From Nitrospirota bacterium (GTDB lineage Bacteria > Nitrospirota > Thermodesulfovibrionia > Thermodesulfovibrionales > Dissulfurispiraceae): a DNA stretch of 64,000 bases. Position numbers and translations under genes: made by a program. Below, piece by piece: positions 1-64,000 of the stretch (positions are counted from its first letter, which is position 1; each line of letters starts with the position of its first letter). The stretch covers positions 1-64,000 of the forward strand of contig JBFMCP010000003.1 in the NCBI GenBank assembly GCA_040754455.1, read 5' to 3'. The notes beneath the pieces were generated by a model that saw only the letters and a list, made by a program, of their open reading frames with translations, had not been told where the DNA came from and did no database searches.

Positions 1-195
1 GCGCACAGGACACCTTTTACGTGGGCATCCTTAAGGGTGTGGGCAGGATTTACCAGCAGACGTTCATAGACACTTATGCCAAGGTGCCTTTGCTAAGCTT
101 TACGACCGGAAGAACGCCCTTGTCGCAAAGGAGAAGATGTTAGGAGAAGTGGTAGCTTAATGGGCGGGGTGTCAGATCAAGTCATGGCTACTACA
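1..195 (+). mobile_element. IS481-family insertion sequence remnant (right end; frameshifted and internally deleted transposase)
   Basis: Frame +3 reads AQDTFYVGILKGVGRIYQQTFIDTYAKV. After a 1-nt deletion near 87 it continues FAKLYDRKNALVA, fused to the C-terminal KEKMLGEVVA* (stop 158-160). The end TGTCAGATCAAGTCATGGCTACTACA (170-195) finishes in ACA, as IS481 ends do. Confidence 0.85.
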
Positions 196-207
196 GATGA
201 TGCCTGA

Positions 208-1947
208 TTAGGCCTTCTTTGTCTTGACCTTGCTCTTTTTGGCCCTGCTCTTTACTTTGACCTCGCCAGCAGCCTTCCGCTTGGACTTGGCTCTTACCTT
301 GACTTCGCCGTCGGCGTTTAATTTGGCCTTGCCTCTTGCTTTTGCGACCTTCGCGTCGCCGTTCTTGCCTTTCTTGCCGGTTCGCGCCTTTGCTTTTTTG
401 CCCGATCCCTTGTCCGCGATCTTCTTTTTGTAGACCGCCTTCCGTGCCATGCTCATTTCACTCTTGTCTTCAAGGTCGGGATAAAACTTCTCCTGCGGCG
501 GCAGGATAATTTTATCGCCGGCGCTGATGCGCTCGATGCCGCTCAGGGAATTCATGGCAAGGATTGCACTCACCGGCGTGCCGGTCTTCCGGGCGATCTT
601 CTTGATCGTGTCGCCTTTACGGGCGATATACGTCTCGACGGTAAAGCGCTCGTCCTTCGGGATTGCCGCAAGGTTCTTCTGGAAGAGGTCTGCTGTCCCC
701 GCAGGAATGCGAATAGTGTATTTGGGGACATTCGGCGGCGTAGACCAGCGGCGCAGCTCGGGATTGAGCTCCCGGATCTCCTTCACCGTACATTTGGCGC
801 ACTTTGCGATAATCTCGATGTCTATCGGAGCAGTAATCGTGACCTCATCGTACTCCAGCGGCTCATGGTATTCCAGATTGCTGAAGCCGTACTCTTCAGG
901 GGTGTTGGCGATCATTGTAGCTGCTATGTAGCGGGGCACGTATTCCTTGGTCTCGTCCCTGATCTGCTTGGTGCCGAGAAGTGCCCAGTAGTCTTCTGCA
1001 TCGCTCCTCTTGAGTGCCTTCGATATCCTGCCTTCGCCGGCATTGTAGGCGGCGAGCGCAAGATTCCAAGAGCCGAACATTTTATAGAGGTCTTTCAGGT
1101 ACTCGGCTGCAGCCTTGGTCGATTTCACCGGGTCCTTCCGCTCGTCGCGCCACCAATCAATGACCAGCCCATAGCGCTTGGCGGTAGCAGCGATAAACTG
1201 CCAGGGGCCGACTGCTTTGGCCCTCGAATAGGCGTGCAGGTTAAAGCCGCTCTCCACGATCGGGAGGAACACCAGCTCCTCAGGCATGTTCTTTTCACGG
1301 AGGATATCCTTCATGATTTCCACATACCGCGCCGACCGTTCGAGCCAGACCGAGAATCGCTCCCTGAGTTTATCCTTAAACAGGGCTATATTCTTTTCTA
1401 TCGCTTTTAGTGCAGTCTCGTTATTGGCATGGGAGGTGTCGATGAGGGGTGCCTTGCTCGTGTCCAGTATGCTTGTCGACACGGATGTCTGGCCTTGCTT
1501 GCCAACAGGCAATGCGCTTTTTGCCGTTGCCTCTTTGCTCTGCACGGGAGCACCTTCCGGAGCGGGAGAAGCATTCTTTTCAGCTGCTGGCACTTCAGCA
1601 GCCGGCTGATGGGGAGCCGGTTCTATTTTTGATATTTTTTTATCTTTTGATGGAGATGCGAGAGAGGTGTCCTGTTTGGTTGCTGAAGCATTTGCGGGGA
1701 CGTCTTTGGCGGCCTGATCAGCAGTTGCCTCAGGAGGCGGCACTGAGGCGCCTCTCTGTCCCGCCAGCTCGGCGACAACGGCAATAACAGGAAGTGCCTG
1801 CTCTTCCACCATCACCTTTTGATCGGTAACGTTCCCGGACTCCTCTGCCTTCACAATGTCGGTCGACGATGCAGCAGCAAAGAAGAGGGGGATCAGCAGG
1901 AATGCTATCCAGAAATAAAAAGCACTATAGTTATAATTTTTCCGCAT
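208..1947 (-). CDS. mltD: MltD-like lytic transglycosylase with LysM domain and Lys-rich tail
   Basis: SLT motifs PIVESGF, AVGPWQF, DERKDP, LAAYNAGEG, ETKEYVP; LysM-like YIARKGDTIKKIA; N-terminal hydrophobic segment. Confidence 0.85.
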   Translation of the reverse strand: MRKNYNYSAFYFWIAFLLIPLFFAAASSTDIVKAEESGNVTDQKVMVEEQALPVIAVVAELAGQRGASVPPPEATADQAAKDVPANASATKQDTSLASPSKDKKISKIEPAPHQPAAEVPAAEKNASPAPEGAPVQSKEATAKSALPVGKQGQTSVSTSILDTSKAPLIDTSHANNETALKAIEKNIALFKDKLRERFSVWLERSARYVEIMKDILREKNMPEELVFLPIVESGFNLHAYSRAKAVGPWQFIAATAKRYGLVIDWWRDERKDPVKSTKAAAEYLKDLYKMFGSWNLALAAYNAGEGRISKALKRSDAEDYWALLGTKQIRDETKEYVPRYIAATMIANTPEEYGFSNLEYHEPLEYDEVTITAPIDIEIIAKCAKCTVKEIRELNPELRRWSTPPNVPKYTIRIPAGTADLFQKNLAAIPKDERFTVETYIARKGDTIKKIARKTGTPVSAILAMNSLSGIERISAGDKIILPPQEKFYPDLEDKSEMSMARKAVYKKKIADKGSGKKAKARTGKKGKNGDAKVAKARGKAKLNADGEVKVRAKSKRKAAGEVKVKSRAKKSKVKTKKA

Positions 1948-1987
1948 AGACGCCCGTTAGTTGTACCTTAAAAACAGCAGGAAAGTC

Positions 1988-2038
1988 AAGGAGAGCCGCT
2001 CCCCGCCTTATTTTATCGGCGGAAAAGGGCTCTCCTTT
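1988..2038 (-). terminator. Hairpin downstream of rnfB
   Basis: Inverted repeat AAGGAGAGCC...GGCTCTCCTT with inner CCGCC/GGCGG. Confidence 0.4.
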
Positions 2039-2063
2039 AATGGCGTGTTGTATTCAGTAACCG

Positions 2064-3248
2064 TTATGCCGCTGCAGCCTTCTGCTTCTTGGCAGCAGCC
2101 GCCGCAAGCACCTCGGCCGTATTGAAGGTGCCCTCGATTGCCTGGACAGGGCACTTTGCCGTGCAGATACCGCAGCCGATGCACTTGTCCTGGGCGATGG
2201 TGTGCTTCTTTTTGGGCTCCCCGCTGGCAGCGTTGACCGGACATACCTTAGAGCAGATCTGACAGCCGATGCACTTGTCCGTAACCGCTGCTTTCGGCCT
2301 TTGGGGAATAAAGTCGACAATGGCGCTGGTGGGGCATACACCGGCACACAAGCCGCATACTTTGCACTTGTTGATATCAATCCTCGAAAGGTTGTTGGCA
2401 ATGCCCGGTGCATCAAAGGGACATACCTTGACGCACTTGCCGCAGGCGATGCAGCCCACCTGGCAGTTCTTCCTCACGTCGCCGCCCTTGTCCTTCGAAT
2501 GGCAGGCTACCAACACCGCCTTGGATGCAGGGAGCACCTCGATCACCCTCTTGGGGCAGGTCGCCTCGCATTTCCGGCAACCGGTGCACTTCGTCATATC
2601 AATGACCGGCAGATGATCGTCGCTCATAGTGATGGCGCCGAAGGGGCACACTTTTGCGCAGCTACCGTAGCCGAGGCATCCATAGACGCAGGATTTGTCG
2701 CCGCCGCCGGCGAGCATTGCTGCCCTGCAGTCCTCAACACCTTCATATTTGAATCTCTTGCTCGACTTGCTCCAGCCGCCCTGGCACATCACACGGGCGA
2801 ACTGGGGCTCTTTCATTTCCGCCTTTTTCCCGGTGATCAGGGCCACCTTCTCCGCTCCTTTTGCTCCGGCAGGGATGCAGAGCGTCGGCGGCACATCGGG
2901 ATTATTGACCACCGCTTCTGCGTACTGCTCGCAGCCGGCATAGCCGCAGGCGCCGCAGTGCGCGTGGGCAAGGCAGTCTTTTACCTGTTCGACACGGGGG
3001 TCTATTTGGACGGCAAATCTCTTTGATGCAAAAGCGAGACCTGCGCCGAAGACAGTACCGAGCCCCGCGAGGAACACAAGGGTCCATTTAATCAGAGGAA
3101 CTATATCAATCTTCTCCTTTCCCTCAACACCGCCCCCGACACCGGCAAAAGCGACAGAGGGCTCGAAGAGAGAGAGTGCGGCAGCGCACACTAAAAAGAG
3201 TATAATCACCGTTACTCCTCTTTTGCTTATCCCTGAAACGTTATACAT
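2064..3248 (-). CDS. rnfB: Rnf complex subunit B, polyferredoxin-extended
   Basis: CGACGYAGC motif, CVYGCLGYGSC, and several CxxCxxCxxxCP repeats; last gene of the rnf operon. Confidence 0.93.
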   Translation of the reverse strand: MYNVSGISKRGVTVIILFLVCAAALSLFEPSVAFAGVGGGVEGKEKIDIVPLIKWTLVFLAGLGTVFGAGLAFASKRFAVQIDPRVEQVKDCLAHAHCGACGYAGCEQYAEAVVNNPDVPPTLCIPAGAKGAEKVALITGKKAEMKEPQFARVMCQGGWSKSSKRFKYEGVEDCRAAMLAGGGDKSCVYGCLGYGSCAKVCPFGAITMSDDHLPVIDMTKCTGCRKCEATCPKRVIEVLPASKAVLVACHSKDKGGDVRKNCQVGCIACGKCVKVCPFDAPGIANNLSRIDINKCKVCGLCAGVCPTSAIVDFIPQRPKAAVTDKCIGCQICSKVCPVNAASGEPKKKHTIAQDKCIGCGICTAKCPVQAIEGTFNTAEVLAAAAAKKQKAAAA

Positions 3249-3312
3249 CTTTGCTCCTTTGGTTCATTATACGTTGATTGGTAGTACAAAATTTCTTTTT
3301 CATTATAACATA

Positions 3313-3906
3313 TTACAGCGTAATCAATCCTGAGAAGCCGGTAAACGCAAGCGCTATAAGACCCGTGATCATAAAGGCCATGGGCAGACCCCTGAACGGC
3401 GCCGGGACGTCCGCCAACTCGAGCTTCTCGCGTATGCTGGCCATAATGATGAGCGCAAGCGCAAACCCGATCCCGGAGCCGAGTCCGAAGGCAAGGCTCT
3501 GGATAAAGGTATATTTCTCTCCGGCGCTCACCAGCGGTACTGCCAGGATAATACAGTTCGTCGAGATCAGCGCAAGATAGATGCCCAGTTTATAGTAGAG
3601 CCCGGGAGAAACCTTTCTCATGATGGTGTCGGAGAGCTGGACCAGGCCGGCGATGATCCCGATAAAGACGATGATCTCGAGAAAGGTGATCTCGAGCGGC
3701 ACCAACACCTTGTTGAAGATGACCCAGCTGATCGCAGCACTCACCATCATGACGGCGGTAAAGGTGATGCTCATGCCGACGGCCGTCTCCATCTTCTTCG
3801 AAACACCAAAGAAAATGCAGAGACCGAGGAATCGGGTAAAGACAAAGTTATTTATGAGTGACGCCGATATGACAAGCTGAAAAAGTTTCGTGAATTCCGC
3901 TTCCAT
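3313..3906 (-). CDS. rnfA: Rnf complex subunit A
   Basis: NNFVFTRFLGLC and LISTNCIILA motifs; multi-TM. Confidence 0.95.
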   Translation of the reverse strand: MEAEFTKLFQLVISASLINNFVFTRFLGLCIFFGVSKKMETAVGMSITFTAVMMVSAAISWVIFNKVLVPLEITFLEIIVFIGIIAGLVQLSDTIMRKVSPGLYYKLGIYLALISTNCIILAVPLVSAGEKYTFIQSLAFGLGSGIGFALALIIMASIREKLELADVPAPFRGLPMAFMITGLIALAFTGFSGLITL

Positions 3907-3917
3907 CTTTCTCCTCC

Positions 3918-4568
3918 TTAGTGCGAAGCATGAGCGGGTGCCGCTGCACGCGCACTCGCCTTGGCCTTGGCCCTTGCATCAATCCAGTTGAACAATGCCA
4001 TCAATATACCGACCGCGAAGAACCCGCCGGCAGGCAGTATCATGATCAGGAGCGGTTTTGCGTCGATGAGTGCCGCCCCCCACAACGACCCTTTGCCGAC
4101 CAGCTCCCTGAAAAAGCTGATGACGGTAAGCGCAAACAAAAAGCCGACACCCATGCCGAGGCCGTCGACGATCGACGGCATCACGTCGTTCTTGCTCGCG
4201 AACATCTCCGCCCTTGCAAGAATGGACGCAAACGCAACGATCAATGCGATATAAAGGCCTACTTTGCTATAGACGTCGGGGACAAAGGCGGCCATCACGA
4301 ACTGCGTCACGGTGACCCATCCGGAGATGACCAGCATGAATATCGGCAGTCTTACCTTGGGGTGGATGACCTTTCTCATAAGGGAAATGGTCGCATTGAC
4401 CATGACCTGGACAAACAATACCGCAAGCCCCATGAATATGCCGTTCTTCAGGTTGTTCGTCACCGCAATCGAGGGGCAGAGGCTGAGTGCGAGCTTGAAG
4501 ATCGTATTCTCTTTGACAATCCCGTTTAAAAACTGCTCCTTGAGATTAATGCTGCTGTTGCTTGACAT
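3918..4568 (-). CDS. rnfE: Rnf complex subunit E
   Basis: ENTIFKLALSLCPSIAVT, RAEMFASKN, ILPAGGF motifs. Confidence 0.93.
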   Translation of the reverse strand: MSSNSSINLKEQFLNGIVKENTIFKLALSLCPSIAVTNNLKNGIFMGLAVLFVQVMVNATISLMRKVIHPKVRLPIFMLVISGWVTVTQFVMAAFVPDVYSKVGLYIALIVAFASILARAEMFASKNDVMPSIVDGLGMGVGFLFALTVISFFRELVGKGSLWGAALIDAKPLLIMILPAGGFFAVGILMALFNWIDARAKAKASARAAAPAHASH

Positions 4569-5139
4569 CCGTAGTGCCTCCTCCCTTGATGGTCTTGATC
4601 AGAAAAGCGACGCCGTTCTTCACCGCGTCTTCGGTGACTGCGCGGCTCGAAATCGTTGCCCCCGATATCGCTTCAACGTACTCCGTTGTTTCTGTCTTCA
4701 AAACTTTTAAATGGTCGACATCCTTCCCCTTGAGCCTGTCCTTGAAGTAGTCCAATTCTATTTCGTCTCCAAGACCCGGCGTCTCAGCATGTCCGAGAAT
4801 ATTGATCTTCTGGACGATGAAATTCTTGTCGACGGCGATGAGCGTATTGATATAGCTTGAATATCCTTTCCCGAAAGACTGAACGACATACCCGATGGTA
4901 GCGCCGTCTTTCTTTGCAACAAAATATTTGGCGTGCTTGTCGTGAATGGTCCACTCACCCAATTGGCTAATGTCGTCCGCCTCGGGAATGAGCAGTTTTA
5001 AGGCCTTTTTTTCTGCTTCCACACTGTTCTTGAATATCAGCGGAGATGCCTTTGCATAGGCAAACGCAAGGATAAACCCGCCGACGAGATAGACGATAAC
5101 GAGATTGAGGGTTATCTTGATGATATCTTTGCCGGTCAT
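4546..5139 (-). CDS. rnfG: Rnf complex subunit G (FMN-binding)
   Basis: HAETPGLG and the ISGATISS flavinylation motif. The likely ATG at 5139 overlaps the rnfD stop (ATGA). Confidence 0.93.
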   Translation of the reverse strand: MTGKDIIKITLNLVIVYLVGGFILAFAYAKASPLIFKNSVEAEKKALKLLIPEADDISQLGEWTIHDKHAKYFVAKKDGATIGYVVQSFGKGYSSYINTLIAVDKNFIVQKINILGHAETPGLGDEIELDYFKDRLKGKDVDHLKVLKTETTEYVEAISGATISSRAVTEDAVKNGVAFLIKTIKGGGTTDVKQQQH

Positions 5140-6161
5140 TTCGTCGCCTCCTTCGCTTTGGCCGGTTTCACTGCCCCGAAGACCTTTGTCTTGAACCCTC
5201 GGTCGATGAGAGGAGCGAAACAGTTCATGATGAGAATGGCGAACATAACACCCTCGGGGTACCCGCCTTTCAAACGGATGAGCATGGTAAGGAATCCGCA
5301 ACCGACGCCGAAGAGGATCTGGCCCTTCTTGACCGAAGGACAGGTGACATAATCGGTTGCCATGAAGAAGGCGCCGAGGAGCATACCGCCGCTCATCAGG
5401 TGGACGATCGGGTCACCGGCAAAGAGCGCACCCTTGCCGCCGAACACCCATGCCATGGCTGCGGCAGTGCCGAGGAAGGATATCGGTATGTGCCACGTGA
5501 TATACCCTCTGTAGAGGAGAAAGGCTGCGCCGATGAGCAGGGCTATCGAAGAGGTCTCCCCGATCGAGCCGGCCCGCTGACCTACGAAGAGCTGGGAGTA
5601 GAGGTTGATCTTGTCTCCGAAGACCTCCATGAGTTTTGCGACGCCCTCTTCCTTCAATATACCGAGCGGTGTCGCCGTGGTGACCGCGTCCATTTTTACG
5701 AAGGCTGCTTCGGGCTTGATCCAGATCGTCATCAGTTTCGGGAATGAGATGAGCAGGAAGGCACGACCGATCAGGGCAGGATTGAAGACATTGAACCCGA
5801 GCCCGCCGAAGAGCTGCTTGGTGATGACGACAGCGACAAAGGAACCGATGATCGGGATATAGAACGGTACCGATGCCGGGAGGTTCATGCCGAGCAAGAG
5901 GCCGGTGAGGACCGCGCTGCCGTCGTTGATCATGATTTTTCTGTGTAACGCCTTTTGGTACGCATACTCGAACAGCGCTGCGGAAATAATAGAGAGGGCA
6001 AGAGTAATCATTGCCTTTGGCCCGAAGAAATACGCCCCCATAATCGCAGCCGGAAGCAGGGAAGCACTGACGCTCCACATGATCCTGCTCGTCGTCTCCT
6101 CGCTCTTCACATGAGGGCTCACTGAGACGATGAGTTGATGCTCTTTTTTTATTGTTTCCAT
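5136..6161 (-). CDS. rnfD: Rnf complex subunit D
   Basis: KQLFGGLGFNVFNPALIGR, DAVTTATPL, FFMATDYVT. Confidence 0.95.
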   Translation of the reverse strand: METIKKEHQLIVSVSPHVKSEETTSRIMWSVSASLLPAAIMGAYFFGPKAMITLALSIISAALFEYAYQKALHRKIMINDGSAVLTGLLLGMNLPASVPFYIPIIGSFVAVVITKQLFGGLGFNVFNPALIGRAFLLISFPKLMTIWIKPEAAFVKMDAVTTATPLGILKEEGVAKLMEVFGDKINLYSQLFVGQRAGSIGETSSIALLIGAAFLLYRGYITWHIPISFLGTAAAMAWVFGGKGALFAGDPIVHLMSGGMLLGAFFMATDYVTCPSVKKGQILFGVGCGFLTMLIRLKGGYPEGVMFAILIMNCFAPLIDRGFKTKVFGAVKPAKAKEATK

Positions 6162-6187
6162 AGAAACTCCCCTTACAATTATTTCAT

Positions 6188-6262
6188 TGTTCAGCGTTCA
6201 TCGTTCATGGTTTGCCGTTCCTTGTCTTTGCGGTGAACGGTCAACTATGAACCGTGAACGAG
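6188..6262. repeat. Heptamer-repeat palindromic element between rnfC and rnfD
   Basis: Left units gttcagc/gttcatc/gttcatg/gtttgcc are the inverse of right units gtgaacg/gtcaact/atgaacc/gtgaacg. Confidence 0.7.
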
Positions 6263-7570
6263 CTACGGTTTCACCTGCGACTTTGCAAGCCTTACCAGTT
6301 GCACGATCGGTCTCTTCGACGGGCAGACGAACGTGCAGGTCCCGCACTCGAAGCAGTCGAAGAGATTGTACTCTTTTGCCTCCTCGTAAAAGCCCCTCTC
6401 GGACAGCACGCTGAGCATTGAGGGCATGAGGCCCATCGGGCATACGTCGATGCACCGCCCGCAGCGGATGCAGGGGCCGAAATCCTCGGTATGGAGCACA
6501 CCCTCTTCGGGGAGGACAAGGACGCCGGAAGTTCCTTTGGTCACCGGCACATCAAGCGAGTACATGGCAAAGCCCATCATGGGCCCGCCCGATATCACCT
6601 TTGCCGCCTCGCCCTTGAACCCGCCGCACTCCTCGATAAGATCAGCAACGAGCGTGCCGATCTTCACCATAAGGTTCTTGGGCTCCTTTATCCCCTCGCC
6701 GGTAATGGTCACTACCCTCTCGATGAGCGGCTTGCCGTAACGGGCAGCCTCATAGACGGCAACCGCCGTACCGATGTTCTGCACCACCACTCCCGCATCC
6801 ATGGGAAGGCCCCGTGCCGGAACCTCCCGGTCGACCGTAGCCTTTATGAGCATCTTCTCGGCACCCTGGGGATACTTTACCTCAAGGGCGCATACTTTTA
6901 TGTTAGGTTCACCGGAAACCGCCGCCTCTATTGCTTTAATCGCATCGGGCTTGTTGTTTTCGATGCCGATAACCCCTCTGTTTACGCCGACGATCTTCAT
7001 CAGGACCTTTAATCCCTCGACTACATCCTTCGGACGCTCGACCATAAGACGGTAATCTGCGGTGAGATAGGGCTCGCACTCAGCGCCGTTCAGTATGACG
7101 ACATCAACGGGCTTTTCTTTCGGCGGGGAGAGTTTGACATGAGTCGGAAATGCTGCGCCTCCCATGCCCACGATTCCCGCATCCCTCACTTTTCCTTTGA
7201 GCTCATCAGGGGAAAGCTTCAGGTAGTCAGGATTGTCCTTGAGTGTGGCCCATTCCTCTTTGCCGTCGTTTTCGATTACTACCGAGGTAGCCGTCCTGCC
7301 GGTCGCAAGGGGGAACTCACCAATGGCAACAACCTTTCCTGATACCGAAGAGTGGACAGGTGCGGAGACAAACCCTTCGGGGGTGCCGATAACCTCACCT
7401 TTCTTCACTTCCTGCCCTATGGTGACGCTCAGCTTGCACGGTGCACCGATGTGCTGCGCCAGGGGGATAACAACTCGCTTCGGTGGTTTTGCAGGGGAAA
7501 TGGCTTTGTCTTTGGAAAGTTCCTTCTTGTCAGGCGGGTGAATACCTCCTTTGAATGTTGCTAAAGACAT
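6263..7570 (-). CDS. rnfC: Rnf complex subunit C
   Basis: FKGGIHP, GIVGMGGAAFPTHVK, NGAECEPYLTAD, two 4Fe-4S motifs. Confidence 0.96.
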   Translation of the reverse strand: MSLATFKGGIHPPDKKELSKDKAISPAKPPKRVVIPLAQHIGAPCKLSVTIGQEVKKGEVIGTPEGFVSAPVHSSVSGKVVAIGEFPLATGRTATSVVIENDGKEEWATLKDNPDYLKLSPDELKGKVRDAGIVGMGGAAFPTHVKLSPPKEKPVDVVILNGAECEPYLTADYRLMVERPKDVVEGLKVLMKIVGVNRGVIGIENNKPDAIKAIEAAVSGEPNIKVCALEVKYPQGAEKMLIKATVDREVPARGLPMDAGVVVQNIGTAVAVYEAARYGKPLIERVVTITGEGIKEPKNLMVKIGTLVADLIEECGGFKGEAAKVISGGPMMGFAMYSLDVPVTKGTSGVLVLPEEGVLHTEDFGPCIRCGRCIDVCPMGLMPSMLSVLSERGFYEEAKEYNLFDCFECGTCTFVCPSKRPIVQLVRLAKSQVKP

Positions 7571-7600
7571 TTGAAGGTTCCTCCATTTCAGGGAGAGTAT

Positions 7601-7622
7601 ATACTCAATAAAGTTTTGAGTA
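7601..7622. promoter_or_regulatory. Palindromic putative operator upstream of rnfC
   Basis: TACTCAA-N7-TTGAGTA in the AT-rich rnfC upstream region. Confidence 0.35.
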
Positions 7623-7818
7623 GTACATTAGTTAAGCCTTTAAGTAATACCATGTTATAAAGAAATAAGTCAAGCTTATAGGGGAATTATTGACTGAATT
7701 TATTGAAAAAATAAAGGAATGTACCTTTGAGACAAAAGAGAGGGGTGTTGCTTTCCTGAGGGTTGCTGACAGCAACGTTTGCTCATTATATAGTTATAAT
7801 GACCAAAGGAGGTAGATG

Positions 7819-8154
7819 TTATTCGGCTTTTCTCACCATACTGGCCATTTTGCTTCGCTCCATCAGCAACTCACTCAGGACCTCCCTCATGAGCGCGCAG
7901 GCATCGATCACTTTGGGATTGGCGATTTTATAATAGATATTCACGCCGTCCCTCCTGCTTTTCAGTATGCCCTTGAGCCTCATGACCGCCAGATGCTGCG
8001 ATACGTTCGCTTTCGGAGTGCCGAGGATATCGACCAGCTCGGTGACTGTCTTCTCTCCCTCTTTCAGAGCATTGATGATCTCAATTCTCTTCGGGCTGGA
8101 GAGCACTTTGCAGACTTCTGCCTGAAGTTCGTATATGGATTTTTCTCTTTTCAC
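7819..8154 (-). CDS. ArsR/SmtB-family transcriptional regulator
   Basis: LSSPKRIEII...EKTVTELV...ANVSQHLAVMR winged HTH; GTG start. Confidence 0.9.
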   Translation of the reverse strand: MKREKSIYELQAEVCKVLSSPKRIEIINALKEGEKTVTELVDILGTPKANVSQHLAVMRLKGILKSRRDGVNIYYKIANPKVIDACALMREVLSELLMERSKMASMVRKAE

Positions 8155-8160
8155 TCTTTA

Positions 8161-8190
8161 ATTGTATTACTAAATCAGTATAAAGGTCAA
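8161..8190 (-). promoter_or_regulatory. Sigma70-type promoter of arsR gene (leaderless-type)
   Basis: TTGACC-N18-TACAAT, 6 nt before GTG; no SD. Confidence 0.55.
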
Positions 8191-8217
8191 TAATTAACAG
8201 GTTGTTATCATCCTAAA

Positions 8218-8862
8218 TTACTCTTTCCAGCCATGCTCTCCTATAAGCGGCACAAACACACAGGGAATGCTATACTCCTCAACCAGGACGCCTCTCCTTT
8301 TCTTTCCTTTGATCAGCACCTGGGAAAACCGCTCGCCGACCGGTGCAACAATGATCCCCCCTTCCTGCAATTGCTCGATGAGCGGTGTGGGGATTTCGGG
8401 AGCCGCAGCAGTAACGAGGATGCCGTCAAACGGCGCCTGCTCAGGCAGCCCCTTTGTTCCGTCACCGACGACGACATGGACGTTATCGTAGCCGAGCTCT
8501 CTCAGTCGCTCCTGGGCCCTTGCACCGAGAGAAACAACCCGTTCGATCGTATACACCTCGCGCGCCAGTTCACCCAGAATCGCTGCCTGGTATCCTGAGC
8601 CGGTGCCGATCTCGAGGACCCGCTCATCGCCCTTCAGCTCCAGGAGCTCCGTCATGACCGCCACCATATACGGCTGTGATATGGTCTGTCCCTCGCCGAT
8701 GGAGAGCGCGGTATCGTCGTAGGCACTGTACCGCAGCATCTCCGGGATGAAAAGGTGGCGGGGAACGTTCCGCATTGCGGCAAGGACCCGCTCGTCCTTG
8801 ATCCCCCTCGGAATGAGCTGGGAATCGACCATCAGATTTCTCAGCAATCTGTAATCTTCCAT
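8218..8862 (-). CDS. pcm: Protein-L-isoaspartate O-methyltransferase
   Basis: GQTISQPYMVA, VLEIGTGSGYQAA, FVPLIG. Confidence 0.96.
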   Translation of the reverse strand: MEDYRLLRNLMVDSQLIPRGIKDERVLAAMRNVPRHLFIPEMLRYSAYDDTALSIGEGQTISQPYMVAVMTELLELKGDERVLEIGTGSGYQAAILGELAREVYTIERVVSLGARAQERLRELGYDNVHVVVGDGTKGLPEQAPFDGILVTAAAPEIPTPLIEQLQEGGIIVAPVGERFSQVLIKGKKRRGVLVEEYSIPCVFVPLIGEHGWKE

Positions 8863-8920
8863 ACCACATTATAGCGTTTATCGCGTTATTGCGTTGAGCA
8901 CTATTAAAAAGTCTCTTGCG

Positions 8921-10318
8921 CTATAACGCCTGACGCTGCACCCCCAAACGCGTGAGTATCTCCCGTGCAACGATCACTCCTGACGCCGAGGCCTGAATGA
9001 GTCCCCTACTGACACCCGCCCCGTCGCCGATCGCGAAGAGGTTTGCAGTTTCAGTCTCAAGGCATGCACTGAGGCTGATCTGCCGTGAATAGAATTTCAC
9101 TTCCACGCCATAGAGGAGCGTGTGGCGCGAATACACTCCCGGCGCAATCCGGTCCAGCGCTTCGAGCATTTCGAGAAGATTGACAAGATAGCGATACGGC
9201 AGCACAAAGCTCAGGTCTCCCGGCGTCGCATCTTTCAGCGTCGGCTCGACAAGCCCCCGTGCAATCCGCTCCGGCGTCGACCGTCTCCCCTGCAGGAGAT
9301 CGCCGAGCCGCTGCACAATGACGCCGTTGCCGAGAAAATTCGCAAGCCGCGCGATGTGCATGCCGTAGGATATCGGCTCATCGAAGGGCTCGGTAAAGAA
9401 TGTGCTGGAAAGGAGTGCGAAATTGGTATTATTGGTCCTCTTATCGGCAAAGCTGTGTCCGTTGACCGTCCATATGCCTTTCAAATGCTCTTTCACCACT
9501 TCGCCGTAGGGATTGACGCAGAAGGTCCTGACCTTGTCATCAAACCTTTTAGAGTAAAATATCAGCTTCGGCTCATAGGTAATCTTTGTGAGCGGCTCGA
9601 GAACCGCTGCAGGGACTTCCACACGCACCCCGATGTCCACAGGGTTTTTGAGGAGCGTCAGTTTAAGCCGCTTCGCTTCAGCCTCGAGCCATTTTGATGA
9701 CGCCCTGCCGGGTGCGAGGATGATGTAATCCGCAGCGTACTTTTTCCCGTCATTGAGGCGGATCCCTACGGCCTTTTTCTTCTCGGTGATGATCCGCTGC
9801 ACCTCGGCGCCGAAAAGCGTATCGACTTTTTCATTGATGAACTCCCGCATGTTCCTCAGCACCTCCCTGCACCGGTCGGTACCGATGTGCCGGATCTTCG
9901 AGGGGACGAACTGGAGATCGTTTCGGGCAGCGAGATCACGTATGCGCTCAATTTCTTTCTCATCGCCACCGTGCACTTCCTCGGGAGCGCCATACGCCAC
10001 ATAGAGACGGTCTGCATAATCGATCAGGGATCGCAGCAGCGCCGCATCCACGTAGCGCATAAGGAATCCGCCGATCTCGGTGGAGAGCGTGAGCTTTCCG
10101 TCGCTGAAAGCGCCAGCGCCTCCCCACCCGCTCACCAGCTCGCATTCGGGGCAGGCAACACACGGCACCCCCCTGACATCCATGGGGCACTGCCGCCTGT
10201 CGATGTCCTTTCCCTTTTCGACCATGAGGATTTTCAGGCGTGGACTGTGCTCCAGGAGTTCAAGGGCGGCAAAGATTCCCGCAGGACCTGCACCGACGAT
10301 AATGACATCGTAGTTCAT
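8921..10318 (-). CDS. FAD-dependent oxidoreductase (COG2509-like)
   Basis: GAGPAG Rossmann motif, GWGGAGAFSDGKL, RTFCVNPYG, GDGAGVSRGL. Confidence 0.85.
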   Translation of the reverse strand: MNYDVIIVGAGPAGIFAALELLEHSPRLKILMVEKGKDIDRRQCPMDVRGVPCVACPECELVSGWGGAGAFSDGKLTLSTEIGGFLMRYVDAALLRSLIDYADRLYVAYGAPEEVHGGDEKEIERIRDLAARNDLQFVPSKIRHIGTDRCREVLRNMREFINEKVDTLFGAEVQRIITEKKKAVGIRLNDGKKYAADYIILAPGRASSKWLEAEAKRLKLTLLKNPVDIGVRVEVPAAVLEPLTKITYEPKLIFYSKRFDDKVRTFCVNPYGEVVKEHLKGIWTVNGHSFADKRTNNTNFALLSSTFFTEPFDEPISYGMHIARLANFLGNGVIVQRLGDLLQGRRSTPERIARGLVEPTLKDATPGDLSFVLPYRYLVNLLEMLEALDRIAPGVYSRHTLLYGVEVKFYSRQISLSACLETETANLFAIGDGAGVSRGLIQASASGVIVAREILTRLGVQRQAL

Positions 10319-10324
10319 ACTACT

Positions 10325-10442
10325 CCTAAATTCTAAACTCTAAATCCGAAACAAAGGAATTCTTCCCATCCATTTAGAGTTTCATGTTTAGAATTTCGAG
10401 TTTGTTGCTCGTCTAGGATTTCGTGCTTAGGACTTAGAATTT
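10325..10442. repeat. Heptamer-repeat palindromic element
   Basis: Units ctaaatt/ctaaact/ctaaatc/cgaaaca against gtctagg/atttcgt/gcttagg/acttaga; overlaps the surE 3' end. Confidence 0.7.
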
Positions 10443-11197
10443 TCTCCTCTCCCCCATGTTTTCTTCAGATAGTCCATTGCATCATAATTGGTGAGATTCA
10501 GATGGATCGGCGTCACCGAGACATAGTTGTCCAATACCGCCTGCATGTCCATGTCTTCTCCCTGCTCCCAGTACGGCGTTCCTCCGCCGATCCAGAAATG
10601 CTTGTCGCCCCAGGGAGAATAGACTTCCTGTATCGAGCCGTCATAGACACGTTTGCCCTGCTTGGTAATCTTTATTCCCTTGATCAGATCCCTCTTGAGC
10701 ACATTGGGGACATTCACATTGAGCAGGGTATCATAGGGCAGGGATTTTTCCAGAATATAGGCTCCGACTTCGATGGCAAAAGGGATTGCCGTATCATAGT
10801 AAAACGGCCTGTTTCCCGTTACCGAAATGGCGAACGAGGGTACACCGAGGATCGTGCCCTCCATTGCAGCGGAAACCGTACCGGAATAGGTGATGTCATC
10901 GCCCAGGTTGGCGCCGTTATTGATTCCGGATGCAATGAGGTCGGGCTTTCGGGGCAACAGCTTGTGAACGCCGAGCGCAACGCAATCCGTCGGCGTCCCG
11001 TTGACACTGAACACCTGTTCGCGCAGCTCTTCCGCCTTGAGCGGGCGGTGAAGCGTGAGCGCATGGCCGACAGCGCTCCGCTCCCGGTCAGGGGCGACCA
11101 AGTAGGCATCTCCCAGCTCTTTCATCGCCTTGAACAGGGCAATGACGCCGGGCGCGTGAACGCCGTCATCATTGGTAACAAGGATAAGAGGTCTCAT
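10427..11197 (-). CDS. surE: 5'/3'-nucleotidase SurE
   Basis: ILVTNDDG, GTPTDCV, SGINNGANLG, YSGTV. Confidence 0.96.
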   Translation of the reverse strand: MRPLILVTNDDGVHAPGVIALFKAMKELGDAYLVAPDRERSAVGHALTLHRPLKAEELREQVFSVNGTPTDCVALGVHKLLPRKPDLIASGINNGANLGDDITYSGTVSAAMEGTILGVPSFAISVTGNRPFYYDTAIPFAIEVGAYILEKSLPYDTLLNVNVPNVLKRDLIKGIKITKQGKRVYDGSIQEVYSPWGDKHFWIGGGTPYWEQGEDMDMQAVLDNYVSVTPIHLNLTNYDAMDYLKKTWGRGENSKS

Positions 11198-11229
11198 ACC
11201 ATTACAATATTACACTAAAAGCGCTCGAC

Positions 11230-12216
11230 TTAATAGTGACAGGATGCAGGGCCTCTAAACTCTCTCATCGCCTCCTGATAGAGGGCCAGCACAGTATCCC
11301 GGTATTTTGGAGAGAAGTGCAAAAGATCGAGATGCCCCACCTTTGCCTCTCGCGCTATCTTCCCCGCCAGCGCAGCGGTGAGGTGATGCCGCTCATGGGC
11401 CCTCTCTTTATCTTTTTCAAGGAAATAAGCCTCGCAGAACAGCAGATCCGAGCCGCTGACAAAGGGAATAATTTTCTCGATGTTATCGTCGGTCGGCGAG
11501 ACATCCGTTACATAGGAGACCTTTTGCCCTCTCGTTATGGTTGCAATATCCCGCACCTCTTCCAGAGTGAGCCGTCTGTCTTCAACGGTAAAAACCGTAT
11601 CGGCAGGAGCACCTTCCCTTATCGCCTTTTTGAAATCAGACAGCCAGGGGCCGACGGGAAGCCCCCGCTGTGCCAGTAATGCTTTATCAATATTGATATG
11701 GAAGTCTTCTTCCAGTGAATAGGCCATTACCGGGATTTCGTGGGAGAGGATGATGCCTTTGATGGTAAAGAGCGGATCCCTGAGCAGCATCCCCTCAAAA
11801 TTGGTAGCAGGATGATCAACCCGCTCGAAAGACCGGGCGGCATGGAAGCTCGCATGAGCCATTGTGCCATTCCTCACCTCGAACACCTCGATCTCGAGCG
11901 GATAGTCCCGTATCAGATTCCACGTATACCCGTTGAGCTTTCCCTCTACACAGCTGATGATGGGTTCGGGCCCGAAGATGCGCAACGGCGTCTCCTTTCT
12001 GAGGATATTTCTTAGGAGCGTATCGAACCCTATGAAATGGTCGATATGGGTGTGCGTAATGAATACATCGCTGATCTTCAAAAGGCTGGCAGCGCCGAGC
12101 CGCCCGATGCTCCCCAGATCGAAGAGCAGCGCCCGCCGCTCCCTGAGGATGCGGATGAAAATGCAGGAATCCTCGAAGGGACCATTCACCGGGTCGGCAT
12201 GAAAAGTTGGTTTCAT
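11230..12216 (-). CDS. RNase Z-like MBL-fold metallohydrolase
   Basis: THTHIDHFIG motif, HHLTA, HFSPKY. Confidence 0.85.
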   Translation of the reverse strand: MKPTFHADPVNGPFEDSCIFIRILRERRALLFDLGSIGRLGAASLLKISDVFITHTHIDHFIGFDTLLRNILRKETPLRIFGPEPIISCVEGKLNGYTWNLIRDYPLEIEVFEVRNGTMAHASFHAARSFERVDHPATNFEGMLLRDPLFTIKGIILSHEIPVMAYSLEEDFHINIDKALLAQRGLPVGPWLSDFKKAIREGAPADTVFTVEDRRLTLEEVRDIATITRGQKVSYVTDVSPTDDNIEKIIPFVSGSDLLFCEAYFLEKDKERAHERHHLTAALAGKIAREAKVGHLDLLHFSPKYRDTVLALYQEAMREFRGPASCHY

Positions 12217-12323
12217 AGTGTTATAATTATAACATTCAACCGCGAGGGGAAATATCAGAAACGGAACGTTACATATCTCGTTTGTTCACTTCTTGCCTTT
12301 CACTCTAACTGCGAGGAGGCCCT

Positions 12324-13322
12324 ATGCCTGAACTGCGAAAAGACCCTATTTCCGGACGGTGGGTAATCATATCCGTTGAGCGTGGAAAGAGGCCCTCTGA
12401 CTTTATATCACCCTTCCAGAAGAGAAGGGCCGGTGGATTCTGCCCCTTCTGTCCGGGGAATGAGCATACGACACCGCCTGAAATTACCGCCTTCAGACCT
12501 GCAAGCACACCTCCCAATTCCCCGGGATGGACACTCAGGGTCGTGCCCAACAAATTCCCCGCCCTGCAGATACACGGGGACCTCAACAAAAGAGGCGAGG
12601 GGGTGTTCGATAAAATGAACGGCATAGGGGCCCATGAGGTCATCATCGAAACGCCGGACCATCAGCTTTCCCTTGCCACCATGCCGCAGCGCGCTGTCGA
12701 GGATGTGCTGTGGGCCTACTATTTCAGGCTGATCGATCTGAAAAAGGATATGCGCCTGAAATATGTGTTGATTTTCAAAAATGAGGGGGAGATCGCAGGA
12801 GCTTCACTTGAGCATACCCATAGCCAGCTCATCGCCCTTCCGACGGTTCCGAAAAGCGTGAGGGAAGAGATGGATTCTTCGAAGAAATATTATGAGAACA
12901 AGGAACGGTGCATTTTCTGCGATATTATTTCCCAGGAATTGAGCGCCGACAGAAGAGTCATTTACGAAAACGATAAATATATCGCCCTCTCTCCTTTCGC
13001 ACCGCGGGAGCCTTTTGAGACATGGATACTGCCGAAGGTGCATGAGTCGAACTTCCAGCCTTCGGAAAAGAGCTTCACCAGCCTTGCGGAGATACTCCAA
13101 AGAATTCTGAAACAGCTCGACAAGGTGCTCGATACGCCGCCCTACAACTTTATCATTCACACCTCTCCCTTCAAAGAGGAAATCAATGACTACTATCACT
13201 GGCACCTCGAGATCGTGCCCAAGGTGACCCGTACCGCCGGATTTGAGTGGGGTACGGGTTTTTACATCAATCCCACGCCCCCGGAAGAGGCGACGAAGTT
13301 CATGAAAGAGGCGAAGATATGA
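12324..13322 (+). CDS. galT: GalT-family nucleotidyltransferase (galactose-1-P uridylyltransferase-like)
   Basis: ELRKDPISGRWV, CPFCPGNE, GASLEHTHSQ, AGFEWGTG. Confidence 0.88.
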   Translation: MPELRKDPISGRWVIISVERGKRPSDFISPFQKRRAGGFCPFCPGNEHTTPPEITAFRPASTPPNSPGWTLRVVPNKFPALQIHGDLNKRGEGVFDKMNGIGAHEVIIETPDHQLSLATMPQRAVEDVLWAYYFRLIDLKKDMRLKYVLIFKNEGEIAGASLEHTHSQLIALPTVPKSVREEMDSSKKYYENKERCIFCDIISQELSADRRVIYENDKYIALSPFAPREPFETWILPKVHESNFQPSEKSFTSLAEILQRILKQLDKVLDTPPYNFIIHTSPFKEEINDYYHWHLEIVPKVTRTAGFEWGTGFYINPTPPEEATKFMKEAKI

Positions 13323-14803
13323 AGATTGCCATCGTTGCCTCTGAAGCGGTCCCGTTTTCAAAGACCGGGGGACTGGCTGATGTAGCAGGAACGCTCTACA
13401 AGGAATTTCTGGGCATGGGACACGAGGTATACCTGTTTGTGCCGCTCTACAGGAGGACATGGACACAATTCAAAAGTGAGCTCCAGGATACCGGCATGGA
13501 GCTGGATATTCCGCTCGGAAAAGCTACAAGAAAATGCAAAGTATTTACCATAAAGAAGGATGCTGCTTCACCGATTCACCGATTCGCCGGTTCTGTCTTT
13601 TTCATCGGCAACGATGAATTCTTCGACAGGGATGAATTGTACGGGACTCCTGCTGGCGACTACCCTGACAACGACCAGCGCTTTACCTTCTTCTGCAAGA
13701 GCGTCCTGGAGCTCTGCATCAGGCTGGGCATTTCCCCTGAGGTGCTGCAGTGCAATGACTGGCAGACAGGACTCATCCCCCTCTACCTTAAGACCCTCTA
13801 TCGGGGAGCTCCGGTCTTCAGGGATACGGTATCGGTGATCACCATCCATAATCTCGGCTACCCCGGCCTCTTCCCGTTCCAGACACTGCAGATCACCGGA
13901 TTGGGCATGGACCTTTTCAATCCCGACGGGATCGAATTTTACGGCAAGTGCAATTTTCTTAAAGCAGGGATCGTCGGCGCCGACAGGATCACCACGGTCA
14001 GCAGGACCTATGCAAAAGAGATACTCACTCCGGGATCAGGTTTCGGACTGGACGGCATTCTCAGGAAACGGTCTGATTCCCTTGTCGGCATCGTGAACGG
14101 AATAGATTATACGGAATGGAATCCGGCCACCGACGGGTTTATTCGCAAGACATATACGGTCTCCGATCTTTCGGGAAAGCGGGAGTGCAAAAAGGAACTG
14201 ATACAACACTGTGCATTTAAAGGCGGCGTTCAGATGCCGCTGATCTGTTTTATCGGGAGGCTTTCGGCCCAGAAGGGGCTCGACATCTTTTCCGATGCCG
14301 TACCCGATCTGGTGGCAGGAGGGTCGAATATCCTTGTGATCGGCAAGGGCGACGAACTCTACCATACCATGATGCATGCTTTGAGCAAACAGTTCAGCAG
14401 GAGCGTGTATTTCTATTCGGAGTTCAACGAGTCCTTTGCCCACGCAGCGTACGCAGGCGCCGATATATTCCTGATGCCTTCACGGTATGAACCCTGCGGG
14501 CTGGGACAGATGATCGCCATGCACTACGGGACGATTCCGGTGGCCCGGAAGACCGGAGGCATTACCGATACTGTCGAAGACGGCTCTGTAGGCTTTCTCT
14601 TCGAAGAATACTCGACGGTCGCCCTGATGCAGGCTGTCGATCGAGCGCTCGCTGTCTACGAGAACAAGACAGCGTGGCAGAAGCTTGTCAAAAATGCCAT
14701 GAGGAAGGACTTCTCATGGAAGAAATCTGCCGAGGAGTATATAACGCTGTACCGGGAGGCCCTCGCATCAAAAGCAGCGGCCGGTCCGGCCCTCACTGTT
14801 TAA
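13319..14803 (+). CDS. glgA: Glycogen synthase
   Basis: PFSKTGGLADV, CNDWQTGL, PSRYEPCGLGQM; ATG overlaps the galT stop. Confidence 0.95.
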   Translation: MKIAIVASEAVPFSKTGGLADVAGTLYKEFLGMGHEVYLFVPLYRRTWTQFKSELQDTGMELDIPLGKATRKCKVFTIKKDAASPIHRFAGSVFFIGNDEFFDRDELYGTPAGDYPDNDQRFTFFCKSVLELCIRLGISPEVLQCNDWQTGLIPLYLKTLYRGAPVFRDTVSVITIHNLGYPGLFPFQTLQITGLGMDLFNPDGIEFYGKCNFLKAGIVGADRITTVSRTYAKEILTPGSGFGLDGILRKRSDSLVGIVNGIDYTEWNPATDGFIRKTYTVSDLSGKRECKKELIQHCAFKGGVQMPLICFIGRLSAQKGLDIFSDAVPDLVAGGSNILVIGKGDELYHTMMHALSKQFSRSVYFYSEFNESFAHAAYAGADIFLMPSRYEPCGLGQMIAMHYGTIPVARKTGGITDTVEDGSVGFLFEEYSTVALMQAVDRALAVYENKTAWQKLVKNAMRKDFSWKKSAEEYITLYREALASKAAAGPALTV

Positions 14804-14829
14804 CCGTTACGCTATTTTGGTGAATAGAT

Positions 14830-17568
14830 ATGGAAGATGTATACAACCCTGATGAGCAGGCGGCGACACCCGGCGAGAGCAAGGCAGATATGCTGCGCCA
14901 GCTCGAGATGGCGCTCGACAAAAACGTAGAACTCTACCATACCACCAGGGAGCAGCTGAACAGGATTACCGTTCTCTATGAGCTGACAAAGGCGATCATT
15001 TCGGTCCGCGACTTCGATGAGCTGCTCAAGAAGATATCCGAAGAGACAGTAAAACTCTTCAATGCCAAGGGGTGCATTATCCGCCTCATCGAGGAAGGGA
15101 TATTGAAGGTAAAGGCCTATTACGGATTTCCCGATGAAATTATGAATGCCTTGACCCTCAATGTAGGCGAGGGTCTCGCCGGAAGGGTCGCCCAGGAAGG
15201 CAGGACGCTCTTTGCCGGAGCTGCCGAAGACTTCGGTCCTATAACGCAGTACCTCCCCCTACAGACGGCGATCTGCACCCCTCTGAAGATTGGCGACCAG
15301 ATTATAGGGACCTTTGGCCTCTACGACAAAAGGGTCCTCTCGCGTGAAGGGAGTGAGACCATTGTTTCCTTCACCGAGGAGGACTTAATTACGCTCGAGG
15401 GGTTCGCCTCCATAGCCGCCCTCGTCATTGATAAATCCATCCTCTATGAAACCGCCCTGCGGGAGGAGCGCGCCGCACTCGAGGCGAAGCGACGGGTCGA
15501 GGAGCTGAAAGACTACCTCGAAGGGTTTATCGAGAACACTGCCGACGCCATCGTCACCACGACGCCTGACGGGATCGTCACCTCCTGGAACATGGGGGCC
15601 GAAAAGATCTACGGCTATTCCCGTGAGGAAGCGATCGGAAAGTACCTGCCCTTTGTCCCCGATTTCCTGATGGAAGTGGAGCGCAATTACGCCGAGCGAG
15701 TTAAACGGGGAGAAACGATCAAGGACATCGAGACGGTCAGAAAGACAAAGGACGGCAGGCTCATTGATGTCAGTCTTACCCTCTCCCAAATCAAGGATGC
15801 GACCGGCAAGATCATCGGTATCAGCGGCATTGCCAGGGACATCACCGAAAAGAAGAGGATTGAAAAAGACCTTCTCAACAAGAATGCCGTACTCTCGAAG
15901 CTCTTCCTGATCAGCTCCGCCATGAGAGGACCTCTTGCACTGGATAAGCTCCTCAGAATGGTGCTGACAGCCGTCACCATGGGCGACGGACTGGGGTTCA
16001 ATCGCTCCATGCTTTTTCTTGTGGACGAGGAGCGGAACGTGCTGAAGGGAGCGATGGGGGTCGGCCCTGCCAGCCATGAGGAGGCCTGGGAGATATGGTC
16101 GCGGATGACGATGGAGCGGAAGAGTCTGCAGTCCATCATGGAAGAGATAGAGAAGGGGCCGCTGAAAAAGGACTCTTTCATGGACCGGCTCTGCTGTGGT
16201 GTCGAGGTCTCCCTCGAAATGGATACCATCCTCACCAAGGCCGTAAAAGAGAAGCGGCCCTTCAATGTAACCGACGTCCATGCAGAGCCGCTCTCCGATC
16301 CGGTGCTGATACAGCAGCTCGGCACCCCTGCCTATGCCGTGTTGCCCCTCATTTCAAAAGACAAGGTCATCGGCGTCCTCTGGATTGACAACATTTACAC
16401 CGGCAGACCCATCACCGATTACGATATGGAGTTCCTCAAAGGATTTACGGACCAGATGGCATCGGCAATAGAAAACGCGCGGCTCTTCGAGCATATCGCC
16501 CAGGCCGAGCAGGAGCTCGAAAACATCTTCGAATCCATCACCGACCTCCTTTACTTCAACAGTAACGATTATACCATCAAAAAAGTAAACAAAGCGGTGC
16601 TCGCAAAGCTCGGCAGGACGGCAGAAGAGATTGTGGGGAAAAAATGCTATGAGGTCTTCCACGGGATGAAAGAGCCATGGAAAAAGTGCCCCCACCACAA
16701 GACGATAATGACCAAGACGCCTTTTGTCGAGGAGCTCGAGGATCCTGTGCTGGGCGGCACCTTTCTGGTATCGAGCTCTCCTATCTTCGACAAATCTGGA
16801 GACCTCCTCGGCACCGTTCATATTGCGCGGGACATCACCGAAATAAAACGGCTGCGGGAGAAGGTCGCTGCTGCCGAACGCATGGCCGCGCTCGGTGAAA
16901 TGGCAGCGAAGGTGGCCCATGAGATTAGAAACCCGCTCCTCTCCATAGGCGGTTTCGCCAGACGGCTGGAAAAGCGGCTGACGAGCGATCTCAAGGAATA
17001 CGCGAAGATCATTGTCGATGAGGTCGGGCGTCTGGAGGGCATTCTGAACGACACTCTCAGCTTTGTGAAGAGCTCGCAGCTCAAGAAGAGTGAGGTCAAC
17101 CTCAATGAGCTCATCGAGAATATCCTCAACCTCCTCGAGCCTGCTGTCGTCGACAGGAGGAATACCCTCGTCAAGGAAATCTCCTCTCCGATAAGCGTGA
17201 TTGTGGACCATGACCGGTTCAAAGAGGTCCTCATCAATCTGCTGACCAATGCGAATCAGGCGACCGATACCGGCACGATCGTTGTCAGGGCTTATGAGGC
17301 GGCTGCAGCGGTCGGCCACGATCTTCTGGGGCATACGGTGCAGAAAAAAGAGGCCATCGTAGAGATCGCGGACAACGGGTGCGGCATACGTGAGGAGGAC
17401 GTCAGTCGCATCTTTGACCCTTTCTTTACCACCCGCCCGGCCGGTACCGGACTCGGACTCTCGATCACCAAGAGAATTATTGAGGAGCATGGTGGTAAAA
17501 TTGAAGTGGAGAGCATATGGGGTGAAGGCACAACATTCAGAATTTACATACCATCACAGGAGGGCTGA
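14830..17568 (+). CDS. Cytoplasmic GAF-PAS-GAF-PAS histidine kinase
   Basis: PAS (WNMGAEKIYGY), GAF segments, H-box AHEIRNPL, GTGLGL. Confidence 0.9.
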   Translation: MEDVYNPDEQAATPGESKADMLRQLEMALDKNVELYHTTREQLNRITVLYELTKAIISVRDFDELLKKISEETVKLFNAKGCIIRLIEEGILKVKAYYGFPDEIMNALTLNVGEGLAGRVAQEGRTLFAGAAEDFGPITQYLPLQTAICTPLKIGDQIIGTFGLYDKRVLSREGSETIVSFTEEDLITLEGFASIAALVIDKSILYETALREERAALEAKRRVEELKDYLEGFIENTADAIVTTTPDGIVTSWNMGAEKIYGYSREEAIGKYLPFVPDFLMEVERNYAERVKRGETIKDIETVRKTKDGRLIDVSLTLSQIKDATGKIIGISGIARDITEKKRIEKDLLNKNAVLSKLFLISSAMRGPLALDKLLRMVLTAVTMGDGLGFNRSMLFLVDEERNVLKGAMGVGPASHEEAWEIWSRMTMERKSLQSIMEEIEKGPLKKDSFMDRLCCGVEVSLEMDTILTKAVKEKRPFNVTDVHAEPLSDPVLIQQLGTPAYAVLPLISKDKVIGVLWIDNIYTGRPITDYDMEFLKGFTDQMASAIENARLFEHIAQAEQELENIFESITDLLYFNSNDYTIKKVNKAVLAKLGRTAEEIVGKKCYEVFHGMKEPWKKCPHHKTIMTKTPFVEELEDPVLGGTFLVSSSPIFDKSGDLLGTVHIARDITEIKRLREKVAAAERMAALGEMAAKVAHEIRNPLLSIGGFARRLEKRLTSDLKEYAKIIVDEVGRLEGILNDTLSFVKSSQLKKSEVNLNELIENILNLLEPAVVDRRNTLVKEISSPISVIVDHDRFKEVLINLLTNANQATDTGTIVVRAYEAAAAVGHDLLGHTVQKKEAIVEIADNGCGIREEDVSRIFDPFFTTRPAGTGLGLSITKRIIEEHGGKIEVESIWGEGTTFRIYIPSQEG

Positions 17569-17569
17569 T

Positions 17570-17929
17570 ATGAAAATACTGGTAGTCGATGACGAGAAAA
17601 ACATCCTGAAGCTCTATCAGGCGGAGCTCGAAGACGAGGGATACACGGTCGTTACCGCGAATTCCGGCAGGGAGGCGCTCGAGGTGTTCGAAAAGGAGAA
17701 CCCCGATCTGGTAACTCTAGATATCCTGATGCCCGACATGGACGGTATCCAGGTGCTCCGGCAGATGAAAGAGAAACGGCCCAGCGTTCCCATTATCATG
17801 CTCACCGCCTATGACTACCGCGACGATTTTTCGGTCTGGGTCTCCGATGCCTATGTCGTAAAGTCTTCTGACCTCACCAATTTAAAGGCAACGATAAAGC
17901 AGCTGTTGAGCAAGGTGACGCCCTCTTAG
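17570..17929 (+). CDS. Single-domain response regulator
   Basis: KILVVDDE, LDILMPDMDG; ATG at 17570. Confidence 0.9.
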   Translation: MKILVVDDEKNILKLYQAELEDEGYTVVTANSGREALEVFEKENPDLVTLDILMPDMDGIQVLRQMKEKRPSVPIIMLTAYDYRDDFSVWVSDAYVVKSSDLTNLKATIKQLLSKVTPS

Positions 17930-17992
17930 AGTTTTTTTCCTGCGTGGATGAAGAATATGCATGCCTCGCTGCTGTGGAGCAAGGGCGAGGTA

Positions 17993-18385
17993 TTATATTG
18001 AAGCGGGACCCTTCTCTCTCTTCTGTCTGACCGCCTTTTCGATCGTCGTCAGCAGCCCGTCAGGAGTGAAAGGCTTTTCTATATAATCGAAGGCACCGAG
18101 CTTGATTGCCTGGACCGCCGAGGTAATGGTCTGGTATCCGGTAACCATAATAACCTCGATTTCTGGCCACTCTTCTTTTACCCGCCGCAGCACTTCAATG
18201 CCGTCGATATCGGGCATCTTGAGATCGGTCAGGACAACATCAAAGGGCTCCTGTCTGAGTCTTTCGAAGCCCTCGGCAGCGCTCTGTGCCAGTGCAACCT
18301 CGTATCCTTCAGGACCAAGCAGACGGTTGCAGCTGATCCTCACGATCTCTTCGTCATCGACGACAAGAATCTTTCCTTTGCTCAT
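17993..18385 (-). CDS. Single-domain response regulator
   Basis: ILVVDDE, TDLKMP, DYIEKPF. Confidence 0.9.
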   Translation of the reverse strand: MSKGKILVVDDEEIVRISCNRLLGPEGYEVALAQSAAEGFERLRQEPFDVVLTDLKMPDIDGIEVLRRVKEEWPEIEVIMVTGYQTITSAVQAIKLGAFDYIEKPFTPDGLLTTIEKAVRQKREKGPASI

Positions 18386-19953
18386 AACGGTATCAGGGGA
18401 AGCCTTACAAAGAAGCTCGTCCCTTTCCCTACCTCGCTTTTTACTATAATATTACCACTATGGTCCTCTATTATGCCATAACTTATCGCAAGACCGAGTC
18501 CGGTGCCCTTGCCGACGGGTTTTGTGGTGAAGAAAGGCTCGAAGATCTTTGACAGGTCCTCTTCGGCAATGCCGTGTCCGGTGTCGGTAAACTCGATCTC
18601 TATGAACTCCTGATCACGCTCCTTGATCCTCCGAGTTGCAACCGTGAGCGTTCCCTTTCCCCCCATAGCATCCGCTGCATTAAGGATCATGTTCAAAAAG
18701 ACCTGCTGCAGCTGTGTGCCGCCGGCATTTACCGGGGGGATGGATTGATCGAAGTCGGTGACGATCTTGATGTCGAAGAAGTCCGCCTTATGGCTTACCA
18801 TATCGAGCGAGCCCTGCACGAGCGCATTGATGTCCACCTCGGTCTTTTCAACCGAGGCGCCGCGCGCAAAGCCGAGGAGCCCCTTGATGATCGTGGAACA
18901 GCGCTCCGCCTGTTCGATAATCGTGGCGATGTCCTGGCGCTCCTGGCTGCCCTCGGGAAATTGGCGGTGCAGCAAATGCCCGAAGGTAACGATGCCGGTG
19001 AGGGGGTTGTTGATCTCATGCGCGACACCGGCAGCCAGTCTGCCCAGGGAGGCGAGTTTTTCCGAATGCACCAGCTGCGCCTGCGCCCTCTTAATCATTT
19101 CGGTCTTTTCCTCGACCCTCTTCTCGAGCATGCGGCCCCAGTCAATGAGCTCTCTCTTTGCCCGTGAAAGATCCTCGGTCATGGCATTGAAAGAGCGCGC
19201 GAGATCGCCCATCTCATCTTTTGTATTGATCTGGACCTTATGATCGAGATCTCCTTCAGCCACCTTGTGCATGCCTTCGGAAAGCAGTTTTACCGGTATG
19301 GATACCAATCTCCAGAGAATAGCACAGAGGGTGACGGAGATGATCGCAAGGAACACGAGAACATACACCGATATGGCGAAGCTCTGCCGCTCCGTGGTTT
19401 TATCCAGAAGGGCAAGGGAAAAATCGGTCTGGACAAAGCCGAGCACCTTCTTTGACCGGGGATGGACATGGCACGACGAGACATAGCAGGCAGGCTCGTT
19501 GTAAATGGGCTGAATCACATGAAGGATTCTTGTCCCCTCAGTGTTTTTGTCGATGAACCATTTCTGGCCCAGCTCTGTTTTTCTTGTGGCATGACACGTA
19601 GTACAAACAGGTGATGCCGCAGGGATCACCGTTTTCTTTTCATCTTTAAGAGAGGAGTGGGCTATTCTGCCGGTGCAATCGAAGATACGCACTCCGGTAA
19701 TCCCCTCGGTTGAGCCCACCGCCTCGACGGTCTGCTGGATAATAAGATCCTGGGAAGTGAGCATGCCATAGCGCGTGCTCTTCTTGACATTATCGGTAAA
19801 CGAAACGCCGTAACGCACAAAGTTCTGGAGCATCTCTTTTTCCTGGTGCTTGATGAGGAAAAACCAGAACACGGTGCTCACGATGAGCATCAGCGCTCCG
19901 ATAGCCATCAGAAGTTTATCAGTCAGTGAACTGAACGGCTCTCTTCCGTGCAT
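18382..19953 (-). CDS. HAMP histidine kinase with periplasmic putative c-type heme sensor
   Basis: Two TMs flanking CTTCH and [29 protein letters not shown]. Confidence 0.88.
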
Positions 19954-20153
19954 AGATTCTTTTGGACGTCAAAACCTTCCTCGTATTCAGCTGCTCACTG
20001 CAGGTGCCGCCTGTTCAAAAAAATGACAGTGCATACCTATCTAGATTAAGCGGCTGGTTCATTTCTGTCAAGTTATGTTCCTCCGTGAGAAAAGCCTTTT
20101 CATCCGCTCCGCTCTCTGTAGACAGCTTTTCGTTGAGTAAGGTATTATTAGCA

Positions 20154-21302
20154 ATGATGCATCATAAAAAATCGCTCAAATCCCTCGCCGGCAAGCTCAT
20201 CTTCGCTATCGGCAGCCTGATGCTGGTCGTGGGATTGCTCTTTGCCTACACGTTCAACAAGCAGTACCCTAATGTCCCTCTGACCGAAGTCCTCTTTTAC
20301 GGCGGCCCCTTTGTCATCGTCATCTCTTTTGTGCTCTGCCTTATCCTCTACAATTTGGTCACCAAGCCCATCTCCTACCTGGTCGACGGCATGGATAAAT
20401 TATCAAAGGGGAACATGGATTTCCGCATCAACCTGCATACCAACGACGAAATAGGCATGCTGGCGCGCTCCTTTGATGCCATGGCAGAGGAATTGAAAGA
20501 GTACCGGGAAAAGATGGAGAACTGGACCAAAGACCTCGAAGAGGAAGTCAAGAAAAAGACCGAGGAAATCTACAAAGCGCAGGAGCAGCTGATCAATACA
20601 GAAAAACTCGCCTCCCTGGGCAGGATGGCTGCCGGTGTCGCCCATGAGATCAACAGCCCGCTTACCGGGATCGTAACCTTCGCGCATCTGATGCTGAAGC
20701 GCACCCCCCCCGAGAACAAACAGGACATCGAAGACCTGAACATCATCATTGATCAGGCGGAACGGTGCTCGAAGATCATCAAGGGGCTCCTCGGCTTTTC
20801 GAGGAAAACGGCCTCTGAAAAGAGCACTATAAGCCTCAATACGCTTATTGAGAATACCGTTGCCATGGTCCGCAACCAGGCAAAGTTCTACAATATCGTT
20901 TTCGATATCAAGCTCGACAAATCCCTCCCCGATGTCAGTGTCGATCCGAATCAGATTCAGCAGGTCTTTCTCAATCTGCTGATCAATGCTGCTGATGCCA
21001 TGGATAAGAAAGGGAGCATCGCCATCGCATCGCGGATGGTAGAGGTCGATGGCGATAAGTTCGTCGAAATGGAATTCACCGATTCGGGGCACGGCATACC
21101 CGAAGAGATACAGGGCAAGATCTTCGAGCCCTTCTTCACCACAAAGCCGACCGGCAAGGGCACCGGTCTCGGTCTTGCGGTGAGTTACGGCATCATAAAG
21201 AAGCATGGAGGGAATATCCTGGTGAAGAGCACCCCGGGACAGGGGGCGAGCTTTTTCATACGCCTGCCCGCCGCGGCAGAGGGCCTGGCGAAAACATCAT
21301 AG
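20154..21302 (+). CDS. HAMP histidine kinase lacking a periplasmic domain
   Basis: Two TMs with a short loop, [20 protein letters not shown]; likely start ATG 20154. Confidence 0.88.
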
Positions 21303-21342
21303 GATGCTGTAAGCACGGAGTGAGGAACTGCAAGGAGGAGTA

Positions 21343-21789
21343 ATGCTTACGGTCGATCCCATCGAAGGGTGCTTCCAACTCATGGGTGGGGACTTTACCA
21401 ACGCCGGCGCTGCCTCAAGCGAGTTGAAGAGCACGCTCACCAAGCTCGGCGTGGTATCGAATATCGTCCGAAGGGTCGCCATAGCGGCCTTCGAAGCTGA
21501 GATGAATGTGATCATCCATGCAGTCGCGGGGACCATGCACTATACGATCACCCCGGCGATGGTAAAAGTGGTGGTCACCGATATGGGACCGGGCATCGAG
21601 GATATCGATCTCGCCATGCAGGAGGGATATTCGACCGCACCCGACTGGGTGCGGGAGATGGGATGGGGAGCAGGCATGGGCCTCCCCAACATCAAGAAGA
21701 ATGCCGATATGTTCAAGCTCGATTCCGTCGTCGGTGAGGGGACAACGCTCGAAATCACTATTTATATAAGGGAAGATGATGAAGGTTAA
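21343..21789 (+). CDS. RsbT-like anti-sigma factor / Ser-Thr kinase
   Basis: DFTNAGAASS, FEAEMNVIIHA, DMGPGIEDIDLAMQEGYST, GAGMGLPN. Confidence 0.88.
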   Translation: MLTVDPIEGCFQLMGGDFTNAGAASSELKSTLTKLGVVSNIVRRVAIAAFEAEMNVIIHAVAGTMHYTITPAMVKVVVTDMGPGIEDIDLAMQEGYSTAPDWVREMGWGAGMGLPNIKKNADMFKLDSVVGEGTTLEITIYIREDDEG

Positions 21790-22114
21790 TGACATTGCCG
21801 AAAAAATCGGATTAGCCGTAACCGTTGCAGGCGACCTGCAGAAAAAGGTGACGGATTGCTATATCAGCGATCTCCTCTCAGATGTCATGGCGCACAGCAA
21901 AGAGGGGGCGCTCTGGGTAACGCTCCAGACGCATCCCAATACCGTTGCTGTCGCAGTGATCAAGGGCATCTCCGGAATCGTTATCACCAATGGCAGGCAA
22001 CCCGAACCCGAGACGATCAAAAAGGCAGAAGCAGAACAGGTGACCATCATGACGAGCCCCCAGACCACCTTCGAGATTGCCGGGCAGGTGTATCAGATAC
22101 TCAGAAAAAGCTAG
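21776..22114 (+). CDS. DRTGG-domain protein
   Basis: YISDLLSDVMA, WVTLQTHPN, TTFEIAG. Confidence 0.85.
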   Translation: MMKVNDIAEKIGLAVTVAGDLQKKVTDCYISDLLSDVMAHSKEGALWVTLQTHPNTVAVAVIKGISGIVITNGRQPEPETIKKAEAEQVTIMTSPQTTFEIAGQVYQILRKS

Positions 22115-22169
22115 CGCCCCTTTTTCGTCCAATGCATCCCGGAATCACCGGCGGAGGACTGATGTTCTG

Positions 22170-22910
22170 ATGAAACGATGCATCGCCGATCTGCACATCC
22201 ACACCTGTCTTTCTCCCTGTGCCGAGGTCGACATGACTCCCCGCCGTATCGTTGAGAAGGCGCGGGCACAGGGACTGGACATCATAGCCCTTTCCGATCA
22301 CAACTCCGCTGAAAATATCCAGCTCGCACTGGATCTGGCAAAGGAGGAAAATATCACCGTGCTCCCCGCCATGGAGGTGACCTCCCGTGAGGAAGCGCAT
22401 GTCCTCGCACTCTTCAGGAGCGCAGAGAGCGCGACGGCCATGCAGGAGATCGTCTACCGGGCATTGCCCGCAGGAGTCCATGACGAACAGGCCGTGGGGT
22501 ATCAACTGATCGTGAATGAGCGTGACGAGATCATGGAATTCAACAAACGACTTTTGTTCTCCGCGACCGGACTCACCGCCAGAGAGATCATTGACGCTAT
22601 CCACGCCCTCGGCGGACTTGCCATTGCCTGCCATATCGACCGGGAGCATTTCAGCGTTGTTTCCCAGCTTGGCTTCATCTCCGACGATCTTTCCTTCGAT
22701 GCCCTCGAGATATCGCGGGCCACAGGGATGGACAGGGCCCGCTCGCTGTTTTCAGCATACGCCTCTTTCCCCTGGATCACGTCATCAGACGCGCATCAGC
22801 TTGCCGATATCGGTAGCAGGACCACCGCTTTTTTTCTCAATGAACCATCATTTGAGGAAATCGCGCTGGCGTTTAAAGGTGAAAGGAAAATAGAGTGGAA
22901 CCAAGGGTAA
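22170..22910 (+). CDS. PHP-domain phosphoesterase
   Basis: ADLHIHTCLSPCA, SDHNS, HIDR, SSDAH. Confidence 0.9.
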   Translation: MKRCIADLHIHTCLSPCAEVDMTPRRIVEKARAQGLDIIALSDHNSAENIQLALDLAKEENITVLPAMEVTSREEAHVLALFRSAESATAMQEIVYRALPAGVHDEQAVGYQLIVNERDEIMEFNKRLLFSATGLTAREIIDAIHALGGLAIACHIDREHFSVVSQLGFISDDLSFDALEISRATGMDRARSLFSAYASFPWITSSDAHQLADIGSRTTAFFLNEPSFEEIALAFKGERKIEWNQG

Positions 22911-22913
22911 CCC

Positions 22914-23009
22914 CTAAATCCGAATCACGAAATCCTAAACAATTGATGCCCCATGCCGTTTTGAGCATTTGAGTTTGTTTAGAATTTTGATATTAGGATT
23001 TCGGATTTG
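22914..23009. repeat. Heptamer-repeat palindromic element (same family as 10325-10442)
   Basis: Units ctaaatc/cgaatca/cgaaatc/ctaaaca against gtttaga/attttga/tattagg/atttcgg. Confidence 0.72.
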
Positions 23010-23020
23010 ATTCATGTGAT

Positions 23021-23557
23021 ATGGAAGATCTGTCCCTACATATTCTCGATATCGCCGAAAACTCCATCGATGCGGGCGCCGGCAGGATCGAAATAGGCAT
23101 CACCGAAGATGAAGCATGCAATCTTTTTACTCTCATCATAAAAGATGACGGCAGGGGGATGGATGCCGAGACCATCGCGAAAATCAGAGATCCCTTCTTT
23201 ACCACAAAGAGCGTCAGGAGATTCGGCCTCGGCATCCCGCTCCTCGCACAGGCGGCGAAAGAGTGCAACGGCCGGTTCCTGATCACTTCAGCGCCGGGAG
23301 GGGGAACAACGGTTACCGCTGAATTCGAGCTGGACCATATCGACCGCAAACCACTGGGTGATATCGGCACTACCATGATGGTGCTCATCGCCGGGCACCC
23401 TGAGATCACGTTCATCTTTAGCTATGAAAAACATGGACTTTCCTATACCTTCGACAGCAGTGTCGTTAGCAGGGAGCTGGAAGGGATACCTATTAACCTG
23501 CCAGATGTTTTACAATTAATAAGGGATGATATAAATGAAGGTGTAAGGGGGAATTAA
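23021..23557 (+). CDS. Stand-alone HATPase_c protein
   Basis: EDLSLHILDIAENSI, DDGRGM, DPFFTT, GLGIPLL, HIDRKPLGD; no H-box dimerisation domain. Confidence 0.88.
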   Translation: MEDLSLHILDIAENSIDAGAGRIEIGITEDEACNLFTLIIKDDGRGMDAETIAKIRDPFFTTKSVRRFGLGIPLLAQAAKECNGRFLITSAPGGGTTVTAEFELDHIDRKPLGDIGTTMMVLIAGHPEITFIFSYEKHGLSYTFDSSVVSRELEGIPINLPDVLQLIRDDINEGVRGN

Positions 23558-23562
23558 TACCA

Positions 23563-23922
23563 ATGGTACGCATTCTGGTTATCGATGACGAAGATATCGT
23601 ACGGGTGTGCTGCAAGAGAACGCTTGAGCTCGAGGGGTATGAGGTGCATATCGCGAAATCCGGCAGCGAGGGATTCGAATTCCTGAAAAAGGGCACCTAT
23701 GATCTTCTCTTGATCGACCTGAAAATGCCCGGCATGGACGGTCTGGAGATGCTCCACACTATAAAGATGATACGTCCTGAGCAAAACGTCATGATCATGT
23801 CTGGCTACGACACGATCGAAAATGTGGTCGAAGCCCTCTCCTCCGGGGCAGCCCACTATCTCGAAAAACCCTTTACTCCTGAAATGCTGATCAACAGAAT
23901 AAAAGAGGTGCTTGAATCGTGA
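23563..23922 (+). CDS. Single-domain response regulator
   Basis: ILVIDDE, DLKMPGMDG, YLEKPF. Confidence 0.9.
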   Translation: MVRILVIDDEDIVRVCCKRTLELEGYEVHIAKSGSEGFEFLKKGTYDLLLIDLKMPGMDGLEMLHTIKMIRPEQNVMIMSGYDTIENVVEALSSGAAHYLEKPFTPEMLINRIKEVLES

Positions 23923-25325
23923 CCGTGGTTACCCCTCAAATCCTTATCGTTGACGATGAGGAAATCATAAGGACAAGTTGTATGAAAATCCTTGGGCCCG
24001 AAGGGTACTGCCTCGAGACCGCTGCCGACGGCACCGAAGCATTAAAAAGGCTCCAGAACAATGGAGCCTTTGACCTGGTCCTCACCGATCTCATGATGCC
24101 TGACATGACAGGGATCGACCTCCTCAAGAAGATCAAGGAGGAACAGCCCGAAACCGAAGTCATCGTTATTACCGGCTACGGAACTGTCAAGACCGCAATC
24201 GACGCATTGAAATACGGCGCCTATGACTTCATCGAAAAGCCCTTTACTCCCGAAGTGCTGCTCAACGCTGTTGCACGGTGCCTTGAACGGAAGCGCCTGT
24301 TGCTGGAAAATGTGAAGCTCAAACAGGAAATCAATGCCTTGTACAGTCTTGAAAATGTCATCGGCATCTCAAAGGAGATGCAAAAAGTTTTCACCCTCGT
24401 CGCCACTGTTGCTCCCACCGGCAGCACCGTGCTCATCACCGGAGAGAGCGGCACCGGCAAAGAGCTTATAGCGAGGGCAATTCATTACAACAGTGCCCGC
24501 CGGGAGCAGCCCTTCGTGGTCGTCGATTGCGGCACTATCCCTGAAAACCTGATGGAATCAGAGTTGTTCGGCCACACCAGAGGCTCCTATACCGGTGCGG
24601 TAACGACGGAAAAAGGCCTCCTCGAATCGGCAAACGGCGGCACCCTTTTCCTCGACGAGATCAGCAACCTCCCCCTCTCCATGCAGTCAAAACTGTTGCG
24701 GGTGCTCCAGGAACGGGAGCTCAGGGCAGTAGGGGGCAGAAAGATGCTCAAAGTCGATATTAGGTTCATTGCCGCTACGAACAGGGACCTGTCGGAAATG
24801 GTGAAGGAAGGAACCTTCAGAGAGGATTTCTTCTACCGGCTGAATGTATTCCCGATCCATATACCGCCGCTCAGAAACAGAAAGGACGACATCCCTCCCC
24901 TCGCCTATCACTTTCTGCATAAATACGGCAAGGATATCGGAAAAGGCATTGCCCATATCTCGACTGATGCAATGCGCCGACTCATCACCTACGATTGGCC
25001 CGGCAATGTACGGGAGATCGAAAATGTCATCCATCGGGCCGTCATCGTCTGCAACGGCAACACCCTAAAGCCGGAGCACATTATACTGCCGCTCGAGCAG
25101 GAGACCGATATCCCCAAAACCCTGGACGAGCTGAAAAAAAGGAAGAAAGATTTACGGTTGAAGTCCATCGAGGAGATTGAGCGGAGCTTCCTCGTCTCTG
25201 CGCTGCAGCGCAACAGCTGGAATATAAGCAGGGCAGCGCGGGATGTCGGCATGCAGCGGACCAACTTCCATACGCTGCTTAAAAAATACAGTATTGTGAA
25301 AGACAAGGGCAACGGACAGCAATAA
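23919..25325 (+). CDS. Sigma54-dependent response regulator (NtrC family)
   Basis: REC domain, GESGTGKEL, ESELFGH, GSYTGA, WPGNVRE, Fis-type HTH. Confidence 0.93.
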   Translation: MTVVTPQILIVDDEEIIRTSCMKILGPEGYCLETAADGTEALKRLQNNGAFDLVLTDLMMPDMTGIDLLKKIKEEQPETEVIVITGYGTVKTAIDALKYGAYDFIEKPFTPEVLLNAVARCLERKRLLLENVKLKQEINALYSLENVIGISKEMQKVFTLVATVAPTGSTVLITGESGTGKELIARAIHYNSARREQPFVVVDCGTIPENLMESELFGHTRGSYTGAVTTEKGLLESANGGTLFLDEISNLPLSMQSKLLRVLQERELRAVGGRKMLKVDIRFIAATNRDLSEMVKEGTFREDFFYRLNVFPIHIPPLRNRKDDIPPLAYHFLHKYGKDIGKGIAHISTDAMRRLITYDWPGNVREIENVIHRAVIVCNGNTLKPEHIILPLEQETDIPKTLDELKKRKKDLRLKSIEEIERSFLVSALQRNSWNISRAARDVGMQRTNFHTLLKKYSIVKDKGNGQQ

Positions 25326-25387
25326 ATGACCTGAGGATTTTTTCGCTTCCCCCTGTCGCGTGTATTTCTGTAATGAGATAAAAGTCT

Positions 25388-25582
25388 ATGAGGCATTGTC
25401 GGATCGACTGCTTTAAATGCAGACATTTTCATATCACCTGGGACAAAAACTTTCCCTACGGGTGCAGGGCCCTCGGATTTAAAACGAGAGCCATGCCTTC
25501 TGCCGATGTATCCCGGGCCTCAGGCACCCACTGTCTGAGCTTTACGAAGAAAGACATTCCCGCCAACAAGGCACCGCGTTAA
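25388..25582 (+). CDS. Small Cys-rich conserved protein (family often labelled 'uracil-DNA glycosylase')
   Basis: CFKCRHFHITWD...PYGC...GFK...PS...C pattern. Confidence 0.65.
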   Translation: MRHCRIDCFKCRHFHITWDKNFPYGCRALGFKTRAMPSADVSRASGTHCLSFTKKDIPANKAPR

Positions 25583-25594
25583 ACAGAGTCGGAG

Positions 25595-25957
25595 TTATTG
25601 GCAGCGTTTTTTTCTTTTCCCGAGATACATCCAGATATTGAATCCGCAGAGTATGAGGGTCGCAATGAAGATAACGGTAGGGGTAACATCGAGATAGATG
25701 AGCTTTTCCGCATAGTAAATGATGAACGACCCTGTGTAGGCGAGGGAGGGAGCGTGCTTCATCCGGAGCCAGACTTCGAGATGGGTAAGCGGGCAGTACC
25801 AGCCGAAGAGCTGCATCATTATAGCAAAGGCAAGCCCCCCGAGATGCACAACCCTCACCATTTTGTGCTTCACTCCCCAAATAGCGCCGAAAAAGAGGAA
25901 GAGAATCCAGCAGAAATGGATGAGGACAACGATATCGGCAAGGATTTTATATATCAT
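25595..25957 (-). CDS. DUF2784-family membrane protein
   Basis: LADIVVLIHF, WYCPLTHLEVWLR, SFIIYYAEKLIY. Confidence 0.85.
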   Translation of the reverse strand: MIYKILADIVVLIHFCWILFLFFGAIWGVKHKMVRVVHLGGLAFAIMMQLFGWYCPLTHLEVWLRMKHAPSLAYTGSFIIYYAEKLIYLDVTPTVIFIATLILCGFNIWMYLGKRKKRCQ

Positions 25958-26064
25958 GTGAGATCGCGCTGCTCTTGATTAAATAATAGGGCCGGATCTA
26001 CCCTGTGGCAATAGAAATTTTCGGATATCATCTTGTATTAGTCGAAGCCATTCTGCTGCCCTCC

Positions 26065-26102
26065 AAAAAAAACAAAACGGAAGCAGATTGCCCTGCTTCC
26101 GT
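26065..26102 (-). terminator. Rho-independent terminator of the dsbC-like gene
   Basis: ACGGAAGCAG/CTGCTTCCGT stem followed by a T-run on the minus strand. Confidence 0.75.
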
Positions 26103-26124
26103 AAAAAATACCGAAGAACGTCCG

Positions 26125-26892
26125 TTATTTTTTATCAATCATTTCCTTTATTCTGCCCGCCTCGATATAGCCCGGCACAACCACCCCGTCGGGGAAGATC
26201 AATGCCGGCGTGCCGGTGATGTTCAGCTTCCTTGCAAGCTGAATATTCTCATCAATTGCCGTTGTCTCACATTTCGCCGGCGACATGGGCCTTTTATTGT
26301 AGGCATCTTCGAGAAGTTCCAGCGATTTCTCACATACGACCGCTTTTGATTTTCCGTAAGCATCTTTATGCATGGGAAGGGGGAAGAGCTTGATGTAAAA
26401 TGCGATATCTTTCCTCTCTGCGACCACCTTCTTCATCTCCTGATGAAGTTTCACGCAGTAGGGTCAATCAGGGTCGCTGAAGACGATGATTTTATGCTTT
26501 GCGTCCTTATCGCCCATCACCAGGGCGTCTTTCAGAGGAATCGATGCGACATCGACCTTGTTGATCTCCTGAAAGCGCTCCTGGGTGAGGTTCTTCTTTG
26601 CCTTTATATCGACAATAGACCCCGAGAAGAGATGCTTCTTCGAATAATCGACATACATGACGCCCTTTTGCCCGCCTGCCTCAATGGCCACCTCCCAGGC
26701 AGCCTTCATCGGGCTCTGCCTGACATCGAGCACCTTGAGGTTCGGCACGAGTTCCTTAAGCAGTGCCTCCGCCTCCTCTTTCTTGAGCGTATGGCACTTC
26801 GAGCAGTCCTGCCCCTTGGTCGCGAAGCCGTATGAATACGTCACCGGAGAAAATACAAATGCGGCAATGAGAAATAACAAAACCTTTCGCAT
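26125..26892 (-). CDS. Exported DsbC/DsbG-like thiol:disulfide isomerase; selenoprotein (UPYC) with N-terminal CxxCH
   Basis: ORFs 26464-26892 and 26125-26454 share a frame, joined by TGA at 26464-26466 in FSDPD-U-PYC. Also signal peptide, CSKCH, and the cis-Pro motif ITGTPALIFPDG. Confidence 0.88.
26431..26448 (-). promoter_or_regulatory. Putative bacterial SECIS element (dsbC-like gene)
   Basis: CUUCAUC-AGGA-GAUGAAG hairpin beginning 15 nt after the UGA. Confidence 0.75.
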
Positions 26893-27004
26893 CTACTCAC
26901 CTCCTTTCACTTTCATCAATACTACCACAAAAAGCTTGAATTCACAAATAAAACAGCGAGCAAGTCACGGAAGAGATCAGCGGAACGATCATCTCCTGCT
27001 TCAG

Positions 27005-27075
27005 CTGGGGAGAGAGGAATCGAACCTCTATAAGCAGATCCAAAATCTGCTGTCCTGCCTTTAGACGACTCCCCA
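27005..27075 (-). tRNA. tRNA-Gln(UUG), CCA not encoded
   Basis: TGGGGAG/CTCCCCA acceptor stem, GCAGA-TTTTGGA-TCTGC anticodon arm, AGAGG-TTCGATT-CCTCT T-arm. Confidence 0.93.
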
Positions 27076-27085
27076 ATATCAGCCA

Positions 27086-27155
27086 TGCGTAATGAGCTAA
27101 ATATCTCTACCGATAAAAGCTTTTGCTGATCACCCATTACTCATTACGCGTCACT
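27086..27155. repeat. Degenerate heptamer-repeat inverted repeat
   Basis: GCGTAATGAG...CTCATTACGC arms; units cattact/cattacg/cgtcact. Confidence 0.5.
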
Positions 27156-27323
27156 ATTTATACCATTGCATGCCTCCGGGGAAAATGCAACAGCAAAAGC
27201 CTGTAAATACAATAAAAACGTATGACATATCACCTGCAAAAATGCTATAATGGTTACTAATAAAACGACAGAAGCAGCACCTGAATACTTTCTCGTTGAG
27301 CCGTACTTATTCTTTTTTTCGAG

Positions 27324-28124
27324 GTGGTAATGAGAAGATCGTTCACATGTGCAGTTGCTGTGCTCTTTATCTCCACATTGACGGTCACTTCATTTGCCGC
27401 TGATGATCTCCATACGCTTAAGAAAAATCAATCCATCGGCAAGATCTATGAACGGACCATCGAATTCTTCACCAAAAAGATTCCCCAGGCCTTCGAGGAA
27501 AAACTCGCCAATGCCTATCAATACCTCGATATCATCATCGACGTCTTCGATGAAAAGGGAATACCTTCCGACATCGCCTATCTTCCCCTGATCGAAAGCG
27601 GGTTCTCCCCTGCTGCCGTCGGGTCGGGAGATGCAGTAGGGTTATGGCAATTTGTGAAAACGACAGGAAAGAGGTACGGGCTCCGCATCGACAGGTATGT
27701 CGATGAACGGAAAGACCCTGTAAAATCGACGCACGCAGCTGCACGCTATCTGAAAGATCTCTACGGCATGTTCGGCACCTGGGATCTCGCACTCGCCGCA
27801 TATAATGCAGGAGAGGGAAAGGTAAAAAATATCTACAAAAGCAAATCAGCAAATCTTCCGGATGTCATCAACCGTTATCTGGCCAAGCTTATCGCTGTTG
27901 CGACAATCGCCCGTGATCCCGAGCGCTACGGGCTCAAGTCCCTCGATGAAATAGAGTACGAGCTTGTCGAGCACCGGGAGATTGTAACCGACAAGGTCAC
28001 CGCCTTAAAGGCCCTGGCCGATCAATACAAAACCTCGGTCAAGCTCATAAAGGAATTGAATCCCGCTCTGCTCACCGAATATACTCCCCCCTACCCTTAT
28101 AAGATAAGGTTGCCAAACCCCTAA
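27324..28124 (+). CDS. Lytic transglycosylase (short MltD-like paralog)
   Basis: PLIESGF, AVGLWQF, DERKDPVKST, LAAYNAGEG; signal peptide. Confidence 0.88.
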   Translation: MVMRRSFTCAVAVLFISTLTVTSFAADDLHTLKKNQSIGKIYERTIEFFTKKIPQAFEEKLANAYQYLDIIIDVFDEKGIPSDIAYLPLIESGFSPAAVGSGDAVGLWQFVKTTGKRYGLRIDRYVDERKDPVKSTHAAARYLKDLYGMFGTWDLALAAYNAGEGKVKNIYKSKSANLPDVINRYLAKLIAVATIARDPERYGLKSLDEIEYELVEHREIVTDKVTALKALADQYKTSVKLIKELNPALLTEYTPPYPYKIRLPNP

Positions 28125-28133
28125 CTATCATTT

Positions 28134-28721
28134 ATGAGCAGAGCTGCCACAAGATTGTTTGTGATCCCCGGCGCACTTTGCGCCATTTTATTCGTGCTCC
28201 TCTACGGATGTGCTGCAAAAAGGGAATCAGCGCGGCACAACAATGCGATTCAGGATTACAGGAATATATTCGTCACTCCCTTCATCTGTCCCGATCAAGA
28301 AGCAGGGAAAATAGTATCCGATAAAATTGCCCGGAAATTCGAATATAAAGGCTTCAGCGTACTGAGGCTGAACAAACCAAAGGGAATCGCAAAGCGGGAC
28401 AAAGAGAGCGCCGGGGATTTACAAGAGCCCGACAACAAGATGCTGGCATCCCGGGGAGTGGCCGCACTTGTCGTCGGCTCCACGACGAAGTACGGATGTC
28501 AGCCAAAAAAAGAGTGGGTCTGGACAGGCTATGCGCCCAAACAGCTCTCAATCAACGCATGCACTGCTTCAGTGGCTTTGAAACTGGTCGACATCCATTC
28601 CGGCACAATACTATGGGAAGCTGAGGCTTCTCATTCAGAAACAGCGGCGGGCATGACAGAGCGGATAGCCCTTGAATGGGCACTGGCGAAAATAGGAGAG
28701 AAGATCCCGACGCTTAAATAG
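28134..28721 (+). CDS. Putative lipoprotein
   Basis: Lipobox LLYG-C; C-terminal LKLVDIHSGTILW strand typical of CsgG/LpoB-like folds. Confidence 0.65.
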   Translation: MSRAATRLFVIPGALCAILFVLLYGCAAKRESARHNNAIQDYRNIFVTPFICPDQEAGKIVSDKIARKFEYKGFSVLRLNKPKGIAKRDKESAGDLQEPDNKMLASRGVAALVVGSTTKYGCQPKKEWVWTGYAPKQLSINACTASVALKLVDIHSGTILWEAEASHSETAAGMTERIALEWALAKIGEKIPTLK

Positions 28722-28727
28722 CCGTCT

Positions 28728-29222
28728 TCACCGCACCGGCATATACGCGTACCCCTTATTCTGCAGCGCCGCGATATTCGCGAGCACGTTTTCCCCGATT
28801 CTGACAAAAGGGAGAAGGGCGCTCTCCTCGATCTTTCCCTGTTTCAGGGATATCTTACAGGTCATGAAGACCACACCGCTTGTATGCAGCTCTTTCATCT
28901 TTTCCTGGATATCCGACAGGTTCTCGATCTTTTCTCCGGCATGGCGTGTACCACCCAGGGTCTTCGCAGCGAATTTTGCCGCAGGCCCGTTAAGGGCGAC
29001 AACAAATATCGGGCGCACGCCCCGCTTCCTGAGCGTGTCGGCAGTGTGCTTTATAAGGGCAAGTTTGTTCTCAAATAATTCGCCGTTATCAACGGTAACG
29101 TCCCACACGGCCTTCACTCGTTTGAGGCCGTCGAAGTCTCCTGCCCGGACCGCAATAGGATGGAAAAGCAGAACGATAGAGAGAATGCAAAAAAGCGGCA
29201 TCATCATTTTGTATTTTTTCAT
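28728..29222 (-). CDS. Exported DsrE-family protein
   Basis: KAVWDV, VVALNGPAAKF, FMTCKISL, LQNKGYAYMP; signal peptide; SD GGAGG before ATG 29222. Confidence 0.75.
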   Translation of the reverse strand: MKKYKMMMPLFCILSIVLLFHPIAVRAGDFDGLKRVKAVWDVTVDNGELFENKLALIKHTADTLRKRGVRPIFVVALNGPAAKFAAKTLGGTRHAGEKIENLSDIQEKMKELHTSGVVFMTCKISLKQGKIEESALLPFVRIGENVLANIAALQNKGYAYMPVR

Positions 29223-29267
29223 GGACGCCTCCCTGGAGAAATGCATCGGGTTCCTTTATAAACTTTA

Positions 29268-29505
29268 TCAGATATCGGGCAGGCAGGCAAACGAGAGGGA
29301 CAGCGTAACGCTCCTGATGATCTTCAGCGGCATCCGTGTTGCAGGGCTCTGAATGAGCGAGAACATATCGATCCATTCATTGATGCCGCGCAGCGCGCCG
29401 AAGAGAGCGACAAGCCACAGGTCGGTAGCAAGCTTGAATTCACTATCCTTTTTGGGATAATGAAACATAGTCAATCCCAGAATAAAAAAATAGAAGAATC
29501 ATAGG
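29268..29505 (-). pseudogene. Remnant of a membrane sensor N-terminal domain
   Basis: FFILGLTMFHYPKKDSEFKLATDLWLVALFGALRGINEWIDMF resembles TM input domains of kinases/cyclases; truncated, with no output domain. Confidence 0.5.
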
Positions 29506-29527
29506 GCTGTACTTCTATTGTACCGTT

Positions 29528-30358
29528 TTATCGGTAGCTTCTGCGCGCCCCTTCGAGATTATGGACCACCTCGGCGCCTATGAGGAACAGGCATGCCGAA
29601 TAGTACACCCAGAGCAAAAATATAATGAATGCGGAGAGAGGACCATAAACCGCCCCCATCTGTGCCACCTTCGCTACATAGATCGTAAAAAGATGCTTTG
29701 CTGCTTCAAGGAAGACCGCGGTCAGCAGCGCACCTGCTACAGCAGAGCCACACCGCACCTTCCGCCGGGGCAGGAGCGCATAGAGCGTTGCCAGTATCAG
29801 GAAGACCAGAAGAAACGGTACGACAAACCTGATCAGAAATCCGGTGATGGCGCTTATGTGCAGACCGGGAAAGAATTCCCTCGCGACTTTGAGGAGCGGG
29901 ATGATCGAGGTCGCGCCGAAGGAGGCAAGAATAAAGATGAGGATCAACGTAATCGTGAGCAGCGAGAGCACCAGCGTGACAATAAAGTGCCGTCGTGCCT
30001 TTATCTTGAAGATCACATTAATAGCCTCTTCCAGCGACGAAAAGAGCTGGTAGGAGAGGAACCCGTATAGCACAAAGGTAAACGTACCGAGCCCCTTATA
30101 GGAAATCAGCTTTCTCAATTCCTCGGCAATCTTGCGGGTGACATCGGGGAAAAAGCTCATCAGTTTCGCTGAAAAAAACCTGAGCAGCACTTCGTTCTCG
30201 CCAAGGACGTACCCGAAGATCGTGACGAGGAAGAGACAAAAGGGGATCAGGGCCATCATCGAAAAATACGAGAGCGAGCCGGCCAGCATCATCCCTCCGT
30301 CTCTGAAGAAGTCGACAAAACTTCGTGCTATGATGGTCAGATATCGAATGCTCAACAT
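29528..30358 (-). CDS. YihY/BrkB-family inner-membrane protein
   Basis: LAGSLSYFSMMALIP, YGPLSAFIIFLLWVYYS, LIGAEV. Confidence 0.9.
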   Translation of the reverse strand: MLSIRYLTIIARSFVDFFRDGGMMLAGSLSYFSMMALIPFCLFLVTIFGYVLGENEVLLRFFSAKLMSFFPDVTRKIAEELRKLISYKGLGTFTFVLYGFLSYQLFSSLEEAINVIFKIKARRHFIVTLVLSLLTITLILIFILASFGATSIIPLLKVAREFFPGLHISAITGFLIRFVVPFLLVFLILATLYALLPRRKVRCGSAVAGALLTAVFLEAAKHLFTIYVAKVAQMGAVYGPLSAFIIFLLWVYYSACLFLIGAEVVHNLEGARRSYR

Positions 30359-30546
30359 GCACCTTTCGTCCTGCAATGGTAACCATTATACACCATATTT
30401 TCGAACCTTTTTGTAAACGTATGATCACCGGGCATACGAGATGCCGCCCTTCCCTTTGCCCGCGCGCTTTATAATTCTGACAGCAGGCGAAATCTTGACA
30501 TTTTGGGGTCTTACTGGTTATTGTTTAAGATTGCTTTTTGATCCAC

Positions 30547-30622
30547 GGGCAGTTAGCTCAGTCGGTAGAGCAGGGGCCTGAAAAGCCCCGTGTCGGGAGT
30601 TCGATTCTCTCACTGCCCACCA
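30547..30622 (+). tRNA. tRNA-Phe(GAA)
   Basis: GGGCAGT/ACTGCCC acceptor stem, GGGGC-CTGAAAA-GCCCC anticodon arm, encoded CCA; 76 nt. Confidence 0.96.
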
Positions 30623-30837
30623 TCTCCTCTTCCCCTCCGTTCAGACAGCACCGTCATCTGTCGGCTCATCCGGAATCCCTTGTTCAATTGGTAAATTTTT
30701 TGTAGACTCCAGGAAACGAATTATATATTATATAATTACCTTTTAATAACCCTTAACTCGGAAAGGAGGTAAACGCACCCGCAGCACAACCGGATAATGC
30801 AAAGGACTTACAGTAAGAGCAAGCCGATGCAAAATCC

Positions 30838-30867
30838 TTGACAAGAAAAGTAGTTGTAGTGTAAGAT
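30838..30867 (+). promoter_or_regulatory. Sigma70 promoter of speD
   Basis: TTGACA-N18-TAAGAT; the palindrome GTGTAAG-N8-CTTACAC overlaps the -10. Confidence 0.55.
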
Positions 30868-30930
30868 GTAAGGCTTACACACTGAAAGGAGCGGTTGCTC
30901 CTTCGATTCTTCACTGAAGGAGGGAGAGGA

Positions 30931-31341
30931 TTGAATGCTTTAGGTACCCATCTTTTGGTAGAATTGAGGGACTGTAATCCTGAGATTCTGAAAAATCTAA
31001 ACCAAGTAAAAGGTGCGTTAGTCTCCGCAGCAAAGGAAGCACGAGCAACGATCATCGACGTATCGTTCCACGAATTCAACCCCTTCGGAATCAGCGGCAT
31101 GGTAGTGATCGCCGAATCACACCTCTCTATTCATACCTGGCCCGAATACTCGTATGCAGCAGTCGATATCTTCACTTGTGGCGATATCATCAAGCCCGAG
31201 GTCGCCGCGCAGTTCCTGATCAACCGCTTCGAGAGCAAGAACCCGTCGATCGTTGAATTGAAGCGGGGGATCGTCTCGCACTCGAACGAGAAGCTTCCGC
31301 ACAAGGTGTGCAGCACCGAAGAGCTTCAGATGGCGTCGTAA
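30931..31341 (+). CDS. speD: S-adenosylmethionine decarboxylase proenzyme (class IB)
   Basis: LGTHLLVEL, GMVVIAE|SHLSIHTWPE, DIFTCG; likely TTG start after GAAGGAG. Confidence 0.95.
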   Translation: MNALGTHLLVELRDCNPEILKNLNQVKGALVSAAKEARATIIDVSFHEFNPFGISGMVVIAESHLSIHTWPEYSYAAVDIFTCGDIIKPEVAAQFLINRFESKNPSIVELKRGIVSHSNEKLPHKVCSTEELQMAS

Positions 31342-31444
31342 GGAGCAACAGAAGGCTCCTTCTGCGCAGTCAGCGGAAAGAGCACCGGTCAGAGAAGAAA
31401 GAGGAGTTCATGAAAGCGCTCCTTCTTGGTTGTACCGATAAATA

Positions 31445-31480
31445 AAAGAGGGTAGTCTCCAACAGGGGCTACCCTCTTCT
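31445..31480. terminator. Bidirectional terminator between speD and pgk
   Basis: AAGAGGGTAG...CTACCCTCTT stem flanked by A/T runs. Confidence 0.75.
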
Positions 31481-31498
31481 TCTATTCATCCAAGAACG

Positions 31499-32728
31499 TT
31501 ATTTCTTGTCAGTCAATGCTGAAATGCCCGGAAGATCCTTCCCCTCGAGCAACTGCAGCGATGCGCCGCCGCCGGTCGAGATGAAGGTGATGGCGTCACT
31601 CACCCCTGCCTTGTGCACCGCATAGTCCGTATCGCCGCCGCCGACGATCGTCAGCGCATAGGCATCGGCAACAGCGTGGGCGATGGCAAAGGTCCCCCGC
31701 GAGAAGGCGTCGATCTCGAAGACGCCCATCGGCCCGTTCCATATGATGGTCTTTGCATTCTGCAGCGCCTCTGAAAAGAGCTTGACTGACGCCGGCCCGA
31801 TATCGAGGGCGCGCCAGCCTTTCGGAATCTCCTGTGTCGTAACGATTTTGGTTTCCGCCCCCGCCTCTATGCTCTGTGCGATCACGCTGTCGACAGGAAG
31901 ATAGAACTTGACATCGTTCTTTTTGAGGTTGTCGATAATGCTCTTGGCGAGGTCGAACATCTCCGGCTCCACCAGCGAGTCACCGATCTCGTATCCCATG
32001 GCTTTAATAAAAGTATAGGCCATGCCGCCGCCGACGATAACCTTATCGACCTTGTTTGCAAGGTTCTCGAGCACGCCGATCTTGCCCGATACCTTTGCCC
32101 CGCCGAGAATCGCTACAAAGGGCCGCACCGGATTTTCGACCACGCCCTTGAGGTATTCGATCTCCTTCTTCATGAGGAAGCCAGCAGCCGAAGGAAGGAA
32201 CTTCGTAATGCCCGCTGTCGAGGCATGGGCCCGGTGCGCTGCTCCGAAGGCGTCATTGACATAGATGTCGGCCAGTTTGGCGAGCGCCTTTGAAAAGGAC
32301 TCATCGTTCTTTTCTTCTTCAGGGTGGAATCGAAGGTTCTCGAGGAGGAGGACATCTCCCTCCTTCATCTTTTCGACAAGGTGCTCCACCTGGGAGCCGA
32401 CGCAATCAGGGGCGAAGATCACTTCCTTGTTCAAGAGACGCTGAAGTCTCTTGGCGACCGGAGCGAGGCTGAAGCGCGGTTCAACCTTGCCCTTCGGCCT
32501 CCCCAGATGAGATGCCAGAATCACCTTTGCGCCTTCGTCGATAGCGTAATTGATGGTCGGAAGCGTCGAGCGTATCCTGCTGTCATCGGTAATGATCATA
32601 TTATCATCAAGAGGAACGTTGAAGTCAGCCCGAATAAAGACCCTCTTCCCCTTGATCGGGACATCCTCAATGGTGAGCTTGCCGAGAATATCCTTTATGC
32701 CAGCCGGCACATCCCCTCTCCTCGCCAT
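31499..32728 (-). CDS. pgk: Phosphoglycerate kinase
   Basis: [33 protein letters not shown]. Confidence 0.97.
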
Positions 32729-32730
32729 GG

Positions 32731-35011
<2,281 letters not shown>

Positions 35012-35132
35012 TTCAGTAAGTTTTAGTGTTCCTGTATGCTTTAGATCTTATAACAAAGAGAGACGTAAAGTTTTTTATATTAGCATGAAACTGGTGGGAA
35101 TTCAATAAGTAATGGTAGAATAACATTGAATC

Positions 35133-36728
35133 ATGAAAAGCAACAACCTAACGCTTGGGGTAAGGTTCGGCTTTATCATAGGTATTATTCTCTTCCTGTT
35201 TTCCGCCTTCTTTTCCCTCATTCTCTATCAGTATTTGAAAACACAGGTGATCAAAGATGCTCGGGAAAAAACAGTGATCATTATGACACAGGTGAAGGCA
35301 TTGGGGGGATACGTCAAGGAAGAGCTGCGTCCAAAGATGTTCGAGCTACTCTCCAAAGCAGGGCTCGAGGAATCCTTTGTCGCCGAGGCAATGTCTTCGA
35401 CCCATGTGAACCTCCACGTCATGAAGCGCTTCAACAAGGAGCTCCCCGATTATATCTACAAGAGGGTTTCCGACACTCCGCTCAACCATGAGAATCGGGC
35501 TGACGAATTCCATCGTCAGATGCTCGATTATTTTAGGAGAAACAGGACCGACCTCTCATGGAAAGGTCTGGTGACTGCGGGAAAACAACAATCGATTATT
35601 TACGTCCTCCCTATTGTTGCAGATCGCTCGTGCCTGGCCTGCCATGGCGAGAAAGCTGCCGCGCTGAAAGCCATCGTCGATCGCTACGGGGATTCGGGCA
35701 GTTTCGGATGGAAGGAGAATACCGTCGTCGGCGTCGAGTCTGTCTCGATACCCCTTACCGTAGCGTTTGCTCATATACGGCAGACTGCCATCGATACCTT
35801 TGTCTTCGGCACATCCACGCTCGGCATACTCTTTTTCGCCCTCACCGGAATATTCAAGTTTCTTGTGACGGCGCCCCTGAATAATCTCTCAAGGTTTTTC
35901 AGAAGCATTGCCAAAGGAGAAGAGCCGCTCGGCAAAAAAATGCCTATTGACCGCCATGACGAAATAGGAGACCTCACCGAATCGTTCAATATTCTTGCGA
36001 AGCACCTCCTGGATGCCCAGGAGCGGCTGAAGCGGACAGCAGCTATTGAGAAGCAGATGATGGAGACCGAAAAGCTCGCGGCCCTCGGCCAGCTCTCGGC
36101 AGGCGTTGCACATGAGATCAACAACCCGCTGGGGGGAATACGTCTCTGCTTCAACAACCTCTTGAATACCGAGATGAGTGAGGAGGCAAGGAGGCAGCAC
36201 GTTGATACGATAACAAAGGGGTTTGACAGGATCCAGAATATCGTAAAGCAGCTCCTCAGTTTCTCCAAAAACACGCCTTTGAGTATCGCGCCTTCTTCCA
36301 TCAATACGATTATCGAGAATGTCCTGAGCCTCACCGAGTATGTAATCGCCCAAAAGGGGATCCGCCTCGTTAAAGGGCTTTCTGAAATTCCTGATCTGAT
36401 GGTCGACGCCAACAAGCTCGAACAGGTGTTTCTCAATCTTATTATTAATGCCGTTCAGGCCATGGAGAGCGGCGGTACGCTGACGATCAGGAGCTGGTAC
36501 CGTGAAACTACCTGTACCGTATCGGTAAGCGATACAGGAAAGGGAATTCCTCGTGATATAATCAGCAAGATATATGATCCCTTCTTCACCACAAAAGAGG
36601 TGGGAGAGGGGACAGGGCTCGGTCTTACGGTGAGCAAGGCGATTATCGAACAGCACAAAGGCAGCATCACGGTCGAAACATCAGGGGAAGGGACGACCTT
36701 CACTGTCACGTTACCTATCGCACCATGA
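35133..36728 (+). CDS. Histidine kinase with periplasmic Tll0287/DUF3365-like heme c sensor
   Basis: CLACH between TMs, [28 protein letters not shown]. Confidence 0.88.
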   Translation: MKSNNLTLGVRFGFIIGIILFLFSAFFSLILYQYLKTQVIKDAREKTVIIMTQVKALGGYVKEELRPKMFELLSKAGLEESFVAEAMSSTHVNLHVMKRFNKELPDYIYKRVSDTPLNHENRADEFHRQMLDYFRRNRTDLSWKGLVTAGKQQSIIYVLPIVADRSCLACHGEKAAALKAIVDRYGDSGSFGWKENTVVGVESVSIPLTVAFAHIRQTAIDTFVFGTSTLGILFFALTGIFKFLVTAPLNNLSRFFRSIAKGEEPLGKKMPIDRHDEIGDLTESFNILAKHLLDAQERLKRTAAIEKQMMETEKLAALGQLSAGVAHEINNPLGGIRLCFNNLLNTEMSEEARRQHVDTITKGFDRIQNIVKQLLSFSKNTPLSIAPSSINTIIENVLSLTEYVIAQKGIRLVKGLSEIPDLMVDANKLEQVFLNLIINAVQAMESGGTLTIRSWYRETTCTVSVSDTGKGIPRDIISKIYDPFFTTKEVGEGTGLGLTVSKAIIEQHKGSITVETSGEGTTFTVTLPIAP

Positions 36729-38080
36729 AGAAGCATATTCTCATCATTGAAGACGATCCGATCATGCGGCTCGGCATGAGCCACTTCCTGACCGCCCAGG
36801 ATTACGAGGTATCTCTCTACACCAATGGAAATGAGGGGCTCGATGCTCTCCGAAAAAATACCTATGACCTCGTCATCACCGATCTCAAGCTGCCCGGCAG
36901 GGATGGTTTTGCGATCCTCAAAGAGGCAAAAGAGACAACCCCGAAGACAGGGGTCATCATCATTACCGGCTATGCTGAAGTAAAGGGAGCTGTACAGGCA
37001 ATGAAGGACGGCGCTTTTGACTATATTGCAAAACCCTTCACCAACGAAGAGCTCCTCATTGCAATCGAACGGTTCTTTAAGTTCCAGGGGCTCGAAGATG
37101 AAGTGCTCTATCTGAGAGAGACCCTGAAAGAGCGCGATACCTGCCAGGAGCTTATCGGCATCAGTCCTGCTATAAATGATGTAAAAAGCCGCATCGAGGC
37201 GGTGGCGGGCACGGATATCCCGGTGCTCATCCAGGGAGAGAGCGGCACCGGCAAAGAGCTCGTCGCGAATGCGATCCACCGGCTCAGCGGAAGGGGCAAT
37301 AAGCCCTTTATCAAAATAAACTGCGCTGCCATACCCGAAACGCTCTTCGAATCGGAGCTCTTCGGATACGAGAAGGGGGCCTTCACCGGGGCAACGGAAG
37401 CGAGAAAGGGAAAATTTGAATTCGCCGGCAGCGGCACCATCTTCTTTGACGAAATCGGTGATATACCGCTCTCGCTGCAATCAAAGCTCTTGAGGGTCCT
37501 GGAGGATAATGTCATCACCAGGCTCGGTGGGAACACCTCTATAAAGGTTGATGTAAGGAGCATCTACGCGACCAGCAAAAACCTGAAAGAGCGCGTTGCT
37601 GCGGGGAGTTTCAGAGATGACCTCTTCTATCGGATCAATGTAGTACCCATCATCATTCCACCGCTCAGAGAGCGGAGAGAGGATATTCAGCCCCTTATCA
37701 ATAGCTTCCTTGGGTGTTTCAGGGAAAAATTCGGCAAGAAGGGCCTGACGCTGTCACAGCCTGCTCTCGATGCCCTTCTCTCTTACCATTACCCGGGAAA
37801 TGTGCGGGAGCTGAAGCATGCTATCGAGCAGGCAGCAGTGCTCTCGAAGGATGGCCTCATCACCCTGAAGCACCTCCCTAATGAAATCTCCGGTGCAGCC
37901 GAGATAATTCCCTGCATTAAGGAAAACCTCTCGCTCGAGGAGAGCGTGAAGTGCTTTGAGCGGCAAAAAATCGTCAAAGCCCTCAATGATGCAGGAGGAA
38001 GAAAGATCGAGGCTGCCAGGCTCCTCGGCATCAGCAGAAAAGTCCTCTGGAAAAAGCTTAAAAAGTATGCATTAGAATAA
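36725..38080 (+). CDS. Sigma54-dependent response regulator
   Basis: REC domain, GESGTGKEL, GAFTGA, YPGNVREL, HTH. Confidence 0.93.
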   Translation: MKKHILIIEDDPIMRLGMSHFLTAQDYEVSLYTNGNEGLDALRKNTYDLVITDLKLPGRDGFAILKEAKETTPKTGVIIITGYAEVKGAVQAMKDGAFDYIAKPFTNEELLIAIERFFKFQGLEDEVLYLRETLKERDTCQELIGISPAINDVKSRIEAVAGTDIPVLIQGESGTGKELVANAIHRLSGRGNKPFIKINCAAIPETLFESELFGYEKGAFTGATEARKGKFEFAGSGTIFFDEIGDIPLSLQSKLLRVLEDNVITRLGGNTSIKVDVRSIYATSKNLKERVAAGSFRDDLFYRINVVPIIIPPLRERREDIQPLINSFLGCFREKFGKKGLTLSQPALDALLSYHYPGNVRELKHAIEQAAVLSKDGLITLKHLPNEISGAAEIIPCIKENLSLEESVKCFERQKIVKALNDAGGRKIEAARLLGISRKVLWKKLKKYALE

Positions 38081-38129
38081 GTTCCCAAAAGGAAACACCC
38101 GCTGCACCAAATGTTCCCCTCCGGGAACG
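38081..38129. promoter_or_regulatory. Two palindromic enhancer (UAS) sites
   Basis: GTTCCC-AAAA-GGAAAC and GTTCCC-CTCC-GGGAAC, about 55-100 nt upstream of a sigma54 promoter. Confidence 0.6.
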
Positions 38130-38182
38130 TGACCTATCCTGCTTTCTTTTCAATTCTCTTAATTCCCAGCAGCTTAACAACG

Positions 38183-38198
38183 TGGTATTTTATTTGCT
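38183..38198 (+). promoter_or_regulatory. Sigma54 (-24/-12) promoter
   Basis: TGGTATTTTATTTGCT = GG-N10-GC. Confidence 0.65.
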
Positions 38199-38345
38199 AA
38201 CAATTTTGTGTGCAATAAAAGCACCTATCAAAGATAAAAGGATAGTGTGCGACTACCTTTGAATTTAAGGAGGTGATAGCGGTACGAACATAGCAGGGCA
38301 AAGGGGGTTTTAGAACCGTTTCTTGAACAAAAAGGGGGTTTATGC

Positions 38346-40163
38346 ATGCAAGAAAAACGTATCGATGAAGACAAATTGACTGAAGCGCACTGCGACAATC
38401 CCGAAACGTGCAAGCCTGCACCAAAAAAAGGGATCAGCGAGGACTGGCTCTCCTTGATACTTGGTCTGTTTATCTTTGTCCTTTCTCTCGGGGTATTTGG
38501 CGGAGTAGATATACTCGGATGGGGAATCAGCACCAAGATATGGACGGACCCTGCAAAAGCAACCGCTCCCGTATCAAAAACCTACCAATCAGTAAAAGGC
38601 GAGATCACCAAAATCGACGGTCAGAAGCTTACCTTGAAAAAGGCTGACGGCAAGGAGGAGACGATTACCGTTAAAGAAGACACCTCCGGGCTTAAGGTCG
38701 GCGACAAGTATGAGAAGAAAGGCCTGTCCGGCATTGCCTCGCTGGTACTCACCTATCTTGTTATGATGGTCATTATGGGGATAGGCGCAAAGATGTTAGG
38801 CACCGATGTCAAGAAATTCGCGATCGGCTTCACCCTCGTATTCTGGATAGGCTATCTCTGCTGGTTCCTTGGCCACTATGCGTATATAGCTGCGACAAAG
38901 AACCAGTTGAAAAACTTCAACATTCCCTGGTCTTTGAGCCTGACCGGTGAGGCAGGATTCATTATCGCCCTTATTGCGGGACTGGTCGTAGGGAACTTCT
39001 TTCCGAAGCTCTCTGAGACATTGAAAGAGGCTTCAAGGCCCGAGCTCTATATAAAAACCGCTATCGTTATCATGGGAGCAGGGTTGGGTCTGAAGTCAGC
39101 CGAGTCGCTGAGCCTTGCAACGAACGTTATGTTCAGAGGTCTCTGCGCTATTGTTGAAGCCTACCTGATTTACTGGGCGGTCGTCTACTTCGTCGCACGC
39201 AAGTACTTCAAGTTCAGCAGGGAATGGGCGGCACCCCTCGCTTCTGGCATATCGATCTGCGGTGTCTCTGCATCAATAGCAACGGGTGGCGCCATCAGGG
39301 CACGTCCGGTGGTGCCGATCATGGTTTCATCGCTGGTCGTTATCTTCGCCGTGGTTGAGATGATCATTCTTCCCTTCATCGCCCAGACGACCCTTTGGAG
39401 CGAGCCGCTGGTAGCAGGCGCCTGGATGGGGCTTGCCGTCAAGACCGACGGCGGCGCCGTAGCGAGCGGCGCGATCACCGACGCACTCATCAGGGCAAAG
39501 GCGCTCGAAATGGAAGGAATCAACTACAAGGCCGACTGGATAACGATGACCGCCACTACCGTAAAGATGTTCATCGATATCTTCATCGGCATATGGGCAT
39601 TCATCCTCGCCATAATCTGGTGCACGAAGATCGAATGCAAGGAAGGACAGAAGGTCCAGCCCATCGAGATCTGGCACCGTTTCCCGAAATTCGTCATCGG
39701 CTATGCCCTTACGTTCTTCCTCATCCTGGCAATCTGCTGGCCGGCAGCCAATGCGATATCGCCGGTCGACAAGGAAATTAAAACAGCAAAGGATGAAATT
39801 GCGTCGATAGAGAAGCAGCTCCCCGCTACAACGGATCCCGCAGCGAAAGCGGCGTTAACCGCTAAGATGAACGCTGCCAAAGACAGAATCAAGGGGCTTG
39901 AGGCAGAGATCAAAGCGCCGAAGGCTACCATGGCTGCAGCAAAGACCGCAACGGATGAGGGCAACGTCTTCAGAGTCATGTTCTTTGTCCTCACCTTCTT
40001 CACCATCGGTATCGTCTCCAATTTCAAGAAGCTGTGGGAAGAGGGTATCGGCAAACTTGCGGCGGTGTATATACTCTGCCTCTTCGGCTTCATCATCTGG
40101 ATAGGGCTCTTCATATCATGGCTCTTCTTCCATGGCGTGAAGCCGCCGGTCATCACGGGATAG
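38346..40163 (+). CDS. YeiH/COG2855 putative sulfate-exporter family transporter
   Basis: EDWLSLILGL, RPELYIKTAIV, LASGISICGVSASIATG, FPKFVIGY. Confidence 0.85.
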   Translation: MQEKRIDEDKLTEAHCDNPETCKPAPKKGISEDWLSLILGLFIFVLSLGVFGGVDILGWGISTKIWTDPAKATAPVSKTYQSVKGEITKIDGQKLTLKKADGKEETITVKEDTSGLKVGDKYEKKGLSGIASLVLTYLVMMVIMGIGAKMLGTDVKKFAIGFTLVFWIGYLCWFLGHYAYIAATKNQLKNFNIPWSLSLTGEAGFIIALIAGLVVGNFFPKLSETLKEASRPELYIKTAIVIMGAGLGLKSAESLSLATNVMFRGLCAIVEAYLIYWAVVYFVARKYFKFSREWAAPLASGISICGVSASIATGGAIRARPVVPIMVSSLVVIFAVVEMIILPFIAQTTLWSEPLVAGAWMGLAVKTDGGAVASGAITDALIRAKALEMEGINYKADWITMTATTVKMFIDIFIGIWAFILAIIWCTKIECKEGQKVQPIEIWHRFPKFVIGYALTFFLILAICWPAANAISPVDKEIKTAKDEIASIEKQLPATTDPAAKAALTAKMNAAKDRIKGLEAEIKAPKATMAAAKTATDEGNVFRVMFFVLTFFTIGIVSNFKKLWEEGIGKLAAVYILCLFGFIIWIGLFISWLFFHGVKPPVITG

Positions 40164-40187
40164 CACGACAAAAAGGAGGATATAGTC

Positions 40188-40373
40188 ATGGCTGAAATAA
40201 AAGCAACGGCAGCAGGACAACCGAAACTTTCTGAAGAGTTGAAGAAGATGGATGCCGAATACGAGCCGCTGCTTCCGGTGGAGAAAAAGCTGATCGGCTG
40301 GAGCGTCGGCCTGGGCGTCGGGCTGCTCTTTTTTCTTTACTGGGTGAGCAGCACCTTCTTCGGAGGCCACTGA
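40188..40373 (+). CDS. Small single-TM protein co-transcribed with the transporter
   Basis: Strong SD AAGGAGG; EYEPLLPVEKKLIGWSVGLG followed by one TM. Confidence 0.75.
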   Translation: MAEIKATAAGQPKLSEELKKMDAEYEPLLPVEKKLIGWSVGLGVGLLFFLYWVSSTFFGGH

Positions 40374-40382
40374 CAACATTAC

Positions 40383-40412
40383 GCCTCCCGTCTCCGAGCC
40401 GGAGGCGGGAGG
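40383..40412. terminator. GC-rich hairpin between convergent genes
   Basis: GCCTCCCGTCTCCG-AGC-CGGAGGCGGGAGGC. Confidence 0.65.
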
Positions 40413-40417
40413 CATAC

Positions 40418-40681
40418 CTAAAACCTCATTTCATGGTAGAGCCGCTCTATCTCCCGCGCTCTCTCTTCCCACCGCTTCAGCGCATTGTATTCTTTAAGCC
40501 AGGCGGAGGCATCTCTTTCGCTTGTCGTTAGATTGCCGCTGCTCTGTTTTTGAATAAACTCCTCTGTGGTCATGCCATGCTTTTCTTCGAACTTCCGCAG
40601 CGTTTTGCGGATCTTCTGCACTATCTTTCTGCAGGAGTTCAGCTCCCGTGAGAGAGAAATGGCATATTCATCGGTGTGCAT
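40418..40681 (-). CDS. Hypothetical protein
   Basis: SD-preceded ORF after nrdR; helical, with an LRKFEEKHGMTTEEF motif. Confidence 0.65.
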   Translation of the reverse strand: MHTDEYAISLSRELNSCRKIVQKIRKTLRKFEEKHGMTTEEFIQKQSSGNLTTSERDASAWLKEYNALKRWEERAREIERLYHEMRF

Positions 40682-40700
40682 TCCCTCGTCACCCCATAAT

Positions 40701-41171
40701 TTACTTCTTCTTCAATTCCTTCATATCGAAGAGGGCCTTTACCTCTTCCATGAGGTCGTTGATATCCTTGAACTGCCGGTAGACCGAGGCAAAGCGTACA
40801 TAGGCGACCTTGTCGAGCTCTTTGAGGGCCGCCATGATCTCCTCTCCCACCCAGGAGCTGTTGATCTCCTTGACTCCCATGCTCATCAGCTTTTTCTGAA
40901 TAGAGTTCTCTACCTCTTCGAGTTTAGAAATGGGGATCGGCCGCTTTTCGCAGGCCTTCTTGAGGCCGGTGAGTATTTTGTGGCTGTCGAAGAACTCCCG
41001 GCTCCCGTCTTTCTTGATGACCATGGGGAGGGGGTCTTCGACCCGTTCATAGGAGGTGAACCGCTGCGCACATTTGAGACACTCCCGGCGGCGGCGAATG
41101 ACGTCGCCCTCTTTGCTCGTCCTGGAATCGATGACCTTGTCCTCAATGCTGCCGCAGAAAGGGCATTTCAT
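40701..41171 (-). CDS. nrdR: Transcriptional repressor NrdR
   Basis: MKCPFC, IRRRRECLKC, RFTSYE, ATP-cone VAYVRFASVY. Confidence 0.97.
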   Translation of the reverse strand: MKCPFCGSIEDKVIDSRTSKEGDVIRRRRECLKCAQRFTSYERVEDPLPMVIKKDGSREFFDSHKILTGLKKACEKRPIPISKLEEVENSIQKKLMSMGVKEINSSWVGEEIMAALKELDKVAYVRFASVYRQFKDINDLMEEVKALFDMKELKKK

Positions 41172-41173
41172 GG

Positions 41174-42412
41174 TCAGTAGATGGGATGCTTATCGCAGAG
41201 CTGCTTTACCCGTTTGTTCATATCGGTGATGACCGAAGGGGCGTCGATGTTCTTGATGACCGTTGCAATAATGTCCGCTATTTCATCCATCTCCGCTTCA
41301 CCCATGCCCCGTGTCGTCACACACGGAGTCCCGAGCCGTATGCCGCTTGTGATAGTCGGCGGCTTGGTATCATGGGGAATCGCATTCTTGTTCGCCGTAA
41401 TACCTGCCCTGTCCAGGGCTTCTTCCGCATCCTTCCCTGTCACATTCATGTTGGTCAGATCGACCAGCATCAGGTGGTTATCGGTGCCGCCGGAGATGAT
41501 GGTGAAGCCGCGCTCGATCAGGCCCTCAGCAAGCCTCTTTGCATTGCTCACAATCCTTTTCTGATACTCCTTGAACTCCGGGCTCAATGCCTCTTTGAAC
41601 GCCACCGCCTTCGCTGCAATGACGTGGACAAGAGGGCCTCCCTGAATGCCGGGGAAGATCGCCTTATCGACCGCCTTTGCAAAGTCCGCTTTGCACATGA
41701 TCATGCCGCCCCTCGGTCCCCTCAGGGTCTTATGCGTCGTTGTTGTAACAAAATCGGCGTATGCAACCGGCGAGGGATGCTGGCCTGCGGCAATTAATCC
41801 TGCGATATGCGCGATATCCGCGAGCAAATAGGCTCCCACCTCTTTGGCGATATCGGAAAATGCCTTGAAATCGATCGTGCGTGAATAGGCGCTTGCACCG
41901 ACAACGATCATTTTCGGCCGGTACTGACGCGCCGCAGCTTTTACTTCGTCCATATCCAGATAGCCGGTCGCTCTATTGACCCCATACGATACACAATTAT
42001 AGAGCATGCCGGTGAAATTGACCGATGCGCCGTGCGAGAGGTGGCCGCCGTGGGCCAGGCTCATCCCGAGAATAGTGTCGCCCGGTTTCAGGCAGGAGAA
42101 ATAGGCCGCCATGTTCGCCTGGCTGCCGGAATGAGGCTGAACGTTGACATGGTCCGCGCCGAAGAGCTCCTTTGCCCTCTCGATAGCACGCTGTTCGACG
42201 ACGTCGGCATACTCGCAGCCGCCGTAGTAGCGCCTGCCGGGATATCCCTCAGCGTACTTGTTCGTCAGCACCGACCCCTGGGCCTCAAGGACTGCGTTGC
42301 TCACGTAGTTCTCCGAAGCGATGAGGAGTATCTTGTTCTGCTCCCGCACTTTTTCATTCTGGATCGCCTCGTAGACTTCAGGGTCAGCCGACTTGAGATG
42401 CTCGAAATTCAT
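41174..42412 (-). CDS. glyA: Serine hydroxymethyltransferase
   Basis: [35 protein letters not shown]. Confidence 0.98.
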
Positions 42413-42450
42413 TACCGTGTACCTGCTGCGGTTCCCGAGACCAGTGCCGG

Positions 42451-42921
42451 TCAGTCTTTCCGGGAACCTCCTTTCATAAGCATTTTATCTTCGATAAGAT
42501 GGATTTTTTTCAGCCTGTTGTCATGCCGCCCGCCCTCGAACGGCGTGGTCAGCCAGGTCCTCACGATCTCTTTGGCGAGGTCCTTGCCGATGATCCTGCC
42601 ACCGAGGACAAGTATGTTGGCGTCATTATGGAGTCTGCTCATCTTTGCTGAGAAGAGCTCATTGCAGAGTGCTGCACGCACATTGGCGAACTTGTTGGCA
42701 ACAATGGACATGCCGATTCCCGTGCCGCAGATCAGAATTCCCCGCTCCACAGTACCGGAAGAGACCGCCTCGGAAACTTTTTCGCCGAAATCCGGATAAT
42801 CAACTGATTGCGGCGTATCGGTGCCGTAATCGGTGCACTCATGACCAAGCCCTTTCAGAACCGAGATGATCTCCAGCTTCAGTTCGAGTCCGGCATGGTC
42901 CGAACCTATAGCAATACGCAT
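42451..42921 (-). CDS. rpiB: Ribose-5-phosphate isomerase B
   Basis: [26 protein letters not shown]. Confidence 0.96.
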
Positions 42922-43065
42922 GTATCCTCCTCTTGAAAAGAGCCTGCAGCCGGCGCCGGAAGGGCACGCAAAGGGGCTTGCTCCTGTGTCTAACTATTAT
43001 ACGTGATACAACTCTGGAGAGAAATATCTTATCTAAGGGGGGAAAGGTAAGTCAAGAAAGGCACG

Positions 43066-43371
43066 TCAGCCCTTGAGATAGCGGAACAGCGCACGCACAT
43101 CCTCTTCCGATAGATGACTGTAGCTTGGCATCTCGGTTCGAGGGTTATGTTCCTCAGGATTTCGTATCTGATTCCTTATCCACGGATAGTCTCTCCGGCG
43201 GGTGACATTGGTAAGATCAGGCCCGGTGCCGCCGCCCTTCCCTTTGAAAAGATGGCAGTGAATGCATCCTTCCTCGACAAAGAGTTTTTCTCCGCGAGAA
43301 GACGAACAGGCAGTGAGCGCCATTACGATTATTGCGATGGCCGCAATCGGCAAATGGGTGCATCGGTGCAT
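43066..43371 (-). CDS. Monoheme c-type cytochrome lipoprotein
   Basis: Lipobox LTA-C, CIHCH, GPDLT, distal MP; start uncertain. Confidence 0.8.
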   Translation of the reverse strand: MHRCTHLPIAAIAIIVMALTACSSSRGEKLFVEEGCIHCHLFKGKGGGTGPDLTNVTRRRDYPWIRNQIRNPEEHNPRTEMPSYSHLSEEDVRALFRYLKG

Positions 43372-43433
43372 CGGTGAGTTGGAGAAACATCCTCTGGGGA
43401 TTATGTTATACAATGTTTCTTAGTCCGACTCAC

Positions 43434-44342
43434 CTATTCACCAAGCAAAAATTCCAGCAGCGCCTTTTCAGTATGCATCCTGTTTTCGGCCTGATCAAAG
43501 ACTGCACTGCACGGCCCGTCGAGAACTTCATCCGTTATTTCCTGACCTCTGTAGGCAGGGAGGCAATGGAGCACAAGGGCATCTTTCTTAGCACACTGCA
43601 GCAGCTGTTGGTTGATCTGATATCCCTTGAACTTCGCCTTCTTCTTTTCCGCCTCTGCCTCCTGGCCCATGCTCACCCATACATCCGTGTAAATCACATC
43701 AGCCCTGCCCGCCGCCTCTTTCGGATCCCTGAGCACAACGATTTCACCTTCAGCATTCCGTTGTGCGTTCTCTATGATCTCGGGATCAGGCTCATAGCCT
43801 TCAGGACTCGCAACGATAACATCGATGCCGGTAAGGGCCGCGGCTTCTATCAGCGAGTTGGCCACGTTGTTCCCATCGCCTATATAGGCAAGCCGTATGC
43901 CTTTGAGCGCTCCCTTTCTCTCCAGAATAGTCATGAGGTCGGCAAGGGCCTGGCAGGGATGGTGCCGGTCGGAGAGCCCGTTTACCACAGGGACGGTGGC
44001 GTGCGCTGCAAACTCCTCTATGGAGGCATGGGTATTTGTCCTCAGTACGATGCCGTTCAAATAGCGCGAGAGCACCCGGGCGGTATCGGCAATCGACTCT
44101 CCTCTGCCGAGCTGTAGCTCCTTCGGGTTGAGATAGATCGATTGCGCGCCGAGCTGGTAAATAGCGACCTCGAAGGAGACGCGCGTTCTCGTCGAGGGTT
44201 TTTCGAAAAAGAGCCCGATGCTCTTACCGATCAGCGGACATTTATTCCTATCGATCCCTGCTTTGAATGCAAGCGAACGCTTGAGCAGGACATCGATTTC
44301 ATCCTTCGCGAGATCACTGACGGTGAGGAAGTCGCGCTTCAT
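43434..44342 (-). CDS. argF: Ornithine carbamoyltransferase
   Basis: STRTRVSFE, HPCQALAD, DVWVSMG, HCLPA. Confidence 0.97.
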   Translation of the reverse strand: MKRDFLTVSDLAKDEIDVLLKRSLAFKAGIDRNKCPLIGKSIGLFFEKPSTRTRVSFEVAIYQLGAQSIYLNPKELQLGRGESIADTARVLSRYLNGIVLRTNTHASIEEFAAHATVPVVNGLSDRHHPCQALADLMTILERKGALKGIRLAYIGDGNNVANSLIEAAALTGIDVIVASPEGYEPDPEIIENAQRNAEGEIVVLRDPKEAAGRADVIYTDVWVSMGQEAEAEKKKAKFKGYQINQQLLQCAKKDALVLHCLPAYRGQEITDEVLDGPCSAVFDQAENRMHTEKALLEFLLGE

Positions 44343-45550
44343 AGTGCTATCCCCAGCACCTCATCGAGAACGCCCACCACGTAATCGATGTCCTTCTCAT
44401 CAACGGTGAGCGGCGGCAGAAACCTGAGGACATTGCCGCCTCCGGTGCAGTTGATCAGCACTCCCCGGTCGATACATGCTTTGACGATAGGCATCCCATC
44501 CCTCGTAAGCTCCATGGCAACCAGCAGGCCCTTTCCTCTGACGTCAGTGATCTGTTGGTGATACTCTTTCAACTGCTGCAGCCGCTCAACAAAATAGTTT
44601 CCCATACGGTTGCAGTGGTCGAGAATAAAACCGTCGTCCAGTATCGTCTCGATCGTTGCCACGGCTGCAGCACAGACAAGGGGATTGCCGCCGAAGGTTG
44701 AGGCGTGATTGCCCGGTTTGAACGCTGAAGCCACTCTCTCTGTTGCCAGCATGGCGCCTATTGGCGCTCCGCCGCCGAGCCCCTTTGCCAGCGTCATGAT
44801 ATCGGGAGATATTCCGTAATGCTCGTACGCAAAGAGCTTTCCTGTCCTGCCGATGCCGGTCTGCACTTCATCGAGAATCAGGAGCAGGTCATACCGATCG
44901 CACAGCTCCCTTACCCTTTTCAGGTAATCCTCTGAAGGGAGCTTCACTCCTCCCTCTCCCTGAATCGGTTCGAGCATGATCGCACAGGTCTTCGGCGTTA
45001 TTGCCGCCTCAAGGGCAGTGCTATCATCAAACGGAACATACTTGAATCCGGGGACCAGCGGCTCAAAGCCCCGGTGGAATTTCTCCTGACCTGTTGCCGT
45101 TATTGTCGCGAGAGTCCGTCCGTGAAAAGAATTCAAGGTAGTAATGATTTCATAACGATAGTGTTCGCCGTGCTGACCGTGATGCTCCTTTGCGTACTTC
45201 CGCGCGAGCTTTATGGCAGCCTCGTTCGCTTCAGCACCTGAGTTGCAGAAGAACACTTTATCGGCAAACGAGTGAGTGACAAGAAGCTTTGCGAGCTTTA
45301 CCTGGGGCTCTATATGAAAAAAGTTCGAAACATGAAGCAGCCGCTGCGCCTGTTTCTGCAGCGCGATCACCACCTTGGGATGGCAATGGCCGAGCACATT
45401 GACCGCGATGCCGCCGACAAAATCGATGTATTCCTTGCCATCGGCGCCCCACACCCGTGTCCCCCGGCCCTTTCTGAGCACGACGGGGAACCGGTTATAG
45501 GTATGCATTATGTAGCGCTCTGAATCTTCTATGATTTTTTTCTGCTCCAT
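44339..45550 (-). CDS. argD: Acetylornithine aminotransferase
   Basis: NSGAEANEAAIK, EPIQGEGG, DEVQTG, AKGLGGG. Confidence 0.95.
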   Translation of the reverse strand: MEQKKIIEDSERYIMHTYNRFPVVLRKGRGTRVWGADGKEYIDFVGGIAVNVLGHCHPKVVIALQKQAQRLLHVSNFFHIEPQVKLAKLLVTHSFADKVFFCNSGAEANEAAIKLARKYAKEHHGQHGEHYRYEIITTLNSFHGRTLATITATGQEKFHRGFEPLVPGFKYVPFDDSTALEAAITPKTCAIMLEPIQGEGGVKLPSEDYLKRVRELCDRYDLLLILDEVQTGIGRTGKLFAYEHYGISPDIMTLAKGLGGGAPIGAMLATERVASAFKPGNHASTFGGNPLVCAAAVATIETILDDGFILDHCNRMGNYFVERLQQLKEYHQQITDVRGKGLLVAMELTRDGMPIVKACIDRGVLINCTGGGNVLRFLPPLTVDEKDIDYVVGVLDEVLGIAL

Positions 45551-45629
45551 GGAACATGATAACACACCGCAAAAATACAGGGCAACTTAATAACCCTCGG
45601 AAAATTCATTTGTGTTATAATTTTAAATT

Positions 45630-46409
45630 ATGAAAATAGCTGTTACCGGGAAGGGCGGCGTCGGCAAGACCACACTCTCTGCAGTATTGAGCCACCTCTT
45701 TGCAGCAGAGGGCAAAAAGGTGATTGCTGTTGACGCAGACCCTGACGCGAACCTTGCTCAAGCGCTTGGTATCGCATTGTCCGATATCGAACATATACGG
45801 CCCATTGCCGAGATGGACGAGCTCATCGAGGAGCGGACCGGCGCAACGCCCGGCGCGCCGGGCGGCATGTTCAAGCTCAATCCGAGAGTCGACGACATAC
45901 CGCAAGAGGTCGGATTCAGAATCGGCGGCATTACGCTCCTGATCATGGGCAAATCAAAAGCCGCAGCCTCCGGCTGCTACTGCCCCGAGCATGTCTTCCT
46001 GCGGCGACTGCTCAAACATCTGATCGCCGAGCGGGATGAGGTGATTGTTGTCGACATGGAGGCCGGGATTGAGCACCTCACGAGAGGCACTGCAGAGGCA
46101 GTCGATGCTTTCATTGTGGTCGTGGAGCCAGGACAACGGAGCGTCCAGACCGCCAACACTGTACGTGAAATGGCAAAAGGGCTCGGCGTCAAGAAAGTCT
46201 TTGTGGTCGCCAATAAGGTGAGAGATGATAATGACGTTGCCTTTCTGAAAGAGCATATCAAAGACCTGGAAATCCTGGGTGCCATGAAATTCAACCAGGC
46301 CGTCATGGATGCCGATGTACAGGGCATCTCCCCTTTTGAAACCCCCGCTATTGTCGAAGACGTCAAAGCGATAAAACAGAAGCTTGAGAGCGCCTTAGGA
46401 ACTGATTAG
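45630..46409 (+). CDS. cooC: CooC/AcsF nickel-insertion ATPase
   Basis: GKGGVGKTT, DADPDANL, GCYCPE, DMEAGIEHL. Confidence 0.92.
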   Translation: MKIAVTGKGGVGKTTLSAVLSHLFAAEGKKVIAVDADPDANLAQALGIALSDIEHIRPIAEMDELIEERTGATPGAPGGMFKLNPRVDDIPQEVGFRIGGITLLIMGKSKAAASGCYCPEHVFLRRLLKHLIAERDEVIVVDMEAGIEHLTRGTAEAVDAFIVVVEPGQRSVQTANTVREMAKGLGVKKVFVVANKVRDDNDVAFLKEHIKDLEILGAMKFNQAVMDADVQGISPFETPAIVEDVKAIKQKLESALGTD

Positions 46410-46417
46410 GGATTACT

Positions 46418-47011
46418 GTGGCACCGCTTGTCAGTGATAAGGCCCGGCTGAGAAGAGAAGTGCTCTCCCGCCGTGACGTCATTACTACTGACATTAAACG
46501 CATCAAGGATGCAGCGATCAAAAAGCAGCTCTTTGCTCTCCTTGAATTTAACAACGCCCGCTCTGTCCTTTTCTATGCCTCTTTCAAAAGCGAAGTAGAC
46601 ACCCTCGCGCTGCTGCCGGAGAGTCTTGCACACGGGAAGCGCGTTGCGCTCCCGAAAGTGGATCGGGCAAGCGGCACCCTTATACTTTTTGAAATAAAAA
46701 CAATGGAAGAGCTTGTCCCCGGTTATCTAGGGATACCTGAACCGAACCTGCCCGAAGCGAGAATCATTGACATAACCGATATCGATCTGGTAATCGTACC
46801 CGGTGTTGCCTTTGACGGGCAGGGCAACAGACTGGGATACGGCAAAGGTTTTTATGATAAACTACTATCTCATACTCAGGTTCGTACTGTCGCCTTGGCC
46901 TATGAAGAGCAGGTACTGAATCGCATCCCTGCAGAAGCCCACGACAGAACGATGGACATCATCATTACTGATAAAAGGATTTTATATATCAATGGACGCG
47001 AAAAAGATTAA
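46418..47011 (+). CDS. 5-formyltetrahydrofolate cyclo-ligase
   Basis: [24 protein letters not shown]...D.IIT. Confidence 0.93.
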
Positions 47012-47549
47012 AGAAGGCGTCAGACTCATTCTCGAAGGCATCGGCGAGGATGCCGACAGGCCCGGCATCAAGGATACGCCGGAGCGGGTAGCAAAGATGT
47101 TTGCCGAGATATTCTCAGGGCTCAAAGATCCCGAGGAAGACCTGCTCAAACCAATCGCCGGCGAGAGCCATGACGAGATGGTACTGCTGAAGGACATCCC
47201 CTTCTATTCGGTCTGCGAGCACCACCTGCTGCCGTTCATCGGCAGGGCGCATATCGCCTATATTCCATCAGGAAATATCGTCGGCCTCAGCGAATTGGCC
47301 AAAGCACTTGAGCACCTCGCCAAGAGGCCCCAGGTCCAGGAGCGGCTGACAGCACAGCTTGCCGACATGATTATGGATAAAATAAAGCCAAAGGGATGTA
47401 TGGTGGTCATCGATGCAGATCACCTCTGTATGAGCATGAGAGGCATAAAGAAGCCGGGATCGAGAACAACGACATCGGCAGTGCGGGGTATTTTCAGATC
47501 AAAGCAGAGCACCAGGGAGGAAATGCTGTCGCTGATAAAAGGTGCTTAA
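46992..47549 (+). CDS. folE: GTP cyclohydrolase I
   Basis: [34 protein letters not shown]. Confidence 0.96.
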
Positions 47550-47598
47550 CGTAAGATTCATCTATGTCTTCAAATAAAAAACGTACAAGGAGGTCAGG

Positions 47599-48507
47599 AT
47601 GGCAGCAAAAATTATTAACGGCACGGAAGTGGCCGCCCAGATCAGGGAGGAGCTCAAGAAGGAAGTCGCCGCTCTGAAAGAAAAGACAGGGGTCGTTCCC
47701 GGACTGGTCACGATCCTCGTGGGCAAAAACCCCGCATCGGTCAGCTATGTCACTGCAAAACAAAAAACAGCACACGAGCTTGGTTTCTATTCCATCCAGG
47801 ACGACCAGCCTGAAACCATTTCAGAAGAAGACCTGCTCAAGCTCATCGATAAGTACAACAAAGACCCGAAGATTCACGGTATCCTTGTTCAGCTTCCGCT
47901 TCCCAAGCACATTAACGAGAAAAAGGTCCTTAATGCAATTGACCCCGACAAGGATGTCGATTCGTTCCATCCGGTCAATGTCGGCCGTCTGATGATCGGC
48001 GGTGAGGAAGCAAGATTCCTGCCCTGCACACCAGCCGGTATACAGGAATTGATTGTACGCTCCGGCTATGAGACCTCCGGCGCCGAGGTCGTTGTCGTCG
48101 GTCGGTCGAACATCGTCGGCAAACCCATTGCCAACATCATGCTCCAGAAGGGCAAAGGAGCAAACTCCACGGTTACTGTCGTGCATACGGGGACGAAGAA
48201 TCTCGAGGCCCACTGCAAGCGCGCTGATATCCTTATCGTTGCCGCCGGCGTACCCGGTCTGGTGAAGCCCGAATGGATTAAGCCCGGGGCCTGTGTCATC
48301 GATGTCGGCGTCAACCGCGTCGGCGAAAAGAAGAGCGAGAAGACCGGCAAAATGGTGCCGATCCTCAAAGGCGATGTTGATTTTGATAAGGCCAAAGAGA
48401 TAGCGGGCGCCATAACCCCTGTGCCCGGCGGTGTCGGTCCCATGACCATCACCATGCTCATGAAGAACACCGTCACCTCGGCAAAAATGCACGCAGGCGT
48501 CAAGTAA
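47599..48507 (+). CDS. folD: Methylene-THF dehydrogenase/cyclohydrolase
   Basis: GILVQLPLP, KDVD, PCTP, GRSNIVGKP, PVPGGVGPMT. Confidence 0.97.
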   Translation: MAAKIINGTEVAAQIREELKKEVAALKEKTGVVPGLVTILVGKNPASVSYVTAKQKTAHELGFYSIQDDQPETISEEDLLKLIDKYNKDPKIHGILVQLPLPKHINEKKVLNAIDPDKDVDSFHPVNVGRLMIGGEEARFLPCTPAGIQELIVRSGYETSGAEVVVVGRSNIVGKPIANIMLQKGKGANSTVTVVHTGTKNLEAHCKRADILIVAAGVPGLVKPEWIKPGACVIDVGVNRVGEKKSEKTGKMVPILKGDVDFDKAKEIAGAITPVPGGVGPMTITMLMKNTVTSAKMHAGVK

Positions 48508-48591
48508 CCGTCTGAAATAGCCAAGGATATCTACCCGGAGCGGACGTGCTTTCCAACGGCGCTCCGGGGCTCATTGCCGGCACAGTAGGAA

Positions 48592-48633
48592 GCCCCTTTT
48601 TTATTGTAAAAACAAAAAGGGGCATGGTAATAT
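48592..48633 (+). promoter_or_regulatory. Putative hdrC promoter within an inverted repeat
   Basis: GCCCCTTTTT...AAAAAGGGGC encloses TTGTAA; extended -10 TGGTAATAT. Confidence 0.35.
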
Positions 48634-48720
48634 AAATTTTGATTATACGTTTATTAAAGACCTCCTGGCAGTCCTGTAATATATAGGAATTCCAGCATGA
48701 AGTCTCTCAAGGAGTAGGCT

Positions 48721-49326
48721 ATGTCGACAACTGCGTTGAAGTACGAACCTGCACGAACCCAATCACTTCTGCAGGAGATCATGGAGCGCTCCGGCCAGAA
48801 CCTGCGTGCTTGCTATCAGTGCCGCCGTTGCGCAGCAGGTTGTCCGGTAGGGGATGAAACAAAGGGTGTTACTCCCGACCGGCTGATCCGGATGATCGTG
48901 CTCGGCGATGAGGAAGGGGTCCTCAACAATCTCCTCACCTGGAAATGCGTTTCCTGCTACACCTGCGGCACACGCTGCCCGAACAATATCCAGACCGCTC
49001 GCATCAATGAAACTCTGAAGCACATCGCCAAAGAAAAGCACAGTCAGCCGCTGCTCCCCAAGGTGGCCTCATTCCACGATGCCTTTATGAAATCGGCCTC
49101 GCACTTCGGCCGCTTCAACGAAGTGGAGTTCATGGGCCTGTATCAACTGCAAAATGCAAAGCAGGGCGGGCTGAAAGGGATTATTGAGGAAGTGAAGAGC
49201 GCCTCCCGATTGGGGATAGCAATGATGAACAAGAAGAGAATGCACTTCAGTCTGGCAAAGGTCAAGAAGCTCTCCGAGGTGAAGAGCCTGTATAAAAAGT
49301 CAAAGGAAAAGGGTGCGGGCCACTAA
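48721..49326 (+). CDS. hdrC: Heterodisulfide reductase subunit C-like
   Basis: CYQCRRCAAGCP and CVSCYTCGTRCP. Confidence 0.9.
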   Translation: MSTTALKYEPARTQSLLQEIMERSGQNLRACYQCRRCAAGCPVGDETKGVTPDRLIRMIVLGDEEGVLNNLLTWKCVSCYTCGTRCPNNIQTARINETLKHIAKEKHSQPLLPKVASFHDAFMKSASHFGRFNEVEFMGLYQLQNAKQGGLKGIIEEVKSASRLGIAMMNKKRMHFSLAKVKKLSEVKSLYKKSKEKGAGH

Positions 49327-49358
49327 TGGTTTGCAACTCCAATAAATAGGGGTTTTTT

Positions 49359-50237
49359 ATGGTAGAAATAGCGTACTATCCCGGTTGTACCTTACATGCT
49401 TCCTCGGAGCTCTACGATGTGCAGTGCAAGGCGGTGCTCGGGAAGCTGGGGATTGAGCTCAAAGAGCTCGAGGACTGGAACTGCTGCGGCGCCACCTCGG
49501 CAGCCAAGACGGATGAGTTCCTCTCCATCGCCCTCCCCGCCCGCAATTTGGGCATCGCCGATGCCAGCGGGTATTCGGAAATGGTCATTCCCTGCTCCTC
49601 CTGCTACAGCAGGACCCTTGTATCGCAGAAGAGATTGCTCGAAGATCCTGAGTTGAAAAATACTATAAATGCCGAGCTCAGCCTGAAAGTCCAGGGGAAG
49701 ACAAAAATCCGGAGCATTCTTGAGATCCTTATTCCCAAAGCAGCATCCGGTGAACTTACTGAGAAAGCAGCGAAAAAACTCGAAGGATTGCAGCCTGCCT
49801 GCTACTACGGCTGTCTTCTGACCCGTTTCCCTGTTGATCTGGACGTCCCCGACAATGTCGAGAACCCGCAGGGAATGGAGGTCATCTGCAAGGCGATCGG
49901 AGCAAAGCCGCTCGACTGGAGCTTCAAGACCGATTGCTGCGGCGCTGCCGCCTCGGTCAATGATACCGACACCTCACTCTTTCTGATGTCCAGAATTATG
50001 AAGGATGCTATCGCACGCGGCGCCAACTGTTTTGTCACTACCTGCCCGATGTGCCAGTTCAACCTGGATGCCTATCAGGACCAGGTGAGAGCAAAATACG
50101 GCATCTCGCAGCAGCTGCCTGTCTACTTCATTACCGAGCTGATCGGTGTTGCCATGGGCATCAGCCCCCAAGCACTCCAGATCGACAGGCACTTTGTTGA
50201 TGCAATGGGACTGTTAAAGGAGTTGAAACTGCTATGA
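49359..50237 (+). CDS. hdrB: Heterodisulfide reductase subunit B-like
   Basis: YYPGC, WNCCG, YYGC, DCCG, CPMCQFNLD (two CCG domains). Confidence 0.93.
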   Translation: MVEIAYYPGCTLHASSELYDVQCKAVLGKLGIELKELEDWNCCGATSAAKTDEFLSIALPARNLGIADASGYSEMVIPCSSCYSRTLVSQKRLLEDPELKNTINAELSLKVQGKTKIRSILEILIPKAASGELTEKAAKKLEGLQPACYYGCLLTRFPVDLDVPDNVENPQGMEVICKAIGAKPLDWSFKTDCCGAAASVNDTDTSLFLMSRIMKDAIARGANCFVTTCPMCQFNLDAYQDQVRAKYGISQQLPVYFITELIGVAMGISPQALQIDRHFVDAMGLLKELKLL

Positions 50238-53200
50238 GTACGAAACCTTCATCCAATAAACGCGGTTCTGTTTTGATTGTCGGCGGCGGTATCGGTTCGA
50301 TGCAGGCCGCCCTTGACCTCGCTGACAGCGGATTCAAGGTGCATCTGGTCCAGAAAGACCCTTCAATCGGCGGAACGATGGTTATGCTGGACAAGACCTT
50401 CCCTACCGGCGATTGCGCAATGTGTATGATCTCGCCCAAGATGGTCGAGGTAGGCAGGCATCTGAACATTGAAATCCACACCCTTGCCGAGGTGACCTCT
50501 GTCGAAGGAGAACCCGGCAACTACAAAGCAAAGATTAAGCTCGCTCCCCGCTATGTCGATCCCGACAAGTGTACGGGATGCGGTGACTGCGAGGCAAAAT
50601 GTCCCAAAAAGGTGACGAGCGAATTCGAGCAGGGTCTTGCAAAGCGCAAGGCCATCTACTCGCTTTTCGCCCAGGCAGTGCCGAATACAAGGGCGATCGA
50701 CGCAACCCAGTGTCTTTTCCTCACGAAAGGCACGTGCAAAAGCTGCCAGAAGGTCTGTAAGGCAGGCGCGATCAATTACGAGGATAAGGGTAAAGAGATC
50801 GAGGTCAATGTCGGCGCGGTCATCCTCGCACCCGGCCTAGACCGCTACAATGCAACGGTGAGAGGCGAGCTCGGTCTCGGGCGCTGGCCCAATGTAGTCT
50901 CATCCATCCAATTCGAGCGCATTCTCTCCGCTTCCGGTCCCTACAAGGGAGAAGTAAAACGTCCCTCTGACGAAAAGCATCCGCACAAGGTCGCCTGGAT
51001 ACAGTGTGTAGGCTCCAGAGATTCCCATAATGCCAATCCCTGGTGTTCCTCAGTCTGCTGCATGTACGCAACCAAGCAGGCCATTATCGCAAAAGAACAT
51101 GACAAGCGCATCGAGCCCACCATCTTCTACATGGAGATGAGGGCCTTTGGAAAAGATTTCGACAAGTATGTGGAGAGGGCAAAGAAAGAATACGGCGTAC
51201 GGTATCAGCGCGCCATGATCTCCGCGGTCCGGGAAGAGCCCGGGACCGGCAACCTGATCATGCGTTACGCTGCGGAAGACGGAACACTGATCGATGAGAC
51301 CTTCGATATGGTGGTCCTCTCCGTTGGTCTCGAGCCGCACAAGAATGCCGACGAGTTCGCCAAGACCTTCGGCATCGAGACCAATGCCTACAAGTTTGCA
51401 AAGACATCCCCGCTCCTTCCTGTGCGGACCAGCAAAGAGGGCATCTTTGTCACCGGCACCTACCAGGGACCGAAAGATATCCCTGAGACGGTAATGCAGG
51501 GAAGCGCGGTCGCCGGAGAAGCCATGGCCCTCCTCGGCGAGGTACGCGGCACCGAGACGATGAAAAAAGAGCTGCCGCCTGAAAGAGATGTCGCCAACGA
51601 AGAGCCGAGGATCGGCGTCTTCGTCTGTCATTGCGGCATCAATATCGCTTCCACCGTCGACATCGAGAAGGTGGTCGAAGAGGCGAAGCGACTTCCCGGC
51701 GTTGTGTATGCAACCAACACCATTTATGCCTGTGCGCAGGATAACCAGGAAGTCATCAAACAGACGATCAGAGACCAGAAACTGAACAGAGTCGTTGTCG
51801 CCTCGTGTACGCCGAGGACCCATGAGCCGCTCTTCCAGGAGACCATCCGTGATGCCGGACTGAACAAGTATCTCTTCGATCTGGCCGACATCCGTGAGCA
51901 ATGCTCCTGGTGCCACATGGGCAAGAAGGACGAAGCGACAAAGAAGGCGAAACAGATCGTCAAGATGTCGGTCGCCAAATCGCGGCTCCAGAAGCCGATC
52001 CAGACCGACACGGTCGGCGTCACCCCTGCCTGCATGATCATCGGCGGCGGTGTGGCAGGCATGACCTCTGCTCTTGCACTGGCCGATCAGGGCTTCGATG
52101 TCCACCTTGTCGAGAAAGAGAACGAGCTGGGCGGACTGGTCAGGAATCTTCACCGAACTCTTGAGGGAAGCGATGTCCAGGGATTCCTGAAGCAGAGGAT
52201 CGAGGCGGTAAAGAGCCACCCGCGCATCAAGGTGTATACCGGCGCTGAGGTGAAAAAGACCGAGGGCTTTGTCGGCAACTTCAAGACTTCGCTTACCGAT
52301 GGCTCCTCGTTCGATCACGGCACCATCATCCTGGCCACCGGCGGTGTCGAGTATGAGCCTACCGAATATCTCTATAAAGAAAGTGATAGAGTTATCACTC
52401 AGCGTGAGCTGGAGAAGAAGATCGCTGCCGGTGAGGCAGCAACGACCAGCGAATCCTTTGTCATGATCCAATGTGTGGGTTCCCGTGAAGAGCCGAACCA
52501 GTACTGCTCCCGCATCTGCTGCCAGGATGCGGTCAAGAACGCCATCGCCATCAAGGAAAAGAACCCGGATGCGCAGGTGGTCATTCTCTACAGGGATATT
52601 CGCACCTACGGACTGCGTGAAGATTATTATAAGAAGGCACGCGAACTAGGCGTGCTCTTTGTCCGCTATGACGTGGACAGGAAACCGGTGGTCGAAAAAG
52701 CAGGCGACCGGCTGCAGATCAAGACCTGGGACTACATGCTGAATAAAGAGCTGGTGCTCGATGCGGATTGGGCAGTACTTTCTACCGGCCTCAGACCGCA
52801 CCCGACGACCGATCAGGTCGGCGAGATGTACAAAGTCACCCGCAACCCCGACGGCTACTTCCTTGAGGCCCATGTGAAACTTCGCCCGGTGGACTTTCCG
52901 AGCGAGGGCATCTTCGTCGCCGGTCTCGCCCATGCGCCCAAGAACCTGGATGAGACGATCACCCAGGCGCTGGCTGCCGCAGGCCGCGCAGGCGTGGTCC
53001 TGTCCCATGAGCGGCTGGCGGTTTCGGGAATCATCGCAAAACACCGGAGAGAGCTCTGCATGTCCTGTCTCAGCTGCTTCAGGGTATGTCCCTTCGACTC
53101 GCCCTATATTGCTGAGGACGGCAAGGTATCTCATAACGAAGTCAAGTGCATGGGATGCGGCATCTGTGCAGGCATCTGCCCTGCAAAGGCGTTCCAGGTG

Positions 53201-53284
53201 AACAACTTCCGGGATGACATGATCCTGGCGATGATCGATGCGGCAGCCGAGTGTGAACCGGCTGCGGCTTCGGAGAGCAAATAA
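50234..53284 (+). CDS. hdrA: Heterodisulfide reductase subunit A-like, two FAD domains
   Basis: Two GGGxG Rossmann motifs, LDKTFPT, two IQCVGSR modules, VFVCHCG, ferredoxin motifs. Confidence 0.94.
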   Translation: MSTKPSSNKRGSVLIVGGGIGSMQAALDLADSGFKVHLVQKDPSIGGTMVMLDKTFPTGDCAMCMISPKMVEVGRHLNIEIHTLAEVTSVEGEPGNYKAKIKLAPRYVDPDKCTGCGDCEAKCPKKVTSEFEQGLAKRKAIYSLFAQAVPNTRAIDATQCLFLTKGTCKSCQKVCKAGAINYEDKGKEIEVNVGAVILAPGLDRYNATVRGELGLGRWPNVVSSIQFERILSASGPYKGEVKRPSDEKHPHKVAWIQCVGSRDSHNANPWCSSVCCMYATKQAIIAKEHDKRIEPTIFYMEMRAFGKDFDKYVERAKKEYGVRYQRAMISAVREEPGTGNLIMRYAAEDGTLIDETFDMVVLSVGLEPHKNADEFAKTFGIETNAYKFAKTSPLLPVRTSKEGIFVTGTYQGPKDIPETVMQGSAVAGEAMALLGEVRGTETMKKELPPERDVANEEPRIGVFVCHCGINIASTVDIEKVVEEAKRLPGVVYATNTIYACAQDNQEVIKQTIRDQKLNRVVVASCTPRTHEPLFQETIRDAGLNKYLFDLADIREQCSWCHMGKKDEATKKAKQIVKMSVAKSRLQKPIQTDTVGVTPACMIIGGGVAGMTSALALADQGFDVHLVEKENELGGLVRNLHRTLEGSDVQGFLKQRIEAVKSHPRIKVYTGAEVKKTEGFVGNFKTSLTDGSSFDHGTIILATGGVEYEPTEYLYKESDRVITQRELEKKIAAGEAATTSESFVMIQCVGSREEPNQYCSRICCQDAVKNAIAIKEKNPDAQVVILYRDIRTYGLREDYYKKARELGVLFVRYDVDRKPVVEKAGDRLQIKTWDYMLNKELVLDADWAVLSTGLRPHPTTDQVGEMYKVTRNPDGYFLEAHVKLRPVDFPSEGIFVAGLAHAPKNLDETITQALAAAGRAGVVLSHERLAVSGIIAKHRRELCMSCLSCFRVCPFDSPYIAEDGKVSHNEVKCMGCGICAGICPAKAFQVNNFRDDMILAMIDAAAECEPAAASESK

Positions 53285-53338
53285 TAAAATGGTGTTGAAT
53301 GCTGACGGCATTCAGCCTTGATAGAGGAGGATTGAGTA

Positions 53339-53857
53339 ATGAGTAACGTCGCGGAGTCAACGGAACAGGCTGCGGTCTCTTCCATCGAGAAGCCGCACGA
53401 GACGCCGCAGGGATGGGAGCCGAATGTGCTTGCATTCGCCTGTCACTACTGCGCGTTCGCTGCAGCGGATCTGGCCGGGGTCATGAGGCTCTCCTATCCG
53501 TCGAATGTGAAGGTCGTCCGGCTCCCATGCACCGGCAAGCTGGACCATGCCTATGTCCTGCGGGCCTTTGAAAAGGGCGTGGACGGCGTGTTCGTGGCCG
53601 GCTGACTTAAGGGGCAATGTCATTACCTGGAAGGTAATTCATTCGCAGCAAGAAGAATCAAATACATAAAAAATCTACTGGCCAAAGTGGGCATCGATCC
53701 TGCTCGTCTCGAGATGTACAACCTCTCCGCGGCAATGGGACCGAGGTGGGCGGAAATCTGTACGGAGTTTACCGAGAAGATTCGCAAGCTCGGCCCCTCG
53801 CCGGTGAGAGCTGCATTGTGCGGGTACAACGGATCGAAAAGGAGTGAACGGAAATGA
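53339..53857 (+). CDS. mvhD: MvhD (hydrogenase delta-like [2Fe-2S] subunit), selenoprotein
   Basis: FACHYC, LPCTGK, DGVFVAG-U(TGA 53603)-LKGQCHYLEGN; the frame stays open to TGA 53855-53857, overlapping the metV ATG. Confidence 0.92.
53616..53643 (+). promoter_or_regulatory. Putative SECIS element (mvhD)
   Basis: AUUACC-UGGAA-GGUAAU hairpin beginning 16 nt after the UGA, with a lower AAUG/CAUU pairing. Confidence 0.75.
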
Positions 53858-54546
53858 TAGTCGGCACACAGAAGCCTTTTGAAGAAATCTGGGAAATGGT
53901 CAGGGGCACGAAAAGAGTCATGATCCTGGGCTGTAACACCTGCGTAGCGATCTGCCACGCCGGAGGCAGCAAAGAGGCGGAGATCATCGCCTCGATGCTC
54001 AGGATAAAGGCAACCCAGGAAGGCGTTGCCATGGAGGTCAACCACAATGGTATCGAACGGCAGTGCGAGCCCGAGTTCTTCGAGCCGGTCATGGAACAGC
54101 TCAGGTCCCACGATCTCGTGGTCTCCACCGCCTGCGGTGTGGGAGTGAACTTTCTTTCCGAGAGGATCGGCAATGTGCCGGTATATCCCGGCGTCAACAC
54201 CTCGTTCTACGGAGCAGTACCGCAGGCAGGTGTTTTCAAGGAGCTGTGTGCCGGCTGCGGCAACTGCATCCTCCACCTCACCGGCGGGATATGCCCGATC
54301 GCACGCTGCTCGAAATCGCTCATGAACGGGCCCTGCGGCGGCACCAATAACGGCAAATGCGAGATCAGCCAGGAAGTGGATTGCGGCTGGTATCTGATCG
54401 TCGAGAGGATGAAAAAGCTCGGCACGCTGGAGAAGCTGTACGAGGTGCAGCCTCCGAGGAACTGGTCCACGGGGCTCTACGGCGGGCCGCGCCGGGTGGT
54501 GTTGCAGCACATCCAGGATCTCGAAGATCAGGAAGAAAAGAAATAG
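53854..54546 (+). CDS. metV: Methylene-THF reductase small subunit MetV
   Basis: GCNTCVAICHAGG, ERQCE, CAGCGNC, CPIARCSKSLMNGPCGG, CGW. Confidence 0.92.
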   Translation: MIVGTQKPFEEIWEMVRGTKRVMILGCNTCVAICHAGGSKEAEIIASMLRIKATQEGVAMEVNHNGIERQCEPEFFEPVMEQLRSHDLVVSTACGVGVNFLSERIGNVPVYPGVNTSFYGAVPQAGVFKELCAGCGNCILHLTGGICPIARCSKSLMNGPCGGTNNGKCEISQEVDCGWYLIVERMKKLGTLEKLYEVQPPRNWSTGLYGGPRRVVLQHIQDLEDQEEKK

Positions 54547-54565
54547 GGCGGGAGGAAAATAGACA

Positions 54566-55543
54566 ATGAAAAGCGGAAGCAACCTTGAAAGAGTCATTGC
54601 AAGCGGAAAACCTGCGGTAACGGCCGAGCTGGGCCCGCCCATGAGCGCCGACCCGCACGAAGTCATAAAAAAAGCTCGGCTGCTCAAAGGCACCTGTGAT
54701 GCGGCAAACATCACCGATTGCCAGACCGCAGTGGTGCGTATATCGAGCATCGCTGCAGCAGTCATTGCACTGAGAGAGGGTCTCGAGCCGGTCATGCAGA
54801 TGACCTGCCGTGATCGCAACCGGATCGCCATGCAGGCCGACCTGCTCGGCGCAGCAGCTCTGGGCTTGAAAAACTGCCTGTGCATCGCCGGTGACCACCA
54901 GTCCTTCAGCGCAGCAGGAAGACTGAAAGGCCATCCGGGCGCCAAGAACGTCTATGATGTGGATTCCATACAGCTCGTCGGCATTTTAAAGAAGATGCGC
55001 GATGAAGGCCTGCAGGAAGGCGGCGACAAGATCGAGGTGCCTCCCAAGTTCTTCATCGGCGCGGCCTTCACCCCCGGCGGCGAGCCCCTGGACTTCCGCC
55101 CCTACCGTCTGAAAAAGAAGGTGGATGCGGGCGCGGACTTTATCCAGACACAGGGTATCTATGACGTAGAGCAGTTCAAGAAACAGATGGAGATCGTAAG
55201 AAATCTCGGACTCCATGAGCGGACAGCGATCCTCGGCGGCATTATCGTTCCCAAGAGCGCAATGATGCTCAAGTACATGGATTCCTCTGTTGCGGGCGTC
55301 AGCGTTCCTAAGCCTCTGATTGAGCGAATGCTCAAGGCCAAGGAGTCTGCCGGTGACGATAAAAAGAAACAGAAAGAGGCGCAGGAAGCCGAGGGTATCA
55401 AGATCGCCGTCGAGCTGATCCAGCAGGTCCTCGAAATCCCCGGCATCAAAGGCGTACACATCCAGGCAATCGAGTGGGAAAGCGCCATGGAGGGCATCGT
55501 CAAGGCCGCTGGCCTCTGGCCGCGGCCCACTTTTAACGATTAA
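54566..55543 (+). CDS. metF: Methylene-THF reductase MetF
   Basis: TAELGPP, NITD, QMTCRDRNR, KKVDAGADFIQTQ. Confidence 0.94.
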   Translation: MKSGSNLERVIASGKPAVTAELGPPMSADPHEVIKKARLLKGTCDAANITDCQTAVVRISSIAAAVIALREGLEPVMQMTCRDRNRIAMQADLLGAAALGLKNCLCIAGDHQSFSAAGRLKGHPGAKNVYDVDSIQLVGILKKMRDEGLQEGGDKIEVPPKFFIGAAFTPGGEPLDFRPYRLKKKVDAGADFIQTQGIYDVEQFKKQMEIVRNLGLHERTAILGGIIVPKSAMMLKYMDSSVAGVSVPKPLIERMLKAKESAGDDKKKQKEAQEAEGIKIAVELIQQVLEIPGIKGVHIQAIEWESAMEGIVKAAGLWPRPTFND

Positions 55544-55562
55544 TCCCACAGATACTTCAACG

Positions 55563-55592
55563 AGGGCGCTGTCTCGCGGCAGCGCCCTTTTT
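55563..55592 (+). terminator. Rho-independent terminator after metF
   Basis: AGGGCGCTG...CAGCGCCCT followed by a T-run. Confidence 0.85.
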
Positions 55593-55753
55593 ATTTGCCC
55601 GGTAATTTATAAGGCAAACTGCTTAATATATAAAGTAATATACAAGGCTATTTAAGTTCCCCCCGAAAATCGCCGATAAAATGACCGAAGCAGTGATGTG
55701 CGTCACATCAAGGGCTGATGACCTTCGTTTAAGCTTAGCTCACAGGAACAATT

Positions 55754-56965
55754 ATGGCGACAACGTTTAAATGGTCGGGAAAAACATTGCAGGGTGTAGT
55801 AAAGAGCGGTGAAATGGCTGCCAGCAGCAGGGACGAACTCATCTCTTTGCTGAGAAGACAGGGCATCATCCCGACGGTGATAAATGAGAAGAAAGGCGGA
55901 AAAGCAGCCGGAGGGAAAAAGAAAAAGATCACCGATAAAGACCTGGTCGTCTTCACCCGCCAGTTCGCCACGATGTTTACTGCAGGTATCCCTATTGTGC
56001 AAGGTCTGGATATCCTCTCAAAACAGACAGAAAACAGGTCGCTCGGGATTGTTATTGCCGAGATAAAAAATGATGTCGAGACCGGAACCACCCTTGCCGA
56101 TGCGCTGAAAAAACATAAAAAGATCTTCGATGATCTTTATATACACCTGGTAGCTGCCGGTGAAGCGGGCGGTGTGCTCGACAACGTGCTTCTCAGGCTG
56201 GCAGGATATATCGAGAAGGCGATGAAGCTGAAGAAGAAAGTCAAAGGCGCCATGATTTATCCAAGCATCGTTATTTCGGTCGCCGTGCTTGTGATCTCAA
56301 TTATTATGGTTTTTGTTATTCCGATATTTGCAAAAATATTTACTGAAATGGGTGCCAAATTGCCCGCACCGACACAAAGCGTCATATGGCTGAGCAGCTT
56401 TCTTGGCGGCATCGGAGGCGTCATTATACTCCTTGGAATCATTGCGACAATTTTCGGCATCAGACAATACCGTCGGACAGAGGCCGGCAGGAAAAAAACA
56501 GACCGAATCTTTCTTAAGATGCCTATCATAGGCGACCTTTTGAGGAAGGTTGCTGTAGCACGGTTTACACGAACACTGGGAACCCTCCTCAGCAGCGGCG
56601 TGCCCATACTCGATGGTCTCGACATCTGCGCTAAATCTTCAGGGAATAAGGTCGTCGAAGAGGTCGTCTTTGGAGTCAAGAAGGAGGTAGCTTCAGGGAA
56701 AACTGTTGCAGAGCCTCTTTCTAAATCACCCGTCTTCCCTCCCATGGTCTGTCAGATGATCAACGTAGGTGAATCCACCGGTGCACTCGATGCGATGCTT
56801 GTTAAAATAGCTGATTTTTATGATGATGAAGTGGACAACGCCGTAGCCAACCTTACGACCATGCTTGAGCCCATGCTGATGGTATTTTTGGGAACCACTA
56901 TCGGTTATATCGTCATCGCCCTGTATCTGCCTATCTTCAAGATGGGAGAAGTCATAGGGAAGTAA
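55754..56965 (+). CDS. pilC: Type IV pilus platform protein PilC
   Basis: FTRQFATM, AGEAGGVLD, AMIYP, GESTGALD, YLPIFKMG. Confidence 0.95.
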   Translation: MATTFKWSGKTLQGVVKSGEMAASSRDELISLLRRQGIIPTVINEKKGGKAAGGKKKKITDKDLVVFTRQFATMFTAGIPIVQGLDILSKQTENRSLGIVIAEIKNDVETGTTLADALKKHKKIFDDLYIHLVAAGEAGGVLDNVLLRLAGYIEKAMKLKKKVKGAMIYPSIVISVAVLVISIIMVFVIPIFAKIFTEMGAKLPAPTQSVIWLSSFLGGIGGVIILLGIIATIFGIRQYRRTEAGRKKTDRIFLKMPIIGDLLRKVAVARFTRTLGTLLSSGVPILDGLDICAKSSGNKVVEEVVFGVKKEVASGKTVAEPLSKSPVFPPMVCQMINVGESTGALDAMLVKIADFYDDEVDNAVANLTTMLEPMLMVFLGTTIGYIVIALYLPIFKMGEVIGK

Positions 56966-56981
56966 GAATACGTCGTAGTTC

Positions 56982-58325
56982 TTACTTCTCACCTTTATAC
57001 TTTGAGAGCCTATATCTGAACTCCCTGAATGATAGCCCTAAAAGCTCTGCCGCCTTTGTCTTTACACCATTTGCCTTTTCAAGCGCCTTATTAAGAAAGT
57101 CTTTTTCCATAGTACAAAGGTATTCGTTCAGGTTTATTCCCTCATCAGGGAAATCAGTCGAAAAGTGATTCTGTGGTACTGACGGAGGACAGGAAGTACA
57201 CTTAAGCAGTCCATTTTCGGAAAGGATGATCTCCCGCTCTATAATGTTTTTCAGTTCCCTTACATTGCCTCGCAGATCGTGATGCATTATGTAGTCGATA
57301 AAGGCCGGGTCAATCTTCGTTATCTCTTTCTGAAATTTCTTGGAGAGCACCTTTACAAAGTGATCGATGAGCAAAGGGATATCTTCCTTTCTCTCTCTCA
57401 AAGAGGGGAGCCGTATCTCGAAGGTCGAGAGCCGGTAGTACAGGTCCTCTCTGAACTCTCCTTTTGCGGATGACTCATTAAGGGACTTGTTCGTTGCTGC
57501 AACAATCCTTACATCCACATCAATTTCACTGCTGCTGCCGAGGGGGCGTATCCTTTTGTCTTCGAGGAATCGCAACAGTTTTGCCTGGAGTGAAAGCGGC
57601 ATTTCGCCGATTTCATCGAGAAAAAGCGTACCGCTGTTCGCTTCTTCAATAAGGCCCCTTTTGGAGGTATACGCACCGGTAAAGGAACCTTTCGCATACC
57701 CGAACAGCTCACTCTCAAGAAGCTCTGCCGGAAGGCTTGCGCAATTTATTGCGACAAAAGGTTTGTCTGTCCGAACCCCTCTATTATGAATTGCTTTGGC
57801 CACAAGCTCCTTGCCCGTTCCGCTCTCGCCAATTAATAAAACATTGGTGTCGAAGGGCGCTATCTTCTCGATCATGTTAAAGACTCTTTTCATAGCCTCT
57901 GATTTGCCGATAATGCTCTGGTAGGCATCGGCATATTGCTGCAGCTCTCTGACTCTCTTCTGGAGAAGGATCTTCTCTTTGATGTTCTTCAGTACAACTC
58001 TTATTTCATCAAGATTAAAGGGTTTGGTGACGTAATCATATGCTCCGAGCTTCATTGCCGAGATGGCAGTTTCAGTAGAGGCAAAGGCGGTAACAATAAG
58101 TACAATGGTTTCGGGATGCTGTTCTTTTATGACTTTAAGCAGATCTATGCCAGAGCCGTCTCCGAGACGAAGATCTACGATGGCGATGTCAAAGTAGTGC
58201 TGACTGATCAGGCTATTTGCCTCACCGATACCCGAGGCTTCATTAACAACAAGGCCGCTTTCGGAAAGGAGGTGCTGCAATACCTTCCGTATATTCTGTT
58301 CATCATCGACAATGAGCGCACGCAT
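56982..58325 (-). CDS. pilR: Sigma54 response regulator PilR-like
   Basis: REC domain, GESGTGKEL, GSFTGA, LLGLSFREFRYRL HTH; adjacent to pilA. Confidence 0.88.
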   Translation of the reverse strand: MRALIVDDEQNIRKVLQHLLSESGLVVNEASGIGEANSLISQHYFDIAIVDLRLGDGSGIDLLKVIKEQHPETIVLIVTAFASTETAISAMKLGAYDYVTKPFNLDEIRVVLKNIKEKILLQKRVRELQQYADAYQSIIGKSEAMKRVFNMIEKIAPFDTNVLLIGESGTGKELVAKAIHNRGVRTDKPFVAINCASLPAELLESELFGYAKGSFTGAYTSKRGLIEEANSGTLFLDEIGEMPLSLQAKLLRFLEDKRIRPLGSSSEIDVDVRIVAATNKSLNESSAKGEFREDLYYRLSTFEIRLPSLRERKEDIPLLIDHFVKVLSKKFQKEITKIDPAFIDYIMHHDLRGNVRELKNIIEREIILSENGLLKCTSCPPSVPQNHFSTDFPDEGINLNEYLCTMEKDFLNKALEKANGVKTKAAELLGLSFREFRYRLSKYKGEK

Positions 58326-58341
58326 GAGTATCCCTCCTTAT

Positions 58342-59511
58342 TTACTCCATGGGAAACATAATCGAGAACTTTGCTCCGCCGAGCGCGGACTTATCGACCA
58401 TGATAGTGCCGCCAAAGCTGGTGATCATCCTGTAGGCGATCGCAAGTCCCAGACCCGTGCCGGTCGCTTTTGTAGTAACAAAAGGCTCGAATATCTTGTC
58501 CCTCATATCTTCCTCTACGCCTGCCCCATCATCCTCGATATCGATAGCAACCCTCCTCTCACCCCCCCTTGCCGAAGGGGGGAGAGGGGGATTACTCCGT
58601 AGTGTCACTTTTATCTCGGATTTTGCAGCCTCAATGGAGTTCTTTATAACATTCCTTACGGCAACCTCCATGAATGTCCTGTTCGCAGTGATTGCCGCAT
58701 TTTCCTGTATATCAAAGATGATTTTTTTCCCACAGTCCGGAAGGTCGGCTGCATACTTTATAACCTCTGATAAATTCACGCTCTCCTTTGGAGCATCGGA
58801 GGGCCGCGAAAAGAGGAGAAAATCATTCACCAGAGTATTGAGCCGACTCGTCTCTGTGCAGAGCATTTCAACGAAGTCAGCCGCACTTTTGCCCTCCTTC
58901 AGGAATTGGGCGGCTGCTGTTATAGAGGCAAGGGGATTTCTTAACTCATGTGCCAGATCGGCGCTCACACGATAGAGTCGCTCATACCCCTGCATCTTGA
59001 TCCGCTCCTCTTCAAGCCGCTTGATGTACCGCTCCTGGTTCTCCATTCTCGTCTTCAGATAGTCACCGGCAAGCGCAATAAGGGAGAAAGCAAGGAAGTG
59101 CAGCAATATATTTAAAATGCTTTCTCTTTCCAGAATCATATTGCCGATATAGTACGTCGCAGCATAGAGAACGGTTGCACTGAGAGGAAAGAGCACCGTC
59201 TTTTTTGTCTCTATCAGCACCGAGCCGAAGAAAATAGGGAAAAGATAGAGGAGTGTCAGATAGGAATAGATCCCGAAGCTTAAGTACACCATTGCTGAAA
59301 TGAAAACAATGTCCAGGAGAAAGTCAAAATAATTTGCTTTTTCCGACCTGATCATAAGCCTCATGAGAACAATAGCGCAATAAATAATCAGTACATTTCG
59401 CAAGCTTGGATTTGCATAGGGAAGGCCTGCAATTTGAAAGGCAATGAGCAGGGTCAGCGCAAAGATAAATCGTCCGATCTTGTAGTAATTGAAATAAGAT
59501 GCCGAGTACAT
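58342..59511 (-). CDS. pilS: Membrane sensor kinase PilS-like
   Basis: About six TMs, LAHELRNPL, GTGLGL; co-oriented with pilR. Confidence 0.82.
   Translation of the reverse strand: MYSASYFNYYKIGRFIFALTLLIAFQIAGLPYANPSLRNVLIIYCAIVLMRLMIRSEKANYFDFLLDIVFISAMVYLSFGIYSYLTLLYLFPIFFGSVLIETKKTVLFPLSATVLYAATYYIGNMILERESILNILLHFLAFSLIALAGDYLKTRMENQERYIKRLEEERIKMQGYERLYRVSADLAHELRNPLASITAAAQFLKEGKSAADFVEMLCTETSRLNTLVNDFLLFSRPSDAPKESVNLSEVIKYAADLPDCGKKIIFDIQENAAITANRTFMEVAVRNVIKNSIEAAKSEIKVTLRSNPPLPPSARGGERRVAIDIEDDGAGVEEDMRDKIFEPFVTTKATGTGLGLAIAYRMITSFGGTIMVDKSALGGAKFSIMFPME
58551..58593. repeat. GC-rich palindromic REP-like element in frame within pilS
   Basis: CCTCTCACCCCCCCTT-GCCG-AAGGGGGGAGAGG, encoding NPPLPPSARGGERR. 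Confidence 0.65.
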
Positions 59512-59527
59512 TTGGCCATTAGTCTAA

Positions 59528-59554
59528 GTTTATTGACAATTTTTGTCAATAAAC
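59528..59554. promoter_or_regulatory. Palindromic putative PilR enhancer site
   Basis: GTTTATTGACAA-TTT-TTGTCAATAAAC; a second half-site TTGTCA lies near 59567. Confidence 0.6.
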
Positions 59555-59643
59555 TGGTGCCCATAATTGTCAAACAGCACATCTTAGGCAGAACCTGAAA
59601 AAATATTTAGTTAAATTACAGAAACTTACTTAACCAAACATTC

Positions 59644-59659
59644 TGGCACAGAACATGCT
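59644..59659 (+). promoter_or_regulatory. Sigma54 promoter of pilA
   Basis: TGGCACAGAACATGCT = GG-N10-GC. Confidence 0.8.
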
Positions 59660-59757
59660 TTTAAAGAAGTGCTTGTGAACGCCGATAAAAAGTGGTGCTT
59701 CATGAGCGTATCGATCACCCGCCCTTGGCGGATACAGTGGGAAAAAGGAGGAATAAT

Positions 59758-60180
59758 ATGTTTAAGACTATTCACAAAATGCAGAGGGGAGACGAAAGAG
59801 GTTTCACGCTCGTCGAACTGCTCATCGTCATCGCAATCATTGCAATCCTCGCAGCGATCGCAATCCCGCAGTTTGCACAGTATCGGCAGAGAGGGATACG
59901 TGCAAGCATGGTATCTGATGCAAGAAACTGCGCTACAAACCTTGAGGCTTACTTCTCCGATAACCAAACCTATGCCGGTGCCGTAGTTGCAACTCAGTGT
60001 CCAGGCGTTAGTGGTAATAATGTTATTGCCCTGCCTACACTTACCGCAACTACTTATGCTATTACTGTTACCAATGCCGCTGCTGGTGCATTTAGCCCTG
60101 TCACATTAACAAATGATGCTAATGGAGATGGCACTGCTGGTGATGCAGGCTGTACTTGGGCTAATGGTCAAGCATGCTAA
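59758..60180 (+). CDS. pilA: Type IVa major pilin
   Basis: ERG|FTLVELLIVIAIIAILAAIAIPQF; strong SD; terminator follows. Confidence 0.95.
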   Translation: MFKTIHKMQRGDERGFTLVELLIVIAIIAILAAIAIPQFAQYRQRGIRASMVSDARNCATNLEAYFSDNQTYAGAVVATQCPGVSGNNVIALPTLTATTYAITVTNAAAGAFSPVTLTNDANGDGTAGDAGCTWANGQAC

Positions 60181-60198
60181 TCGCAGTAAAATAGTTTA

Positions 60199-60229
60199 TA
60201 AAAAGGGGCGCAACATGCGCCCCTTTTTT
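60199..60229 (+). terminator. Rho-independent terminator after pilA
   Basis: AAAAGGGGCGCA-ACA-TGCGCCCCTTTTT. Confidence 0.9.
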
Positions 60230-60397
60230 AATAGTAACAATTCAAAATACTACAATCCATTGCAGTACTGTGCAACAGATTTCATATTTTGTGTAATAGA
60301 TTACACAATGTGTCATCATGAATTGAAAGACACCCTTGAAAGTTCGTCCCAAAAAAAACATCCCCTGTTGGCATCTTACTTGCTATTTCCTTAGGTA

Positions 60398-60913
60398 ATG
60401 AAAAGGTCTATGAAACAAGAGAGACAAGATGGCTTTTCACTCGTTGAAGTCCTTATAACTATCGCAATTATCACCATTGTGCTAACAATCGCAATTCCTT
60501 CCTTCCAGGGGTATGCTATCAATAGAAATTTGAAGGCTGCAGCACGGAGTATCGAAAGCGACATTTTCGAGCTCAAAGAACGGGCGATAGCTGAAAACAG
60601 ACAATATAGAATGACCTTCACTGTCGGCACCGGCACCTATACCATTGATCAATGCACGGTGACAGGGTCTAGCTGTCCGGCCTGGCAGGCGCCTGTAGGC
60701 ATTCAGCAGAATAAAACACTCGCTTCTTTTGACAATAGTATAAACATTACCAGCGCAGCTTTTGCCGGCGGGGGCCCCACCGTCCTATTTCAAACAAGGG
60801 GGACCGTTAACGGGACTGGAGGAAGCGTTACTATTACCAACAGTCGTGGATCAAGCGCGGTGATAGCGGTCAATATTACAGGGAGGGCAAGTGTCAGGTT
60901 CGATCTGCAATAA
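60398..60913 (+). CDS. FimT/FimU-family minor pilin
   Basis: DG|FSLVEVL, IAIPSF, FQTRG, VNITGR. Confidence 0.85.
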   Translation: MKRSMKQERQDGFSLVEVLITIAIITIVLTIAIPSFQGYAINRNLKAAARSIESDIFELKERAIAENRQYRMTFTVGTGTYTIDQCTVTGSSCPAWQAPVGIQQNKTLASFDNSINITSAAFAGGGPTVLFQTRGTVNGTGGSVTITNSRGSSAVIAVNITGRASVRFDLQ

Positions 60914-61346
60914 AAAAGGCCTCAGCATGATCGAGGTGCTCATTGCGCTGTTCCTCACCATGATCGGCGTGATGGCGCTCATCAGCATGCAGCCGCAGGG
61001 CTGGCTTCTTGCCGGAAAGTCCGATTATTTAGGCAGGGCATCCGAGCTCTTAATCAAGGAGCTCCAGAGAAATGAAACACTCATAATGAATCCTTGCAAT
61101 GCGGTTGCGGCAGGGACAACGAATCAGATCAGGTTTGCCAGCGGTCAGGCTGCTGCACAGCCTGGAGACGCGCAATTTAATGTGCAGACAACTATTGCTC
61201 CTTCGGCAATTACGGCGAACGCCTGGAATGTAACGGTAACCGTCACGTGGACCGGCAACCCCGTCGGCATCACTGAAAGCCTTGTAGTGACACGGCAGGA
61301 TGCCTATTGCCAGGGGTGCTCGATGGGCACTCCCTATTGTCCATAA
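60891..61346 (+). CDS. pilV: Minor pilin PilV-like
   Basis: KKG|LSMIEVLIAL, VTVTVTW. Confidence 0.82.
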   Translation: MSGSICNKKGLSMIEVLIALFLTMIGVMALISMQPQGWLLAGKSDYLGRASELLIKELQRNETLIMNPCNAVAAGTTNQIRFASGQAAAQPGDAQFNVQTTIAPSAITANAWNVTVTVTWTGNPVGITESLVVTRQDAYCQGCSMGTPYCP

Positions 61347-61358
61347 AAAGGACCTGTT

Positions 61359-62099
61359 ATGAAACGATTTGTTGATTCAAGAAAAGCTCTCTATCAAACA
61401 GGATTCACTCTCGTCGAGGTGCTGTTCGCCATTACCATCGGAGTGCTCCTGCTCGGAGCGATCTTTGTTGCTGTGCAATCAGGACAGCGGTCGTCTGTGG
61501 CGATCGAGAGCAAGGTAGCCACGCAGCAGGATGCAAGGGCTGCGCTCGCCATAATGGAAATGGAAATCGGCATGGCATCGTATAACGCCACTTTTGCTCC
61601 GGCTTCTATGTGGCTCAATCCTGCTGATTGCGCTGCTGCCGGCGTTGCTGCTAATAAAGGAATACAAGTTGCAACTGTAAACACGCTGACAGTAGAAATG
61701 GATACCAACGAGAACGGGAGCCTCGCTCCCGGCATTCCAGGGAATCAGAATGAAATAATCAGCTATGTGTACGACATACCAAATCAACGTCTTACCCGCT
61801 CGACGAATTGCGGAGGCGCACAAGAATTCCTTGGCTGCCTGGACGCAGACGGCAACGGACGCTGTGACAGCAACGAGTCTCTGAGGGCAACAAGGATCAT
61901 CAATAATACGCTCGGCATTCCAGTTTTCCAGTACTTTGATGCAACTGGCGCTACGACAGCAAACATTCCTGCCATAAGACGAATCGATATTACCCTTGCC
62001 GTACAGACAGACGAAATAGATCCCAACACAGGACAAAGAAGAACGATGATCTACTCAACCAGTGTTATCCCAAAGAACCATGCGATTTTCCAGAATTGA
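61359..62099 (+). CDS. pilW: Minor pilin PilW-like
   Basis: TG|FTLVEVL, QQDARAAL, FQYFD, IRRIDITL. Confidence 0.85.
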   Translation: MKRFVDSRKALYQTGFTLVEVLFAITIGVLLLGAIFVAVQSGQRSSVAIESKVATQQDARAALAIMEMEIGMASYNATFAPASMWLNPADCAAAGVAANKGIQVATVNTLTVEMDTNENGSLAPGIPGNQNEIISYVYDIPNQRLTRSTNCGGAQEFLGCLDADGNGRCDSNESLRATRIINNTLGIPVFQYFDATGATTANIPAIRRIDITLAVQTDEIDPNTGQRRTMIYSTSVIPKNHAIFQN

Positions 62100-62109
62100 G
62101 GAGCCGCCT

Positions 62110-62607
62110 ATGAGGATTATCAAAAATAGAGAGGGCTTTGCCATGATTGCAGCACTCCTTGCCATTCTCATTCTCACGGCAGTAGGCGTGCTGGTCTTTA
62201 CGGTGACCACAAGGGACATAAGAATAAGCGCCAGAGTCACCGGAGAAAAGAAGGCCTTTTCCGCAACCGAAGCAGGGGTCCATCTGCTCATACAACAAAC
62301 GAATATCTTACAGGGCAATATCGCAGGCTATACGGTAAGTCCGGCCCAGCCCGTTAACACACTAAATGACCCTGACACCCGCTACTCCATTACCAATGCG
62401 AATCCGCCCTCTGGTGTGCCGGCGGCAGCAGCATACCCCGGCTATTCATTAAGCAGCGCGGGAGGCTCGCAATCGTGGGGGATGACGATTTTTAACAAAC
62501 GCGTCACAGGGATCAATACGCGATACAACAGCAACGTCGATGTTGATGTAGGGATCGGCTACGGGCCTGTTGAAATAAGCACTTCCCAGCCTGCAGCAGG
62601 TGGATAG
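62110..62607 (+). CDS. pilX: Minor pilin PilX-like
   Basis: EG|FAMIAALL (lacks Glu5, typical of PilX), AFSATEAG. Confidence 0.82.
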   Translation: MRIIKNREGFAMIAALLAILILTAVGVLVFTVTTRDIRISARVTGEKKAFSATEAGVHLLIQQTNILQGNIAGYTVSPAQPVNTLNDPDTRYSITNANPPSGVPAAAAYPGYSLSSAGGSQSWGMTIFNKRVTGINTRYNSNVDVDVGIGYGPVEISTSQPAAGG

Positions 62608-62633
62608 CAGGCCTGCCATAAGGAGGTAGTATC

Positions 62634-64000
62634 ATGGAATGCTCAAAAAAAATTATTGTTTTTGTAGTAGTGCTCTTTCTAACCGGCATCTCCTATGCTG
62701 CAGATGAGAGCATCCTTTTTACTTCAATCGCTCCTGATGCATTGATCCTTCTCGATCTGTCGGGCAGCATGAACTGGAACCCTGCTGGAGGAAGCAGGAT
62801 ATATGGAGCAAGCTCTTCATGTGTGGCTGATACGACACACTGTTCCGGAGCCAACTGCAGCGGAGGCTTCTGCAACAGCTCTCAGGCATCCTGCAGTGTC
62901 GATTGCAGCCGTCTTGCTATTGCAAAGCGGGCCCTCTTTGATGTCTTCGATGATAATGACAACAATGTCATCAACAGCTCAGGCAGCAATACCGATGACC
63001 TGAGTCTCAATATGAGAACGGGCTATATGCGTTTTTTCGGCTGCCAAACGAGCAGCGATGAACGTAACGGCACGTATAGCTATTCAGCCGGCTGCAACAC
63101 CTTGATAAAAGGGATCGGCACAAAATACAGCAGTATTTTCTGCGGCAGCAGCAATAGCTGCTCAAGCAGCAGCTCCGGCTCCAGCGGCATTGTTGGTGAA
63201 GACGCAAGCGGCGGGACACCGCTCGCCGCAGCCCTCCATGAGGCTAAACTCTACCTCGACTATCATAAAAGTACGGATACGGCAGCCGCATGCCGGGAGA
63301 AATTCGTCATACTTATCACCGACGGCGCTGACACCTATCATTGCAGCGGGACAGGTCAGGAGGATCAAGCTGACCAGTATAAAAGGAGAAAGGCGACCGT
63401 TGCAAAGGCCAAGGCCCTGGCCGATGCCGGATACAAGGTCTTTGTGGTGGGGTTCGGAGCAGCAATGCCGGACAGTCTCGAGAGGACCCTGAACTGGGCC
63501 GCCTACTACGGCAAGACAGACAACCCGCTCGTTGTCAATTCAGGTACTACCAACGCCATCACCTCCTCTGTCGATCCCTGCAATGAAGGATCAGAAAACG
63601 ACCCTGCAAATGCTGCCCTTTCAGGATACGCCTTTCTCGCGAGCAATGCCGACGAACTCGCCACAGCACTCAAACAGGCAGTAAATATCATACGAGAGGC
63701 GACGTATGCATTTTCGCTCACCTCGGTATCGTCCGCACGTATCCAGAGCGAGAATAATCTTTACGAAGCTTCCTTTATTCCCGTCGATGAAGACCCCTTC
63801 TGGCAGGGCCACCTGAAAAAATATAATATCAATCCGGACGGCTCGCTGGGCACTGTCGCGTGGGATGCAGGTGATGTCTTGGCCAACACTTCAGCGGCAA
63901 GCAGAAACATAAAAACCTATAAGTCAGGTGCGGTTGTTGCCTTTACGACAGCGAATATTACGCCGGCAGACCTTTCGCCGAATCCCTCCGCCCCGATCAG
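62634..64000 (+). CDS. pilY1: PilY1-like adhesin with vWA domain (3'-partial; not in the ORF track)
   Basis: SD AAGGAGG; signal peptide MECSKKIIVF..., MIDAS LDLSGSM, GGTPLAAAL, CREKFVILITDG, WQGHLKKY; no stop seen in the segments translated. Confidence 0.88.
   Translation, partial: MECSKKIIVFVVVLFLTGISYAADESILFTSIAPDALILLDLSGSMNWNPAGGSRIYGASSSCVADTTHCSGANCSGGFCNSSQASCSVDCSRLAIAKRALFDVFDDNDNNVINSSGSNTDDLSLNMRTGYMRFFGCQTSSDERNGTYSYSAGCNTLIKGIGTKYSSIFCGSSNSCSSSSSGSSGIVGEDASGGTPLAAALHEAKLYLDYHKSTDTAAACREKFVILITDGADTYHCSGTGQEDQADQYKRRKATVAKAKALADAGYKVFVVGFGAAMPDSLERTLNWAAYYGKTDNPLVVNSGTTNAITSSVDPCNEGSENDPANAALSGYAFLASNADELATALKQAVNIIREATYAFSLTSVSSARIQSENNLYEASFIPVDEDPFWQGHLKKYNINPDGSLGTVAWDAGDVLANTSAASRNIKTYKSGAVVAFTTANITPADLSPNPSAPI

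Follow-up and report, generated by a model that had tools for sequence, protein, structure and literature searches.

A minus-strand locus in the genome of a Nitrospirota bacterium (Thermodesulfovibrionales; GenBank assembly GCA_040754455.1) raises the question as to whether an in-frame TGA codon terminates a gene or specifies the catalytic residue of a hidden enzyme, and how such an enzyme may work. The window that we analyzed comprises 64,000 nucleotides (contig JBFMCP010000003.1, positions 1 to 64,000), and all coordinates refer to this stretch. Read literally, the locus contains two open reading frames in the same frame, 26464–26892 (142 aa) and 26125–26454 (109 aa). An original prediction made from the sequence alone proposed that these frames are bridged by a TGA located exactly at the attacking cysteine of a thioredoxin motif, and that the encoded protein starts with a signal peptide followed by a CSKCH motif. 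Our reading of the frame agrees on both points. With TGA read as U, the two frames merge to a single gene of 255 codons that contains one in-frame TGA, codon 143, in the context SDPD-U-PYC. On inspection, the N-terminus, MRKVLLFLIAAFVFSPVTYSYG, begins with basic residues that lead into a hydrophobic core and then into small residues, and it contains no twin-arginine motif. The positions of these and all other features are compiled in Table 1. Together with the domain matches and the structure model described below, they support the view that the locus is one hidden gene for a predicted exported DsbC-like protein.

Table 1. Features of the selenoprotein candidate gene (window coordinates; residue numbers refer to the 255-residue read-through protein).
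Feature	Position	Strand	Description and basis
Shine-Dalgarno sequence AGGAGG	26900..26905	-	7 nt 5' of the ATG (26892-26890); read directly from the sequence
Whole coding sequence	26125..26892	-	255 codons followed by a TAA stop (26127-26125); selenocysteine assigned to the single in-frame TGA; frame reading, Pfam, AlphaFold2, Foldseek
Predicted Sec-type signal peptide, residues 1-22	26827..26892	-	MRK, hydrophobic core, TYSYG; sequence inspection
CSKCH, residues 30-34	26791..26805	-	candidate covalent heme c attachment site; translation and conservation
DsbC_N (dimerization) domain, residues 39-104	26581..26778	-	includes W66 and K85, conserved alongside CxxCH; Pfam
Thioredoxin-fold catalytic domain, residues 129-251	26140..26508	-	includes C187, C208, and the T228-P229 loop; Pfam and DsbC alignment
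TGA codon 143, putative selenocysteine codon	26464..26466	-	attacking position of the redox motif; sequence and homologue codons
Redox motif U143-P-Y-C146	26455..26466	-	matches CGYC, the active site of solved DsbC chains, in the alignment
SECIS-type hairpin	26431..26448	-	7-bp stem CTTCATC/GATGAAG, AGGA loop, 15 nt past the TGA; sequence, fold, comparison
Intrinsic terminator-like hairpin	26077..26102	-	stem of 11 pairs, then a T run; 23 nt past the stop; sequence

First, the TGA itself is real. Metagenome assemblies of two other studies contain this codon unchanged, on an independent contig of 30 kb in run X3 and on a second contig in run X8, and therefore it is not an assembly error. Nor is the TGA peculiar to this organism. 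Homologues are present in 39 of 41 related genomes, and the 54 copies that we analyzed from these relatives divide into 29 with TGA and 25 with a cysteine codon at the same position. When these copies are combined with the homologues from the genome_contigs set, the alternation extends to 128 sequences, of which 30 contain TGA and 98 contain TGC or TGT. The TGA-bearing homologues span an order, with the TGA at the exact catalytic codon. The genome also provides the machinery for selenocysteine insertion that the original prediction had suggested to look for: selA, selB (identified by a SelB wing domain within a 639-aa frame), a tRNA-Sec gene (selC) with the anticodon tca, and two selD genes that each contain one in-frame TGA themselves. 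Elsewhere in the same DNA, TGA functions as a stop codon at the end of 3 of the 13 neighboring Pfam-supported genes. We therefore rejected global reassignment of this codon.

Directly downstream of the TGA lies a putative recoding signal. The predicted hairpin (7 bp, AGGA loop), which begins 15 nt past the TGA, was found exactly as proposed, with CTTCATC at 26448–26442, AGGA at 26441–26438, and GATGAAG at 26437–26431, and the centroid fold of the region includes it. All seven stem pairs are intact in 29 of the 30 TGA forms, compared to 4 of the 98 Cys forms, so that this element is kept with TGA only. Two compensatory changes were observed (CTTCACC/GGTGAAG in homologue L020 and CTCCATC/GATGGAG in L031). 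Comparison among homologues that encode the same peptide, LHQEMK, leads to a similar picture: the identical 18 nt occur in 21 of 21 TGA forms and in 2 of 8 Cys forms. In folding energy, the 86-nt stretch does not stand out from shuffled sequences (z = -0.45; 65 of 200 fold equally well), and hence the case for this hairpin is a comparative one and not an argument from stability. A scan of positions 26350–26520 against Rfam returned no family; the sole match, to a miRNA, is attributable to chance (E = 0.063, far under the gathering score). The spacing between hairpin and UGA and the G residues in the loop presumably fit bacterial SECIS elements.

With these data, we can evaluate two ways to dispense with selenocysteine. 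If the TGA were a true stop, as the literal table-11 reading has it, the locus would be a pseudogene or a pair of genes, encoding a 142-aa N-terminal-domain protein and a thioredoxin-domain fragment that starts at GTG 26454. TGA does terminate neighboring genes, and databases contain many proteins of just this kind: among the best 150 cluster representatives, 19 end at DP(D/E/V/S), immediately before the TGA position. However, a true stop is difficult to reconcile with 30 homologues from across an order that have TGA at the catalytic codon, with a downstream frame that is open and conserved, with a hairpin that persists with TGA only, and with a genome that contains the full selenocysteine machinery; moreover, a protein made from the second frame would have neither a signal peptide nor the first residue of the active site. 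We consider a true stop very improbable. The 19 truncated entries instead match the expectation of the original prediction that standard gene callers split this gene. Because gene callers cut at the TGA, many Nitrospirota and Desulfobacterota genomes list a broken or "hypothetical" pair in place of a disulfide isomerase.

Alternatively, the UGA could be read through without Sec-tRNA, either by near-cognate insertion of Trp or Cys or by way of a local recoding signal that does not involve SelB. This idea draws on the facts that the inserted residue is a prediction from sequence, and that the hairpin matches no curated RNA family. On the other hand, the position alternates solely with Cys in homologues and is part of a redox-active site, the genome keeps selA, selB, selC, and selD, its own selD genes carry in-frame TGA codons, and the hairpin has what we take to be the spacing and loop composition of a bacterial SECIS element. 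Such read-through strikes us as far-fetched. Selenocysteine decoding of codon 143 is very well supported by comparison of these sequences: the hairpin, 15 nt downstream of the UGA, would recruit SelB and Sec-tRNA(Sec) to decode it.

After assigning this codon, we turned to the question as to what kind of protein it belongs to. Pfam identifies a DsbC_N domain (PF10411, residues 39–104, E = 5.7e-12, 45.5 bits compared to a cut-off of 25) followed by a Thioredoxin_2 domain (PF13098, residues 129–251, E = 3.8e-22). The best sequence matches in the PDB are DsbC chains (4npb, 4.2e-20; 1eej, 6.5e-19), and residues C187, C208, and T228-P229 align to their DsbC equivalents, with the two cysteines at the positions of the DsbC structural disulfide. 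Among family members that contain CxxCH, these residues are well conserved (C187 in 88%, C208 in 90%, and P229 in 97%). An AlphaFold2 model with a mean pLDDT of 94.3 and a pTM of 0.84 contains a helix at residues 2–13. In a Foldseek search, DsbC chains occupy ranks 1–9 with E values of about 1e-15 (best 4i5q and 1eej), followed by DsbG. The TM-scores of the DsbC matches are only 0.47–0.58, with rmsd values of 6.4–8.0 Å, and a differing inter-domain angle could account for these low scores. Based on this model, the protein is expected to fold like DsbC, with an N-terminal dimerization domain and a thioredoxin domain that presents U143-P-Y-C146, a cis-Pro loop, and the structural Cys pair. The DsbC_N domain by itself suggests that the protein may form a homodimer.

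The assignment to DsbC is that of a relative. A family search returned 5753 matches at E ≤ 0.001, and the protein scores 87.3 bits against the NCBIfam DsbC equivalog (NF008129), below the cut-off of 215. By the NCBIfam rule it is therefore a diverged DsbC relative and neither an equivalog nor an orthologue. The DsbG equivalog scores lower still (46.3 bits, cut-off 124), and the family of DsbG-like selenoproteins (NF041057) is absent among the nine NCBIfam families matched at E ≤ 0.01. A "bifunctional thiol oxidoreductase" family from Epsilonproteobacteria gives a weak match (31.5 bits, cut-off 370). Furthermore, the look-alikes of P0002, a natural orthologue of our protein, in the Protein Atlas are all named DsbC or thiol:disulfide interchange protein, and none carries a cytochrome label.

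The feature that sets this protein apart is CSKCH. That the CxxCH motif is conserved, a point on which the original prediction depended, is evident from its occurrence in 119 of the 120 closest database homologues; its distribution extends over Nitrospirota and Desulfobacterota. In an alignment of 152 sequences, His is present in 102 of the 104 that have both cysteines. A third cysteine, four residues upstream, accompanies the motif (C-x3-C-x2-C-H) in 74 of the 102 CxxCH-bearing members. E40 and K85 are conserved together with CxxCH; in the same alignment, residue 85 is Lys in 94 of 102 CxxCH-bearing but only 13 of 50 CxxCH-lacking sequences. The alternation of TGA and Cys, the hairpin, and the CxxCH motif are each found again in relatives, and thus represent more than chance. 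At the same time, CxxCH can be dispensed with: it is missing from 6 of the 29 TGA forms, of which one contains CSKGH, and one Cys form contains CSKCY instead. A correlation between selenocysteine and CxxCH was considered and rejected, since among the 54 copies the motif occurs in 23 of 29 TGA forms and in 22 of 25 Cys forms. Judged by this distribution, the two features may be unrelated.

Does CSKCH hold a heme? Bacterial cytochrome c maturation systems attach heme to exported CxxCH motifs with few further sequence requirements. The genome contains four matches to Cytochrom_C_asm and at least 42 open reading frames with three or more CxxCH motifs, and Cytochrom_C_asm occurs in 41 of 41 related genomes. 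The protein itself shows no detectable cytochrome c Pfam domain, and a PDB sequence search with residues 23–60 alone found no match at E ≤ 10. Because the family alignment contains no His or Met column specific to CxxCH-bearing members, we can name no distal heme ligand; the only strongly co-conserved candidate is K85, and a further candidate is the third cysteine, which occupies position 26 in the paralogue clade. In the AlphaFold2 model the motif region forms a short helical turn (residues 30–32).

CxxCH may then serve another purpose in a selenocysteine-containing DsbC, as a second redox dithiol (a relay or a built-in pseudosubstrate) or as a metal site, with the His kept for some other reason. 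The lack of a match to cytochrome c domains, and of a distal His or Met conserved with the motif, fits this proposal. The third upstream cysteine would be superfluous for a plain heme site, and CxxCH follows the predicted mature N-terminus by a mere eight residues or so, which leaves few residues to surround it; for residues 21–30, the pLDDT is just 63. A plain dithiol relay, in contrast, needs no His, which is nearly invariant next to the two cysteines. The protein also has a Sec-type leader, its family occurs in cytochrome-rich anaerobes with heme-attachment genes in all genomes, and the low sequence demands of cytochrome c maturation apply to any exported CxxCH. With these arguments in balance, we regard a role without heme as possible, though the less probable option, and consider covalent heme attachment at CSKCH likely, with moderate confidence.

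Literature searches for DsbC with selenocysteine, Geobacter, or c-type heme, in part by title and abstract, revealed no heme-bearing DsbC with CXXCH. The original prediction held that DsbC/G-like proteins with one CxxCH are annotated in Geobacter. Homologues with this motif do occur in Geobacteraceae and Geomonas, but the visible names of homologues, "DsbC family protein" or "Thiol:disulfide interchange protein", mention no CxxCH. As far as these names and the literature found are concerned, an N-terminal CxxCH in the DsbC family is undescribed.

As to possible redox partners, the genome, scored 100% complete, encodes three DsbD_TM/CcdA-like frames of 236–257 aa, but searches for DsbB, VKOR, and DsbD_N (the DsbD alpha domain) found none of them; among the 41 relatives, only one contains DsbD_N. 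The locus gives no functional hint by its neighborhood, which is not conserved. An upstream tRNA-Gln, a downstream DUF2784 gene, and nearby genes for an SLT protein and a sigma-54 regulator are shared with the closest relatives only, and among the 50 open reading frames that flank 19 related loci there are only housekeeping genes of unrelated function and no linkage to ccdA or ccs.

The lack of DsbB and VKOR invites the idea that the protein is a heme protein that mainly forms disulfides, as do the dimeric DsbC-fold oxidases of Epsilonproteobacteria, and that the heme replaces DsbB or VKOR as the electron exit to the cytochrome pool. Dimeric DsbC-fold oxidases have indeed been described (PMC4597128 and PMC4491210), and the weak "bifunctional thiol oxidoreductase" match points in the same direction. 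The three CcdA-type proteins, however, import reductant, and the top matches by sequence and by fold are DsbC isomerases. Hence, an oxidase is an unlikely solution.

The mechanism that we prefer is that of an isomerase or reductase. The gene stands alone, having both a ribosome-binding site and a terminator of its own, and would encode a periplasmic DsbC-type thiol:disulfide isomerase/reductase. The pre-protein would be exported via the Sec pathway, followed by cleavage of the predicted 22-residue signal peptide. CSKCH, now close to the new N-terminus, would most likely receive a covalent heme c from the organism's machinery for cytochrome c assembly, and His34 would serve as the axial ligand. 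The selenolate of U143 could then attack wrong disulfides of exported Cys-rich proteins, and the mixed Se–S bond would be resolved either by a substrate thiol (isomerization) or by C146 (reduction). The resulting Se–S bond would be re-reduced by one of the three CcdA-type membrane reductases. A bound heme would probably shuttle single electrons between this redox center and the cytochrome pool of the periplasm, or else signal the redox state of that pool, although this role is speculative. As a whole, a selenocysteine-decoded exported DsbC-type enzyme with a probably heme-loaded CSKCH appears to us a highly plausible explanation of this locus.

A bolder extrapolation would be that these proteins represent a widespread, undescribed class of periplasmic DsbC enzymes with covalent heme c on an N-terminal tail, many of them with selenocysteine. 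The heme would exchange single electrons between the respiratory multiheme cytochrome pool and the Se–S/S–S center, so that disulfide editing is driven or poised by this pool and not by DsbD- or DsbB-type partners. We view this generalization as doubtful, and the idea that disulfide editing is coupled to the cytochrome pool, also put forward in the original prediction, as conjecture.

Heme aside, the protein is a known kind of selenoprotein, and this aspect itself is not new; its significance is mainly for annotation. The CxxCH part could matter more. If it does carry heme, this protein would be the first DsbC-type enzyme with a heme cofactor in the literature we found, and would tie the upkeep of protein disulfides directly, and in a testable way, to the network of periplasmic cytochromes, in organisms with dozens of Cys-rich multiheme cytochromes in which DsbB, VKOR, and full-length DsbD were not found. 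Since natural Cys orthologues exist, such as P0002 (70% identical), the heme question can be addressed in a standard host without selenocysteine machinery.

Among the nearest known systems is a UxxC selenoprotein family named "thiol:disulfide interchange protein", which appears with PF13098 in a selenoprotein table (PMC13188914) and is reported from Geobacter metallireducens, G. uraniumreducens, and Syntrophus aciditrophicus (PMC1794560). As far as the available passages of these papers go, this family shares with our protein the PF13098 domain, the UxxC motif with selenocysteine first, and the existence of Cys homologues, and like the homologues described here it occurs in anaerobic lineages of the Deltaproteobacteria type. 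We base membership on the domain and the motif and not on alignment with an exemplar. The same passages do not mention an N-terminal CxxCH, and the present copy stems from Nitrospirota (Thermodesulfovibrionales). A DsbG-like selenoprotein is also listed there as a UxxC variant (PMC13188914, in the part available). NF041057 and E. coli DsbG belong to the same superfamily, and DsbG is among the fold matches, but the matches to DsbC are stronger throughout.

E. coli-type DsbC (1eej, 4i5q, 4npb) shares with our protein the DsbC_N domain and thioredoxin fold, the place of the active site, the structural Cys pair, the Thr-Pro loop, and the fold of the whole chain. The differences are a putative selenocysteine in place of the attacking cysteine, an N-terminal extension with CxxCH, and an identity of only about 25%, with PDB matches that begin at residue ~51 or later. 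In addition, the usual reductant domain, DsbD alpha, was absent from the search of the present genome. With class I c-type cytochromes and other single-heme CxxCH proteins, our protein has in common that a protein with CxxCH is exported, by prediction in our case, in an organism that has genes for cytochrome c assembly; unlike in these cytochromes, the motif is located on the short N-terminal tail of a thioredoxin-fold enzyme, in which a cytochrome domain and a distal ligand were not identified. Another point of comparison is the Sco–cytochrome c fusion. This fusion is described as having a full cytochrome c domain, where our protein has a bare motif, and a copper site of the CxxxC type, and it contains no selenium, but it too joins a thioredoxin-fold redox protein to heme c, and its heme reportedly exchanges electrons with the Cys pair.

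Read on the reverse strand, 26892-26125 forms a single frame of 255 codons if TGA is taken as U. The only TGA, codon 143, lies in the context FSDPD-U-PYC and joins two same-frame ORFs at the redox motif, as the original prediction had it. The splitting by gene callers that it also foresaw recurs in the databases, since 19 of the best 150 cluster representatives (50% identity) end at ...DP(D/E/V/S), immediately N-terminal to the TGA position. The segment 26892-26125 is a real gene, mis-split by gene calling. Because it has its own AGGAGG, TAA and 3' hairpin with T run, this DsbC gene looks monocistronic. The encoded N-terminus (MRK, a hydrophobic core, TYSYG), judged by eye, resembles a Sec-type signal peptide and is followed by the anticipated CSKCH. 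In run X3, from another study, a 30-kb contig spans the stretch completely, and its three differences all lie outside the TGA, hairpin and CxxCH; run X8, from a further study, contains a contig that is identical over 26340-26514. The TGA does not stem from misassembly. Two short metagenome contigs (run X6, records 3 and 4) match only 26423-26486, which comprises the active site and hairpin, with 4-6 differences before unlike sequence sets in; they look like orthologues from other organisms with a common nucleotide-level conserved core.

Features of the DsbC gene, its surroundings and related genes of the source genome (G000; C, contig)
Feature	Position	Strand	Remarks
N-terminal ORF	26464-26892	-	142 aa, table 11
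C-terminal ORF	26125-26454	-	109 aa, table 11
AGGAGG	7 nt 5' of ATG at 26892	-	read from sequence
CSKCH	26805-26791	-	residues 30-34; read from sequence
In-frame TGA	26466-26464	-	read from sequence
Hairpin past TGA	26448-26431	-	CTTCATC (26448-26442), AGGA, GATGAAG (26437-26431)
TAA stop	26127-26125	-	read from sequence
11-pair hairpin, then T run	26102-26077	-	3' of DsbC gene
DUF2784 membrane protein gene	25595-25957	-	downstream, past terminator
Signalling gene cluster	18382-25325		two HAMP histidine kinases, HATPase-domain proteins, PHP-domain protein, single-domain response regulator, sigma-54 activator
tRNA-Gln (ttg)	27004-27075	-	directly upstream of DsbC gene
DsrE/DsrF-like domain protein	28728-29246	-	172 aa; ends in TGA; hydrophobic N-terminal leader by eye
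tRNA-Phe (gaa)	30547-30622	+	~3.6 kb from DsbC gene
selD (L003)	G000:C21:48405-49331		in-frame TGA, AG-U-A context
selD (L004)	G000:C37:23899-24813		in-frame TGA, AG-U-A context
Second Sec-containing DsbC paralogue (L031)	G000:C30:13694-14446		52% identical to window protein
Third DsbC-like gene, distant	G000:C34:26593-27132		CPYC, no TGA, no CxxCH

The source genome (completeness score 100%) contains selA, a SelB-type frame, tRNA-Sec and two selD genes, the full set that the original prediction had proposed to look for. Both selD genes carry a small GUCC-NUCG-GGAC hairpin from 13 nt past their TGA, unlike the DsbC hairpin. A general reassignment of TGA was rejected, as the codon is a normal stop elsewhere and terminates three of the 13 neighbouring genes with Pfam support. 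Homologues of the DsbC gene occur in 39 of 41 related genomes; the 53 loci compared, representing 54 copies, have TGA (29) or TGC/TGT (25) at the same codon. Scanning named genome contigs added 80 loci, and the 74 with the active-site pattern (6 were left out) comprise 73 Cys forms and one TGA form. The predicted 7-bp hairpin with its AGGA loop is present 15 nt past the TGA, and in the pooled set all seven stem pairs form at fixed register in 29 of 30 TGA forms (the last has 6 pairs), compared with 4 of 98 Cys forms. Where the hairpin encodes LHQEMK, the same 18 nt are found in all 21 TGA forms and in only two of eight Cys forms, so the constraint is on the RNA rather than the protein. Compensatory changes occur in two TGA forms, L020 (CTTCACC/GGTGAAG) and the paralogue L031 (CTCCATC/GATGGAG), and loop positions 2 and 3 are G in 28 of the 29 TGA forms among the 54 copies (exception: L053, loop GTGA). 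The folding energy of the hairpin region is unexceptional (z = -0.45), and Rfam holds no family matching it. Judging from these comparisons, UGA codon 143 is almost certainly decoded as selenocysteine.

The read-through protein matches Pfam DsbC_N (residues 39-104) and Thioredoxin_2 (residues 129-251) above cut-off. Its top NCBIfam match is the DsbC equivalog, at 87.3 bits far below the cut-off of 215; DsbG scores lower, and the NF041057 model ("DsbG-like selenoprotein") gave no match in this search. The closest solved structures by sequence are the DsbC chains 4npb, 4ilf, 4i5q and 1eej, with which the active site, second Cys pair and Thr-Pro loop align, although the alignment begins only at about residue 51; residues 23-60 on their own matched nothing in the PDB. 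An AlphaFold2 model from a 93-sequence alignment has a mean pLDDT of 94.3, and Foldseek ranks DsbC chains first and DsbG next. By these domain, PDB, model and Foldseek results, the window protein is a divergent member of the DsbC fold that carries an additional N-terminal tail.

Conservation of CxxCH could be confirmed: 119 of the 120 nearest database homologues carry it, and in a 152-sequence alignment 104 members possess both Cys, 102 of them together with the His. The motif-bearing family ranges over Nitrospirota, Syntrophaceae, Geobacteraceae/Geomonas, Desulfuromonadales and one Kiloniellaceae contig. Of the 102 CxxCH-bearing members, 74 carry a third Cys, placed four residues before the motif (C-x3-C-x2-C-H). 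L031 is of this three-Cys form (CDGDCKKCH); the window protein has Lys at position 26 instead. Co-conserved with the motif are E40 (87/102 with it, 19/50 without) and K85 (94/102 versus 13/50), and no His or Met column of this alignment behaves likewise. Presence of Sec and of CxxCH do not correlate among the relatives (23/29 TGA forms, 22/25 Cys forms), and the three Cys forms without the motif are cut at contig ends (two) or lack the entire N-terminal domain (one). TGA paralogues without CxxCH include L019, L037, L039, L046 and L058, and the motif is degenerate in L011 (CSKGH) and L074 (CSKCY). CxxCH has thus been lost several times and is accessory in the family. In L058 (G030:C1:2087726-2088406), the resolving Cys is replaced by Ser (PDUPFS); this U-x-x-S variant retains a perfect hairpin.

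In an organism with the cytochrome complement described next, the simplest reading of an exported, conserved CxxCH is a haem c site, which we consider somewhat more probable than not. Cytochrom_C_asm has four matches in the source genome and occurs in 41 of 41 related genomes. By a crude six-frame count, at least 42 ORFs of the source genome contain three or more CxxCH, the largest having 31 motifs in 957 aa (contig C68), and the organism is rich in multihaem cytochromes. Against haem count the absence of a Pfam cytochrome domain in the window protein, the lack of an obvious distal ligand and the third Cys, which a plain haem site does not need.

The gene neighbourhood is uninformative on function. 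Sigma-54 activator and DsbC gene remain side by side in the nearest relatives (L009, L011, L018), and tblastn (E <= 1e-5) found the DUF2784 gene at 0 of 52 other loci, most with flanks of just 500-1500 nt. The protein most likely acts like DsbC: the U143 selenolate would attack wrong disulfides of exported proteins, the mixed bond would be resolved by a substrate thiol or C146, and the oxidised Se-S centre would then be re-reduced. We speculate that electrons could pass between a haem on the N-terminal tail and the abundant periplasmic cytochromes. Three short CcdA-type DsbD_TM proteins are encoded in the source genome; neither a DsbD alpha domain (present in one of 41 relatives) nor DsbB or VKOR was found there, which would allow for another path of electrons.

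Sec-containing thiol:disulfide interchange proteins are already known, as entries in three papers indicate. A 2026 review (PMC13188914) tabulates "Thiol:disulfide interchange protein" as a family of selenoproteins that have PF13098 and a UxxC motif, PMC1794560 lists that family for Geobacter metallireducens, G. uraniumreducens and Syntrophus aciditrophicus, and PMC1088965 lists a DsbG-like UxxC selenoprotein. The window protein is a new member of the known PF13098/UxxC family. Database names of family members refer only to DsbC or thiol:disulfide interchange, literature searches returned nothing on haem-bearing DsbC, and within the searchable papers the CxxCH of this DsbC family is apparently undescribed. 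Were haem binding confirmed, this motif would set the family apart as a new DsbC variant.
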